Positions 1 through 64,000 of a DNA stretch of 64,000 nucleotides are shown here, piece after piece (positions within the stretch are counted from its first letter, which is position 1; each line of letters begins with the position of its first letter). The translations under genes were made by a program, and so were the position numbers. The notes below the pieces were generated by a model that saw only the letters and a list, made by a program, of their open reading frames with translations, was not told the origin of the DNA and ran no database searches. This DNA is from Fimbriosthenelais zetlandica (lineage: Eukaryota): positions 14,260,001 through 14,324,000 of the forward strand of contig OZ365114.1 in NCBI GenBank assembly GCA_977030845.1, in the 5' to 3' direction.

Positions 1-599
1 ATCTGAGTATCAAGATACATAAAAGTGTGTCTATTGTTGAGTTTCTTCCTGTAGATATGGTGTATTAGTTATAGGAAGTAAGAATTGTTTTTAGTCATCA
101 ATATTTATTAACACATTGTACCATCAAGAATCCGGAAAAAGAAGGGCTAAGAAAGTAGGAAATATGCAGTGATACACTCCAGATCTAGGCACTGAATATC
201 AAATCATATGATGTACATTTGCCTTTGTATTTGGATCTGGAGATATACAGTATTTATCATTATGAATATTCGTACGGAACGAACATACATCTTACCATCC
301 ATAGACTCTGACACGAAGCATTAAAAATTGAATTGTTAAAGTTTGAAGAGCATTAGAGCTGAGTTTTTGTTGGCGTGTGTAGGTTGTAATGGTGGTATTG
401 TGTGTCTATGTGCTTGTTGTCATTATGTATGGTAGAATAGCGTGCTTGTGAGTCGTTATCATCAGTCATCTATCACTTGATAACACCCGTGAGGATTAAA
501 CCCCACCATAACGATAGATCACCACTCACACTCACATCATCATCATTACCATGCTATAATAATGTTAAAATTATACTAAAACATCGCGCCCCCTCGCTT

Positions 600-865
600 T
601 CTTTATTTCTGGTCTATGATCTTCTCCCCCATCTCATTACTCTCCCTCTCTATCTGTTCTCTCTCTTCAACCTCTCTGTATCTCAGTCTTCTCTCGCTCT
701 CTGACTCTCTTTCTCACTTTGACTCTCGCTCTCTGACTCTTGACTCTTCTCTGACTCTCACTCAGTGTTTCTCCGTCGCCTTTCACTCTCTGTCTCTGTC
801 TCCCCATCTCTCTTTCTCTCTTTCCATGTCCCTCTTTCCCTCTCTTCCCCTCTCTCTTCCCACTC
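600..865. repeat. CT-rich low-complexity tract
   Basis: Degenerate (CT)n; source of the spurious S/L-rich ORFs. Confidence 0.9.
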
Positions 866-2552
866 ACTGACTCAGGTCTATGCTATTCTTTCATCGGATC
901 CTGGAAATATTTCCAATTCTCATAAACAAAAAAGAGCCTTGGATTAATATTCACCTATAATTAATCTACGTAATGTTTTACGGGCGTAAAAATGTTCTGA
1001 ATTGAATTGAAGCATTTTATTGAGAGGGAACATTAAATGCTCCCACAATGAGCTAATACTCGTCAGTCAGAGAATGAGCCCCTTACTCCTCAATGTGAAC
1101 ATCGCATGTCTGTCAGAGTCATTAATAATTCAAGCCAGTACTTGTAGTCCACTACTAACTTATGTCAGAACATGGCTCAGAAACGTGAAGTACAAAATGT
1201 CCAAACCTGTTAATTTAACCCCTAGCTTGTAGTGGTATCTTTGCTTTCAATTTAAACTTTGCAAGAAAGAAAGATATATATTGTTCTGATTACCTTATAA
1301 GAAGAAGGTCATGTCCTTCCAAGTACAATGCGTTCACTTGGAAATTTCTTGGTTGGACTCCCACCCCAGGCCTGCAGGGGAGGCTTTTTGGGCTCTGCCC
1401 CACCCTCTTCCCTCGAGGGTATTCCGTATAGCAAACCCTAGTCGGACCCCCAGGTGCAGGTGATTGATATGTTTCGCTACTATTTGGTGAAGTTTGAGTT
1501 GAAATCTTTCACAGAATTAATGGCAAAACTCGTCAAAATTTTGTTTCTTTTGAACTCACTTTAAATGAACTCAGGAAGTCCCAGAGTTAGGCGCAGATGA
1601 TTTTAGATAGGATTTTTTTGCGGGAAGCCTGGTCAGTACAAGCGTATCTAAAACTAGCAGAACCCTCCCCAAAGTAAACAAAATTAGGGGTAAATTTAAA
1701 TTTTTGGGGATCAGTTTGCCGAAAATGTCTGTGCATTAGCTCTCTAATCAGAGTTCTTCACTGAAGAGGTGATGCTCCTATTGAATGAACGAGTGCTGAA
1801 TTCCTTCTAATTGACACCCGCCTTTGTGCCTCATCCTAAGCCATCGGCTTGCCATAGCAGCAATATGATCAGCTTCGTCGTAATTAACACTTTGTCACTG
1901 GCTGCTTTTATCCCACCTGGAAGTGATGGGTACCAGTAGGGCATGTGTGTCATCTGCTGATAATATTCCTCCTGGGTGTCATAGCTTTCTCCAGGGGGAA
2001 GTGGGGATAGGTGAGAGGGAGAAGGGAGAGTGTGGAGGGAAGGGGTGTGGTCCTCCAGGCCTGTCTTTAAGCTGGTCATTAGGGGGTAGGATTAACCGCA
2101 TGGATTGCGGGCTGGGCGATTGAGGATTACCTCCAGAAAGTAATGAAACCGTGGAGATGGGTGGAGGGGGAGGGGGAAGTGAGAGGGGGAGGCCAAGTGA
2201 GGGAGAGATCCAGGGGGTCGGTTTGTGGGGTGTCACCCCCCTGTAAAAATGGTGACAAAAAGTAGAATTATCATTCGAAATAAAAATAGAATCAATTATT
2301 TCATCGGATAGTTTGAATATTTACGAATTAGTTAAAAGTAATTGGAAAGATATGTTGATTTCTATTAATTTACGCTTGCATTAATTTTGTGTTATGCCCT
2401 TTGAATCTATTAACTGCATGGTATTCTTGCATGTTATCCTACCCTTCTAATATCCATATGCTTTATAATATTCCTCCTAACCTTTTAATTTTAAAAAAAA
2501 CTTATAAAGCGATTCATTTGTTTAAATTCTTCTATTTTCCTCATTTTTCTAG

Positions 2553-2693
2553 ACCCGTGTCCGCGGTAGCAAATCTGAGAACAACTTTGAGGATGCGCTG
2601 AGGTCATCCTCCCTGACGGAGGAACAGAACGGTGGCGGGTCGATGTCCTACCCAGCTTCACCCATGAGTCCGGACGAGAAGGTCCCACTATGA
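2553..2693 (+). CDS. Probable last coding exon of an unidentified plus-strand gene whose upstream exons were not found in the window
   Basis: Strong acceptor ttttcctcatttttctag followed by a GC-rich open frame TRVRGSKSENNFEDALRSSSLTEEQNGGGSMSYPASPMSPDEKVPL*. Downstream sequence is T-rich and UTR-like with AATAAA at 2922, ~4993 and ~5440. Protein not recognised. Confidence 0.55.
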   Translation, partial: TRVRGSKSENNFEDALRSSSLTEEQNGGGSMSYPASPMSPDEKVPL

Positions 2694-3701
2694 AGAGCCT
2701 AAACACAACATCACCTCCTCCTCCTCATCCTCTTCTGAGAAGGGAAGGTTAGAAGGAAGGGGAGGAGAAGAAGGGAGAATAGAGGCTCATAACACCACAC
2801 AAACAGCCATTCCTGAACTCTACTAGAACACTCTATAATGGTCAATGCTAACTTAACAAGTTCCATTCTTAACAAGAATGGGTCACAAATACAGGGCAAT
2901 CACCATGTCCCGTAAAAAACAAATAAAGGCTCATAAATTGTGTGATTTTTCTTAAATAACAATCTTAGGGGGTCTTCATTTTTATATTAATTGTAAAAAA
3001 GAGAGGTATACAACTGCTTCGATCTCGTGAAAAATGCTTGATGTGTCAAGTGAAATTTTTCCCTGCATATGGCTTCAGAGATATGCAGATTGAAAGTTGA
3101 GAGAGGAGGAGAGAAGTTAGTACTCGATATATATGGTGATATTTTTACTATTAACTGGTTTGTTAACTTGTAATTGGGGACGGGACTCTTTTGAATTTGA
3201 TAATAAGTGGTGTGAGCTTGACGCTATGTTGAATACTGTGGTATGGGGGACCTATAGAAAGAATCGTCCATTTTTGATGCGGTATAGTCGTGAACTAATG
3301 CAACACATGGATTTAGTTTCCATGTTTTCCTCCTTTGTTTCTGTGAAAAGAAAAACGTAGAGATGCAAGTAAATTTTCTTTCAGTTTCGAAAGGGACGTA
3401 TCATCACTCAATATGTATAGATCTATATATCTGACGGTGTAAAAAAAAAAATAGCGAAAATTGGTGGAGTATTTTAGAACTCATTCAGGTGCTTTTCGAT
3501 AAGATATTTAATTTTGACGATGGTGTTTAGATTCCCGTTGCATCGATGGCCCTTTCTCACATTTAATTGTATTGTTATGTGTCATTAAGGTTTATGCTGG
3601 TCGTTACCATGCGTTGCTGTATATTACTGGTTAGTTCTTAAGTACTGTACTTGTGCTTGGAAAAATTGTCACTTTTGCTAGCGAAATGTGGTTGATTCAT
3701 T

Positions 3702-3872
3702 GAGGTCTTAAGGGCGTAAGACAGCTCTTACACCATTCCTACGGACAGGGTTCTTAAGAATCGTTAAGTGGTTAAGATTACACAGAAGGATGAAGAATTT
3801 AACATCAATTTGATTCTGTTGGGGGGATTGTTTAAAGGTGTCTTAGAACTTCGTTACGACTCTTAAGACCTC
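3702..3872. mobile_element. Small MITE-like element with inverted ends
   Basis: gaggtcttaagggcgtaa (3702) is inverted against ttacgactcttaagacctc (ends 3872). Confidence 0.4.
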
Positions 3873-5824
3873 CTTAAGACCCATCGGATCATCCTCTAAG
3901 GTGTTGACTGTTCTGTTGATCAATGTATACTATTAATGTATATGGTAAGGATTTAAGAGAGGGTGTGTTGAAGGGATTTATGCAACTCTTCTTGCGGTAT
4001 GATTATAATAATAGAAAACAAGTATTCGTCCAACTTTGACCGTTTGGATCCATCTGAAAACTGTCTGTACTAACCTAGGAGATCTTTTGTTGAATTTACT
4101 GACATGCATATGAATAATGATTAACTAGTATCGTCTTAATATAATTTGTAATTCCCATGTTTTTCCTAATTCTTGTTGCTGATTACTTATAAGGTCGACA
4201 CCTTTCTCTGCAGATCTGATTTCGCAACCAAATAACTTTGGGATTTTTCTTTCATTTTAACTTATGTTTTAATGTTATCTTTTTAACATTCTTGGTATTA
4301 TTTGTTGGGGATTTAGGTAAAAAATTTATTTTCATTTTGACAGAATTGAAAACCAAAATTCGCTTCAACTTTCTTCAAAGAAACTGTATATACATGTACA
4401 ATGTTTAAAATAGACTGACATGACATGACTTATGTCCATGATGAAAAAAAGACTTCTCCAAAATCTTTCCAGGTGTCTAGGTGTTAGGTATACCATCCTT
4501 GATAATTAGTTGAACGCAGGATGGGTAACATCGAAGGTTCCAGAATATGTGTTGTCTCACTGGATTTGTCCAAATGTTAGCACACACTGTGGTCTCTTCA
4601 ATTAGGCGGCCGTTTATTATTATATACTAATACAATAGTATGTCTACATACATGTTGTGTGTAACATACTCATGTTCCAATCTCTCGTATCACAGAATTA
4701 CTCCTAAGACACTTGTGGACATGAACAAAAGCATTTGCTCTGACTGCTTTTGGAATAGCTCCCTGGGAGGCCTCACAATATGAGTGGCCCTTGCTCTGGG
4801 GATATAAAATATATATCTCTTTTACTTCTGTATCGTTATTCACCTAATTCATATATTTGGTCTGGCGGTATATATATTATATTATTATTATAGAAGCACA
4901 CTTCACCAGATGATCTATATTTTCATCAGAAGAAAATTGGGGACAACTTAGACTAGTATGTACAAGTTTTGAAGGTTTATTTAACATCTATGAATAAATT
5001 AAGGCAGAGGAATTTTAGCACGGGATGGATCAGTCAGTTGCTGTGGTTATACATACTATTCCAAACAAAAGGGTGGGCTTCCAACAGAATGGTATTATAT
5101 TATTCCTGAAATAATATATGTTAGTATCCATCTTTTAAAGGGAAGTGAGGTGATTGATTTTGAAATAATTCAAAGAAAGTTAACTAGATCTATGTAATTA
5201 AAAGGTTAAGGCAACGGTTGCTATAGTTGTGTTCTATACGTGTGAAGTAAGTATGAGGACAACTATTATATAATGTTCAAGAACATTCCTTATAATTAAA
5301 ATTATTATGTATACATTGTTTAATTATTGTTAAAGGTAAATTATTATTAATAGAAATTATAAACTGACGCTTTCTCATCAAACATAAACTCTTAAAATGG
5401 CCTGTATCGTGGTACCATATTGCATGCATCATTTGAAATAAATAAAATACAAGTTTGTTGAAAGTAACCCAAGAAATAGGGTCAGGTAGCTTCACCTATA
5501 CATTTTGAGTTCTATAGTTAGGGTTGGGGCACTTTCTGTATGTATCTCTATCGAAAAAGAAATGAAAAAATTCATATACATTTATATGTGCATCACCTTT
5601 TGTCGGTGCTGGGATATAGGTTATGATATCGATTACGAAAAAGAATCGATTTCACGAAAAAGCTTTGTATATAATATGGGCCTTTGATGTTGATCAGATT
5701 AACTGTAGAATATCTGTTCTTCTATTGAAACAGACTGAACTCTGTTAAATCTGACGAAAATGCAAAGCTTTATTGTATTTTTACAAATAATTATTAAACT
5801 AGTTATGTAATGCCGTAGAAGATA

Positions 5825-6640
5825 ATTCCTAATATAAAAAGCCATGCTTTATTTCCAGTGAAATAAGGACTTTATAACCGTACTGACAAGCAAGCTGAAC
5901 GTTCTAATGATACTCTGGAAACCTAAGATTAAGAAAGAATGTAAACTTGTGATTGTAAATTGGATTCGAACTTTGTGTTCTGAAGGATGCATACATAATG
6001 TAAGCCTACTGCCTGTCTGTTTCTTTTTGGAGAATAAAATAATTGATCCATGAACATTATATGTATGTTTGTAAATAATTTTCATTGAAAGATCTATTAT
6101 TATTAAATGTAGATAATAGAGCAAATATGGACAGTCGTTGCTGAAGCCTTTCAATCAACTCCTTGTCACTGACAGCGCCATATCATGGTAACGGACATCA
6201 CGGTCAAGAACTCAACAAATCAACCTAGGACTAGTGGATTGTTACTGAGATCATGTTAACGTTTATTGTCCTTTCTGCCCTTTTAAGTTCCATTTCTGTC
6301 TTCATGTCTTTCTGCTAGGTTTACCATTTAGCATTGCAGGCCTACTCTATGGAAGCAGAAGTGACCCCAGATATGCAGCGGCAAAAAGATGAACTACGCT
6401 GCTATGATATCGCCAACGCTTTGCATTCTGTACCCGGCTTGAGACTCCACGAAGTGACTGGCGTCAGCTAGATGTGAATGGACAGAGTTGGACATCGATT
6501 CTCAATATAGATTTTGTTGAAAATGCTTCAGTCACGGTCTCAGACGCCCAGACCCAGGGCCGTAGGACCAGCTGCGGTTGTACGCCATGCTTGCGTTGGA
6601 ACGGTTTGACGTATTTAACGCCTGTGTTTTACTGTTTTCA
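5825..6640 (-). ncRNA. Possible divergent spliced transcript from the same promoter
   Basis: Minus-strand donor G|GTAAAC near 6324, acceptor ctttcttaatcttag near 5922 and AATAAA near 5848-5853; carries an inverted copy of the plus-strand exon-2 sequence. Confidence 0.3.
6444..6566 (-). repeat. Copy 1 (inverted) of an element also present at 7650-7763 and partly at 8440-8471
   Basis: Reverse complement of 6444-6504 matches 7703-7763 at 56/61 nt; a 32-nt block cctacggccct...gtctgagaccg matches copy 2 at 29/32 and copy 3 at 30/32. Confidence 0.85.
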
Positions 6641-6680
6641 CATCTACTTCCGGTAAAATGTCCGCCATCTTTCTTATGCC
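6640..6680. promoter_or_regulatory. Putative bidirectional housekeeping-type promoter (ETS + YY1 motifs)
   Basis: cttccgg (ETS-like) next to ccgccatctt (reverse strand AAGATGGCGG, the YY1 consensus) in a CpG-enriched patch; strong first-exon donor AAG|GTGAGT at 6762/6763. Confidence 0.55.
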
Positions 6681-8600
6681 TTTATGGCCACTCCTTGTGA
6701 TAAAAACCTGGTTAGAACTTGTTTATTCACCGTTTAGCAGCCGCTTCTTCCCTTCATTTAAGGTGAGTCTAACTAAACAAATGATTGATATGTGTAGTTA
6801 GTGCTTTTGTGTAGTAACGTTACCGTATTAGACTTATAAGTTATATATATCTGTTGTTTAAAGCCGAGAAACCTCGGTGCTGTTGCCGTGTTGGGAATGT
6901 CATGCCACATGTGTCTATACTATAGTCTATAGACTATACCTAGTACATGTAGTACTAATTGTCATACCTTACATTACTCATTAGGCTTGGCCTGCCATCG
7001 GCTATCATCCTCCGTCACAGTTTTCCCCTAAACTGCCATGGCCACCGCTGTCTTGCAAGTCTGTGTATGTGACAAACGTTTTCGTGTTTTATCAATTGAT
7101 CATTTATCAATGTCTTCTCCATTATCATGACATAAAATTATTTAATGAGTTTGACGTGACATGATGATGACATGGCATTGGGAAGGGTGTTCTGGTACCC
7201 GTAACAATGCATTCAGAGATGTAATATTAGTTAGCTAGACTAGCAGATATATGGGAAGTAGGCCTAATCCATTGCCATATATACTGTAATAGAGAAATAG
7301 GTTATTGTTCATCGTTCTTTAAAAAAAAAAACTTTTGTCGGATTTTATTGGTGGATATATAAATATCTGTGTAAACGTAATTTTTTTCAAATCTAGACAT
7401 GAAAAAACTGACAAAAAGCCTGTGTCTTTAGTACGGTAGGTGATAATCGTGATATCCATGACGGTTTAGTACGGTATCAATATAAGACAAAATTAAAATT
7501 CTGGCACTGTAGAATATTATACATCTTAAATCAAATACATGTCGTCAGTGATTAATTGTCTGAATTTAAAATTGAGCTTTTATTCATTCCATTTTCAGGT
7601 GTCTCATTGGCTTCCTGTCAGAAACCTGGACTTGGGGGCTGCGGCTTGCCCTACGGCCCTGGGTCTCGGGGTCTGAGAACGTTTCCAAAGAAATTCTAGG
7701 GCTGAGAATCGATGCCCAACTCTGTCCACTCACATCTAGCTGATGTCAATCACTTCGTGGAGTTTCAGCTTCCAGGCAAACTGCATGCATGGTGAGCTTC
7801 CTTCAGAAATATTTCAATTACATTTATGTGCTATCTTAGAATACTTTTCTGTTGGCGGAATTCCTTTTTGAATTATAAAAATTAACATATTCTTTATTCT
7901 TTCTTTTCAGGCTATATATGCAGTCTACTCACTTGAGGCTACCCCATTCATTTATAGAATTGACAGCTTGAAGACAGACTCGTTATTGAAGGTGAGCATC
8001 CTTATAATAAACCTTGCAATACAATTTCTCTGTCAGTTAATGGATTAAGCCCTTTGCATAATTAAATGAAGAGGATTGTTTCTGTTCTGGGAGGGAGATA
8101 GCTGTAGAAATGGGCGAATTAGAGGGGAGGGTGTGGGTGGGTTCGTGTGAATCGATCATTTATATTGTACATGTAATTTAGAATTGAGGACAATCAAGGT
8201 GTTATCAATCTTTACAATTTTTTATCTTCAAAATTAGCATTCAACTATCGTTTAGAATTAGATTTCCATATTACTGATGGGACATATTTAATTTACATTG
8301 CAATTATGTCATCTATCGACCCTAAACAGATTGCTGAATTATTACTCTATATGTTTTTATTCATTCTATATTTCCAGGTGCCCAGTTGACTTCCTGTAAG
8401 CAGCGGTGAAGAAACCTGGACCTGGGGACTGCGGCTTGTCCTACGGCCCTCGGTCTGGGGGTCTGAGACCGTATGAAGAGATGCCCTTTTTATCTACCGA
8501 ACACCAGACGAAGTGACGTAACGTCTACGACGGTTACAAGCATTTAGTCAGTTTAGTTAGCCCACACAAGGTCAAAGACAGGTTCTTGAAATTAGTATTT
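6670..8600 (+). ncRNA. Putative spliced lncRNA: exons ~6670-6762, 7599-7791, 7911-7991, 8378-(3' end uncertain)
   Basis: Donors GTGAGT/GTGAGC/GTGAGC and pyrimidine-rich acceptors (attttcag, ttcttttcag, tttccag); no long ORF when all four exons are joined. Confidence 0.5.
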
Positions 8601-8679
8601 ATTCAGTATTAGTATTTTTATCCCACTATATTATTGTACTTATTTAATATCCGATTGATTTAATATCAAAAGGTTGTAG

Positions 8680-10060
8680 CTCTGAAGAAGTCAGCGATTA
8701 TTATTTTAGATTAAGTATTAATTTAATTCATTCTTGTTGACATCAGAGTGTTGGAGTTTCGGAATTTAATGTTGACAGTTAAGACAGTGGAAACTGGAAT
8801 TTCCAAAGTAATTACTATATGGAAGTAGACCTATTATCATATGTTATATTTATTTGATATTCAAAGTTAGACAGCAGAGCCTTTGATGTGCAAAGTCATT
8901 ATTTAGGTTTATTATTATAGGTTATATTTATTGATAATTGATTATTGCATAATTGAGTGAAGCTTTGCCAGGCACAGTCATTATTTAGATTTAGATTATA
9001 TTTTATTTAATATCAAATTAGTTAATGTCAGAGAGTTGTAGCTTTGACATACACAGTAATTATTTTAGATTAATTGTCATAGACTATTGATTTAATCAAG
9101 ATTTGGTTTATGTCACAGATTTTAATTAATTTAAAATTTGGAGTTCATAGTTTACGGTTAGTCAGCGCAAAGTAATTATTTACATCGGTTATATTTACTT
9201 CATTATTTTAATATGAGATTTGTTTAAAGTTAGACAGTAGAAACTTGTATATATGGAAACTAATTATCATAGATTATACATATTTACTTCAGATTTGTTT
9301 AATCATAGGTAACTTTGGTGAAATGAGTTTCAAATCACAGATATTTTTTTGATAAGTGACTTTTCGAAAACCAAAAATTTAAATCAAATTTTACACAAGC
9401 CGTCAAGCAGAATATAAGGACATGTTATAGGTCATTTTGTTTGGATACTTGATTTATAGTTAGCCCATTTTCGACCCGGAGAGACATGCGACTCATTTCA
9501 CCAAAATTAGATCACATTATTTATTTCAAGTATGTTTGATACACATATCAAATAATGTCACTTATCTGGATGTTAGATTGCTGATTGTAATGTCAAAAAT
9601 GGTGGCCCCCCGCCTCTCTCCCTCTCCCCTTCCCATATCCCTTCCATCTCCCTCTCACTACCGGTATCTTCTCTTTTCCTTCTGTTAATATTTATAGAGT
9701 TATAGTTTCAAAATTTAAAGTTCATAGTTTAAATTTAGACAGTGGAAACTGGGATTTCTAAAGTAATTATTTTATAGAAGTAGACCTATTATCTTATGTT
9801 ATATTTATTTGATATTTAATGTTAGATAGAGACTTTGATGTGCAAAGTAATTACTTAGATTTATTATCATAGGTTATATTTACTTGATAATTGAATATTG
9901 ATTTGTTAATGTCAGAGAATTTACATCAGCATTTCATCGTTTAAAGTTAGATAGCGTGAAGTAATTATTAACATAGGTTATAATATTATACTTCATAATA
10001 TTTATATGAAATTTGTTTAGAGTTAGACAGTGGAAACTTGTATTATGGAAAGTAATTACT
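8680..10060. repeat. Degenerate AT-rich tandem array, ~11 units of ~80-115 bp, interrupted at ~9311-9680
   Basis: Recurrent anchors aaagtaattat, ataggttatattt and aagttagacagtggaaact; ~9730-9890 is a close direct copy of ~8780-8940. Confidence 0.8.
9311..9508. mobile_element. MITE-like insertion inside the AT-rich array
   Basis: aactttggtgaaatgagt (9311-9328) is inverted against actcatttcaccaaaatt (9491-9508), 17/18 match. Confidence 0.55.
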
Positions 10061-10602
10061 GATCATTTTTGCATCTCCCACTCCCCACCCCGCCCGCACC
10101 CCATCCCCCCGCACCCACCTAACCCATTTCCCATCTCTTCCCCTTCCCACTTCCCTGGAAGGTCAACCTGAGGAGGGACTTAAACTCAGCAGTCGGATCA
10201 CTTCTGATTCTGACTTAGTTCTCTTGTTAAGATGTTCTACACTTTTGATTACTTTTTTATTCCGCCCTTAGGGGCAGTCTATCCCTCTATCTATACCCCA
10301 GCCTTTTTTTTCCGTTCGTCTGAATGGTGACCAGATGTTAATTAACGCACCCGGCCTTTGGACTCTTGCCGTATGCCCCTGACAGGGTAGTATGAGTTCA
10401 CTATCCAGCTCTGTGCACTGGGGGTCTCTGACCTCCCCCCTGAGAACTAGGGGATTATAAACTGGATTATTTACTCCACGGGCGACCTGGAGGTTAGCTG
10501 TGCTTTTGGGTACCGTGGCCATTAACCGGAGTACCTCGATGTCCCATGCGATAGTTGGGATCCTGGAACGTCCTACCTTACCCTCCTAATACCCCTACCC
10601 CT

Positions 10603-10658
10603 GAGCGAGGGTAATACTAGTGGCGCCATTAGTGGCGCCACTAGTATTACCCTCGCTC
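10603..10658. repeat. 56-bp palindrome with perfect 26-bp arms and a TTAG centre
   Basis: gagcgagggtaatactagtggcgcca-ttag-tggcgccactagtattaccctcgctc. Confidence 0.95.
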
Positions 10659-10759
10659 GCCACAAGGGGCATTACTCTTGTACTCTAATTAAAGGTCAAA
10701 TAAAATGCAACAAACAAATATTTCAATCTCTTGTTCTTTATTCATATCATGAGGCCTGT

Positions 10760-11165
10760 ACCCGCTGGTCCTCCTACCACGCTGCTCCTTCCTCCTTCCA
10801 CCGCGCTGCTCCTACCCTGTTCCTCCTACCACCCTGCTCCCTGCTCCTACCTTCCTCCATTACCCCGCTAGGCTGCCTCCACTTCCCATACATGCCACCA
10901 GGGGCCCCCTCCCCCTCCGACCGCGCTGCTCGATCCCCCTTCTACCGCGCTGCTCCTCCTACCTGGCTGGGCATTCCTCTTATATATCATTACCCCGCTA
11001 GGCCTACCTCTACTTCCCATACATGCCACCAGGGCCCCCACCCCTTGACTAACCCTAACCCTTCCTGAGTGCCCTGCCCCACCCCAACTTTATTCCCCAT
11101 ACATTAGACTATTCCGATACCCCGCTAGGCGTCCCTCACTATTTCCCATACATACCACTAGGCCT
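10760..11165. repeat. C-rich strand-skewed repeats (three copies of taccccgctaggc...ttcccatacat.ccac plus ccgcgctgctcc motifs)
   Basis: Copies at ~10861, ~10991 and ~11118; a TAACCC dimer at ~11050. Confidence 0.7.
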
Positions 11166-11214
11166 ATCACCCTGGATACGCGTTACTTCACTATTTCCTG
11201 AACTGTGAAAATGT

Positions 11215-11295
11215 TGACTTCGGTGGGGTTCGAACCCATGTTGGTGTGACCCTCTAAATGGGAGTCCAACACCATAACCACTCGGCCACTGAGTC
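11215..11295 (-). pseudogene. tRNA-Leu-like (long variable arm) sequence with CCC at the anticodon position, copy 1
   Basis: GACTCAG TG GCCG AGTGGTTATGG TG TTGGA CTCCCAT TTAGA GGGTCACACCAAC ATGGG TTCGAAC CCCAC CGAAGTC A followed by TTTT. A and B boxes are intact; acceptor stem pairs 5/7 and the anticodon stem is imperfect. Confidence 0.7.
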
Positions 11296-11386
11296 TGCTA
11301 TGGCTGAACAGGTGTATAACAAGTTCTTATACAAGAGGGGCAGTGACAGTATAGACCTAGCACTGTTGGAAAAGAAGTGAAAATGT

Positions 11387-11467
11387 TGACTTCGGTGGGA
11401 TTCGAACCCATGTTGGTGTGACCCTCTACATGGGAGTCCAACACCTTAAACACTCGGCCACTGAGTC
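11387..11467 (-). pseudogene. tRNA-Leu-like sequence with CCC at the anticodon position, copy 2
   Basis: 172-bp offset duplicate of copy 1 including flanks; the D-loop GG is altered (AGTGTTTAAGG); B box GGTTCGAATCC. Confidence 0.65.
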
Positions 11468-14400
11468 TGCTATGGCTGAACAGGTGTATAACAAATTCTT
11501 ATACAAGAGGGGCAGTGACAGTATAGCACCGTTGGAAAAGAATTCACTCAGTGTCAGTGGGTTCTTATCCACCCATGGACGAGTCTTGGGCAAAATCGAC
11601 GCACAGAAATGATAATTAGGAGTTAAAGGGGTTCCTTTTCTAGGTCGTACATCTATAGGCCTACAGGCGAATGCGTAAGCGGTTGTCATACAGCAGGATC
11701 CCGTCTCAAAACGAAAATTAGCCATAAACATAAAATTCTCCTTTTGAAACGGATGAAACAAATTTTGAGACACAAATGAAACCCACAACTTTTCCAGATA
11801 TAATGGATCATATTTCAATCTCTTTTTATTATACATGAGGCAATGGGATTTAAATTGGCAAAATGATGACCATAGTAAATGACTATTCAATCTACATGAC
11901 TGTACAATGATTTTTCTCTTATCGATTTCTTCTATGATTATTTGGATTACAAAACTAGTCACAATTACGGTATCCTTTTGGGAAGGCTTTCGCAGGGAGT
12001 GACTTAAACAATCACTTCAAGAGATGATGTGCCATATGAACGTATCTACTATCTCCTGTAGGGTACATACAATGCATCATTAAATTAGCTGCTATAAGCT
12101 TGGAGACAATTTTAACTATTAAACCAAAATTCCACCAGAAATGAAACTGTTAATCATAACATTCATTCCCTCTATTTCTGAAAAACGAAAGGAAATGCAA
12201 CCAAATTGAACACGAAGACAAATACTTGGCATTTCAATTTTACAACTTCACCGTAGCATTAAATGAGCTATAATTCTTTTTTTAATTTTCACATTCTCAA
12301 GTGCAGAGCGTATATCTAATTTAAACTATTTCTTTCTATCGAGATCATACACTTTTATCAAGTGGTTTTGGTGAGACATCCTTAATCATGAACATATTAT
12401 ATGCTTCAAAAATTAAATATATATAAGTCTACCAGGACACTGTCTCAAAGAAGTTAGCCAAGTTTGAATTGATGTTAGTTGGAAAAGAAGTTAATACTAA
12501 CATCTGAATTTGTGCTTTTTGATTTGAGCAAGAGCGGCCTGATGAAAAATGAGCCAAGATGTTGACTTGTCAACGATCACATTCTCTAAGGCAGAATGAG
12601 AGCATCATTCCTTAACTTCCTCTAGAATCTATCAGTGTAGGAATAAAAGGCCAAGTCAGTTACCTATTATACTTGGACAAACTTATGACGCATCTCCATA
12701 AGATTGAGCTTCAAGGAGGAGATGGACGCGCCTAGATATATCATTATTGTGCATTTTTAAGTTCGATATGTGGATTTTTGTTCAAAATAGATGGTTCTTT
12801 CCCATGAGTAGGTCTAACATCTCAATTTTACCCCGTTCAAATTTGAATTTAAGCCTAGTCTTAATTGGATTATATAATATTGAAATATTTCCCGATTATA
12901 TAATATACTTGTGAGTTCAGTCATAGATAGACTGTAGTTGTTACGCGGTATGGCGTATCTTATATAAAAAGATCATGTCCAAAACATATTTTAAATCCAT
13001 ACAGAAAGTTTGAAATATAGAATATAGCAATCTAATGATATGACCATGTTGAAATAATGTTTCAGCCTTTACCATTCTGTTGGCATTTTCTCCCTGAAAG
13101 AATATTATATTTGATTAACCAGCCGATGTAGAATTCCATAATGGGTATTTCCTCTAGCTAAAATGTAACAGTAGAGCTATTTTCAAGCGGTACACCGATT
13201 GAGAAAATACAGCTGTTATACCTATAGCGTTTCTATAATATTAAGTTGATTATATGTATAAATTATATACATATATATAAAATGACACATATTCTGTACA
13301 AAATAATCTAAGCTAGAAACTCGATAGACAAATTCATCAAGCTGCAAAGCGGCACTCAGAAAAAAGTGAAGTAAGATCAAAAGTAGGGATTCATAATTAC
13401 AATTTCCTTCCTTCAGAGTTTGACTCCTGAAGACTTTCGACAGATAAATCCATGTCAAAACTAAAAGTAAATTTAAAGATGGGTGGATTCAAGGTGCCTC
13501 GCGGCCTGGTTATATATGTGTCCATGGGCATGGGGTGTTGTACATGTGTATGTATGAGAGAGTTGGTCAAAATACTGACCGTCTGTACAAGCAAGCTGAC
13601 CCACACTTGGCTAGTCACATAAGTTACTGGGTGAACACTGCTTGATCAAGACATGGGCAAATCCACTACTATAATGCAGAAAATATTTGGGGCGGATACC
13701 ACTAGGATCGGGTGCTACTCTACGGCAATACTGCTACGGGATGAACTAGAAAAATATCTCTTATACAGCAAACAGGCACGCGTGTTCACACTCCAATTTA
13801 AAGCTTTGGATCTCAGCAGCTGACAAAAATAATTCATAGCATCCTATACACCTACTAAAAGAGTGTGACTGGACACAGTGAAAAAACACAAACCCATCTG
13901 ATTGCGTAATAGCATAGATTAGTTTACATCAAATTGAGCATTAGATCTAACTTCTAATTTCTCACAATGAATGAAACAATGAAACAATTAAAACTATGTC
14001 TCCAATTAAATAAGGGATGTTAGCAGAACACAATTAAAGCGAAAGTGGAATTGCTTTGGTTTGTGATCTAGATATTTGAATTATTGAAATTAATTATTGA
14101 ATTTATTAAATTTAAGAATATGTGCCTATTGCAATTAGTGAAATCAATATAGATCAATGAAAACAATCTGAATTGGTCCGAGATACTAATGTCGCCTATA
14201 AATTTTTGCCACAATAATCAGGTCTCTGTACGTCTCTATATCAGAATATTTAGAAATGTTATGGCAATACCATTACCACATCATGTCTGAGTTAAACAAT
14301 TCCTTAGATTTCCTTCAATTTAAGAAGAACTGATTTTGTTACTTGGAGTCTTGTGACATAACCTCTCTTCTACAAGAAATTATCAAGTGCACACCAATCT

Positions 14401-15565
14401 CAACGAAGTTACTAAAGCATTTCAAATTCAAATTCCCATAACATGGGCGAAATTGATAATAAATAACTACATTACGATTCTTCAAGATCAACTCTTTCAA
14501 GAGGACATATTAAACTACATTCAATCTTACAAAAGAGTAATCAAGATCCATAAATTGTATGCAATAAAATACTAGAATCTATCATAATACTAATGAATAA
14601 CTAAGTTTTATCATCCGAGTAAAACCATCAGCTGCCTTATTCTTTTAAAATCATTTTCTACGATCAAGCACTCTTGGTCTAACTTCAATTCTCGCACCTC
14701 ACTCTTGAAAATAGCAAATATACCCGATACGATGCGCAGATATCAGACCATAGTGTTTTATACAGGACAGGTTTTTTTTCTTACATCAAAATAGCTCAAG
14801 TTGATTTTACAAGTTATACGACATAAACTACTGTTATACTCTATTACAACACAAGGTCCACACAGGTCTTAGGGCACGCACTGAGACAGCAGTTAAGATA
14901 TCTTTAAAGACAGGATATTTACCGAGGACAGAAATACAATGTCGTGTACTTTGCAATATTGGATCACTTACTCAAAATAACTTGTTTTATGCCAAACTTT
15001 GCTAAATGTATTTCCTAAATGATCTTGTCTTAAGAGATATTTTAAGAACTATCTTACACCTTTAAGATCTATGTAAGACCTTTGATACCTCTTGAAGCAT
15101 ACACAATGTTCCATCTTCAGTGTATATGCAGGACACCATATAATGGGGGAATACTTGGCTAACGATTCCCCATATGACAAGACCTTGTCCACTTGCTCAA
15201 TACTCGTTCTGTGTGGTATGATTTTATACAATCTTAGTGCGGTAGAAAAATAACTAACAATTCTTTTGTCTACGATGGAAGAAATGGTCCTTTCTCTATG
15301 GAGTTCAAGAGAAAGACCAATGGAAATGGTAGTGTGTGTGGGTGGGTGCATATATGATCCTTCCGCAAGATGGGGCCCTTTGGTTCTTTGTGGCGATACA
15401 TGTGTAAGTTAGACTTGATGGAAGGGGGTGGGCTCTATACAAAAATAGGCAGAGCCTGTGGCCTTCCTCTACATGATACCTGATTTGTACTTGATTAGTT
15501 TTTGGGGAGGGAGATGGGGGTAAGATGCTTGTATAATGAATAATGGACAAGGTTTGTGGTGCATC

Positions 15566-16374
15566 TCATAAGTCTGTTGTAATATGAATTTTCCGTTCAG
15601 TCATTCGCTCCCTGTCTCTGGAGCCTGAACTGATCTCTTGGTACACATGTTCCCTACGTTGCCAAAAGTTGGAGTCAACATGGTGGTCACTAATGTGAAC
15701 CATGCCATGTGGATTGTTCACTGACATAATCTCTGACTCCACAATCTCCGTGGCCACACCAGGAGAAGTGACTCTCATACGAGTCATACTTTCAGTACAG
15801 ACACGTTCATAGTTCGGGTCAAACTCCATGGTGGTGGTGGTAGGAAGAACCACCTCAGGGAACTGGTTATCTATAATGTCATCATAGTTTGGGTCTGGTA
15901 TTTGTACGTCACTAGGTATGGTTTGGTAATGTGGGTCCCTGCTGTCATCTTCCTCCAGCTGACTAACATTGTGACTGAGTGGGGAGGTGACAGCAGCAGT
16001 GCTGGGTCCTGGGTTGTTGTTCATGGGTTGTTGTCGGACTTTAGGCCGGGCTCCCATTCCCAGGTAGGACGCGGCAGATCCTGGGAAGACCTGGGTGAAG
16101 TGCTGGGGTCGGCGCGGTTTGTTCACCTGGGCGTACATCTGGTCGCCGGCGCTGCCGTTGGGTAGGATGGGGCCGTTTTCGTTGACGTCGGTAGGGACGC
16201 AGACTGTGTTACGGTTCCGCCGGCCCTTGTCAACCACAGCGTAGACCGGCTGGCTGCCATCGCCCTCCTCACCCGGACTCATCGTACGAGGCGTACTCGA
16301 CAATGTAGAATACGCACTCTGAGGACGCGTCCTCCTAATAATGGAATAACCGGGGTCCGGGATGTCCTCCTCAT
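15566..16374 (-). CDS. Adaptor terminal coding exon 7 (809 nt incl. stop), 9 tyrosines, ends KIHITTDL
   Basis: Acceptor attgcctttcag; matches ORF 15566..16399; phase 1 start. Confidence 0.92.
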
Positions 16375-19300
16375 CTGAAAGGCAATAGATTATAACCACT
16401 CAAGTCATGTAGTCTGAATAGATTATAACCACTCAAGTCATGTAGTCTGAATAGATTATAACCACTCAAGTCATGTCGTCTGAATATATTATAACCACTC
16501 AAGTCATCTAGTGTGAATAATTTTAACCACTCAATTAATCTTGTCTGAATAGTTTTAACCACTCAAGTCATCTTTTCTGAATAGTTTTTTACCACTCAAG
16601 TCATCTAGAAAAACGTTGAAGTAAAACTTACTTTTAGGAATGGAGAGTTGTTTGAGGATGTCTACCGGGGGCGGGGTGGGGGCAGGGACCTCCCTGATGT
16701 TACTCACATCACCCACTTTGGCATACATTGAACTCCGCGTGGAATTCTCTCCAGAACCCGAGGCAATCTCAGCATATAGATCAGAGGTGAGACTGTTACG
16801 ATCCGAGGTGAGGGAGCCGAGACCCTGATTAGCTGGTGACTACAAGAGCAATGAAATAATTAAATTAGAGCAATAAAGGTAGACCCAAAGACCCAAAGAA
16901 AAGTAGCAAAGAAAAGTACCATAACTTTTAGACACGTGTTCAGAATGCATTACATTTCAGGGATTACCCAAAGACCAATCTGGGAAATCGCTGAATCATG
17001 CAGGAAAAGGCAATTGTAATGGGAACCATTCAATGACTCAAACGGCAAAATATCTAGATCATGACCTTAACAATTCAACTTTCACTTTCGTTTTTGAGGT
17101 ACAGTGCACCCTCGCTATACCGCCACCTTTGGTACCTAGCCAAAAGTGGCGGTATAGCGAGGGTGGCGGTATAGCGAAATGGCAAATCTCTTACGTAATA
17201 CATTGTACATGTATGCATGTTAGTAGGCCTACATGTATAATAATTTAAAGTAAAATATATTAACTCGCATAGCCTTTAATTTGTAAATTGAAAAGAATGA
17301 TCTTTCCAAATGTAGAATATGCGTCTAAATCTAAAAAATAGAGAAAATAGTACCAATATTAAACCTTGGAGATGTGGTTTTAGGAAATTGGGGCTCATCA
17401 ATTAAACAATTTAAAGCAAGTTCCTGAATGATATGGTTTCAAATATTGTTTAAATATTGTTTCAAATCTCTACATATCTATCGTTAACAGAACTGAGTTT
17501 AATATAATTATGGTGAATGACCAAAGCATGTTTTTAAACAAAATGATATTTCTTTAATTCCTAAATTCTTTGAATTCTTATTTGTTTGATTTTGTGTAAA
17601 TTTGTATGGAGAATTAGAGCGCCAAAATGAATGAATATTGGATTATTCCTAGCTAGTTTTAAAATACTATTTGTAGAATTAGAATAACATAAAACATTTG
17701 TCATCATTTTAATCATTAGTGATTATGTCTTAGTAACTCATGGCTATAATTATCTGGTGATCTTTAACTGCCGTCTAAAAATGATATCAAGTGAGGCTTG
17801 TCTCGATTAATGAAAGGGTGTTGGTACAGAGACGCCGCCACATGTTTGTTTAGCAATAGCCCGCCCCTTAATCTCTTAGCTTGTTGTAACAAGCCAGGTG
17901 GAAAATCGTCACCAGTGGCGGTATAACGAGGTGAGGAGGACTTTTCGTCCCCCAAATAACATGGCGGATGGCGGAAAGCGAGGGTGGCGCTTTATCGAGG
18001 GAAATAACATGGGCGGAAATCCGTTCTGGGTAAAAGCATGGCGGTAAGCGAGGGTGGCGTTATATCGAGGGGCGGTATAGCGAGGGTGCACTGTATTGCT
18101 ATAAACCACAGGACCTAAACTTTGCTATCAATCATTTGATCTTAAAAATAATGCGTGGGTTCCAAGGGCAATGTCTTGCGTTCAATGTAATCAGCTCAAA
18201 GTTAAGATTTAGTTGGGAAACTTACAGTTATTTGGTCATAGTTCACTGACTCATACGTGGCATCGTGAGGCAGCGGTTGTTTTAAAGCAAGTTCTGCAGC
18301 TTGTCGTTGTCGGAGGTTGGCAAGAGATTCCCTGGCTGTCACGCTGGAGTAGGGCGGTTCACGCTTACCTGAATCAGTCAACAGTTCACATCACAATACA
18401 GAACACACGGGCAGATATACATTTTTTCATCAATTTTCTTCAATGTTTTTCAGTTTAATTACAACAGAGCTTCACTGGTTCCAAGTTTTTTTCAGGCCGT
18501 TATTTCAGGTGACCAAAACATCAAACCTGTAGAAATGGTAGCCCTACCAAGAACAATATGGCCCCTAAATAGAGCCCTTACCTTCATCCCACAAGACTGC
18601 ATATCGCAATGCTTATCACACCTGACCACTTAACCCGTTACTAACTTATGAATGAACCTTATATGGATATACATTACCTGTGGGTTCTGGTCCGTCCATG
18701 ACATCATCCAGCACTTGGTCGTCCTCACTACCACCCCCCACCATGACATCAGTGAGTGGGTGGCCGCCGCTCGCCTCCTCCCCTGAGCTACTCGTCCTGT
18801 TACGGGGAGGTAAACTAGGACTACTGGCTGTCTGTGGAGACTGATTCCCCCCTCCCCCTCCTCCTTCCCCAGCTCCCCCTCCCCCACCACCCCCTCCTAT
18901 AGCACCAGGAGCAGTGAGGGTTGAGCTAGTCTCAGAGTAAGTAAAATGTTTATCAGGCACTGGGGGTGGCGGTATAGAAGCGTAGCTGTCATTTAGTGTG
19001 TCCGTACTGGCACTAGACTGTAGCTCCTGTAACCTTTGTAAAGTCGTCAGTTTTCTGGGGTTTGTCTTGTTCTTTTCCTCAATATGAGCATAGTCGGCGT
19101 TACCAATGCCTTCCACAGTGGCGTACGGGTTAGAGTTCTTCAAAGCGGGGTAGCCGGTGTCACTGGTGTCGTCTTTGACACCGGCGTATGTGGAGTCACT
19201 ACCGGTGTCACCGACCTTCTCGTAGAGGTTGGGGGTGTGGTGGGTGACAGCAGTGACAGTGTTGATGGGGGGTGGACTGACAGCGTCGTCAGGGGTGTGT

Positions 19301-20483
19301 TGGTGTCGTCCCCGGCCTCGGATGATGTCGTAATGACCCTCGTCATCATCCTCGTCGTCTGTTTGCATCACGCCTCGTGAGTCACCTGGTATCTCAGGTA
19401 ACGCTCGCTGATCATGGCTCCTGGAATATTAGGAAAGTATCGGTATGAGTAAAACGGACCAGAAAAGATGTGATTGACATCATTTAGTTTTAGAATACCG
19501 AGACCGTAGCTTTCAGAAATATGGAGAATTAATATCAAAACACTGTACGACATATGATTAAGATTATATATATATCTAATGTTTATTTTTTATGAGAATA
19601 AGTAAGACAGTCTTCATCACAGGGGCATAAGTTGTACCAATGGAATGTTGAGAATCATCAACGAACATTTTTTAAAAGGGAAAACATACTTAGGTCGTCC
19701 ATTGTCAGGACCATCCTTGACTAAGACGGCCGAGCCGTTGCTGTGACGACTGTCTCGCTGAGTAACGGTCACTTTTATTTCTGTCTCCTCAACTGGGCCG
19801 TTAACCTAGAACAGGAAATTACTGGCATTTATATGACTGTCCAAGGAGAAAAATGACATGATGATAAATGGAAAATGGATGATAAAATGGTGGTTTCTCA
19901 GTTAACTCACCGAATTAGTGTTCACATGAGACTTTCTGTCCACCACTGGCGTAACTTCCTTTAACATAGGTTCACCTCTCTCCCTGCAACAAAAGATTCT
20001 CTTAGTAAGAATATTGGTGATATCATAATAAATGTCTAGTCTTGGCATTTATAAAATACATTTAATTTTGTAATATGAAAATCTGATATTGTGATAGAAA
20101 GTAGAGAGACTTTCAATGTGTTAACATTTAGCCTACAGCTTGTCTGTTCAGTTTGCGTCATTGGCGCCCTCTCGGGTGAACTCCTCACACTACCACTACA
20201 TTCTCTATTCTAGATATCCCTGTTAGCAGCCAGTTAGCAGCACTGGGTGGAGGATAGCAATAGCAAATGTTAGAGATCGAAATCTGAGGATGGGGTATTG
20301 TACTCACGATTTGCCCGTCTCACGACATAGACACATGGCCATGAGGATGACCATGGAGATGATAGAGAGTAGAGAACAGACGATGACCGGTGTACCGGTA
20401 CCTGACCAGTCCGCCTGGGCTGACTGACCATCACCAGCCACCAGCCGGTGTAGCAGCGCCTGGTCATTGTCCAGATGCATCAT
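15566..20483 (-). CDS. PAG1/Cbp-like single-pass transmembrane adaptor protein; 7 coding exons, 2268 nt, 755 aa
   Basis: Exons 20483-20308, 19983-19911, 19805-19690, 19420-18678, 18368-18226, 16839-16632 and 16374-15566 all have GT-AG boundaries and matching phases (2,0,2,1,0,1) with no internal stop. TM + [32 protein letters not shown] and C-terminal TTDL parallel human PAG1 motifs (recalled, no search run). The gene model is high confidence; orthology is moderate. Confidence 0.88.
16386..16605. repeat. 33-bp minisatellite (~6-7 copies) abutting the last acceptor of the adaptor gene
   Basis: Unit tagattataaccactcaagtcatgtagtctgaa; explains the periodic ORF 16371..16562. Confidence 0.9.
16632..16839 (-). 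CDS. Adaptor coding exon 6 (208 nt)
   Basis: Acceptor ttgctcttgtag, donor GTAAGT; phase 0 to 1; [69 protein letters not shown]. Confidence 0.87.
17102..18093. mobile_element. Non-autonomous Tc1/mariner (pogo/Tigger-type) MITE, 992 bp, in intron 5 of the adaptor gene
   Basis: Perfect TIR cagtgcaccctcgctataccgcc / ggcggtatagcgagggtgcactg, TA target duplication at 17100-17101 and 18094-18095, internal ggcggtatagcgag repeats, no transposase ORF. Confidence 0.9.
18226..18368 (-). CDS. Adaptor coding exon 5 (143 nt)
   Basis: Acceptor tgactgattcag, donor GTAAGT; phase 1 to 0, which bridges exon 4 to exon 6; [47 protein letters not shown]. Confidence 0.85.
18678..19420 (-). CDS. Adaptor coding exon 4 (743 nt): RxLPxxP, 8 tyrosines, PPPPVPDK, poly-Gly, PSLPPR
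   Basis: Acceptor cctaatattccag, donor GTAATG; covers most of ORF 18646..19371; phase 2 to 1. Confidence 0.9.
19690..19805 (-). CDS. Adaptor coding exon 3 (116 nt)
   Basis: Acceptor cctgttctag, donor GTATGT; phase 0 to 2; [38 protein letters not shown]. Confidence 0.8.
19911..19983 (-). CDS. Adaptor coding exon 2 (73 nt)
   Basis: Acceptor cttttgttgcag, donor GTGAGT; phase 2 to 0; [24 protein letters not shown]. Confidence 0.8.
20308..20483 (-). CDS. Adaptor coding exon 1: start codon, short ectodomain, TM helix, CxC palmitoylation motif
   Basis: Acceptor gtgtcttttcag ends at 20500 (exon starts 20499) with an in-frame TGA upstream of ATG 20483. Translation [58 protein letters not shown]; donor GTGAGT at 20307. 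Confidence 0.85.
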
Positions 20484-20671
20484 GACGCGTACAGTTCATC
20501 TGAAAAGACACAAGTGAATAATTGGTCAAAAAGTGTGACAATGAGTAAGATAAAAACAGGGGGAAAGAATCAGTCAAAAGGTGTGACAAGGCAAGGCCCA
20601 AATGTCATGGTCAAACAAGGGGAATTCATGAAGGTTAGGCCTATATGTGGGAAAGGATCAGCCAAAATGGT

Positions 20672-20850
20672 CAAATGAGAGGAAGAATCAGTCAAGACCA
20701 AATGAGAGGAAGAATCAGTCAAGACCAAATGAGGGGAAGAATCAGTCAAGATCAGATGAGGGGAAGAATCAGTCAAGATCAGATGGGGGTAAGAATCAGT
20801 CAATGTCAAATCAAGGGAAGAATCAGTCAAGAAGGTCCGATGAGGGGAAA
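20672..20850. repeat. 27-bp minisatellite (~6-7 copies)
   Basis: Unit atgaggggaagaatcagtcaagatcag; explains the periodic ORFs at 20570-20904. Confidence 0.9.
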
Positions 20851-23800
20851 ACAGATATGTCTATAGAGAAAAGAATCTATTCATCATATTTTTATACAAG
20901 CTGATGAAACCATTCTTCATGCTTTCAGCAGATCGCCTTACCCCAATTGATTTAAAAACATTTGAGTGCAACAAAAAGCGGCAAAGGGGCTCAAGCATTG
21001 TCAACCAAGCAATACATTATCAGAATATAAAACAACATACCCAATGATGCTACTGCTAATATCTCTATAAACAATTATCTTATCAGAAATTAGGAAGTAT
21101 AAATTTATCATTTTATCCACTGTTGCTCTGCCCATCCTTGTGATAAAGCTTTCTTTTATTTTCTTACTTCAATGTTCAGAGAAAGGGACCAAAATAAGCC
21201 TAACACAAGTGACAAACAGATGTATTTAAGGCCCTGGGGAAAATGGTTTTGTCTGGGTGGGATGGGTCAGGATAGATCTAAATGTGGACTTCAAACTAAA
21301 TCAATCAGGTCAGTACAAAAATATCAGCGAATGTTCATACAAAAGGAGATTTGTACAAAGGGAGTTCAGACAAAAAGGTCCAACCGGACCTGCCTTTTTG
21401 ATCCTGTCAAATACATGATATCAATTTTCCAACAGAACTGAAGTAAACAATTAAGCCTTTAAAAGGAAAACACCTATTTGTTAAAAAAAAAACACTCCTG
21501 TATCATATTATAATAATTATAGCTAACCTGTTATGCTTGTGAACTACCTGTCCAATGGTATATACTTTTCCACTAGTGTAACTAACCCCGGGAAAAAATA
21601 AATGTATGGGGGCCTATCTATGTAGATGGACTATTTGTGGACATAGTTAGATGTGTGTTCAACATTATATGTAAACATGATCTCTATCACAGTACAGCCT
21701 TATCTAATGCAGAGATATCGTATATTTATCAATGATCGTTTTTAAAATATATACGTGTGTACAGAAGACTTGTTTAAGCTGGCGTGGCGTTAAATCACCA
21801 TTCATTCATTAGTGTTTACGATCTTTTCCTTTGGTCTATAATTCTAGGTCACACTATGAGATAAATATATTTTCAATGTGGGTATGTGAAGGAGGAAAAA
21901 TGAGGAGTAAACATATTTCTTACTTAAGAGATATAAGGTAAGGATCTAGTGAAATTCTTTACGTTTCTATACTGCCCTTTGATCTCTGGGAGGAAATTGA
22001 AACCAAAATAAGGAGAAAAACCATTCACTCACTACAGGATTTAACGATAAATAATTATTTTTTTAAATAACTGACACCTGTTTTATTGGGATTTATGTTT
22101 ATATTTCTAAATGTTTTGAGCTGTACAATCACCACACTATGTAGGATAGAAGAACTTGTCGGCTGGGCATCCCTCAACTCTTTCAGGATTTGGTTACCTC
22201 TGACGCCAAACCAATCACTTTTCATCCACATTTCATTCAAAACATACCCTTCCCGGGGTTGTTTCAAAATACAATGGGCTAACATATCAGTAAAGGCCTG
22301 TCTTCAAAAGGCCTAAACAGAAGGAAATGCCTGTTAAGGGACTTAAATTTGTATGTCTTAAGATTTATGTTCTGAAGATTATTAAGACTAGGCCTACCGT
22401 AGAAAAGGGTACCGTACTAAAGGTAAAGCCCCAAATATGGCTAGTGACTATTTTCCATTATGAAATGTATTTCCAAATAAGTCTGAAAAGTGTATCTGAA
22501 TTAGAATCTATTTTATAGAGAGCAGAACCGGTATCATAGATATTATAACGCTGTCCTAAGCCACAAAGACTTAATTAAATTTGGATGCAAGTTTTAAGGG
22601 TTTATGATTTAGTGAATGGCAGCTTCATACCCGCATCCTGCTACTACTGACATTGAGGAACTAAATATTTTTGTTGCACATAGTGTTTTGATTCTCATGG
22701 CAGTGAAAGTGACACGAGTGTAAATAATCGACAGGATATAAACCAGGCAGTGAATTAAGGATTTCCTTGGATGCAACCGCAGAGCTACACATTTCCTGAA
22801 TCGAGAAATATGAATGACGTTATGTTCATCCTAACGTAAAATTCTGATCTATCTGTCTGTCCCTAGATCTGTCTCTATTTTTCTGTCTATCCTCTCTCTA
22901 TATATAGGCCTATATATCCCTCTGTTTCTCTCTATCCCTCTTTCTCCATCTCTCTCCCTTTCTCAAGAGGAAGAGATGTGGAGCAGAAGGATGAACTGAA
23001 TGTGAGTAGAGAGAAAGAAGAGGAGCATGAGGAAGAAGTGAAGACGTCATGAGAGGTCATTGTCCAGGGGCAATGACACCGACGTCCATAAATCGTCCTT
23101 GGATCACGTCTGTCAAAGCCTGTATTAGAGGACACCCCTTGAAGGCGTCCCTCTACAGCATGGGTCCACTCAGCTCTTATACTGAGTAAATGTTTCCATT
23201 TCTATTGAGCCGGTCATTAACCTGAGCTGCTCTGACCGGCGGGAGCAGAAGGTGCTTGGCAAGACAATGACCCTGAAGTAACAGCTTTACAAACAGACGT
23301 TCAGAATAAATAATCAAGAATAGAAGACTAAGAATCCTATTTACAACTTATTCCAGCTGGTCACTCCATGGGGCAATGCAAGCAGTTGAATGACCGTCTA
23401 CCAGTGCATTTAATTAAGGATTTTTACAATAACAAAATGGTAGAAAAGTGGGAATGGTAACTAGCGATTTTCAATATACAAAATGTACATTTGCGTTGTA
23501 AGAATTAATGTGAATAATCGAAATAATGTCATTGTCTAAAGAAGAACAGAGGAAGTCTTAGACCATTTAACATTACTTAACAACACGGTACAGCAAAATT
23601 GATAGGGAATTCTGCTTCCAAACCAAATTGCATACAAAATATTACCAGAGAGAAGTATAAAGTCTCTTCCACATAATTATCTCTTCACCTAGGGGGACAT
23701 GTTTTTAATTTTTGATTACCAGATGAGAAACAGATAAAAAAACAGTTAGTCTCATGGTAATCCAGTGTTGAGGTGGTCGGGGGTGGGGGGTATTCAGTGG

Positions 23801-25394
23801 TGGTATAAGTGAATGTCCGCGGATGGGAGTTAATCTGGTATAAGCCATATAGAGGTGCCTGGATGTGTGAACGTCATCAGGCTAGTCTCTCACCTGTATG
23901 ACGCTAACAGACAGTCAGAAGGAGGGCCTGTATAATCATTATAATAATGTATACACGCTTTATCCATGTTTGTTATGGCAAAAGTAAATCATTAAAAAGT
24001 ATCATTTCAAAGACATATTACAAATGCGGATCCAGTAGGGTTGTTTTTCTTGGTGGGGTTGGGGGATTAGAACCCAAGTTTCCTTAGAGGGCCTAACGTT
24101 CAGGCGAAACGAAGGCCCCTAAATATGCCTAAACCAAAGCAAAGATACAACCATAGACAACAGGTATAGGCCGACCTATTTCAATAAATAGGAAAGCAAA
24201 CCTGCAAAATGACACTGAGGGGCTTACTTTTTTAGTTGTTTTTTTCCTTGGGTGATGGGGGGAGGGGGATTACAATGCATTGGCCTTGTTTTCCTCCCAA
24301 TTCAATAAAAGTAAAGGAGATAACAGACACAGTCACGGTAAGCGGAAGCTCCGTGAACTCTTATCTTTCCTGTTATCTCCGCGTTCAGTGAGCAGATCCT
24401 ATACCCACCTACACCTCTCTACACCACACCCCTGTGAGTAACTCATTAGCCTTGCATACGTCTTCTATTCTTAAACCGTTCCTTAAATTTTAGATGCTTA
24501 AAGTTTGAGGCTACCTGACATATTATAGGAGGGAGATTGAGAGAGAGGAAGAGGGAGAAAGAGGGGAGGGAGATGGAGAGAGTGGGGAAGAGGAGAGAGG
24601 AAGAGAGAGAGATAGAAAGCAAGAGGGGCATGGAGACAGGGGTACGGACATAGGGTTCCTATTGTCATACAGGGATGAGAGCTAGTCTACATATGGAGCA
24701 GCTCATCCGTCTAGCCTAGATACCCAGTATAATGAATCAGAGCTGCGGTTTCCAGGCATCCAGTCTGCCCTCAGGTCTATGAGTATTCACCCCTTCACCG
24801 GTACTCCTCCAGCAACTCGTCTTCACTTCTAGGAACTTTGATTTCCACCCGTGGAGAGAAATCAGTTAATTGTTTGAACCTTGGTATATACTAGCTCCGT
24901 TTCCCTGCAGGCCAGACTTCCCTTTGCGCACAGTAAGAGGAAATTCAGCCTGATTGGCAATTCATTGAAAAGAGAAGAGCTCACTTACTTTAATATTCCA
25001 ATAATAATCAGAAATGTCACCTTGGGTTGGTGCTTCTATTATTCATGAAACTGGTTGCATTGCAAATATTAGTTCCAAATTTTCTAAGAGGTAGTTTCAT
25101 GAAATGATGGAAACAATTATAGACTCGCAGAATTCGTTATCCGCGTCCACCTTTTTCAATCATAACTTCAGGGGGACGATTTACAGTTATTAGTCAGGGG
25201 TGAGAAGGCGGGCACAGGGGGGGGGGGGGGGGGTGAGGGGTGATGGTGAGCTGAGTAAGACAATGTGAGCTCATCGTACCATCATCACCTCAAGTAGCAA
25301 TGAGGTGTTTTTATCTCAATCACAACTAATCATTCCGTCTCATTACCTTTATGACATGTTTAAAGATGGACTCATCTTTAAAGAGGGTCATGAG

Positions 25395-25665
25395 TCAGAG
25401 GGAATAGAGAGGGACGGGGATGAGAGAAAGGAAGCAATGGGAGAGAGGCGGGGTTAAAGGAGAGAAATCAGATAGGCAGGGAGAGAGATAGAGACAGAGA
25501 GAGGGAGAGATGGAGAGAGTGAGAGAAAAAGAGATGGAGAGAGAGGAGGTAGGTGAAAGGAGCGATAAAAGAGGCAGCAACAGAGAGTGAGAGGGAGAGG
25601 TGTGCGGAGGTGGCGGAGACAGATAGAGATATAGGAGGAAAGTGGAGGGTGAGAGAGTGGAAAAG
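25395..25665. repeat. GA-rich low-complexity tract (a similar one lies at ~24535-24630)
   Basis: Degenerate (GA)n. Confidence 0.9.
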
Positions 25666-28600
25666 AAACAAAGATAACTTTGAATACATTGCACTAAAAC
25701 CTTCTAATATTCTTTGACACCTTAAATTCACTAAAAGAGTGTAGGCTATAAACTCAGCCTGGGTAGCCTGAGATGAGCTGCTGTGAGCACATGTAATCAC
25801 AACATATAGCCAGCCATCGCTCATCCACGATTAGTGTTAACAGAAAACACCAGGCGGCGTGACGGAGGTCCAGATATCCCACAGAGAGTACAGAGTAGAC
25901 AGACACAATTCTTAAGTAGAGGAAAGGTTAAGGAGTGCGGGGTGATCTACAATAGTGGAAGTCCCGGGCTGAACCCAGTACAAGGGGGAATACCCTACCA
26001 TTGTACTAACATGTAAACCTCAGGTGCACACAGGTGAAAAAGTCACCAGGTAACTGGTAGAGGGGGGATATGTTAGATAAGCTATACCACCAGTAGTGGG
26101 GAATATGTACAGCGGTGAAATTTCCCAGAAATCACATTAGTGACATGTAGGCTATGTTCAATCTTTACAGGATGACAAGTATAATACGGAATAGAGAGAC
26201 AAAACCTTCTAAAGATGTTCTAAAACAATAACTAAAATCTAGTCGACTAATAGGCACTAATAGGCTCCAATTTGCATTAATTATATGTCATTAGCATTTG
26301 CCATAAATAATGTTGAGTGTAAAAATGGTGATTTTGTCATGCTAATGAAGGATATTTTGTCAATAAATATCATGCTTTAAAGTAACGACGATTAGTTAAG
26401 ACATGACAAATGGTTGAGAAACTTGAGATATCTTCTCATCTTTTCACGGAAATAAAAGACAATAGGAAATTCGAAAAAAAGTCTACAAGTTTAACGGATG
26501 GAAGAGGGTGATGGGGAGGCGTGGTGAGGGGGGCGGTATCAACACCTCCAGGTTCTGTTCCCAGCCCTTCCTCTTCCATCTACTGTTGACAGAAGTGTGA
26601 ACTTTCAGAGAATCAAATCAAAGTATTCTGTGAAGGACCAGCAGAGAGACAAAGATGGCGAGGGTCCATGTAAGGGGGTTAAAATCGTGATAAAACCAAA
26701 TCAAAAGACATTTATACTAAAAACAATTTGTCTGACCCATCCATAGAAAAATATTCTTGGATTTTGGCCAAACACATTTAAAATTAAAATAAAAGAATGC
26801 GTATGATGAAAGATTATTTTGCGCCTGTTTGGAAAGTGAAATGCTCTAGATTTGTCCACAGATTTGATGAATGGATAAGGTTTTTTGTGTTTTTTAGAAA
26901 CGCACTCGGGTATCTGCGTATTTAAAAGGCCTTGCATCAGTATAGCGAGCACGCATCTGCTATTTTGTAGTTAATGAACCAAATAACTCCGAGCTGCTTT
27001 AGTTTTAAGCTTTCTACCGTTTTCCAGCTAAACTGGTATTGATCGGTTAACATTTCATCATTGCTGAGCCTGATGCAATCCCTCTCTAACTCATGCCACT
27101 CTGGACTATAGAACTGGATGGAGACTCTCGTCCCTTCAATTATTATTTATTTTGTCCAATACCATTCATTTATTGTTGGGTAATTTTGTAAACTGTAGCC
27201 AAAATACCCGATTACTTGACTGATAGAAAGTCATATTGACCAGTGCAATGTTAATACTTGAAATAAAAATTGAGATCTACATTTATGCTTCAATAAAAAA
27301 ATATAAACCTATGAAAAAATCAGGGGGTTGTGCAAGCCTAAAGCTAGTGATGATGTGTCCTTAGGTCTTTGATTAATGAATATAGAATACATGAAGCTGA
27401 ACCTATGACCTTGACAGTCCACCAGGTTGGAGTTTGCTCTCTGTACCTTTGGACTTTGTCTTGTTTGAGGCGGAGAACCCAACAACAAAAACTTGCATCA
27501 GAAACAAACTTTGTCCACGACTCTGTTTTCACACTAAAAGAGAAGGAAAGTCCCTTTAGTCACATGAGTTCCCAGGGGCCTGTTTCAGAAAAGTGGGTTA
27601 TTTGCGCAGAGAGTTAGAAAGACCGGGTAGGAAAAGCACATTTTTAAATACAATTCTCGGGTTTTATACTTGCTAGATATAAATAATTGTACATATTCGT
27701 AAAATAATATATTAAACATGTGTTCCTTTCAATTCAATTCCTCTCACGCAGAAGTTATGAATCAATCCCTATACATCTACATACTATAAAGTCATGTTTC
27801 CATAGTGGGAGCAAAAATGTTTTTGCCCCATTTCAGAAGTTCTAGGAATTGGTGCAGGGGTTGCCCCTCTTTTTTCTTCACATTGGTCTCCATCTCTCCC
27901 TAACACTGATGTGCCCACTGCATATTTGGGTAGCCCAAAGGTATAACCTCATATACAGAAATTAATGCTATTTTTCCAGGATTTCTTGCCCACTGAATAC
28001 CAGATATTGGCACCCACTACATAGTTCAGTAGCCTCAGCCGTGACCTCCACCGAGTGACAACCTCAGTTTATAAGTGACAATCTTGTTGGTTGATAAGTC
28101 ACAAGTGATAATAGACTGTGGGTGGGGGCGGGGGGGGGGGGGGGTGACCATGGATCAGTGCACTAGTGGTTGACCCATAGGAATGTGTGCAGGTGGAGGA
28201 GGCAGAGAGGGGAAGATGGGGATGCCATCCCAGATTAAGACATCCCCCATGTTTGGTCATTCTCTTAAACCTTCAAACAGCAGCTGCTGAAACCACAAGA
28301 CAACTGACAAGGCACGAATGGTGACGACTTGAAGTGTCAATTCAGGGACATTTCCCGTTCACGGGGGTGTTTCCCTGCGAACAGCAACTCACGAGAAATC
28401 ATTTCATGAATTCTTCTCCAGAGTATTCATCTGAGGTATTCCAGTTTCCACAGAGAATCTGGTTTCAACAACCTGAATGCTGTACGCCCAAACATCCACT
28501 CTTCAACACCTTCAATTAATATCAATTAATGTTAAGAAAGTGTCAAGCATAAAATTGATGAAAATTGATGAAATATTTGTGGGGAGGGCAAGCGTATAGA

Positions 28601-28821
28601 TGTGGGGGTGAGGATTGTAGCACATGGCCTGGATTCACCTCGTGGACTTCTGTATGTGGGCTAGAGTCTAAAGATTCACAGAACCTCCAGGTATGAACTA
28701 GTTCTACCTTCTAGTTCTTTCCTTCTCTCTCCTCCAGCTCTACTGCAAAGAGAGAGTGAGAGAGGAGAGAGAGATGAGAGTGAGAGATATATGGAAGAGA
28801 AAATAGAAGAGAATGTAGAGG

Positions 28822-28950
28822 NNNNNNNNNNNNNNNNNNNNNNNNNNNNNNNNNNNNNNNNNNNNNNNNNNNNNNNNNNNNNNNNNNNNNNNNNNNNNNN
28901 NNNNNNNNNNNNNNNNNNNNNNNNNNNNNNNNNNNNNNNNNNNNNNNNNA
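28822..28950. other. Assembly gap (129 N)
   Basis: N run flanked by a GA tract on the left and a perfect palindrome on the right. Confidence 1.
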
Positions 28951-28952
28951 AC

Positions 28953-28990
28953 CAACGAGTATAGAAAGAAGCTTCTTTCTATACTCGTTG
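28953..28990. repeat. Perfect 38-bp palindrome; related copies at 59524-59556 and 32420-32437
   Basis: caacgagtatagaaagaag|cttctttctatactcgttg. Confidence 0.9.
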
Positions 28991-31900
28991 AATAAACCAA
29001 GCATCCGAAATTTTCCCCGCAGCAACTATACTGGCCTCCTTATTATGAATTTATACCATGCATAAATAATAATTCATCTATATATATAGAATATCATTTC
29101 CATGCAAGGAAACTAGTTCACAGGGCTTTGTAAGAAAGGGAATATCCTAATAATGTAGGATAATTAATGTAGAGTGTGTGTCCCCACAGGGTGAAGCGTC
29201 GTCTTATATAGGCCTGAGTTCCCCTCAGACGAGGGTTCATCCAGGGTCCATGGTAAACTAAGTTAATCACCTGGTTCTATGCTGACCCCTCATTTCCCCT
29301 TACATGATTCGCCCCCAGGAGACAAATCATTTGAAATATAGACCACATTCCATAACGGGTGAAAGGAAAACGTGTCTAATATAGGCAAAATATGTGAATT
29401 ACTGTAAGTTATACCTGTGTTCATGTATCTTTATATTGTAATGATTTACTACTATTTGAAGGAGTAATTCCATTTTTACATTTTAGCGAATCTACGTTTA
29501 CATCAGTCTGGTGGACGAAATTCGTAAATAAAAAAAATCAAATATAAATAATTATTTAATTAGAAATATATTGATTTAAAAATATCAAAAAAACTGATTT
29601 GTAATTCGAGGCGATAATGGAGGGACCATGTACCTACACAAACAAAATATTATTTGAAATTCAAGGCGGAAATTAAAAGAGAAAACACTTTAGGATATAA
29701 TATTACTAGTTTTGAAACCTAAAAATTTAAAGATTGTGATATTTAAATCTGGAGACCATTACGAAAATATAAGTCAGGGCTATAAAAAAAAAAAGAGTCA
29801 TATTAAATATAAACAACCGTGTGTTTGATCAAAAGACTCGCAGAACAAAGGAAACAATAGGAGTAACAAATACTAGCGGTATCCATGTTATAGAGCCTAG
29901 ACAAAGCCACCACCCTATATAACCTGGATCCAGGGTTACATAGATAATATAATGATCCAACTCACGACTCCTACACACTCCACCCATACAAGTCACCTCA
30001 TAATCCAGGTCAATTAAACTCAACCAAATCAACCTAGATACTTATAGAGGTTACAATTAATTCCCAAAGCTGCGATCATATGAACTAAGGTATGCTACAA
30101 ACATAGGGTTCGAGTTACATAAGATGGCCTCAAAGCGCAGCCTAACCTACATAGATCTGCTGATGTGGGACATATGATTGGTAAAGTGATGAGTGTTGCA
30201 TCAGAAAGAGCAGCTGAAGCAGCTGAGAATAATGCATGCCTGGGTGGATGCTATTGTGAAGGAATCAATGCATTATACTCCTTAGCCTAGTTTTATAGAT
30301 AGGTCACTGGTGCAGGCAGGCTGTACCAGAGGGATCAGATCACTTAACACTGAATAAAGGTATATGTAGGTAGGTGAAGATGCCAAGGCTTTTGTTGCAT
30401 AGGGAAATAGCATGAGCAAATAACATTGGTACTGGCTTAGAGTAAAATAATTTTACTCGAAGAAATAAAATACAACTACATACATGTTTTGAAGCTTTTT
30501 TTCTAGGATTTCGCACTACTTGAAAATCTTGTTTAAAAGAGTTACTAAAATTGCAAAAGTAGTCACATTCTGAGCAAAGTCAGCATCCTCAAATCTTAAT
30601 ACACAAGCGGTCTATTGTGTGTCAGGGCTAGCCTCTGCATGTCTTATGTCGGTAAATATTACTCAATCAACAGCACAAAGCTTGGTGGGATTAAGGATTT
30701 CAGAATAAACTGAAAACTAATATCAAAGTTCCAACTGAACTTTGCGAATGCTGCACTTTGTTTTTCAGTCAAATATCTTTGTCCCTTGTCCAGGGATTGG
30801 GAGGGTATTGCTGTCGAGGCAACTTATCCAAAGCTGAGGGGTTGTTTCATAAACATTTTGTAAGGAAATACACTCAGTCTTTCATTTCGGTGGCCTCGAA
30901 CTCTTGGTGTTTTCAGCATAAATACCATTGAATAATTATGGCAATTATTGACTCAAAAATGAATGCCTCCAGTTCTCAATAGTAGTTTGGTTTTCCTCAA
31001 TACTAAGTATTACTTTTCCAAAAATCCTTCATTTCAAAGGCTTCTCTTTCTGATGTATCATTCAGAAATACCGATGAATAAGGCATTCAAATATCCATTA
31101 AAATATTTCTTCAGTTTTCAATGGACATTCATATTTCTCAGTACCAACAAATCCTGCATGATCCTCAGATTACATCCCCGGGTAAATATCAAACTTTCCT
31201 TATCAAAGTTTTTTTTATGAGACAGGGCCTGTGAGAAGGCAGGCGTCTAGCATGCAGCCTGTAGGCATACCTCATGCAAACATGGCAAAGAGTCCGTGTA
31301 AACTTCCATCATAAACTGGTACAGACTTGTGAGGTGGAGATGGGATGAAAAAGACAAGATGTGACATGATTTACTCGTGTTGTCCTCCCATTCCAAATCA
31401 CGATCTTCACCTATGACGTGATGCGACAGCGATAGAAAAATTATTTTGTTATTCTGGAAAAGTACCTTCTTCTTGAATAAAGGCTTTTTTAAATATAAAA
31501 TGTGGAGGGTGGGGATGCAGCTGAAAACTGCAGAATGTTCCATCAATCTAATGCAGTTAAATAATAGATGCGCTTGAACAGCAAGGCAAATATGTTGACG
31601 TTAGTGAAATGAATTAATGTATGGATACAAATATTTCCAATATATACAACTGTCTAATGATTTTTGAACCCACACAATTCGCAAAAAAGGGTTATTTCTT
31701 GAAAAGATATTAATAATCTTTTTTCATGATCACAATTGTGCCTTTCAATCATAGAATAAAGTGAGAATGTAAGAGATGTTGTGGAAATCAAACATATCCC
31801 TGGTCAATGACTCTAATAGACAATTCTGCTGTGAATGATCCTCCAGTAGAAAGCATGGCACTTTGCACAATGCTGAGTGTGGAGGGCGGGTGTTGACAGT

Positions 31901-33124
31901 CAGTGTGGGTGGGTGTTTGGTTTAGGTGGGAGGGGGTATTCTATATCTGGTATAGAATTCTAGGAATAGAGCAGCATCTCATACAAATCTGTCTACCATC
32001 ATTTGCTCAGTGACGGTCACCACGCTGTGCACAGACGTGCAACCATCGGTCAACAGCGATGCTAGTAAATATTATTATGGCCGGCTAAATATAGCAGCAA
32101 TTCATGGATCCACTCCAAGGATAAACACGCTGGAAGCTGGAAATTTAACTTGAAGCATAACAAGTGTTCCTAATCAAAAATGACATTTTGATTTTCCAGT
32201 AAAATTTGATAAATTTGCATGCCAGTGACAATATATATTCGTGAAACATAATAATAATTTGTATAAATATACTGATAGATTTAAGAGGCAATTAATCAAA
32301 TGTTGGTGAACTCCTTCCAGAAAACAATTCAGAGTAGCCACTATTAAGTTTGATTTCTTAGATATGTACATAATTGGAAAATGAAAATGTTTTTTAAACA
32401 TTCAGAGCATCAACCAAAGCAACAAGTATACTCGTTGACCAAAGTAACAGGTCAATGAATTCATCTTTCCAAATTTTTCTTAGTTAACTATGTCGTGATA
32501 TATTTGAAGATATTAAGATATTCCATTCATCTAAACAGGATCTTGCGGAAGATTATATGACTATAAATTGATAAGGGAAAGCCACAGAAAAAGGTCAATG
32601 AAATTCAAGTGTCTTAACTGTCGCACCACATCCCTCCACTCCACCTCTACTTGTAAACTCTCACTGAATTCACTTTCTAACCTGACCTCACTCTACAGAA
32701 TATTTTCACTATCATTTTACTTTCGGGCAGTGCATACCAATCTATAGCCATAAGTTCATGTATTCAAATTAGGAAAATGTAATAAAATGCAATAAATTGT
32801 TAATGCATGTAGAAAAATAGACCTTGTGACTCAGAGACAAGGTGAACATTTATAAACGAAAATTTTTATAAAATTGGATCACCTGTGGCAGGATGCGATC
32901 CGGGATCAGGCTATGTGCTAATGACCGAGGGTAGGTGATTAGTGATAAGGTGATAAGAGTGATAAGGGGTGAGGTTCTCATCACCGTGATAAGCACCACT
33001 TTCAGCGTTACAAAGCTTCTTATCACTGGACCACTGTATCTCTTATATAGGCTGAGATCCGTCACAAATCACCCACTGTGACGGATTCCAGGCACGCTAC
33101 ATTTAAAACAATGCCTGCTTAAAA

Positions 33125-33164
33125 AATCAGTCTCGGAGAGAGAGAGGGAGAGAGAGATATATAC

Positions 33165-33206
<42 letters not shown>

Positions 33207-33320
33207 GAGAGAGAGAAAGAGAGACCGAGAGAGAGAGGGGGTGGAGAGGGATGGAGAGTGGGAGACAGATAGAAACCGTGGGGACATAGCGAGGGGAGAT
33301 ATAGGACTGATAGAAGAGAG
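33125..33320. repeat. (GA)n microsatellite and purine tract
   Basis: Pure GA run at ~33168-33200. Confidence 0.92.
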
Positions 33321-34849
33321 AACCCAGAAGGCTATTTCTAATAATATATTGGGATAATATGCACATAAGTTTTGTGTTGATTTGTACATGCAAACTTAAT
33401 GATTCTGAACATAATATGCATTTCTGGCATTGGTGAAAAATCTGGTATTTTCGGGCGTGAAATTTTGATATTTGGTGTGTGTAATTTTGATATTTGTGAT
33501 TCAGTAATGTAAATTTTATGATATTTGGTGATTCAGTCACTGTAATTTTGATTTATAATGTAATGTATGTAGTGAGATGGGGTTATATATATACTGCGAA
33601 CATTGAGCACATGGCGCAGTACATAAACAAACCCAGCCTGGTGAGCTGTGTTGTCAAAAGATGAGTTCACCTTGACAGTGTAAAGCAGGTAGATCACATG
33701 ATGTTTGTATTGACATTGACCCAGTACCGACACCTACCACGGTCATTCAAGGTACCCTCTACAACTTAGCATCAAACATTTATTTAATTTTCTTTCTTAA
33801 CAAAAGGTCCATCAGACACAATTTTACTTAATGAACCAAGCAGACCTTAGCCTTAAAGGTTTAATTAATGGCAAATTAATATTGAAATAACCTGTAAAAT
33901 TGGCTTATTTTCCCATATAGTATTTCGGTATATCGTTTGAATTACCGTGATAGATAATTCGCTATAGTAATTGAAAGTTCACAAAGATAATAATGAACAT
34001 ATCACTAATTGATAATGATATATATCTATGATAATAAATCATTTCTCAGAATTCACCACAGGATATACGACCGACTAAAATGATGATCAACAGTACGACA
34101 CTTATAAAAGAGCTCTTGATGTCCAATAAATCAATCAAATTGCAATATTATAATTACCTTTTTTTTTTTTTTTTTTTTTAAATTAGTGTCAATGAGAGGT
34201 AGGCATTCGGTCAATCTGTGACATTCAAATCAGCCTTATCTTTCCAATTAACTCTGGCAAACAATTGACATCCAGAGAAGACACAACAAAAAACCGATCC
34301 CACACACTGACCTTTCAATTGTTCTGCCCTTGCATGGACACAACACAGATGTTATAAATTCCATTTTTGGGAATTTAGCCAGTCAGGCATAGCTTAGAAA
34401 TGTACTTAAACAAAATTTTACAGACCAAAACAATAGAGAGATACAACAGTGTTTGACCTTCAAACTGAAGAAAACAACACATTTTCCAGATGGTTGGAGT
34501 TGTGCGTTCTTTTCAGGCAAACGACATTATAGGATTTCATAAACAGAAGTTACGTAAATGAGAGGGTTATGAAATGCAATAAACTGATACCCACATCTGT
34601 CATTGATATGAAAACAGGGCAATAAAACACCTCGCATAAACAAGTTCATAAATTCATTACATCATAAGAAAAGGTAGAAATTCAGTCTAATGGAACTAAA
34701 CCTCATGCACAGTGCCCCGAGTTGATTCACTGCAAGACCTGAAGCAACTAAAGCTTAACGTTACGATTCAAATTAAGATTTAGATATTTAGAAAGATATA
34801 TTAAAGTTTTAGATCAGAATAGAAGATGAGCGTTTCATGTTATATTAAC

Positions 34850-35154
34850 TGACGTCAATTCACGGTAAACTAATCGTACACTAACTGTAACGTTCAATTT
34901 ATAATCGTGAGTAGCTTATCGGAAACAACTCAACAATCAAAGAAATATCATGCAAAAAAATTATATTTTTCTATCAATCACAATAGGACATTGATTGAAC
35001 AACAGGTTTTTGGATTGATATACAGTCATGTTATCTGGTATGATTGACGTCAAAGCACGGCCTGGCACACGGCCCAGACCTGGGATCTGTGTCAGTCATT
35101 CTCATTGGCTCACAGGGACAACGCCTCCTTGACGGAGCACGTGGTTTTGTTTAC
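34850..35154. promoter_or_regulatory. Putative enhancer or alternative promoter: CRE x2, CCAAT, E-box, FOX site
   Basis: TGACGTCA at 34850 and 35045, ATTGG at 35104, CACGTG at 35138, TGTTTAC at 35148. Confidence 0.4.
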
Positions 35155-36840
35155 AAACAGGGAGAAGAGAGAGAGGGAGGGTGGGGAGGGAGTAGTGCTG
35201 CCAGTCTGTGCTGGCTGCTGCTAGTTAGCCAAGCTATACTCTATGACAGTGGGAGTTCAAATAAATAAGGTACTTATGGGTAAAGTAATCTCTTAATTTT
35301 GGATAGAGTATGTTTGGATAGAGTTCTGTTAAGTGTACGGAAATATTATTCTGTAACTTGTTCAAAGCTATAACCTGTGAATATGGCATATTTATCTTAC
35401 AGATCAATACTATTTCCAATACCTAGTACTAGAGGAATGTCAAAGACTATTTTGTAGATTAGACCGAGGGTCTTCCCAGGCAATGGAGGACTTTGACTGT
35501 TGGAGAGGTAGAGAGATTCTGCGTCGAGTTTTGGGTTCTTAGAAATGGTTCTATTTACCTTCTCTTCTCTTGTTCCATTTTCTAATGTTGTTTTTGTTCA
35601 AGTGCCCTATTTGCATGGACCTGCCCACATGGTGACTGACTTTGTTGTTTATGGGTCTTAGTTTTGTTCTATAATACAGTACGGACATGGCAGATCGTTC
35701 AAAGCATGCATTTAATTTAGAGATTTATAACAAGAAGCTAGCTTGTATGTTGGGTGCATGATATGGGCCACTAATAGTCAGATGAAGCCGTGAGAAACAA
35801 AGAGACTGCGTAAGTCAAGGGGTTATATGCGTACATAAAGGCCCGAGCCATTCACGGGGCATATATTAAATTAGAAAAAATAATTAGCAACTAATTATAA
35901 ATTTCTTTCATTAAAGACGACATACAGCACGACATAAAATGACAAATACATTAATGCACCTGGGGACATATTTTGCGTACATATGGATTGAGGCCTTTGT
36001 ACTTTGTAACAATTCTTATTAGGCCTAACAATTAATCATTTTTTAGCACACCTGTGAAGCTAACTGGAGCGAGGGTACAGGGTCCTCTCATATAAAGTGA
36101 ACGTCCTTCGTGCTCTGTAAACAGGCTCTTATATAACCGTATTTGACGAGGGGAGACATAAAGCCTGCTTTATACTGCCCGTAAAGGCAGCCCTCAATGG
36201 CCCCCACAAGGTGCTCAACTGACAGATCCCCAGTTCAATCGAATAAATCCTCATGAGCTTGGAAAAAAACAGCCTCATGTTTGTAAAAGCTGTTATGATT
36301 ATTCTTTATGGTTGATTAGTTTGGAGACAGAGAGAGGAGGAGGAGAAGGCAGGTCAATGACTTGATGAGTGATACCTTTGTCCTCAGAGATGGAGCACTT
36401 TGTCCCTGTTGAACTAGGACAATGACCTGAGAGCAGTGAAGGGCCTTGCATACATGTATGTGGGAGGGGCTCTGGGTGCAATGACCATCTGGGTGGTGTG
36501 TATATGGGGAAGGGCAGCCGTCCGGCCAGCCATGCATCAGCAATGGCCAGTGGTCATTTGTTTGGATCCTTGGATACCGGGAAATCCCCCTCCACCCCCT
36601 GTAACTAACCAATGTCCTGGTTCGCACTCACAGTGGACTTGACAACCTCGATCCACGCTCACCAACCGTTATAGATTTTTCTCCCTTCTGCTACTGCCCT
36701 CATTAAACCTACCAAGAAATGAACCACCCACCACCCTACCATGCACCACCTTATCAGCACCACCACCACCACTTTCAGCCGTCTCCCAGCAGCCTTCATT
36801 TCCAGGATCCCCGATGCCATTTCTGGGGATATGGAGGGGC

Positions 36841-36907
36841 GAGAGAGGGGAGGTGGGGGAAGGGGAGAGAGGGGAGGTGGGGGAAGGGGAGAGAGGGGAG
36901 GGTAGGG
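36841..36907 (+). repeat. 24-bp G-rich tandem repeat (~2.7 copies) with G-quadruplex potential
   Basis: Unit gagagaggggaggtgggggaaggg. Confidence 0.8.
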
Positions 36908-39112
36908 GAGTCCACTTCTAGGTACCGTAAGAAAGTAGCATATAAAATAGGGACTTTTTCAGCGGCTGTTTGCTACCTCCCAATGCCCCCATTCATCACC
37001 ACTGCGGGGAAAGCGTTCCCATTGATCCGGGTAGGCCCCCTAGTTAGGAGTGAGCTCTTCGGGCCCTCCTCAAACCGCCATTTCTCCAAAGTCTTGTATA
37101 CTTGGTAATGGTCCCTGGAAAAACAGCATTGGTATGACTGATTGAATAAAGCCCTCACAGTCAACACTCCGAGAAGCGATCAGTGGGAAAAGCACCCCGC
37201 TACTATCTCTCTCAATTATGCTTCTATATGGGCTTTTCATAGCCAGGACATGGCAACAAGCTTGTGAATGGCTAAAGGGGATTTTGTGTAAATAAAATTA
37301 CAAAAATTCCTGGATGGATGGATGGAAAGTGGGTGGAGAAATTGGTGCGAAAAAGTTCATTTATAGATCTATAGAAAAGGGTCAATTAGTAAAATGACAT
37401 CAGGCAAAGTCCTGGAGGAATGGAGGGGGCAATGGGTGCAGAGTATGAAGGGAAAGAAATGAGGTAGTTTAATAAAAATTGCCCTTGATTCCTGGATGGT
37501 CTTGGGGTGGGGGAGGGGGGAAGTGTTGGGGGTAGTGATGGCGGGTGAGGGTTTCAGCTAGCACTGAATGACCCTGAGCTTCAGGATGAGCCACTGGGGC
37601 ATGACCAGGCCTGGAGGAGGCTGGAGGATGGAGGAGAGGGGACTGAGTGCAGAATGAACATGGGTCAGTCAGTGTGGACATAAACCTTCACACTCACATG
37701 CTGCGAGCTATGACACATGTAAATGAGGCATTACTCATACTGTGTAAGAGGTGAGAAAGACGACACTGACCATTGGTGCTTCAATGAGTGTCAACCGACT
37801 ACATACATAGCCAGCGGGATAGGCCCACTGTGCCTAAAGGCATGAGATAAGTTTCATAATAAACCTTTTTACAAACAATTAATTTGATAGCTATTAGAGG
37901 TCTGTATAAGTCCAGAAATAAAGTAAATAATTATACATGTATGCCTATAGATCAATGTACAATGTATGTCAAATTCAGTAGCATGAATGTGTATCTCCAA
38001 ATATGCGGGCATTGGTGACGAGGGGGTGTTTGGAAATGCGTATGTCCTATCTTTTAACCCCCTGTGAAGCTTTTTACCAGTTGGTGTGTTTTGGAAATAC
38101 AATGCACATTCACCTGAATGGTTGGCTTGTTGGTTCCAACTAAACTACCCCCAACCCCTTCCCTACTTCCCCCACAATGGACACACAGCAGAGCCTCTGC
38201 TGCAAGTGTGAAAGCTAAGGCCCGTCCTGTATCTCGAACCCACTACCAGCTGGGAATAACAACCCCCCCACCAACCTACTAGTACCCCTACTCCGGTGTC
38301 TCTTCACACTAAACCCTACCCCCACCCCACCCCCAATCCTTATGCAATAGGCGCATAGCAGGCTTTTCTACGAGTAGGCTCTTACCCTCACCCTGGTGTC
38401 TCTTCCGTGCATACTCCCCCCCCCCCCCCCCACACACCCTGCTGACATATAGCTTTTATATAGCTGGTGCCTTCCATACATGTATTCAATTCAAATGCAT
38501 ATGTCAATGTATGACAAATTCAACTGCACCCATGTATATTATATGCCAATCAACTGCATGTAGATGTATGTCAATGTATGTCTAAAATGCACTTTCAATA
38601 TTTCAATTACAACAAAGGAACTTTTGTATTGAGACTCTCGGAAACAAAAAAATAAGAGAAAGGAAATAAATAATGAGTGAAGAAAAATCACTGCCACACC
38701 AAAACAGGTTCTGTGACAAGTGGAGACGAGCATGGCGTGGACGATTGTTTGTAAATGAGTAGTAAATCTGGAGGCGATTGTTGGAGGCGATCCAGTATAG
38801 GAAGAGCAGGGGGTGGGGGTGGAGGATGAACACCTACCTAGTTTCCTAGTGAATCCAGGTACGACCTGTCTCTACCAACCTCCGTGATGTCACCGTACAT
38901 GAGTATATACATTACACACCCCTATATATACACATGTATACTCAATATACACAGGTTCCTTGTCTTCTACGTATTTTTATATCAAGGTATAATCAATCAA
39001 GGACACCAACGTTTTCCTTTCTTTTCTTTTTTTACATACTTATTTCACTTTTTTAAAGTCACCAGTGGGGATCTTTTTTTTCTTTTTTACTCCATTTCAC
39101 TCAAAATAGAAT

Positions 39113-39207
39113 AATGAATTATGGCAAATGAAATCTTGACACGAAAATCTTGACATGAATTATGAAAAATGAAATTTTGACATGAATTACGACAAATGAA
39201 ATCTTGA
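39113..39207. repeat. Short degenerate ~27-bp tandem repeat
   Basis: atgaattatg.caaatgaaatcttgac recurs about 3 times. Confidence 0.65.
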
Positions 39208-40499
39208 AGAGTACACACCAGGTGGTAATCTTTGTAAAGGTTGTATTTATAAACACAGGATTAAAAAATACAACTAAGCAGGAAAATCCTGATCTTCAAG
39301 TCACGGAAATCATGAGTTTCACTTATATAACTAAAGGATGATTTGATATGGTACATTACCATTTTTATCACGACTTTAAAATGCCCCTATATTAAAGTCC
39401 ATTAAAGTTATCTAGAGTAATGGAAATCTTCCTCAATAGATTATCTCCAATCCCCTTAATTATCTATCTGGGAAGTTGGAAGTACGGGTAATTAACTTAT
39501 TTATATAATGTGATTAGACCACAATTGATCAATTATATTTATCCATTTCCTTCTTGCTGATTATTATACATGTACTGATTTTTCACAGGTAATAATTAAC
39601 TGCTTCCTCAAATCCAACATCCCAGTCAGCGCTTAAAGATAATTAACTTCATGAAACTAGGGGATTTCCTCAGGAAACCAAGCAAAGGCAGGTGTCTTAT
39701 AACAGAGAAATGCGTTATATAATTGCATATACATTTGTATCCTCTATGATCTAGCGATATTAGCCATAGATTTAGCATTGCTTTTGAAACAGGCCCCCTT
39801 AAAATTTTAGTTATAATTGAACGAATAATTATTAAACATTATATCTAAAACTAGCTCAGGAATGAGTAAAGATTCCTCCAGAGGGTCCATCATATTTTCA
39901 GGGATGACAGTTGACCAAGGCAAAAAAAACCAAAGTTTTTGAAGGACCCAAACCAGCATATAATAACAAATAAGAAAACACCAACATTTTTGCGCTTTTC
40001 AGGATGTCACATGCAGATTTTTCCCAAACTTCCAAGATGATGAAAAAAACTGAAATCGGTAGTTCTCCTTACGGAGAAAAATCTTATTTTTTCTGGGCTC
40101 ATGCTGTGGGAAATTTTGGCTTGCCTGTCATTAGTAGGCCTATACATCAGCTACATGTACAACAGACTGCAGCCCAACCCAAAAATCAATAGCCCTGGAA
40201 ATGACCAGGGGTTTGACCTCAACGGGTCTGATCTTGGGGAAACCCCAAAATGAGTTGGCTTTTATAATCCAGATTGACCTCACTGTTTTGGAGGGGGATT
40301 CTGCCCTTACATGGCTATGTGAGTATGAAGGGATCATGCATGGCCAGCCAGGTGTGACGGTCTGTTATGTCACATGTAGAGTGTAGAGATGTAAATGAGG
40401 GTCAGCTGAGTGCTACCAGTCATAACAGTCACGACTGACGGTAGTCACAGACTAGTACCATGTGTTACACACTCCTATACATGCTATCTGGGACGCTCG

Positions 40500-40845
40500 C
40501 TCACCTTTACCGCCCTCCCTCTCTGTCTCTCATTCCTGTGTCGTGGCACTATCATTTTCTCGGTTTCCTGCTCACCTCTCTGTTTCTCTTTCCGACCCAA
40601 ATTTTCTCACTTTCTCCTTGTATCATTCTCTCTGTCTCTTCCCTCAATCTCTTCCTGAGTTCCTTTGCTTCCCCCTACCCCTCTCTTACCCTCTCCGTCT
40701 CTCTCTGGTTCTATCCCCCTCTCCCTCTTATTCTCTCATCTCTCTCTCTCTCTCTCATCTCCCTCCATATCTCTCCATGTCTCGGCCTCCCTCTCACTCT
40801 CTTTCTCTCTCGCTCTCTATCTACTCTCCCCTACTCATCTCTGTC
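40500..40845. repeat. CT-rich low-complexity tract
   Basis: Degenerate (CT)n; source of ORFs at 40410-40972. Confidence 0.9.
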
Positions 40846-43836
40846 TCACATGAATCGCGTGAGTTCAGTCATGATGAGTCAGGGGGGAGACCATGTCAAA
40901 CTAACAGTGATTAAGTCACTACACACAAGATTAATCAATCAAGATATTTTCTCCACTATGACTTTTAATTAGTCAATCAAGATTTCTCTCCACTTTTAAT
41001 AAGACCACATACTTCAATGAATATTCAATTATATCAGCAGTATTTCATTGTAAATACCTTATTATAAATTACACCTATATTCTTTAAACCTAGTAGAGGG
41101 CATTATTTCAATTTGGCAACAGACCTCACCCCAAGCCATATGGTGAGATCCACAAATGATCAAAAACACCATGTGGGGAATAACCATGATACCCTTGAGA
41201 TAATAGCTACAAATTGGTGTGTGGGAAAACTCTTATTTCAGACACAATGGACTCTTTTGTGCTCAGGTGAATGCCTGGAGGGAAGGTGGCCAGTTATAGG
41301 TATAACTGCTGGTAAATGTGCACCTAATAGTTGAGTTGGGGGGGGGGGTGTAGGGATGTAATATGGTACATATATGGCAGGTGTTGTGTAGACGACCATG
41401 CTTGATCAGGATGAGTGAGGGGGTGGGGGTGGGGGCAGGAAATGTCTGTTTCCAGTAGACACTGCATGATATATAATGTACTATACATGTTTATATGGGT
41501 GAGCTGGTTCGACCAGGTGTGGGATAGGAGGAGTGGGAGGGGGTAGATGGAGAGAGGAAGTACATATGAGTGCTTACATTACATGGATTAATGTACATGA
41601 TATGGGATTTGAAAAAAAAACCCAAACTTCTGTGAGCAAAGATGTACATGTATAGAAATCTCCAACAGCAGGGAAGGTGTCTACAGGCCAATTTCCTCAT
41701 TAAAGATGCCCGAGAAAGGCATTTGCTTCATCAATGGTTGGATAGATTTAACGCCATGTCAGGTGCTTAGGTTATCGTTATGGCTATCTTCTGTGGCTAT
41801 AAAAGATTTCTATCAATGGATATGAAGCAATCATATGAGAAAGCACATGTTCTAACCAGCGCATTCCGGTACACAACTTATGTTTGTAATAACATAAAAG
41901 GCCTGCTACTGTGGTGGCAACATCTGACACAGTCTGAGACATGGTAGCTTTGTTGAAAGGCAGAAACCACATAATGGATCTGACACAAGTGTATAAGGAC
42001 ATGATTACCACCAGTACTGACATACGGTAGCTGGTATAAAGTGACGGGGTATTACAGGGGAATTACAGCTCATTAACCCCGCCTGGCCGTATCCCTCAAC
42101 ACTGCCATCACTCAAACTCAGGCCACTTCCGGCTCCAGCCGTCTGTACAGAAAGCACCCAGAGACAGGGCAATGGCATGTATTCCAGCAATAACAAGACA
42201 CTTCAAAAAATATAATGTGATATATGGAACACTCTGGGGATGTTTCTGATGAATAGTCTTTTGCGTGAGTGGGGGTTGGTGGTTGAGAAATGGCGAGGTG
42301 GGGTGGGGTGGGGGGTGTTTTTAATGGTGTACAGGGAAGATTTTCGACAAGGGAGTGGGTAAAGGGGGTAAGATCTAAGAAAAAAGGGGGTACCTTTTCA
42401 TAAAGAATACTAATTAATTGATGAACAAATCATCTTGAGGGTGGGGGGTGGGGGGGGGGGGGTTACTGACCTCTAGATCCCCCCTTGATCCGCCCCCGGA
42501 GTGCACAATAGGAGGTATAGAAACTTATTACGTAGTGCACCTGGTAGAGTGTTGGGGAACATTACATGAGTATTAGGACCTCGGGCAGCAGTATACTTAA
42601 TACAGCTGGGGTGAGTGGGTGCAAGTGTGAGCGGGTACAGATGAACATCTGCTGGACGGCTGGCAGATGGAAGGATCCAAGTCATCAGGTGTAGTCATGT
42701 GTAATGTTCAATGGCTGTGGTGGATTCAGATGACATGACTGGTGCGAGAAGTTGATAGGGGCTAAATGACTGTATCTAATACGTACAGTATGAACCAAAA
42801 TGAGTGTTCTGCTTTAAAATGATAAAAATTATTCACCATTTTACTGTTACTGAAAAGGGAGCAATACAGAAAGAGATCTGATCGACTTCTAATAAAAGAT
42901 TCTATCAGGATAATACAAAACAATAAATTGTTTGGATTGTTTTGTTTCAGTTAAATAAAATCTTTTAGCAGTCCTGAAATTGGATATTTCTAACTAAATA
43001 AAATTGTAGATTCATATACATTTTATGTTCTTCATTTCTACATCAACACGCTCAGTTGGAAAACATATCGTGGGAAAATATTCATTCTTACAAGAAAACA
43101 TGTTTTCTATTCCCTTATACTACTCATACTCTCTTCCATTGACAAACATGGGAAAATATGGATATGAATTGAGTTCAAAGGCCGCCGGTGTAAAAAGTGA
43201 CATTTCATGAAAAGTCAAGGAGAAAACCTCAATGGAGTCACGAAGCCTTGGACCTTGAGAGAAAAGGTGTCTTTCTTTCCTTCACCTTTTCTCCAACTTT
43301 CCCCTCGTCATTTTCCCTCGCATTCCAGGGCGATGAACAATCATGTATAAACAGCCCAAATAGATCTTACCCAAGTATTGTGTACACATACACTGACAAA
43401 TCATGGCACTGAAAATCTTGGCTTGACTGAATACTGAGGAATTGGTCTTTGAGTTTTGTCAATGATAGCTTTCTGGCCTGATCCAATCATGGCCAATGCC
43501 ATGGAGTAGCAGACCGCAGATGAAAAACTGTGAACTTTTGAGAGATGTAATAAGGGAGGCCTGAGCACGTTTCTCATGTCAGAGAGACTTGACCATATTA
43601 AGCTAACAGTTCCTAGAGACATGTTATTTGTCCATGACCACAGGTAGCCTATAGACTACAGTATAATAATATTTCTCATTATGGTCTTAATTGATGAACA
43701 TCCCTTCCACATCAAGCGGGAAGAATAAACACTAATGGAATTACGAAGAACCTATTTGGATTCTCAGAACTAATAACTCTTTTTACGCTCTTCATGTAAA
43801 TATATTAAACGTATAGCTATCTTAGGTATGTAATAT

Positions 43837-44265
43837 AAATATGTAATACCAACAGTGGCAAATAGGCAACACCAACAGTGACAATTTGGTGACACCAACA
43901 GTGGCAAATATGTAATACCAACAGTGGCAAATGGGCAACACCAACAGTGACAAATTGGTGACACCAACTGTGGCAAATATGTAATACCAACAGTGGCAAA
44001 TAGCAACACCAACAGTGACAAATATGTAATACCAACAGTGACAAATAGGCAACACCAACAGTGACAAATTGGTGACACCAACAGTGGCAAATATGTAATA
44101 CCAACAGTGGCAAATAGGTAACATCAACAGTGGCAAATAGGCAACACCAACAGTGGCAAGTAGGAGACGCCAACAGTGGCAAGTAGGAGGTACCAACAGT
44201 GGCAAAGGTGGAAACACCAACAGTGGCAAGTAGGAGACACAAACAGTGGCCCCATAACAGTGGCA
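43837..44265. repeat. 23-bp minisatellite (~18-19 units) with a conserved core, variable tail and A-B-C higher-order pattern
   Basis: Core caacagtggcaaa; tails tatgtaatac / taggcaacac / ttggtgacac; explains the Cys/Leu-periodic ORFs at 43770-44331. Confidence 0.92.
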
Positions 44266-44514
44266 CTTTACTTGCAGGAACTTGGGGTAATTTCTATCCC
44301 AATGTTGCCACTGTTGGTGGAGCTGCGCCAACAGTTAGGATGTGTAACAGTGTAAATGTCAACCCTTAATTTTTGGTCACCTTAAAAAACCCAGCAGTTA
44401 AGGTCCAGGCCAGAAGCTGAAAACAATGGTCAAATACTGATTACTGCGAAATAGAAGTAATCAGTATAACTTAATTCAAGCATAAAAATTAAAATAAAAT
44501 GTTTAAATACTTAC

Positions 44515-44638
44515 ATGTAATAGAGGGGAAGAATACTGTCCTTCTCACTCGGCTATCTGTTGTGGCAGATATCTCTAACCGAACTCATGTTGGATCCACG
44601 GAGACTGAGCGACTTCTCCAAAGTGTGCTGCAAGGATC
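44515..44638 (-). other. Candidate non-coding 5'-UTR exon of the adaptor gene (124 nt)
   Basis: Acceptor ttgtcttttcag and donor GTAAGTA; all three frames contain stops; GC-richer than its flanks. Confidence 0.4.
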
Positions 44639-44874
44639 CTGAAAAGACAAGAACGATTGTAAGATACAAGAGTCAGGTTTGTTTCTAATCATCATTATGC
44701 CTTTCTGAGGTGAAGGAGGATGGTTTAAAGCATGATGACTATATGGGACGCTGTCTGGATGACTGGACGGCTGGCTAGTGGCTTTGGTTGCTTACATTGA
44801 TGTGGTATGTTTGGATAGTTGTGAACACTAATTAATGACCTTAATGAAGCCTCTTTTCTCTAATTGCTTTCATC

Positions 44875-44915
44875 TGTGATTGTCTCTCTGTTATTCTCTT
44901 AATCTCTCTCCCTCT

Positions 44916-44955
<40 letters not shown>

Positions 44956-45060
44956 CTTTGTCCTGCCCTCTCTCTCTTCCTTCCTATCTCACTCTCCATC
45001 CTCTCCCTCCCAGTCCCACCATCTCTCCCTCCATCTGCCCCTCTCTGATATCTCTGGCTT
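44875..45060. repeat. CT-rich tract (an opposite-polarity GA tract lies at ~45945-46110)
   Basis: (CT)n run at ~44925-44950. Confidence 0.9.
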
Positions 45061-47983
45061 ATATCTTTCTGACCTACACTCAACAAAAACATAACACAAG
45101 TCAGGTAAGATGGAATATACAGAATCGTTGCTGGCTTCCCATTCTGCTTTTCTTTTAACAAATTAATTTCAAGATGTTTTCCCAAGATTCCTTGGCGCAA
45201 ACAAACCTAATAACTCATTCCGCTTTGACAATTAATCATTTCAGATATGTAAACACACTCAGTGATTTTCAAAAATATACCAGTACACTTCAAATCGGGA
45301 AAGTTCCAGACAAGTATAATACCTCAGAAATATGCCAAAACCTTCTTACACGCACCTGCAGTAAAAAAGACACGGTGCTGTCACTCATGAACGATAAAGT
45401 CACAGATGTTTAAAGTACATGAGACTCACTACACTGTCACTCAGTCCCACTGATGTCACTCAATGTGGACAACCTGGCTTTCCCCGTGTCAAAAGCTGGG
45501 ACGTGCCATGACCTATACTACTAGGCTACTCTTCTCATGTTAAAGCTTGGATGAGCTTATAAAACCAAACACTGGTCCCATACCAAGCATGAGTTAGTGC
45601 TATAAATATGTTCTGTGATCTCATGATCAAGTGGAGGTGGCATGATGGAAATAACGATATATGTCCACAATCACAATCCTTGCATCATAACAATGGGAAT
45701 TTACTGCAAATATTGCTAACAAAAAGACATTTTAAATAGGTGGCAATACGTAAATAGTTAAAAAGATACATTCCATATAAACAATTATGAAATAAAATAC
45801 ATTTATTTAAAATAAATGTATCTGGAAATGCATTAAAAAAATGTCAGAGAAATTACTTTCGGAAATCAGGGGAGGGGTTATATTAGTTTCTATATTGTGT
45901 ATAAATAATTTCCTCTCCTATTTCCTTTTCTAGATAATGGTAGAGAGAAAGGAGAAGAGACAGAGATTGTGAGAGAGGGACAGAGAAAGGGGGAGAGGGA
46001 TGGATGGAGAGTGAGTGTGAGATAGAGGGACAGGAGAGAAAGGGGTAATGGAGAGGGAGGGAGAGGGGCAGTGGGAGAGAGAGGCAGAAGGGGAGAAGGA
46101 GAGAGATGGGAATGAGTTCCAGGAAGGCGTGGTGGCCTGGATGTTAGTAGTGTTGATGACGGGTCTCTCATGACAGTCTCATGGTCCATGTTAAATAGGA
46201 TGACACATAAACCAGCGTGTTTGTTATAAACATTACAGACAGTTAGCTATGACGCAAGGCTTCACTCAGACAACGGTCAACATCGTGTCCATCTACTTAA
46301 TACAACCCCCACAAGCCAAGCCCCATTCCTCATCAGTTGACAACTTGTTATCAAAAGGATGCAATTTAGGCTAATGTCATATAATATTGCATATTTCATA
46401 ATTTGTCACCTATTTTTCCATTTCCCTTCTATGTCTCATTTCATAATTTCTAAAACAAAACAAGGATTGACTTGGAACCCGTTTCAAAACGAATATTAAT
46501 ATCCTACTTTGCCTGCTATAGTATTCCTTTTGAGATTATGCTCCTGGGCTCCCTGAAACCGATATTTGGTATTATATCGTCTTGATCTTAATACATTAAT
46601 TATAACTTCAGTGTGAAGCCAAAACGTTTTGGATTATAGTGCACCTGAAGACAGAGCGTGCCAGCCATCGGCAGGTGCCACAGTATCAAATAGCCGAGAA
46701 ATGAAATGAGTCGAGATCTTGTACCGTGATGTCTCCATGCGGCACGGTAACATGGTGAGATGGTACCGTAAGACTACCGTATAGCATTAGCCCTAGTACA
46801 GGACAATGTGACATATGACAACAAATTCCTTAATAATGTCACTGCTTAGCGGAGGAAAGATAATGAAAATATTCTAAACAAAAATATATTTTAAAGGGCT
46901 AAACATATTCCACCGTATTTCTTATTGTTTTCACTATGCATTTTCTGGTTTATGTTTAAAATCATTGCGGAATGACCAGAAAGGGTAAAAAATACAATCA
47001 AATAATAAAATAATAAAAAAAAGCATCTGAAATAGTATCAATACCAGTCAACGTATTATAGATTCGGGGGGCATGATTCGGGAGAAAGATGTGCTACATT
47101 AATTACTCCATAGCATTATGTGGCACATTTTGTTAGCAAACACACCCCTGGATTATATATAATATGCACATGAAAATTCACCCTGAAGTGAAATATCATA
47201 GTTCCAAGAACAGCCATGACACGGAGGGACATTTTAGAGCTCATATTATATATAGATATATATTACTATATCGTGATTGCAATAGAGTATAATTAGATAA
47301 AAACATTCTCCGGCCAGAACGGCTCAGCCAGAGCCAGATCCGATCAAGTTAGAGTGGGGGAAGTCCCCTTATATGTACTGCTTAACTTTGCCTGGTGATC
47401 CGAGAAAATATACATGTATCCATAAACTGACCATTACATGAAGTTTGAGTCATACATGTTCCAGACTGATTAATGAATTGTAGTTTTCCCCTTTATAGAA
47501 CAAATTTCTCTCAGAGTCATGGTTAATTTTGACAGCTTCTGCGTTCTCTGCTGCCCATAGGAATACGTAATTTTTCCGCCATCGCTTTCAGTTTCAACAT
47601 TTCCATGACATTTCTGTCGGCGAGGGAATCCCGGCCATGGCAGATAAAAACGCGAAATATGCTTAATCGAAAATAAAAAAATAATTTAATTGAACATATA
47701 TGGAAAGATATTAATACCTATTAACTGTACTTTCACCCATAGGAATTTGCTTCAGAGACAATGTTTAGGGAATGACTTATAATAATGTGGTTCTTCCACT
47801 TGGCCGCCTCTGTCTCCACTCTCATCCTTCTAAACCCCATTCCTTGCATTCTCTGCATACTTCATGGCAGAATCTACCAATGAAGGAAACCAAAGAGTTG
47901 GTACAATTGACAGTGGGACGTTTCCGGTGCACTCACTGGATTGAACGGTACAATGTCATCTTATATGACCGCAAAAAAAGTGT

Positions 47984-48014
<31 letters not shown>

Positions 48015-51000
48015 GGGAATGAACTCTCAACTCGAGCCCATCTCCAACAGGAGGGGAGCTGGTGTGGTTTATTTTTGGCACGAGTCATCTACAAGTGCTC
48101 TCCCGCGGTAAGGGTGTCTGCTTCCTTAAAGTTGTTTTATTTAAAACAGTAGGGCTGCCGAATTCCTGAATGGTGAGCACCTGCCCCCAAACCGCCGATA
48201 CCAGCTTTTCACCACTAAATCATCAATAACCATATAAAGGCATTGGGTGAGGTCAAAATTTGGTGTTAACTTTTGGCGTTTAAGTGTAATTTAGTGTTTC
48301 CTTAGACCCTATAGGAAGATTTACTCTAAGCTTATATTAAGTATTTTGTGACTTGCCCATTGAACGGCCATGAGTGGATGGCAAAAAAAAAACAATGCAG
48401 CGGCCAAGGTCAGAGAAGTTGGCCACACCAGAAGTTCACTAACTCGCTATTTCCTGTTCCCTATATATGAATATCCATCTATTTTTAGACGTACAGTTAT
48501 GATCTTGGAATACGAAAGTATTGAGAAATGCTAGATATATATAAAGTCATGAGTCATGAGGTGCCGATCATGATATGTTACTGGATTAACTCAATCTGTA
48601 TGCACAAGGACAAAAAGGAAGTTTAATTCTCAAGTTAAGTCAATGTTGAGAAACTTCAGAAGGGGTTTAATTCAAGCTGGAATTTCAGAATAAAACAGAG
48701 GAAGCGTAAGAGTGACTTTGAACTAGAAATTGCATTGGAGTGGAAATTTTGCATAAAATCCTATTTAATGAAATTGAATATTATTGTAAATGAAAAATTA
48801 TAATTTATCATTAAATTTCATGGTCATTCATGATTATTCTGAGTCTTATGAATATAATTAAGATGACAAATCACTGTGATATAGCAGGCCCCCTATAGAG
48901 ATGCATTGGGAATAACTGAATGTAATGTAAATGTAACTAATCACACCAATGATCACACATGGTGAACTAGAATATTTGACTCTGGACCTACGGCTGGCCT
49001 TTCTTCGAAAAATCTATTATCAAAGCCTCATAGAGTTCAATGAGGAGTGAAGTGTCCGCTTGACAGATAGCAACTTAGAACCATAAACTAACTTTTTCAG
49101 AGATAACCAATTTGATTGATGTCATTTGTGGAGGTGACTCAATGTGAAGAATTGATACATTTTCAGAGAAAATGTAGAGAAATGGAATTTGTGGGAAGAA
49201 AAAACAATTTTCAATGAAGGCTACCAGGAATAAGTAGGGGTGCAAAATGGGGTTATTGACTCCCACCCCTGAAAAATAGAAAAAAAGAACCGATTCAAGT
49301 GAGAGGATTGAGCAAATTTGAACCATTTTTTTTCATGATTATTGACTATAGGAGGGTCATCCATGTTGTCATTTTACGTCAATCACAAACTTCACAAAGA
49401 TTTGATTAGGCCATTCACCTTCCAATCCCTTTCACTACAATTCCTTGTTGACCACTTATCTTAAACTTCCCGCAAACTGCTTACCTCTTAAAGATACAAG
49501 TGCACTTTCATGTACCGATATCAGAGACACATACCGAGGTAAGGAACGGTCAGAACTTGTTGTTTTTCCCTTGAAATTATTTTAAGGGGGGAATATCACA
49601 GGTGCCGGAGGGGTGAGTCATGACTGATTTTGCACACTGCCCATAATAATTTTCATAAGTATCATGGAGTTATCTAAGAAACTGAAGAGGGATTTTCCGC
49701 ACCAGATATGTAACTAACTACACGTGTTGTTAGGACAGCATTGGTCAGTGCCATATAGAGAGGCACTGACATCAGCAGGTGCTAGAAGAAGGATCTAGAT
49801 GGAAGTGTCTATAGAGAATACTGCAAGATTATATGATTTCCTAATTAATACTTTAATTGATTATTATATTTAGTAATGCCGTACAGGGTGGAAATCCCAA
49901 CGGTTTTAGTAAAGCAAAATTTAATTGCACACAGGAATTGCAAGAAATGACCAGCATTAAGTGGAAATGTTTTTTTCATAATGTTGTTTTCATAATGTTT
50001 TTTTTCAAAAATGTATAAGTAAATGCACAAGACCTACAGATATGATCGATGCAGATCTACCCAATATTCAGATTAAAAAATACAGCCCAGAGACATTGTG
50101 AAATAATGGTCAAACCTTCTAAAATGTGTTAGGAGATGATATTGTGATGTGGGGTACCCGATTGATAAATCACACTTTATCCAAACAAACTAAACACTCC
50201 CAATAGATGGGCAGGCCCATATATTGCATGTATTTGGGGTATTGCAACATCAACGACCAAATGGTGGAGTCATAGATAACGGTTTAGGTATCTCTCTATA
50301 CATGGCATAGAGAGTACATACATGTATAGAGGGCCACACGGGAGAGACCGGAAACCATGGATATCCTGTTGATTCAGTTGGCGAGGAGAGAGGCCGGAGA
50401 GTAACCGTTATTATATCTTTGTACTTTTATCTTTTTTAATATTTTTTTTGGTCATGTAAAAGTCAGTACACACCAAACCTATAATCAATTCATGCCAACG
50501 GATATTAGATTTCTAATTCTTTTATCAATTTGGGAAGAGACACTGAGACACCGAGACAGATTCATGGACAGTTACATGTATATTTTTTTAAATATTAAAA
50601 TTAAGCCAATCGGGTGTAGATCCGACAATTTCTAGAGCTTGATGAATCCAGAACTCGATAATTCTGACCGATTATGATAACATTATGACAAATTCTGATG
50701 CTCTGTGCTAGGTTTGTTGTCCTCCCTTCACTATGGGTTCCTATCTATAATCTAATAGGGCTATATTATATTTAAATAGCATACCGAAATTTTATAATTT
50801 CCTTTTCAACTCATTTCTTTTTAATGATTCGTTTGCTAATTCCTCAGTCATTAGTGATGCATTCTGAATGTGCTGAGTATTGTTCTTGTTCGTGCATGGC
50901 TGGTGGGGTGTAGGTGGCTATGCTTGAAAGAAAACGTATATTCTCATACAGACAATCTGTTACAGACATGGGGATGGTGAGTGGGAGGGATGCGATTAAT

Positions 51001-51378
51001 GGGGATCAAGAAAACGCTTACCTTCGACAGTAGCTGCCTCCTGCCATGTGTATCAGACCATGGATGGGAAGGCATCATGCGTGGCGCTCAAATAATACTA
51101 GATGATTTTAAAGATCTTTATATTTCGTTTCTTTACAATTAATTTATCTATAGATCGATTTAGTTGCTATATTTAGTTCCTTTTCTGGCAGTTGTCGCAT
51201 CACATAAATCTCTCAAATCAGCACGAATCCTTTTCATGGAGAGCGGAAATGCAAATTTAATTGAAATGCATGGGAAAATGAAACAGGCAAAATGGAGGAA
51301 AATGTTGGAGTTTAAATTGAAGCAAGGCTTCCTAACACCATTTTGCAATGGGAGCTGAGTTGGTAGCCTTCATATAAC

Positions 51379-51457
51379 CCAGGGGCCTGGTTCAAAATGA
51401 ATATTAATTAGCAATGTTAAGTCTATAGATAATATTCGTATTCAAACAGGCTCCAGG
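51379..51457. mobile_element. Mini inverted-repeat element, possibly a Harbinger-type MITE remnant
   Basis: ccaggggcctggttcaaaatgaatatta is inverted against taatattcgtattcaaacaggctccagg; solo ends ggggcctgtttca occur at ~27576 (+) and ~39785 (-). Confidence 0.4.
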
Positions 51458-54400
51458 ACTACCAAACAAATACGGACAGCCAGCACTATGTATTTAGATC
51501 TTCCACAGAAAACGGTCGTCCCTATAGGTTTCGGGACTCATCAGCAAAAAGAAACCCACGCAAGAAAACACTTGATACAACAAATGTATTGATTAACTCC
51601 ATAGGGAAGTCAAATCAGCGCATTTTCCTGTAGGGATTCAGAAATTGTGTGAGACGAGACTTTTCCCAGGGTCTTTGTGGGTTCAGACTAGCCACAACTA
51701 TGTGACTATCTTTCATGTAATAAGAGCTAGGTATTGTACCGGTATAGCACGAAATAACGTCTGCCCACACACATGTGCTCACTAAGCATTATATGGGCGC
51801 TATCTCTCAATCATACCCCCTACCTACTCATCTTTACACAGCGTTTTTCCCCAAGCGTTGGTGTATTTTCAAATAAACATTTCTTGTAAGTTTGTTGGAA
51901 ATGTTAATTCTTGTAGCGGGGGCGAAAAAAAGGAAAATAAAAAAGGCAGAAACAAAGAAGCGGTACATGATGAGATAGAATTAGAAGTCTATAATAGCCA
52001 ATACCGATTCAGTCAAGAACCGAAATTATGTAAAATTTAATTAAAATATTTCCTTTCCTCTTTGTCCCTTGCCTTAGTAACACTAATGACCCATTGCTTA
52101 ACTGTACAGAATGAACCTATATTTTTCTTAATGCACCAAAACTGCACTCACCTTAATTTGCTTTTCATAATGTCCTATTAACGGTTGTTAACTCATCAAT
52201 CTGCAAGGTTAAACAAAGACACCATGAATAAATGAGTGACGGCAGGTCATTCTGAGTAAAACTTATAGAGCCCTTAAACACTATTAAACACTCTCAATCA
52301 TCTCCACACTCAACACCCACTCGGCACCGGTACACCGCCTACCATTTCCCTCGCTTTTTATCACCTTTCCAGTTAGGGATCACAGGCCACCGAGGTGTCT
52401 TTATCGTGGAACAAAAGATTCGAGACTAGGAAACTCGGAAAGGCTTTTTCAACAAGGGCCATATACCTGTCAGGTCTGAGAAGATTTGTACAGCCTATGA
52501 GTGTTAATGGGGAATGAGATGTTTTACACATGGACTGATAATAGGGAAGACTTGTTGGTTCATTGACATGGGGGAGACGGGGGATCCCACATCAAAGTGG
52601 GCCTACTGGACCACAGAATGACACCTATATCATAGAGGGGTGATCGATCAAGAGATAATATAGACCAATCATTGACACCTCTATGTATGACCACTGTTTA
52701 TGGTGCTGTTTAATATAATGTTATAATATACTATTATGCACTCTTGTCCCCGGGTCTTATCCTTTGTATTTTGTCTCCGTCTCTCTATCCAGGGGCGGAT
52801 CTAAAGTTGGGGGTCTTGGGGGCCAGCCCCCTCCTTTTCGTTTTAGATTTCGTACGTCAATTCTTTTGGGAAACAAGGCTGACCCCCAACACACAATCCA
52901 AAAAACCTATATAGACATACCCCTGTTATCTTTCTTTCTTTCTTTCTTTCCTTTTTCTTTCTTTTTTGAATGAACTAATGAAATAGAATCCATGGATGAA
53001 TGAATGAAAATACATTTGCCTCAACATGACAACTTTCAAATAAACCACCGCAATTTACCAAATAATTGAAAGCAGAAGTATAGACACTTAGGAGGCGTAG
53101 TAGAAAACTGTCCCAGTGAAGAGTCTAGTCACAGACAGGGAAGTAAATGTGGGAGGAGTGACAAGTCCAGGAATAAAATCAATTTTCCCAAAACATCTTA
53201 ATTTCATCAATACCCATCTTTCAGGGGCATGACTGAATATGATATTAATTGTCCAAAATTTTTTTTCCTGAGCCGTGATCCTCTTTTCAAAGAATACCTT
53301 CCAATATTTTTCATTTCAACTTAAACAACTATAATATTTTTAAGCACCAAACAAGAGAGGTTTGGACCAGGAAGTTGTAAAAAATACTAAATCCAGGACC
53401 TTCTGAGCCCACTCAAGATTCAATAAATCTAGGATTTCATCTCAGATAAGAACAAGAACAAGAAGAAGAGGCTAAAGTATCTGTTAGTTGATCAATGACA
53501 TTGATTGGGCTGATCTTTTTGATTGATTGCTGGATAGCTAAGCCGGGGTTCCGTTCCGCCCTGTCTGGCTAACAATCAATCGATGCCATCTCAACATGTA
53601 ATATTCAGTCTGCGTCCTGCAGATTTTATGAAGAAAAGTGTGTAAGAAAGCAGGATGTACGGAGACTCCCCCCCCCCCCCCCCCCCACCCCCGCTAACCC
53701 CTGAGGTACTGTGTCCCTGTATAGTACTAAGATGCCCTCTCTACTGGTGCTGGTGCTGCAGCTGGTGCCCCTCTCCCAGCCAGCCACCTATCACCGAAGG
53801 GCAAAGCCCTGCCAGGAAATAAGGCCCTTTTCTATGGAAAACAGAGCAAGGAAGGGGACAACATGTTGACGGCATGAAGGAGATTAATGGGTTTGGACGC
53901 GATGTCCGTGCAGTACGTAGGACTCAGTACAAGCTAATCAACTTGGAAGTTTAAATTTCTTATCATGACAAAGTTGATCAACAATGACAGTGATAAAAAC
54001 ATTACAACGAAATGATAGTACCAGCACTTAGCACAATATAATACAATTATCTTATTAAAAGTATTACTGTAGCTTTATAACACCATAATTATCAATTATA
54101 TTTTTGTTGTTGCAGGGGATAAAATAATTAATGAGTCTTCGAATCCAGGCATTCAATATATAATATTTCCAAGCAACATTTCCAAGATATTCGCCCCTGA
54201 TATTGCAGCCTGATCCGGGAAGTTTATTTTCGAGGAACGAAGCCCTTGATAGAATGGGAGGAATCTGATGAGCTATGAGGCCGTGATTAACAACATGTTT
54301 TCATTGAGCAGTGGTCTGCTGTGTACAGACATGGTGTTAATTACTGTAGCAGGAATCTGGTGCGATATGGACGACCCACAGCACTGGGGAGGTGTGGGAG

Positions 54401-57400
54401 GAAGGCGGCAACACAGACTGAATACAATATACTCATTGATTTGAGCCTCTCTGCGGCACTCGTTTTTCAACAGACCATTCCAAACTGAGCCCATTACATA
54501 GTCTGAGACAACTTATATATTCAGAGCAAGTCATCAAAGGTTTGCCAACGGTCTGTGGCACATCATTACATAATAAACTCTCCATCAACGTAGCATCCCA
54601 AACCCAACCCATATACTCTGAACCAATGTACAGAGCAGCTCATCAAAGCTAATATTGTCCTCCATTGGACACATCATGGCTCAGAGTATAGGGTTGAATG
54701 AGCACAGGGAATCAGAAGATAGAGGGTGCTCTATGTACATAGTAGAGTGTCACAGAGTATAAGTACCACGGTCTGTTTGCTGTGGTGCTGGCGGTGCTGT
54801 TTGCGCCTATAAAGCAATGAGCTGCTCGCGGGGGAGAGAGAGCTACCCTCAAACAAACACCAACACAAGATACTCCATCAAGTCTCAATGTTTCTGTTTA
54901 CCTTGCCACGCGGTCGTCCACCTCCGACAAAAACATGAAATAGATCCCCAATGGTTAATGAACGGGTGCAAAACAGCCCGCACTTTTATGGTAAAAGTTT
55001 ACATTCATGAGTAGAAAGGATATACTATTCTGTATGGGACTAATATATGATGAAGATTAGAAGGAAACATCCTGTTTATCTGTCAGAAAATTTCCTCCAA
55101 TGTGTTTTCTTTAAATTTAAATATTAAGATCTAAATTTGAGAGAATAGGTTTTATTCTGGAGCAACGGAGGTCAGGGGGTTTATCTAGTATTATAAAGGA
55201 TAAGAAATATAGTTTACCAGAAAAAGTAAGAGAGTAAGAAGGGAATTGTGTTTTGCTTCATGATAAAGCAATTTAGTACTGCCAGAGTCACGAAAATGCA
55301 TCAGGATATACTATAGGGGAAAGGCCCAGTGCAAGAAGATTAATCTCGACTCTCTAAGCAAATTTCTTAAATAATTCCTTTGAGAAGAGTGCAAACCTCT
55401 CCAATTGTGGACAATTGTCGTGAATTGCCAAGCATCAAATATCAATGACACCTAAAACCACGGTAACTTATTCTGAGGTCATATCCAACAGGTTTCCTAC
55501 CTGACAAGGAAAACATTGTGTAAGTGTTCAGTGCAAGATGAAAGGAAAGTATAGGACTCAGATGAGCCATTTTAAAAGTACACAAATGGATTGTATATCC
55601 CGGATTTAATATCCTCAAAATTTCCCAATTGTCAGACTGCATTTTTGTTGTTGGGGGGATTTATTTTTAGGGAGACCTGAGGATGTAGGAATAATCCAGA
55701 TAAATTTCAATGTGATATAATTTTACTTCCCAGTAGGAGGAATGTTATGCAATGTCAAGCAGATAGCTGGATCAACACATGGGAAAGATGGGGGCATTAA
55801 ATCCAAAGATGCTTTAAAAAAACGTCCCTCATATTTATTATGTATTCCTTGTTGACAATTCCTGATCCATGGGCATGCATCGAGGGAATACCGATCTAAT
55901 ACTAAACACAAATATATGAAGAGGATCCTAAGAAAATCATGAAATGTAAATATCAACACCAGTGGGAATTTGAAAGTCAGTTAAACGCACACTCTTCAAA
56001 CAGGAAGATATTAGTGGGTAATTCTGATAATCCTATTAGAATGAGTTGGCCATTATGTGGTTTCTTTGGGAATATTAAAAGCATCCCTAAATGAAAATAT
56101 TGGCCATCTGATATTTATAAGAGTGGTCTTAACCAATGGAAAAACCTAAGAAGAAAGGAACCCTTTTAATTGATTTAGCCTGTCATTTTATATACATATG
56201 TAGGCATCAAACCACCCTATACTAACACAATGATACAACTGTCAAGTTAATGCATTGTACGTGCATTTTGGTGGTTTCTCTCGGGATAATAATTCCGGCC
56301 TTATTAAACATACGAGAGTACAATATTATCTATATTTGTCATATTTAGGTAGACTCCACTTAAAGTCAGCGATTCCAGATATAGAAAGGAACTTAAGGAA
56401 TGAATGTGGGGACAAGGTCACATTCCAGATACTTTGAGCATCCGTTCCTCCACTCCATATAAATTATACTCTCTGCCAACTCATATCAAAGGGAACACAT
56501 CCAGGCCTTCCTATACTTGGACTATGGAGTTCAACTTTGAATACAAGGTGTCACAGAGTACATATGTAAAGACAGGACATCCAAACATTATATAGATGTC
56601 AATATAAAGGGCCTCGTGAGGACCGGGAGCTGAGTAAATATATTTTTTAGTGAATAATGCCGAAGATCTTTACGGAATGTCACCATGGAAGAATGAATTG
56701 GGAGGAAAAGGAACATAATTATGAATAAGAAAACGGGATCATAGCTTAAGTTGATTCATGTTTGCAGGTCCCAAAGAAAATCATTCTCATCTTAAAAGAC
56801 ATTTGCATCTATATTACATGATTGATTTAGATGTGTTTTATTTTATATAAAAAAAAATTAAGTGATTAGTAAATTGTGTGTATATCTCAATTTCTCAATG
56901 CAAAACCAAGCCAAATAATAATGCACAATTGCCATTTGGACCCGGAAGCAAAAACATCCAAGGAAGAGTAGTACATACATCTGAGAAAGTTACGTTCAAA
57001 TTATGAACTAATTAGTAGTAACAGTTATGTAGCTGTGTGCAAAGAGGACTGAACTCCATTGTTCATGAACTCTTACCCTCTCTGAACCTTGTCCCTTGTA
57101 CTCGATCTTAGCTATAGGATCTTCCACAAGAAAAAAATTCCACACAGAGGAATGTGGAATTCCACAAGGACAGGTGGAAACTGGAATTTTTAACCGTAAC
57201 AGGTCACAAAGCTGTCAGTCCATGCACTTAGAAACATACCTAACCCGAGTTAATGGTATTCATATCAAAGTATTGTGTGCTTTTCAGACCGATAATAATT
57301 CAACGATATAGGGACTTAACCTCAGTAAAGACCGAAACCAGGTTATCGCTATATCTAGTGTGTAGATTAACATTATAGTTATGGTTATACTTTCTGGTGC

Positions 57401-60400
57401 CTGGAATGCCAGTTGGGGGATTTTCGGAGTGAAAGTGTCAGTTGATATGAATAGGGAGCGAGACTGATTCAAAGAGTTGGTATCAGGTGTCAGAAACTAC
57501 TGGAAAAAGTGTTTACTAAATCAATTAATAGGTTTACTCTCATAAGTCTCTCTCTCTCTCTCTCTCTCGCTCATCACCCATTTCCTCTCAATTTTGCTTT
57601 CTATTTACATTTCTTTCCATTTGTCTTTCTTACAAGTGTGCTTCTTTTTAAAGTGTTTAAAAATGTATAGACATTTTATGTCTTTTCTTTTCAGGAGACA
57701 AAGGCAACAGATACCCGATGCAATTAACATACTGAGTGCAGAAAGGCAGACCATGAAGACATTATGAGAACAAAAGTAACCACAGAGGGACTGTCTGAGA
57801 CGATCAACAGATGCCAAGCAGTTGCTTAATGGCTCTCAATTACCCACAGTCGTTACGTCTTGTCTCTTTCTCTCTGCCCACGAGAAGTGAACACACGATC
57901 CACCTAGAGATCATTGACTCAAGGGGCGAGCACTCACACCGATGTGTTAAAGCCACATGGTTCAACACCCAGCTATTACAATGTCATCAGTCCATAGACA
58001 CCGCCGGGCACCCACAATCAAAGTGGGGGTCTCCATGGGTTCCCAATTCCAAGGAGAAAAGGAATACTTTTGCTTCTACTAGCATCAATGGCCTTGAAAT
58101 CTGACAAGAAAATGATATTTTTTTCAGATCCTCCGCATTGCAAATGTAATGCTTTCAATAAGGAGAATGAAACTTCTCAGGAATTTTATAGCTATAGAGA
58201 GTGCATGTTTCCAGTTGCATCATTGATTTTGTCTTGATCTAAAAGTATTAAAAAAGAGATACGTTTTGGACAAGAAAAAGGGGTCTTTTTGAAGTCAGTA
58301 TCCTTGAATAGGATCTGAATTTGAAGAGGAGATTGGGAACGAGCATAGGTACCCATTTGATTTTGAGTGCCCTCCGGGACATGGACCCACCAGCACGAGC
58401 TCCTGTCACCAGATCTCCTTTATTATATCACTGCACGAGCTTTAACACCTAGATCATCACTGTACTTAATTAAATCATCACAATGATGTGGTTTATTATC
58501 CAGTCACATCTCTTACTTACAAGGTGGGCGAGTGTCTTAATAGCGGGGTGGTTAACGGGGGGGTGGGGGGGGGGGGGGGTGGGGGGCGCCGCTATTTACC
58601 AGATGGTTTGTGTACTCATTTGCCATGGCAACCACCACCTGTTTTAATGTAAGGGGACGAGTGAGTGAATAAATAAGAGAGGGTCGAAGATCCAAAGATC
58701 CTGGACGAAAAAGTATGGAATAAAAAGATATTCTATCTTGTCTTTTTGGTGCACGGACAACAAATGTACAGAATGTACTGAAACTTATTAACAAAAAATT
58801 GTACAATATAAATATTATGAAAGACATATTGTTTTTTATTTAATTCAGGTGAAAAAATCCCTCACTCAGTGCCAAGGAGCAGAAAGCAAAGCTACAGCAT
58901 TCCATTCTAATGATATAGGATAACCACTGGTTATTTAGCAACTCAATACCAATATAAACAACTTCGCAAAAAGGCATGGGAAATAGTGCATGGAACTGTG
59001 TTAGAAAGCAAATATATATTGCCGTGTTTCCGACTAGAAAAATAAATTATAGCCGAAGATCTTAACATTGGATCTGTGAAAAAATAACATAAAGGACTTT
59101 GTTGTGTTGGCCATAGACATATCTGAAATGCATATCTGTACGTGTGTGTAAGGGCGGGGGGCTGCGGTGGCAGGGGATGAAGAGTGATAGAGGCTATGTA
59201 TTGGGACTAAATGCCCTATTGGTAGTGTGTTCATAGCTATAAAGGTTGACCACAAGCATGTCTAGCATGGGAAGCATTCCTTATGTATAGTGTTTCAACT
59301 CCAACGGCTGTCCTAGAAAGCTGGGCTTATTTAATCAAATATATCCAATAAATCTATTATAAATTGGTACATTTTATGGCATAACTTTCCAGAGAAAAAT
59401 CAACTTTCTTATTTTATTGACATGGGAAGATGGAAGGATTAGCGATGGACAGGACCTAATAGATTTTAAAGGGGAAGAATTGTTACATGTACGTTCGTTG
59501 ACTCAATCAAATTCTTGGAAAAACCAACGAGTATAGCAAGAAGTTATACTCGTTGGGAAAAGACCTTAGAATAAAAATGATCGCAATGACAGACGAAAGA
59601 ATTGTGATTCCATGGCATTGGTGGTCGCATATTTGCAAAGGGGGAAAACCTAAATAAAGTGAAACGGGCGGAGTTAACCGCTTACAACTAATGTAGAAGA
59701 AGTGCCTTTTGAAAGCTTACAACATTCAGAAGGATTATATGGAAACATGATTTTTACATGTATGCATGGTGAAAGGCATTATAAGTAGTCTATGCAGTAC
59801 AGGTTAAATCGCTTCTCTTGCTTGCATTAATATAAAGTTAGTAGAGAAATGGCACTGACTCATGGGGGACTCCGTGGCTTATTACTGAGAAAGTACAAAA
59901 AGTGAAAGCACCGGGAAAATGACACAGATACCCTGGTATATCCATATGCCTCATCCATAAAAAAAAATCTAAAAAATCATGTTATACGCATCTTCATGAA
60001 TACAATGATATATAAATCTATTCGGCAGCCAGTAGGCATATAACCAGCCCTTTGCTTAGATATGGATACTCTATCTTATTTTATTCGGTTGAATGGAACA
60101 AATTGTCATATTTGCAACGCTATTTATCATGAATTGATGAAATAGGAACATATTTGAAATTAATAATACATGACACTGAAAAATATCTCGGAAATGTAGA
60201 TACGAGGGTATTTCGTCATTTTTAACATAAAATAGATATTAAAACATCAATGATCGTTCATACCTCCATGAGACAAGAAAAGTTGTTTGGAAAGCTATAC
60301 TCAAACATGGGGTTCATGCCAATCTTCAAGCAGACGAGATGGGAAGTTAATAGAGTAAATATATGAGACAAGTGTCTATTAGGTAACATGGTGTCCCAAT

Positions 60401-61734
60401 GTGAACACCTGAATGTATACAGAGAGAGTGAGACCCCATCAAGGCTTCAGATAGCTCTTATATACCGCGATATAAATAGACGCCGTGGTCTAGATGTTTA
60501 ATCAATGGAACCGAGCATCTCTAAAAATAGACACGCGAGCTTTATATTCAAGAAAATCATAGACATGGCAGAAAGGGAGTTACTATTGCTATCTTTGCAC
60601 CAACAAGTTTCTCAGTGCAATAAATAGTTTTTAAATGAAGAATTTATAAAGTAGAAAGAAGTTGTTGTTTTTTTAAATGTTTCATGATAAATACTAAGTT
60701 CACCTGAAGCCATAAGATAGTTCTATATTCTCTAGAAAGGTTCTTATAAAAGTGCTTTAAAGAATACTTAATATGGATGTTGCAAAAATGCAAAATGTAT
60801 CACTATCAACTGTTCTTTTCTTAAGTTTCATGGCGGACACTATGGTGATGCCATCTGAGGTCGTAAGACAGGTGACTTGTTGAGATGTACTTAAGGAAAG
60901 TTCTCAAAACAATTAGGTAGGTGCGAATCAAGATATGGTGAGGCGCAAAATTCAATAGAGCATCTCCTAAAAGTACATAGTTGTTTTCACTCGAGAATAC
61001 AAGAAGTGAAAATAAATCTTTTTGGGAGGGGACACTAAGGTGTTGGCCAGATACTCAGATAGGAACAACTTTGGACTACACCCAGGTCGTGACAAGGAAA
61101 CTATTACCTGGCCATATATTTTAAAGATGCGAAATGTGCATTAAGAAACATCAGAGGAGTCTGAGCTTTTATAAAACATTAATGAGTAGCAGTCCAGCCA
61201 GGCATGCCAATAAATACGCCCTCACTGCAATATTTCAATTCATAAAAAGAAAAATTATTCATTTTAATACTATTAATGAATTGTTTAGAAAGTTCCATTT
61301 GTGAAAATATTATTTAAGAAATAGAACTAAGATAAATATTCTTTATGAAACGAATAAAAAATTAAATTAAATTGAGATATTGACAAATAAAACATAGTTA
61401 TGTAAAATGAAATTATACTGAACAAATATTCTTAATTGCATTGTCCAAATGCAATTACGAAACAAGACAAAGAAAGGTGGGGGGGGGGAGAAAAATAAAA
61501 CAACGAGATGGATTGACATTTGGCAGCCAGAGGTTATTGACATGTGTCAATTGTTGTAACCATGACAACTGGTCAATCTATAATGACGAGTGACGGAGAT
61601 CCAGGCATGTCTGACAGATTAACCCCCTCCCTCCCACAATCTCTATATCCCCGACCACACGGCCCGCCACTGACGTACATGCCAAAACCTCTCCCAGCTC
61701 AAACACACATGAAGTCTTCTCTTCTCAATGACTT

Positions 61735-62050
61735 TATTTCCATTTCTATTTTTCTTTGTTTCTTTCGTTATTCTTTTCTATCCCCATTTCTTTCTAATAT
61801 ATCTTTCTTTCTTTCTTTCTTTCTTTCATTCCTCCATCTTTATTTTTCCCCTTTTTATGTTCTCCATTTTTTCATCCTTTATTGTTGTTATCGCAGTATT
61901 TCTTTTTCACATTCTACATTGTTTCCTTCGTGATATATTTTCCTTCCCTCTTTCTCTAATTCAATTTTCCTTCCTTTCTCCAATCCTTAGGCTCTTCTCT
62001 TCTACACCTTCGTGCCTTCTTAATTTCCTATCCTCAATTCTTCCTTTCCC
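61735..62050. repeat. T/C-rich low-complexity tract including (TTTC)n
   Basis: Source of the F/S/L-rich ORFs at 61544-62072. Confidence 0.85.
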
Positions 62051-63030
62051 TACATACATCCTATATAATTAATCAAGAGCATTCCGCATCATAAAGACAC
62101 AGAGGGATATATATATATAATCTATATTATTAGTAGAGTATTGCCTTTCAATGGGTAATGCCTTTCAATCATTCACATCAACCCATTAATGCCTGAGCGT
62201 GCTTTAAAACCAGGTCTCTGCACGCATTTTTAATCGACCTTAAGACGAGTTCAATTGCGCTCATTATCAGGGAGTTGCTCGAGTTCCCTACTAGCACTGT
62301 GACCTGAGAAAAACCTTGGTGGGAGCATCCCAGAGAAAGGTGATGCGACCACGAACAGTGATTGTTACGTCACGTCATCGGAAGTTTCCTGCCCTACATA
62401 CCTGAATGGTGTCACCAGGAATTAATAAACCTGAGCATGTGAAATAGGTTCATCATGATGCTCTAGGCCATGGAAGTCCGTACCAACAGATCATTTTCAC
62501 AGTGTAATATCTCATTAACAGAGACAAAATGTGAAACATCTGGGCCATCTTACTTTCAGCCATGCAATTCTTGTCTTATACTTTGGCTGAGATAACAGGT
62601 GCTACAGTAATGCGATTCCCCGTTAAATTTGACACGCACCTAAAGTACATCCTGTTTTTCCAAAAATCCCAATTGGAGCTTTTCTACAAAAGGTATTAGA
62701 CTTGACTTTGATGTGGAGGGCCAGCTCCAGCTGAGTGGGGAGCAGATTTTGGCCGGCTTTTCTAACGGTGGACATATGCTTCCTACCAGTAGATCAAACG
62801 AGCTTCTGGGAAAATCTCACATCATCAAAGTGTGGAAGAGGTCTATATATGTGTGATTTATCTCTGTACATGGATGACCAGAAGTGTACGGGCCTTCCAT
62901 GGAAGTCACTAGGCTTGGTGCCAGAGAGGTGACCATTGGTCCCTCCAAAAAGAATGACCATTTGGCACTGGTTGGGGTCATATCAAATCCGGAGGCTGGG
63001 TGGGGGGCTCCCCACCCCCATCCCACCCCT

Positions 63031-63072
63031 TTAAAGCGACCATTGGGGCAGACCAAAAGTGGTCGCTTTATA
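63031..63072. mobile_element. Inverted repeat, possibly a pogo-like MITE remnant
   Basis: taaagcgacca ... tggtcgcttta. Confidence 0.3.
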
Positions 63073-64000
63073 AGGGGGGTTATTTTAAACAAGTAAGAAG
63101 GAAAATGGGACCAGACAAACATGGTCGGTATAAGGGGATGGGTTCGGATGTGGGGTGCACTGTATTACAAGGTGACGCTTTAATTCACTTATAGATACAG
63201 ATAATTTTCTAGCGAGATGCAGGTATGTTTTACCCCTGCCGCACCCCTTCTACCTGCAGCCATATTATAGTGGATCTTCATCAGCTATAGATGGAGATAA
63301 TTCTCTAACTCTGACCCCTCCTATCCTCACCCCCTACTCCCCTCCTATCCTCACTCCCCCCTGCAAACCTCTACCAAGAATGACCCTTGACTCTAGCCTA
63401 CAGATGCTCGGATACAGGGCGGCCTTTCTGGCACAGCTATAAGCATCATTCAGGATTACAGGTGTACCCGGATTTAAGGGAGGAGAACCTGGGAGTGGGA
63501 GGTTGTACTTCTCAACGGCGCATATAATATACATGTACATCAACAATTAATGGACCAATCCTCTGATAGTAATCAGTGCAAGAGCCAAAGTGTCGCAGGC
63601 AAGATAAATGCCATGCTTATACTCAACTCAAGTCCAAGCATCTGGGGGTCTTTAATTTAATTTCAAAGCAATAACGTTCTTTGAAAAAGGTCGTAACTGG
63701 TACTTATATGACCCGCTCTTTCAATGATTCCTTTCAATAAAGTTTAGTGCTTGTACCTCACTCAATGAACTCTTAATGGCAGTTGTTTTGGGGAGGTGTG
63801 AAAGATCCAGGCACGTTTCAGAGGAGCTTAAAGATAGTAAAACTACCCAGTATTTAGGCATATTAGTAAACATAAGTCACAAATTCATGGTTTATGATTA
63901 TGCACAAAATATTAACTCGTATATTGTCAATATACGCCTTAATAAATTTGAATTTAGTTCGCTACATTATTAATAAACTAATCACTGGGCACACTTCTGT

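Follow-up and report, generated by a model that had tools for sequence, protein, structure and literature searches.

A conserved invertebrate gene predicted to encode a multi-phosphotyrosine transmembrane adaptor, probably a distant homologue of PAG1/Cbp

The window analyzed here is a stretch of 64,000 nucleotides from contig OZ365114.1 of Fimbriosthenelais zetlandica. On its minus strand, where all features given below are located, seven exons extend from 20483 to 15566, which a preliminary description had spliced by hand into a 755-aa protein. Joining them by script reproduced this product with a continuous frame, 0 frame breaks and GT...AG borders at 6/6 introns. The coding part of exon 1 (20308..20483) comprises the start ATG, a 32-aa ectodomain, a transmembrane (TM) helix and the sequence C-L-C-R-E. 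Exon 2 (19911..19983, 73 nt) and exon 3 (19690..19805, 116 nt) are 69% and 63% identical to their counterparts at locus L001 and are both present at L003, while no counterpart of exon 2 was found at L002; since the two exons add up to 189 nt, skipping both would preserve the frame. Exon 4 (18678..19420) encodes RALPEIP, an acidic run, seven conserved YxxV/I/L sites, PPPPVPDK, a poly-Gly run that is specific to the window protein, and PSLPPR (aa 323-328). Exon 5 (18226..18368) contains Y376 within YSSV, and exon 6 (16632..16839) contains DLYAEI, MYAKV and APTPPP; they are 89% and 78% identical to L001, respectively. Exon 7 (15566..16374, stop codon included) contributes three DPxY sites, an NPHGMVHI block and the C-terminal ITTDL.

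In another species (L001), the complete set of seven exons is found again in unchanged order, and most of them are also present at L002, L003 and L007. The few relatives comprise three hemichordate proteins along with unannotated open reading frames from assemblies of invertebrates. Nonsynonymous change is far below synonymous change in every exon (overall pN 0.25 versus pS 0.80, with synonymous change saturated), and exon 4 and its counterpart at L003 are clear orthologues (E 7e-40). In addition, protein similarity to L001, L002 and L003 stops at the predicted exon borders, which coincide with the GT/AG dinucleotides. As the gene model is known here from genomic sequence, one could argue that it is an artefact or a pseudogene, assembled from chance reading frames or from exons of different transcripts. 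The conserved exon series, the selection on each exon and the intact frame speak against this, as do full-length hemichordate RefSeq models that hold the same series of motifs in one protein. We consider the artefact explanation close to refuted; the comparison indicates a real seven-exon gene that is selectively maintained.

The protein has a single hydrophobic segment, a TM helix at aa 33-51 (20331..20387; 19-residue Kyte-Doolittle mean 2.7), preceded by a 32-aa ectodomain (aa 1-32) without a signal peptide. The helix is flanked by acidic residues on its N-terminal side and by R and K on its C-terminal side. By the positive-inside rule, these flanks predict a signal anchor with the N-terminus outside, i.e. 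a type III single-pass topology. Directly at the membrane lies C51-L-C53 (20325..20333), a candidate palmitoylation site whose pattern C-x-C-R-[ED] is kept in L001 and L002; by likeness to the dicysteine of the adaptor PAG1, both cysteines may be acylated. Exon 1 of L001 opens with the same MMHLD and retains the TM helix and C-A-C-R-E, and that of L002 encodes a shorter ectodomain followed by the TM helix and C-A-C-R-D. The short ectodomain, helix and C-L-C-R that had been described initially are thus all found in the rebuilt protein. Conservation starts at the ATG, and an in-frame TGA 15 nt upstream excludes a longer N-terminus via the nearest acceptor. This TGA falls within 20464..20499, a short out-of-frame upstream ORF whose start directly follows a putative 5'UTR acceptor and which overlaps with the main ATG. 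L001 shows the same upstream layout, with a pyrimidine tract, CAG and the ATG of a short ORF ending across the main ATG.

The cytoplasmic tail comprises about 700 aa, is acidic (pI of the protein, 5.0) and carries a series of short, conserved docking motifs. No Pfam domain was detected on any of the seven exons, and the AlphaFold2 models of exon 4 (mean pLDDT 50) and exon 7 (mean pLDDT 52) are disordered, in line with the earlier claim of a protein without a folded domain; the tail is thus predicted to lack a fold. All 22 tyrosines are cytoplasmic, and 21/22 lie in YxxV/I/L/M (YxxPhi) motifs (binomial 4e-15). Eighteen of the tyrosines are retained in three orthologues, and the single non-YxxPhi tyrosine is the only one without a counterpart in any orthologue.

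Two proline motifs lie within this tail. RALPEIP (aa 127-133; 19387..19407) conforms to the class I SH3-ligand consensus RxxPxxP, its L, P, I and P being invariant in five orthologues, and PPPPVPDK (aa 272-279; 18949..18972) conforms to the class II consensus PxxPxK and is conserved in L001, L002 and L003. Further downstream, MYAQVNKP (aa 566-573; 16109..16138) includes Y567, the best candidate for a Csk-SH2 docking site judging from its motif, whose Y, V, N and K residues are retained throughout the family. Rather than one candidate Csk site there are two, as the YSSV motif of Y376 is literally the Csk-SH2 motif of PAG1; six Y[ED]x[IV] sites and further Y[AST]x[VIM] sites accompany them. Near the C-terminus, the NPHGMVHI..H block (aa 707-734; 15632..15715) is the strongest conserved link to the hemichordate proteins, and the terminal ITTDL (15569..15583) fits a class I PDZ ligand, [ST]-x-L, which is terminal in 11/13 non-hemichordate relatives; the C-terminal family alignment (exon 7) comprises 16 sequences. 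The proline motifs, MYAQVNKP and ITTDL had all been noted before and were each located in the rebuilt protein. Their conservation, a check named beforehand, was borne out: the orthologues repeat the type III topology, C-x-C-R-[ED], both proline motifs, YxxVNKP and the C-terminal [ST]-x-L.

YxxPhi is also the consensus of AP-complex sorting signals, and the protein is small and single-pass. Hence, the array might represent clathrin-adaptor sorting signals in a cargo protein or sorting receptor that takes no part in kinase signalling. This appears very improbable: 21 sites far exceed the needs of sorting, and the conserved A/S/E/D at +1, the upstream acidic residues and the NKP or DK after V fit kinase and SH2 specificity. 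Moreover, the sites are accompanied by class I and class II SH3 ligands and a PDZ ligand, and every one of the closest named families consists of phosphotyrosine adaptors. Judged from its sequence features, the gene product is a multi-phosphotyrosine scaffold of the transmembrane adaptor (TRAP) class.

The hemichordate relatives are XP_077985369.1 (Glandiceps talaboti), "IWS1 homolog A-like" X2 (Ptychodera flava) and LOC102808639 X2 (Saccoglossus kowalevskii), which the C-terminal block matches in BLASTP with E 1e-7 to 2e-9. Their tails are collinear with that of the window protein and contain RRLPQPPP, an acidic run with tyrosines, APPVPxK as the counterpart of PPPPVPDK, and EPSYSEVSVRESI..KERE, in which EPSYSEVSVRESI corresponds to exon 5. 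The series continues with TYxxV, LYASI, YA[KQ]VNKPKR, GYQAI and MVHI..HKV..FW.KKDHTYQ.I. Unlike the window protein, they are type I proteins, as a signal peptide precedes an ectodomain of about 150 aa that contains cysteines; nothing similar to this ectodomain is encoded in the window. They also have one juxtamembrane cysteine instead of two and lack the C-terminal PDZ ligand. That domain-based annotation would miss such an adaptor, as had been anticipated, holds for this family: the window protein has no Pfam match, and its hemichordate relatives carry the label "uncharacterized" or the incorrect name "IWS1 homolog A-like".

PAG1/Cbp recruits Csk, a kinase that inhibits Src, to the membrane. 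It is palmitoylated and has a 16-aa ectodomain, a TM segment at 17-36 directly followed by CSSC, proline-rich stretches at 131-138 and 257-263, and ten tyrosines, of which nine are in YxxV/L/I motifs (PMC2213442). Y317 is its Csk site, and it carries a PDZ ligand for EBP50 (PMC4861716). The human motifs RELPRIP, APPPVPVK, MYSSVNKPG and the C-terminal ITRL are listed in a peptide-array study (PMC6277618, Table 2); the RELPRIP region binds the Fyn SH3 domain (PMC3167820), and the Csk SH2 domain binds Cbp at YSSV (PMC3492796). In human PAG1, RELPRIP occupies 131-137 and PPPVPVK 257-263, and Y317 is part of MYSSVNKPG. The PAG1 facts given in the preliminary description (ectodomain, CxxC, proline motifs, Y317 and ITRL/EBP50) agree with the first three of these sources.

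We compared the family with the Pfam PAG model (PF15347), as had been suggested. Exon 4 of L003 matches it with E 5.5e-5 and 22.9 bits, below the curated cut-off of 27 bits, in one stretch that aligns residues 1-158 with model positions 127-271, between the two proline motifs. Exon 7 of L003 matches as well (E 0.0057). The window protein itself, whole or trimmed, gave no match at E up to 10, and neither L001, L002, L006, L007 and L008 nor the three hemichordate proteins matched; therefore, homology is considered probable but not proven. No vertebrate protein came up in searches of 1.8 and 5.8 billion proteins. In the ESM Atlas, PAG and LIME1 clusters are nearest to exon 7 and PAG/LIME1 is the best named family for exon 4, a weak lead. 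The motif order was assessed with 15 short human PAG1 blocks from PMC6277618, which were picked after the similarity had been seen; they chain collinearly, and permuted orders equal the natural one in 5/5000 cases for the window protein, 4/5000 for L001 and 1/5000 for Ptychodera (14/10,000 and 1/10,000 without the TM and C-terminal blocks). For the human PAG1 motif order, 6-14/10,000 permuted orders score as well. One block, PAG Y227 (YASVDRNKK), has its best local match in exon 7, out of order. The natural order thus performs far better than permuted ones, as expected from the claim that TM, RxLPxIP, PPPVP, MYxxVNKP and PDZ motifs follow the PAG1 order. Spacing is also alike, the first proline motif lying at 127-133 versus 131-138 in PAG1 and the second at 272-279 versus 257-263.

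Alternatively, the adaptor could be convergent, i.e. an invertebrate family of lophotrochozoan-type animals and hemichordates that did not derive from a PAG1 ancestor and has the same types of motif because it serves Src and Csk. Short SH2, SH3 and PDZ motifs can arise independently in disordered tails, of about seven orthologues a single one is picked up by the PAG model, below threshold, and weak matches occur elsewhere (LIME1 0.11, SCIMP 1, ITAM 0.03, Myelin-P0_C 0.005). The ESM neighbours include the unrelated disordered adaptors NYAP, Neogenin_C, UL135 and A36R, some conserved modules have no PAG1 counterpart, and the hemichordate signal peptide and ectodomain are unlike PAG1. However, convergence accounts for the motif types and not for their common order or near-identical chain positions, and it leaves unexplained the single 158-residue alignment that takes in both proline motifs. 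Flanks also match outside the functional cores, e.g. in K-x-H-x-x-R-x-L-P-x-I-P-x-[ED]-S and KR...[FY]SS[LV][ST]. We regard convergence as possible, though rather unlikely. Of the initial proposal of an ancestral or convergent raft adaptor, the topology, motifs and order stand, and the L003 Pfam match points the same way, while the window protein lacks a PAG match and has two candidate Csk sites. The window gene is probably a distant invertebrate homologue of PAG1/Cbp, and we assign a probability of roughly 0.6 to the reading as a whole, i.e. a real seven-exon gene for a TRAP-class adaptor of this descent.

We propose the following working model for a PAG1/Cbp homologue, in which raft targeting and the binding of Csk, Src and PDZ proteins are presumed. 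Palmitoylation of the two cysteines would place the protein in ordered membrane domains. RALPEIP or PPPPVPDK could then serve as a docking site for the SH3 domain of a Src-family kinase, which would phosphorylate the 21 YxxV/I/L/M sites, whereupon the Csk SH2 domain may bind phospho-Y567 (MYAQVNKP) and/or phospho-Y376 (YSSV). Csk would thereby be positioned beside the Src kinases and shut them off, forming a negative feedback loop. Additional SH2 proteins might be drawn in through the six Y[ED]x[IV] sites and the remaining Y[AST]x[VIM] sites, and the C-terminal T-D-L could link the scaffold via an NHERF-type PDZ protein to the cortical cytoskeleton. The mode of action would be the same for a convergent adaptor. 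This conserved PAG1/Cbp-like gene is thus a testable candidate for a Src/Csk brake outside vertebrates.

Like PAG1, the window protein combines a predicted type III topology, a short ectodomain without signal peptide and a post-TM dicysteine followed by R-E with an acidic tail that is free of domains and has almost all of its tyrosines in YxxV/I/L motifs. RxLPxIP lies near residue 130 and PPPVPxK near residue 260-275 in both, followed in the same order by KR..[FY]SS[LV][ST], MYxxVNKP, a late HG[LM]V...Y[EQ][ES]IS and a C-terminal IT-x-x-L PDZ ligand; a shorter sequence resembling the block at aa 707-734, GHHGLVPKENDYESIS, is present in human PAG1. Unlike PAG1, the window protein is longer (755 versus 432 aa), has 22 instead of 10 tyrosines and C-x-C instead of C-x-x-C, and lacks a counterpart of Y105 YEEV upstream of the first proline motif. 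Its YSSV block and YxxVNKP site are farther apart by about 170 residues, and it has additional conserved modules (GARPKV, PGVATEI, FWQRxEH). The class features of transmembrane adaptors, namely a tiny ectodomain, a TM helix, juxtamembrane cysteines and a tail with tyrosine motifs (PMC4861716), are common to the window protein and LIME1 (PF15332), SCIMP (PF15050), LAT and NTAL, which are much shorter and have neither the pair of proline motifs nor the PDZ ligand; LIME1 and SCIMP gave weak Pfam/ESM signals, none better than E 0.1. Against the PDB, the family profile matched only the EPIYA segment of Helicobacter pylori CagA (3iec_E, E 0.37), whose IYAKVNKKK nearly equals the family motif [LMV]YA[QK]VNKP[KR]. 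CagA differs in being an injected bacterial effector without a TM helix, and the likeness is limited to one short motif that implies no common descent. Phosphorylated EPIYA-A or -B of CagA binds the Csk SH2 domain (PMC3593179), so this likeness backs Y567 as a candidate Csk site.

Joining the seven minus-strand exons of the region 15566-20483 by a scripted splice (exons 1 to 7 at 20483-20308, 19983-19911, 19805-19690, 19420-18678, 18368-18226, 16839-16632 and 16374-15566) gave an unbroken frame of 2268 nt with a 755-aa product, and every intron starts with GT and ends with AG. The hand-spliced protein of the preliminary description, which had proposed an invertebrate PAG1/Cbp-type lipid-raft transmembrane adaptor, was thereby reproduced. 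At L001, a locus in another invertebrate assembly, all seven exons were found in the same order with 50-90% identity, and most of them are present at three further such loci (L002, L003 and L007). Open frames continue beyond the exons in each locus, yet similarity halts exactly at the predicted borders, as where ...NYDQIT gives way to a GT donor in L001 and in the window alike. Between these two, synonymous sites are saturated (pS 0.80; pN 0.25), and pN lies far below pS in all exons. Searches for RNA runs over the whole gene and for runs of any kind over exon 7 yielded none; judged by comparison between species, the gene is real and support for its junctions is strong. No other recognisable gene was found in the window.

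Conservation starts at ATGATG, with MMHLD encoded in both the window and L001. Upstream of the ATG, a pyrimidine tract with CAG forms a likely 5'UTR acceptor, and an in-frame TGA lies between this acceptor and the ATG in the window, so that no upstream exon can lengthen the protein through it. A longer N-terminus, which had been named as evidence against the proposal, is thus excluded via the nearest acceptor, and from the sequence the start codon is secure. In both species, the CAG of the likely exon 1 acceptor abuts an out-of-frame ATG (20464-20499 on the minus strand of the window; 1772-1797 in L001). This ATG opens a short uORF of 11 codons in the window and 7 in L001, ending across the main start codon, which could be a conserved translational control element.

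Exon usage may vary within the family. Exons 2 and 3 (19690-19983) sum to 189 nt, and the frame survives the loss of both; their counterpart was not found in L002 (7787-8390), where the gap between exon 1 and exon 4 is only about 600 bp, and the two exons may be optional, or specific to certain lineages. The L003 counterpart of exon 6 lies in two pieces about 1.1 kb apart (8034-8207 and 9364-9471), owing either to an additional intron or to a fault in the assembly. The first coding-strand AATAAA after the stop is located about 1.46 kb downstream (14102-14107, minus strand), which suggests a long 3'UTR. An apparent TIR transposon or MITE insertion of about 1 kb lies in intron 5 (17100-18095). 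Its terminal inverted repeats, at 17100-17124 and 18071-18095, are perfect over 25 nt; a further hairpin occupies 17107-17165, and 18039-18088 contains a 15-nt GGCGGTATAGCGAGG-like repeat. Tandem arrays occur in intron 6 (16384-16608; 33-bp unit, 6.9 copies, 89% match) and upstream of exon 1 (20671-20832; 27-bp unit, 6.0 copies, 88% match).

The ectodomain of the window protein comprises 32 residues without a hydrophobic signal-like core, and the only hydrophobic segment of the protein is the transmembrane (TM) helix at residues 33-51. This type III layout, a short ectodomain with one TM on the N-terminal side, recurs in L001 and in L002, where an even shorter ectodomain is followed by the TM and C-A-C-R-D. 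Directly after the TM, the window protein carries C51-L-C53-R-E, a candidate palmitoylation motif conserved as C-x-C-R-[ED] in orthologues. Further along are two putative SH3 ligands, RALPEIP (residues 127-133) and PPPPVPDK (272-279), both conserved in orthologues, then PSLPPR (323-328) and MYAQVNKP (566-573), which holds Y567. The C-terminus ITTDL is a putative class I PDZ ligand, and [ST]-x-L ends 11 of 13 non-hemichordate relatives. Every element that the preliminary description had listed, from the ectodomain to the C-terminus, is therefore present in the rebuilt protein, and the dicysteine, both proline motifs and the C-terminal signature are kept in orthologues, where a lack of conservation would have spoken against it.

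S, P, G, T and D abound in the acidic tail (pI 5.0). The protein's 22 tyrosines all lie on the cytoplasmic side, and in 21 of them the +3 residue is V, I, L or M (binomial probability 4e-15, such residues making up 18% of the tail); ten conform to Y[AST]x[VIM] and six to Y[ED]x[IV]. When four species were aligned, 18 tyrosines proved to be retained in all three orthologues. The sole tyrosine outside the YxxPhi pattern, Y283, is also the only one that none of the orthologues shares. Two are candidate Csk-docking sites by motif: Y376 in a literal YSSV, and Y567. Conservation outside the tyrosines covers C-x-C-R-[ED], an 11-residue block with a class I SH3 consensus, SPSLPPRN, a 15-residue block not printed here, SYAS[IV]PPPPVPDK with a class II SH3 consensus, and the modules GARPKV, PGVATEI and NPHGMVHI..H...FWQRxEHVYQEI. 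A poly-glycine run, G8-A-G-E-G6 (18847-18897 in exon 4, residues 297-313), is restricted to the window species and missing from L001, L002 and L003.

Scanned exon by exon, no window exon matched any Pfam family at E up to 10. AlphaFold2 models built with the relatives' alignments were disordered and almost without secondary structure for both exon 4 (mean pLDDT 50, pTM 0.11) and exon 7 (mean pLDDT 52, pTM 0.14). Both results agree with the earlier statement that a folded domain is lacking, and the former with the expectation that domain-based annotation would miss the gene. Members of the TRAP (transmembrane adaptor protein) class have, by definition, a very short ectodomain, a single TM with cysteines next to it, and a tail that lacks domains but carries several tyrosine docking motifs (PMC4861716). 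As the window protein matches every sequence feature defining this class, it is by these features a TRAP-type adaptor.

We next consider its relatives. When exon 7 was run with phmmer against 1.8 billion representative proteins, 17 matches resulted: one hemichordate protein and 16 proteins of ORF size that come from unannotated assemblies and nearly all resemble exon 7. The contigs behind these matches provided the loci L001-L008, among which L006 and L001 are two copies from one sample, and L005 is without its upstream part. Neither this search nor word-indexed protein searches with the tail of the relative P0009, with an exon-7 alignment (A1, E up to 10) or with a mixed alignment (A2, E up to 10) returned a vertebrate protein or an annotated full-length lophotrochozoan protein; the family is rare in public protein sets. 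Two relatives, P0004 and P0005 (L005, 96-1157), contain inserted DPY[SA][KR][IV]K-type repeats in the exon-7 region, with DPYSRVKD occurring several times, and hence have more tyrosine sites.

The sole annotated full-length relatives are hemichordate: Glandiceps XP_077985369.1, a Ptychodera protein and Saccoglossus LOC102808639. Their tails show the motif series and order of the window protein, and the C-terminal block aligns with it at BLASTP E values of 1e-7 to 2e-9. Unlike the window protein, each has a signal peptide ahead of an ectodomain of roughly 150 residues, and they carry a single juxtamembrane cysteine and no PDZ ligand in place of C-x-C and ITTDL. A hidden hemichordate-like ectodomain exon was ruled out in the window (tblastn E above 0.4 throughout), as was an ITIM-type inhibitory receptor, there being only 4 loose ITIM matches and no ectodomain. 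The L008 protein stands between the two types, with RRLPELPP, PPPVPAKNF and NPHGLVHIS...LWQRPEHIYQEL. In the ESM Atlas, unnamed arthropod clusters of about 740 residues neighbour the hemichordate tail (score 0.91), which we treat as a lead. The protein from Ptychodera flava (P0024), which matched no Pfam family, is publicly named 'protein IWS1 homolog A-like'; this looks like a mistake of automatic naming, to which its acidic and serine-rich composition probably gave rise.

Homology to PAG1 was addressed with the Pfam PAG model (PF15347), for which the curated gathering cut-off is 27 bits. At E up to 10, the window exons did not match this model, whole or trimmed, nor did L001, L002, L006, L007, L008 or the three hemichordate proteins. 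Exon 4 of L003, whose orthology to window exon 4 is clear (E 7e-40), matched it in one stretch (residues 1-158 to model positions 127-271 of 428) with 22.9 bits and E 5.5e-5, below the cut-off; this part of the model reaches from one proline motif to the other. In L003, exon 7 (P0003) gave E 0.0057 and 16.2 bits, and was the only one to match PAG when the N- and C-terminal thirds of ten relatives were run against Pfam. No other family came close to the L003 match, the remaining weak matches, among them LIME1, SCIMP, ITAM and the Myelin-P0 tail, all bearing tyrosine motifs. The family-model check suggested in the preliminary description thus found sub-threshold matches in one orthologue and none in the window exons or most relatives, and the protein is not assigned to Pfam PAG because the scores stay below the curated value.

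Along the human PAG1 sequence, printed as overlapping 12-mers (Table 2 of PMC6277618), segments of the window protein could be matched in order. From the N-terminus, the pairs of PAG1 and window segments are LCSSCDRE and MCLCRE, KCHQSRELPRIPPES and a 15-residue segment, GPYEVLKD and GHYDIIRG, LYETVKE and LYEKVGD, APPPVPVK and PPPPVPDK, KRFSSLSYKSRE and a 14-residue segment, MYSSVNKPG and MYAQVNKPR, EPDYEAI and DPNYERV, GHHGLV and NPHGMV, DYESIS and VYQEIS, and ITRL and ITTDL. This order was evaluated with a chain test, in which 15 short human PAG1 blocks (TM end, every tyrosine, both proline motifs, HGLV and C-terminus) were scored by their best collinear chain of ungapped BLOSUM62 matches, and permuting the block order, with motif content unchanged in both proteins, served as the control. 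Of 5000 permutations, 5 reached the score of the natural order for the window protein; the number was 4 in the case of L001, 1 and 12 for Ptychodera and Glandiceps, and 36 and 67 for L003 and L002, while the test was not significant for Saccoglossus; six of the seven family proteins thus fall below 0.05, with blocks chosen post hoc and targets that are mutually related. When the TM and C-terminal blocks were left out of the window test, or a higher score threshold was used, 6-14 of 10,000 permutations did so. The shared order of TM, RxLPxIP, PPPVP, MYxxVNKP and PDZ motifs, first noted by eye, is thus borne out both along the human sequence and by permutation.

Searches beyond Pfam gave smaller hints. 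In the ESM Atlas, the nearest clusters to exon 7 were PAG/LIME1 (scores 0.82, 0.78 and 0.77) and the best named family for exon 4 was PAG (0.72), scores that are low and make this link a lead only. The PDB returned nothing for the exon 7 sequence and, for profile A1, CagA only (segment IYAKVNKKK; 3iec_E, E 0.37); a search with profile A3 matched eL27 alone, judged a chance hit. A phosphorylated EPIYA segment of the CagA type binds the Csk SH2 domain (PMC3593179), and the sole PDB match of the family profile being of this type lends some support to Y567 as a Csk site.

Several points speak against homology: the curated threshold lies above all scores, no vertebrate protein was matched in any of the large searches, the best window match of the PAG Y227 block is out of order, and the window protein is much longer than PAG1, with modules absent from it. 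PAG1-like features could then have arisen by convergence, which, set beside the collinear order and the L003 matches, we consider unlikely without dismissing it. Weighing both sides, we put the probability that the window protein is homologous to PAG1/Cbp at about 0.6 to 0.65. It is probably a distant orthologue of a known adaptor and introduces no new principle.

Csk action requires that the kinase be brought to the membrane. Csk and Src kinases occur, to our knowledge, in all animals, and we know of a dedicated Csk membrane anchor, PAG1/Cbp, from vertebrates only. Our literature search found no description of an invertebrate PAG/Cbp; in flies, dASPP and paxillin are cited as partners instead (PMC3492796, PMC5909926). 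The gene family is a concrete, conserved candidate for a Csk membrane anchor in lophotrochozoan-type animals and hemichordates. Beyond the topology, disorder and motif conservation established here, the protein would, by analogy with the named adaptor families, be acylated at both cysteines and thereby come to lie in ordered membrane domains. Its RALPEIP or PPPPVPDK motif could dock the SH3 domain of a Src-family kinase, which would phosphorylate the YxxPhi array, whereupon the Csk SH2 domain would bind phospho-Y567 (MYAQVNKP) and/or phospho-Y376 (YSSV), bringing Csk beside Src kinases. The remaining tyrosine sites may be used by other SH2 proteins, and the T-D-L end may bind an NHERF-type PDZ protein.

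If the homology holds, TRAP-type signalling scaffolds were not invented by vertebrate immunity. The case also illustrates that a disordered adaptor can slip past domain-based annotation, being revealed only by motif order and one sub-threshold HMM match. How Csk is brought to the membrane in animals other than vertebrates becomes accessible to direct experiments, for which the approximately 18 tyrosines conserved across species are a ready mutagenesis map. A further-reaching reading is that the family represents the ancestral bilaterian PAG/Cbp, a palmitoylated Csk-recruiting scaffold originally about twice as long. The receptor-like ectodomain of hemichordates would have been retained or gained, so that the ancestor may have been a ligand-regulated receptor and not a passive raft adaptor, and the Csk site YA[KQ]VNK[PK] would be an ancient host motif copied almost letter for letter by CagA EPIYA-A. 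We hold this reading tentatively and regard it as doubtful as a whole; if true, a Csk-recruiting membrane scaffold predates vertebrates and their immune system.

In the literature, PAG1 is described as having type III topology, an ectodomain of 16 residues, a TM at 17-36, a palmitoylated CSSC, a pI of 4.4, proline-rich stretches at 131-138 and 257-263, and 10 tyrosines, 9 of them as YxxV/L/I (PMC2213442). Its known binding partners are the Fyn SH3 domain for the first proline region (PMC3167820), Csk for Y317 and the EBP50 PDZ domain for the C-terminus (PMC4861716); in Cbp, YSSV is the Csk SH2 site, and YEEI/V-type sites bind Src SH2 (PMC3492796). The PAG1 traits listed in the preliminary description, namely the short ectodomain, palmitoylated dicysteine, Y317-Csk and ITRL-EBP50 pairs, agree with these reports and with the printed sequence, in which CSSC is followed by D-R-E and the C-terminus is ITRL (PMC6277618). 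The window protein is likewise type III, with 32 residues before a TM at 33-51, and has its dicysteine directly after the TM, in C-x-C-R-E against CSSC-D-R-E, with C51 and C53 as putative acylation sites. Its proline motifs at 127-133 and 272-279 agree in position with those of PAG1 within 4-16 residues, and at the end both proteins carry a putative class I PDZ ligand, ITTDL in the window protein and ITRL in human PAG1.
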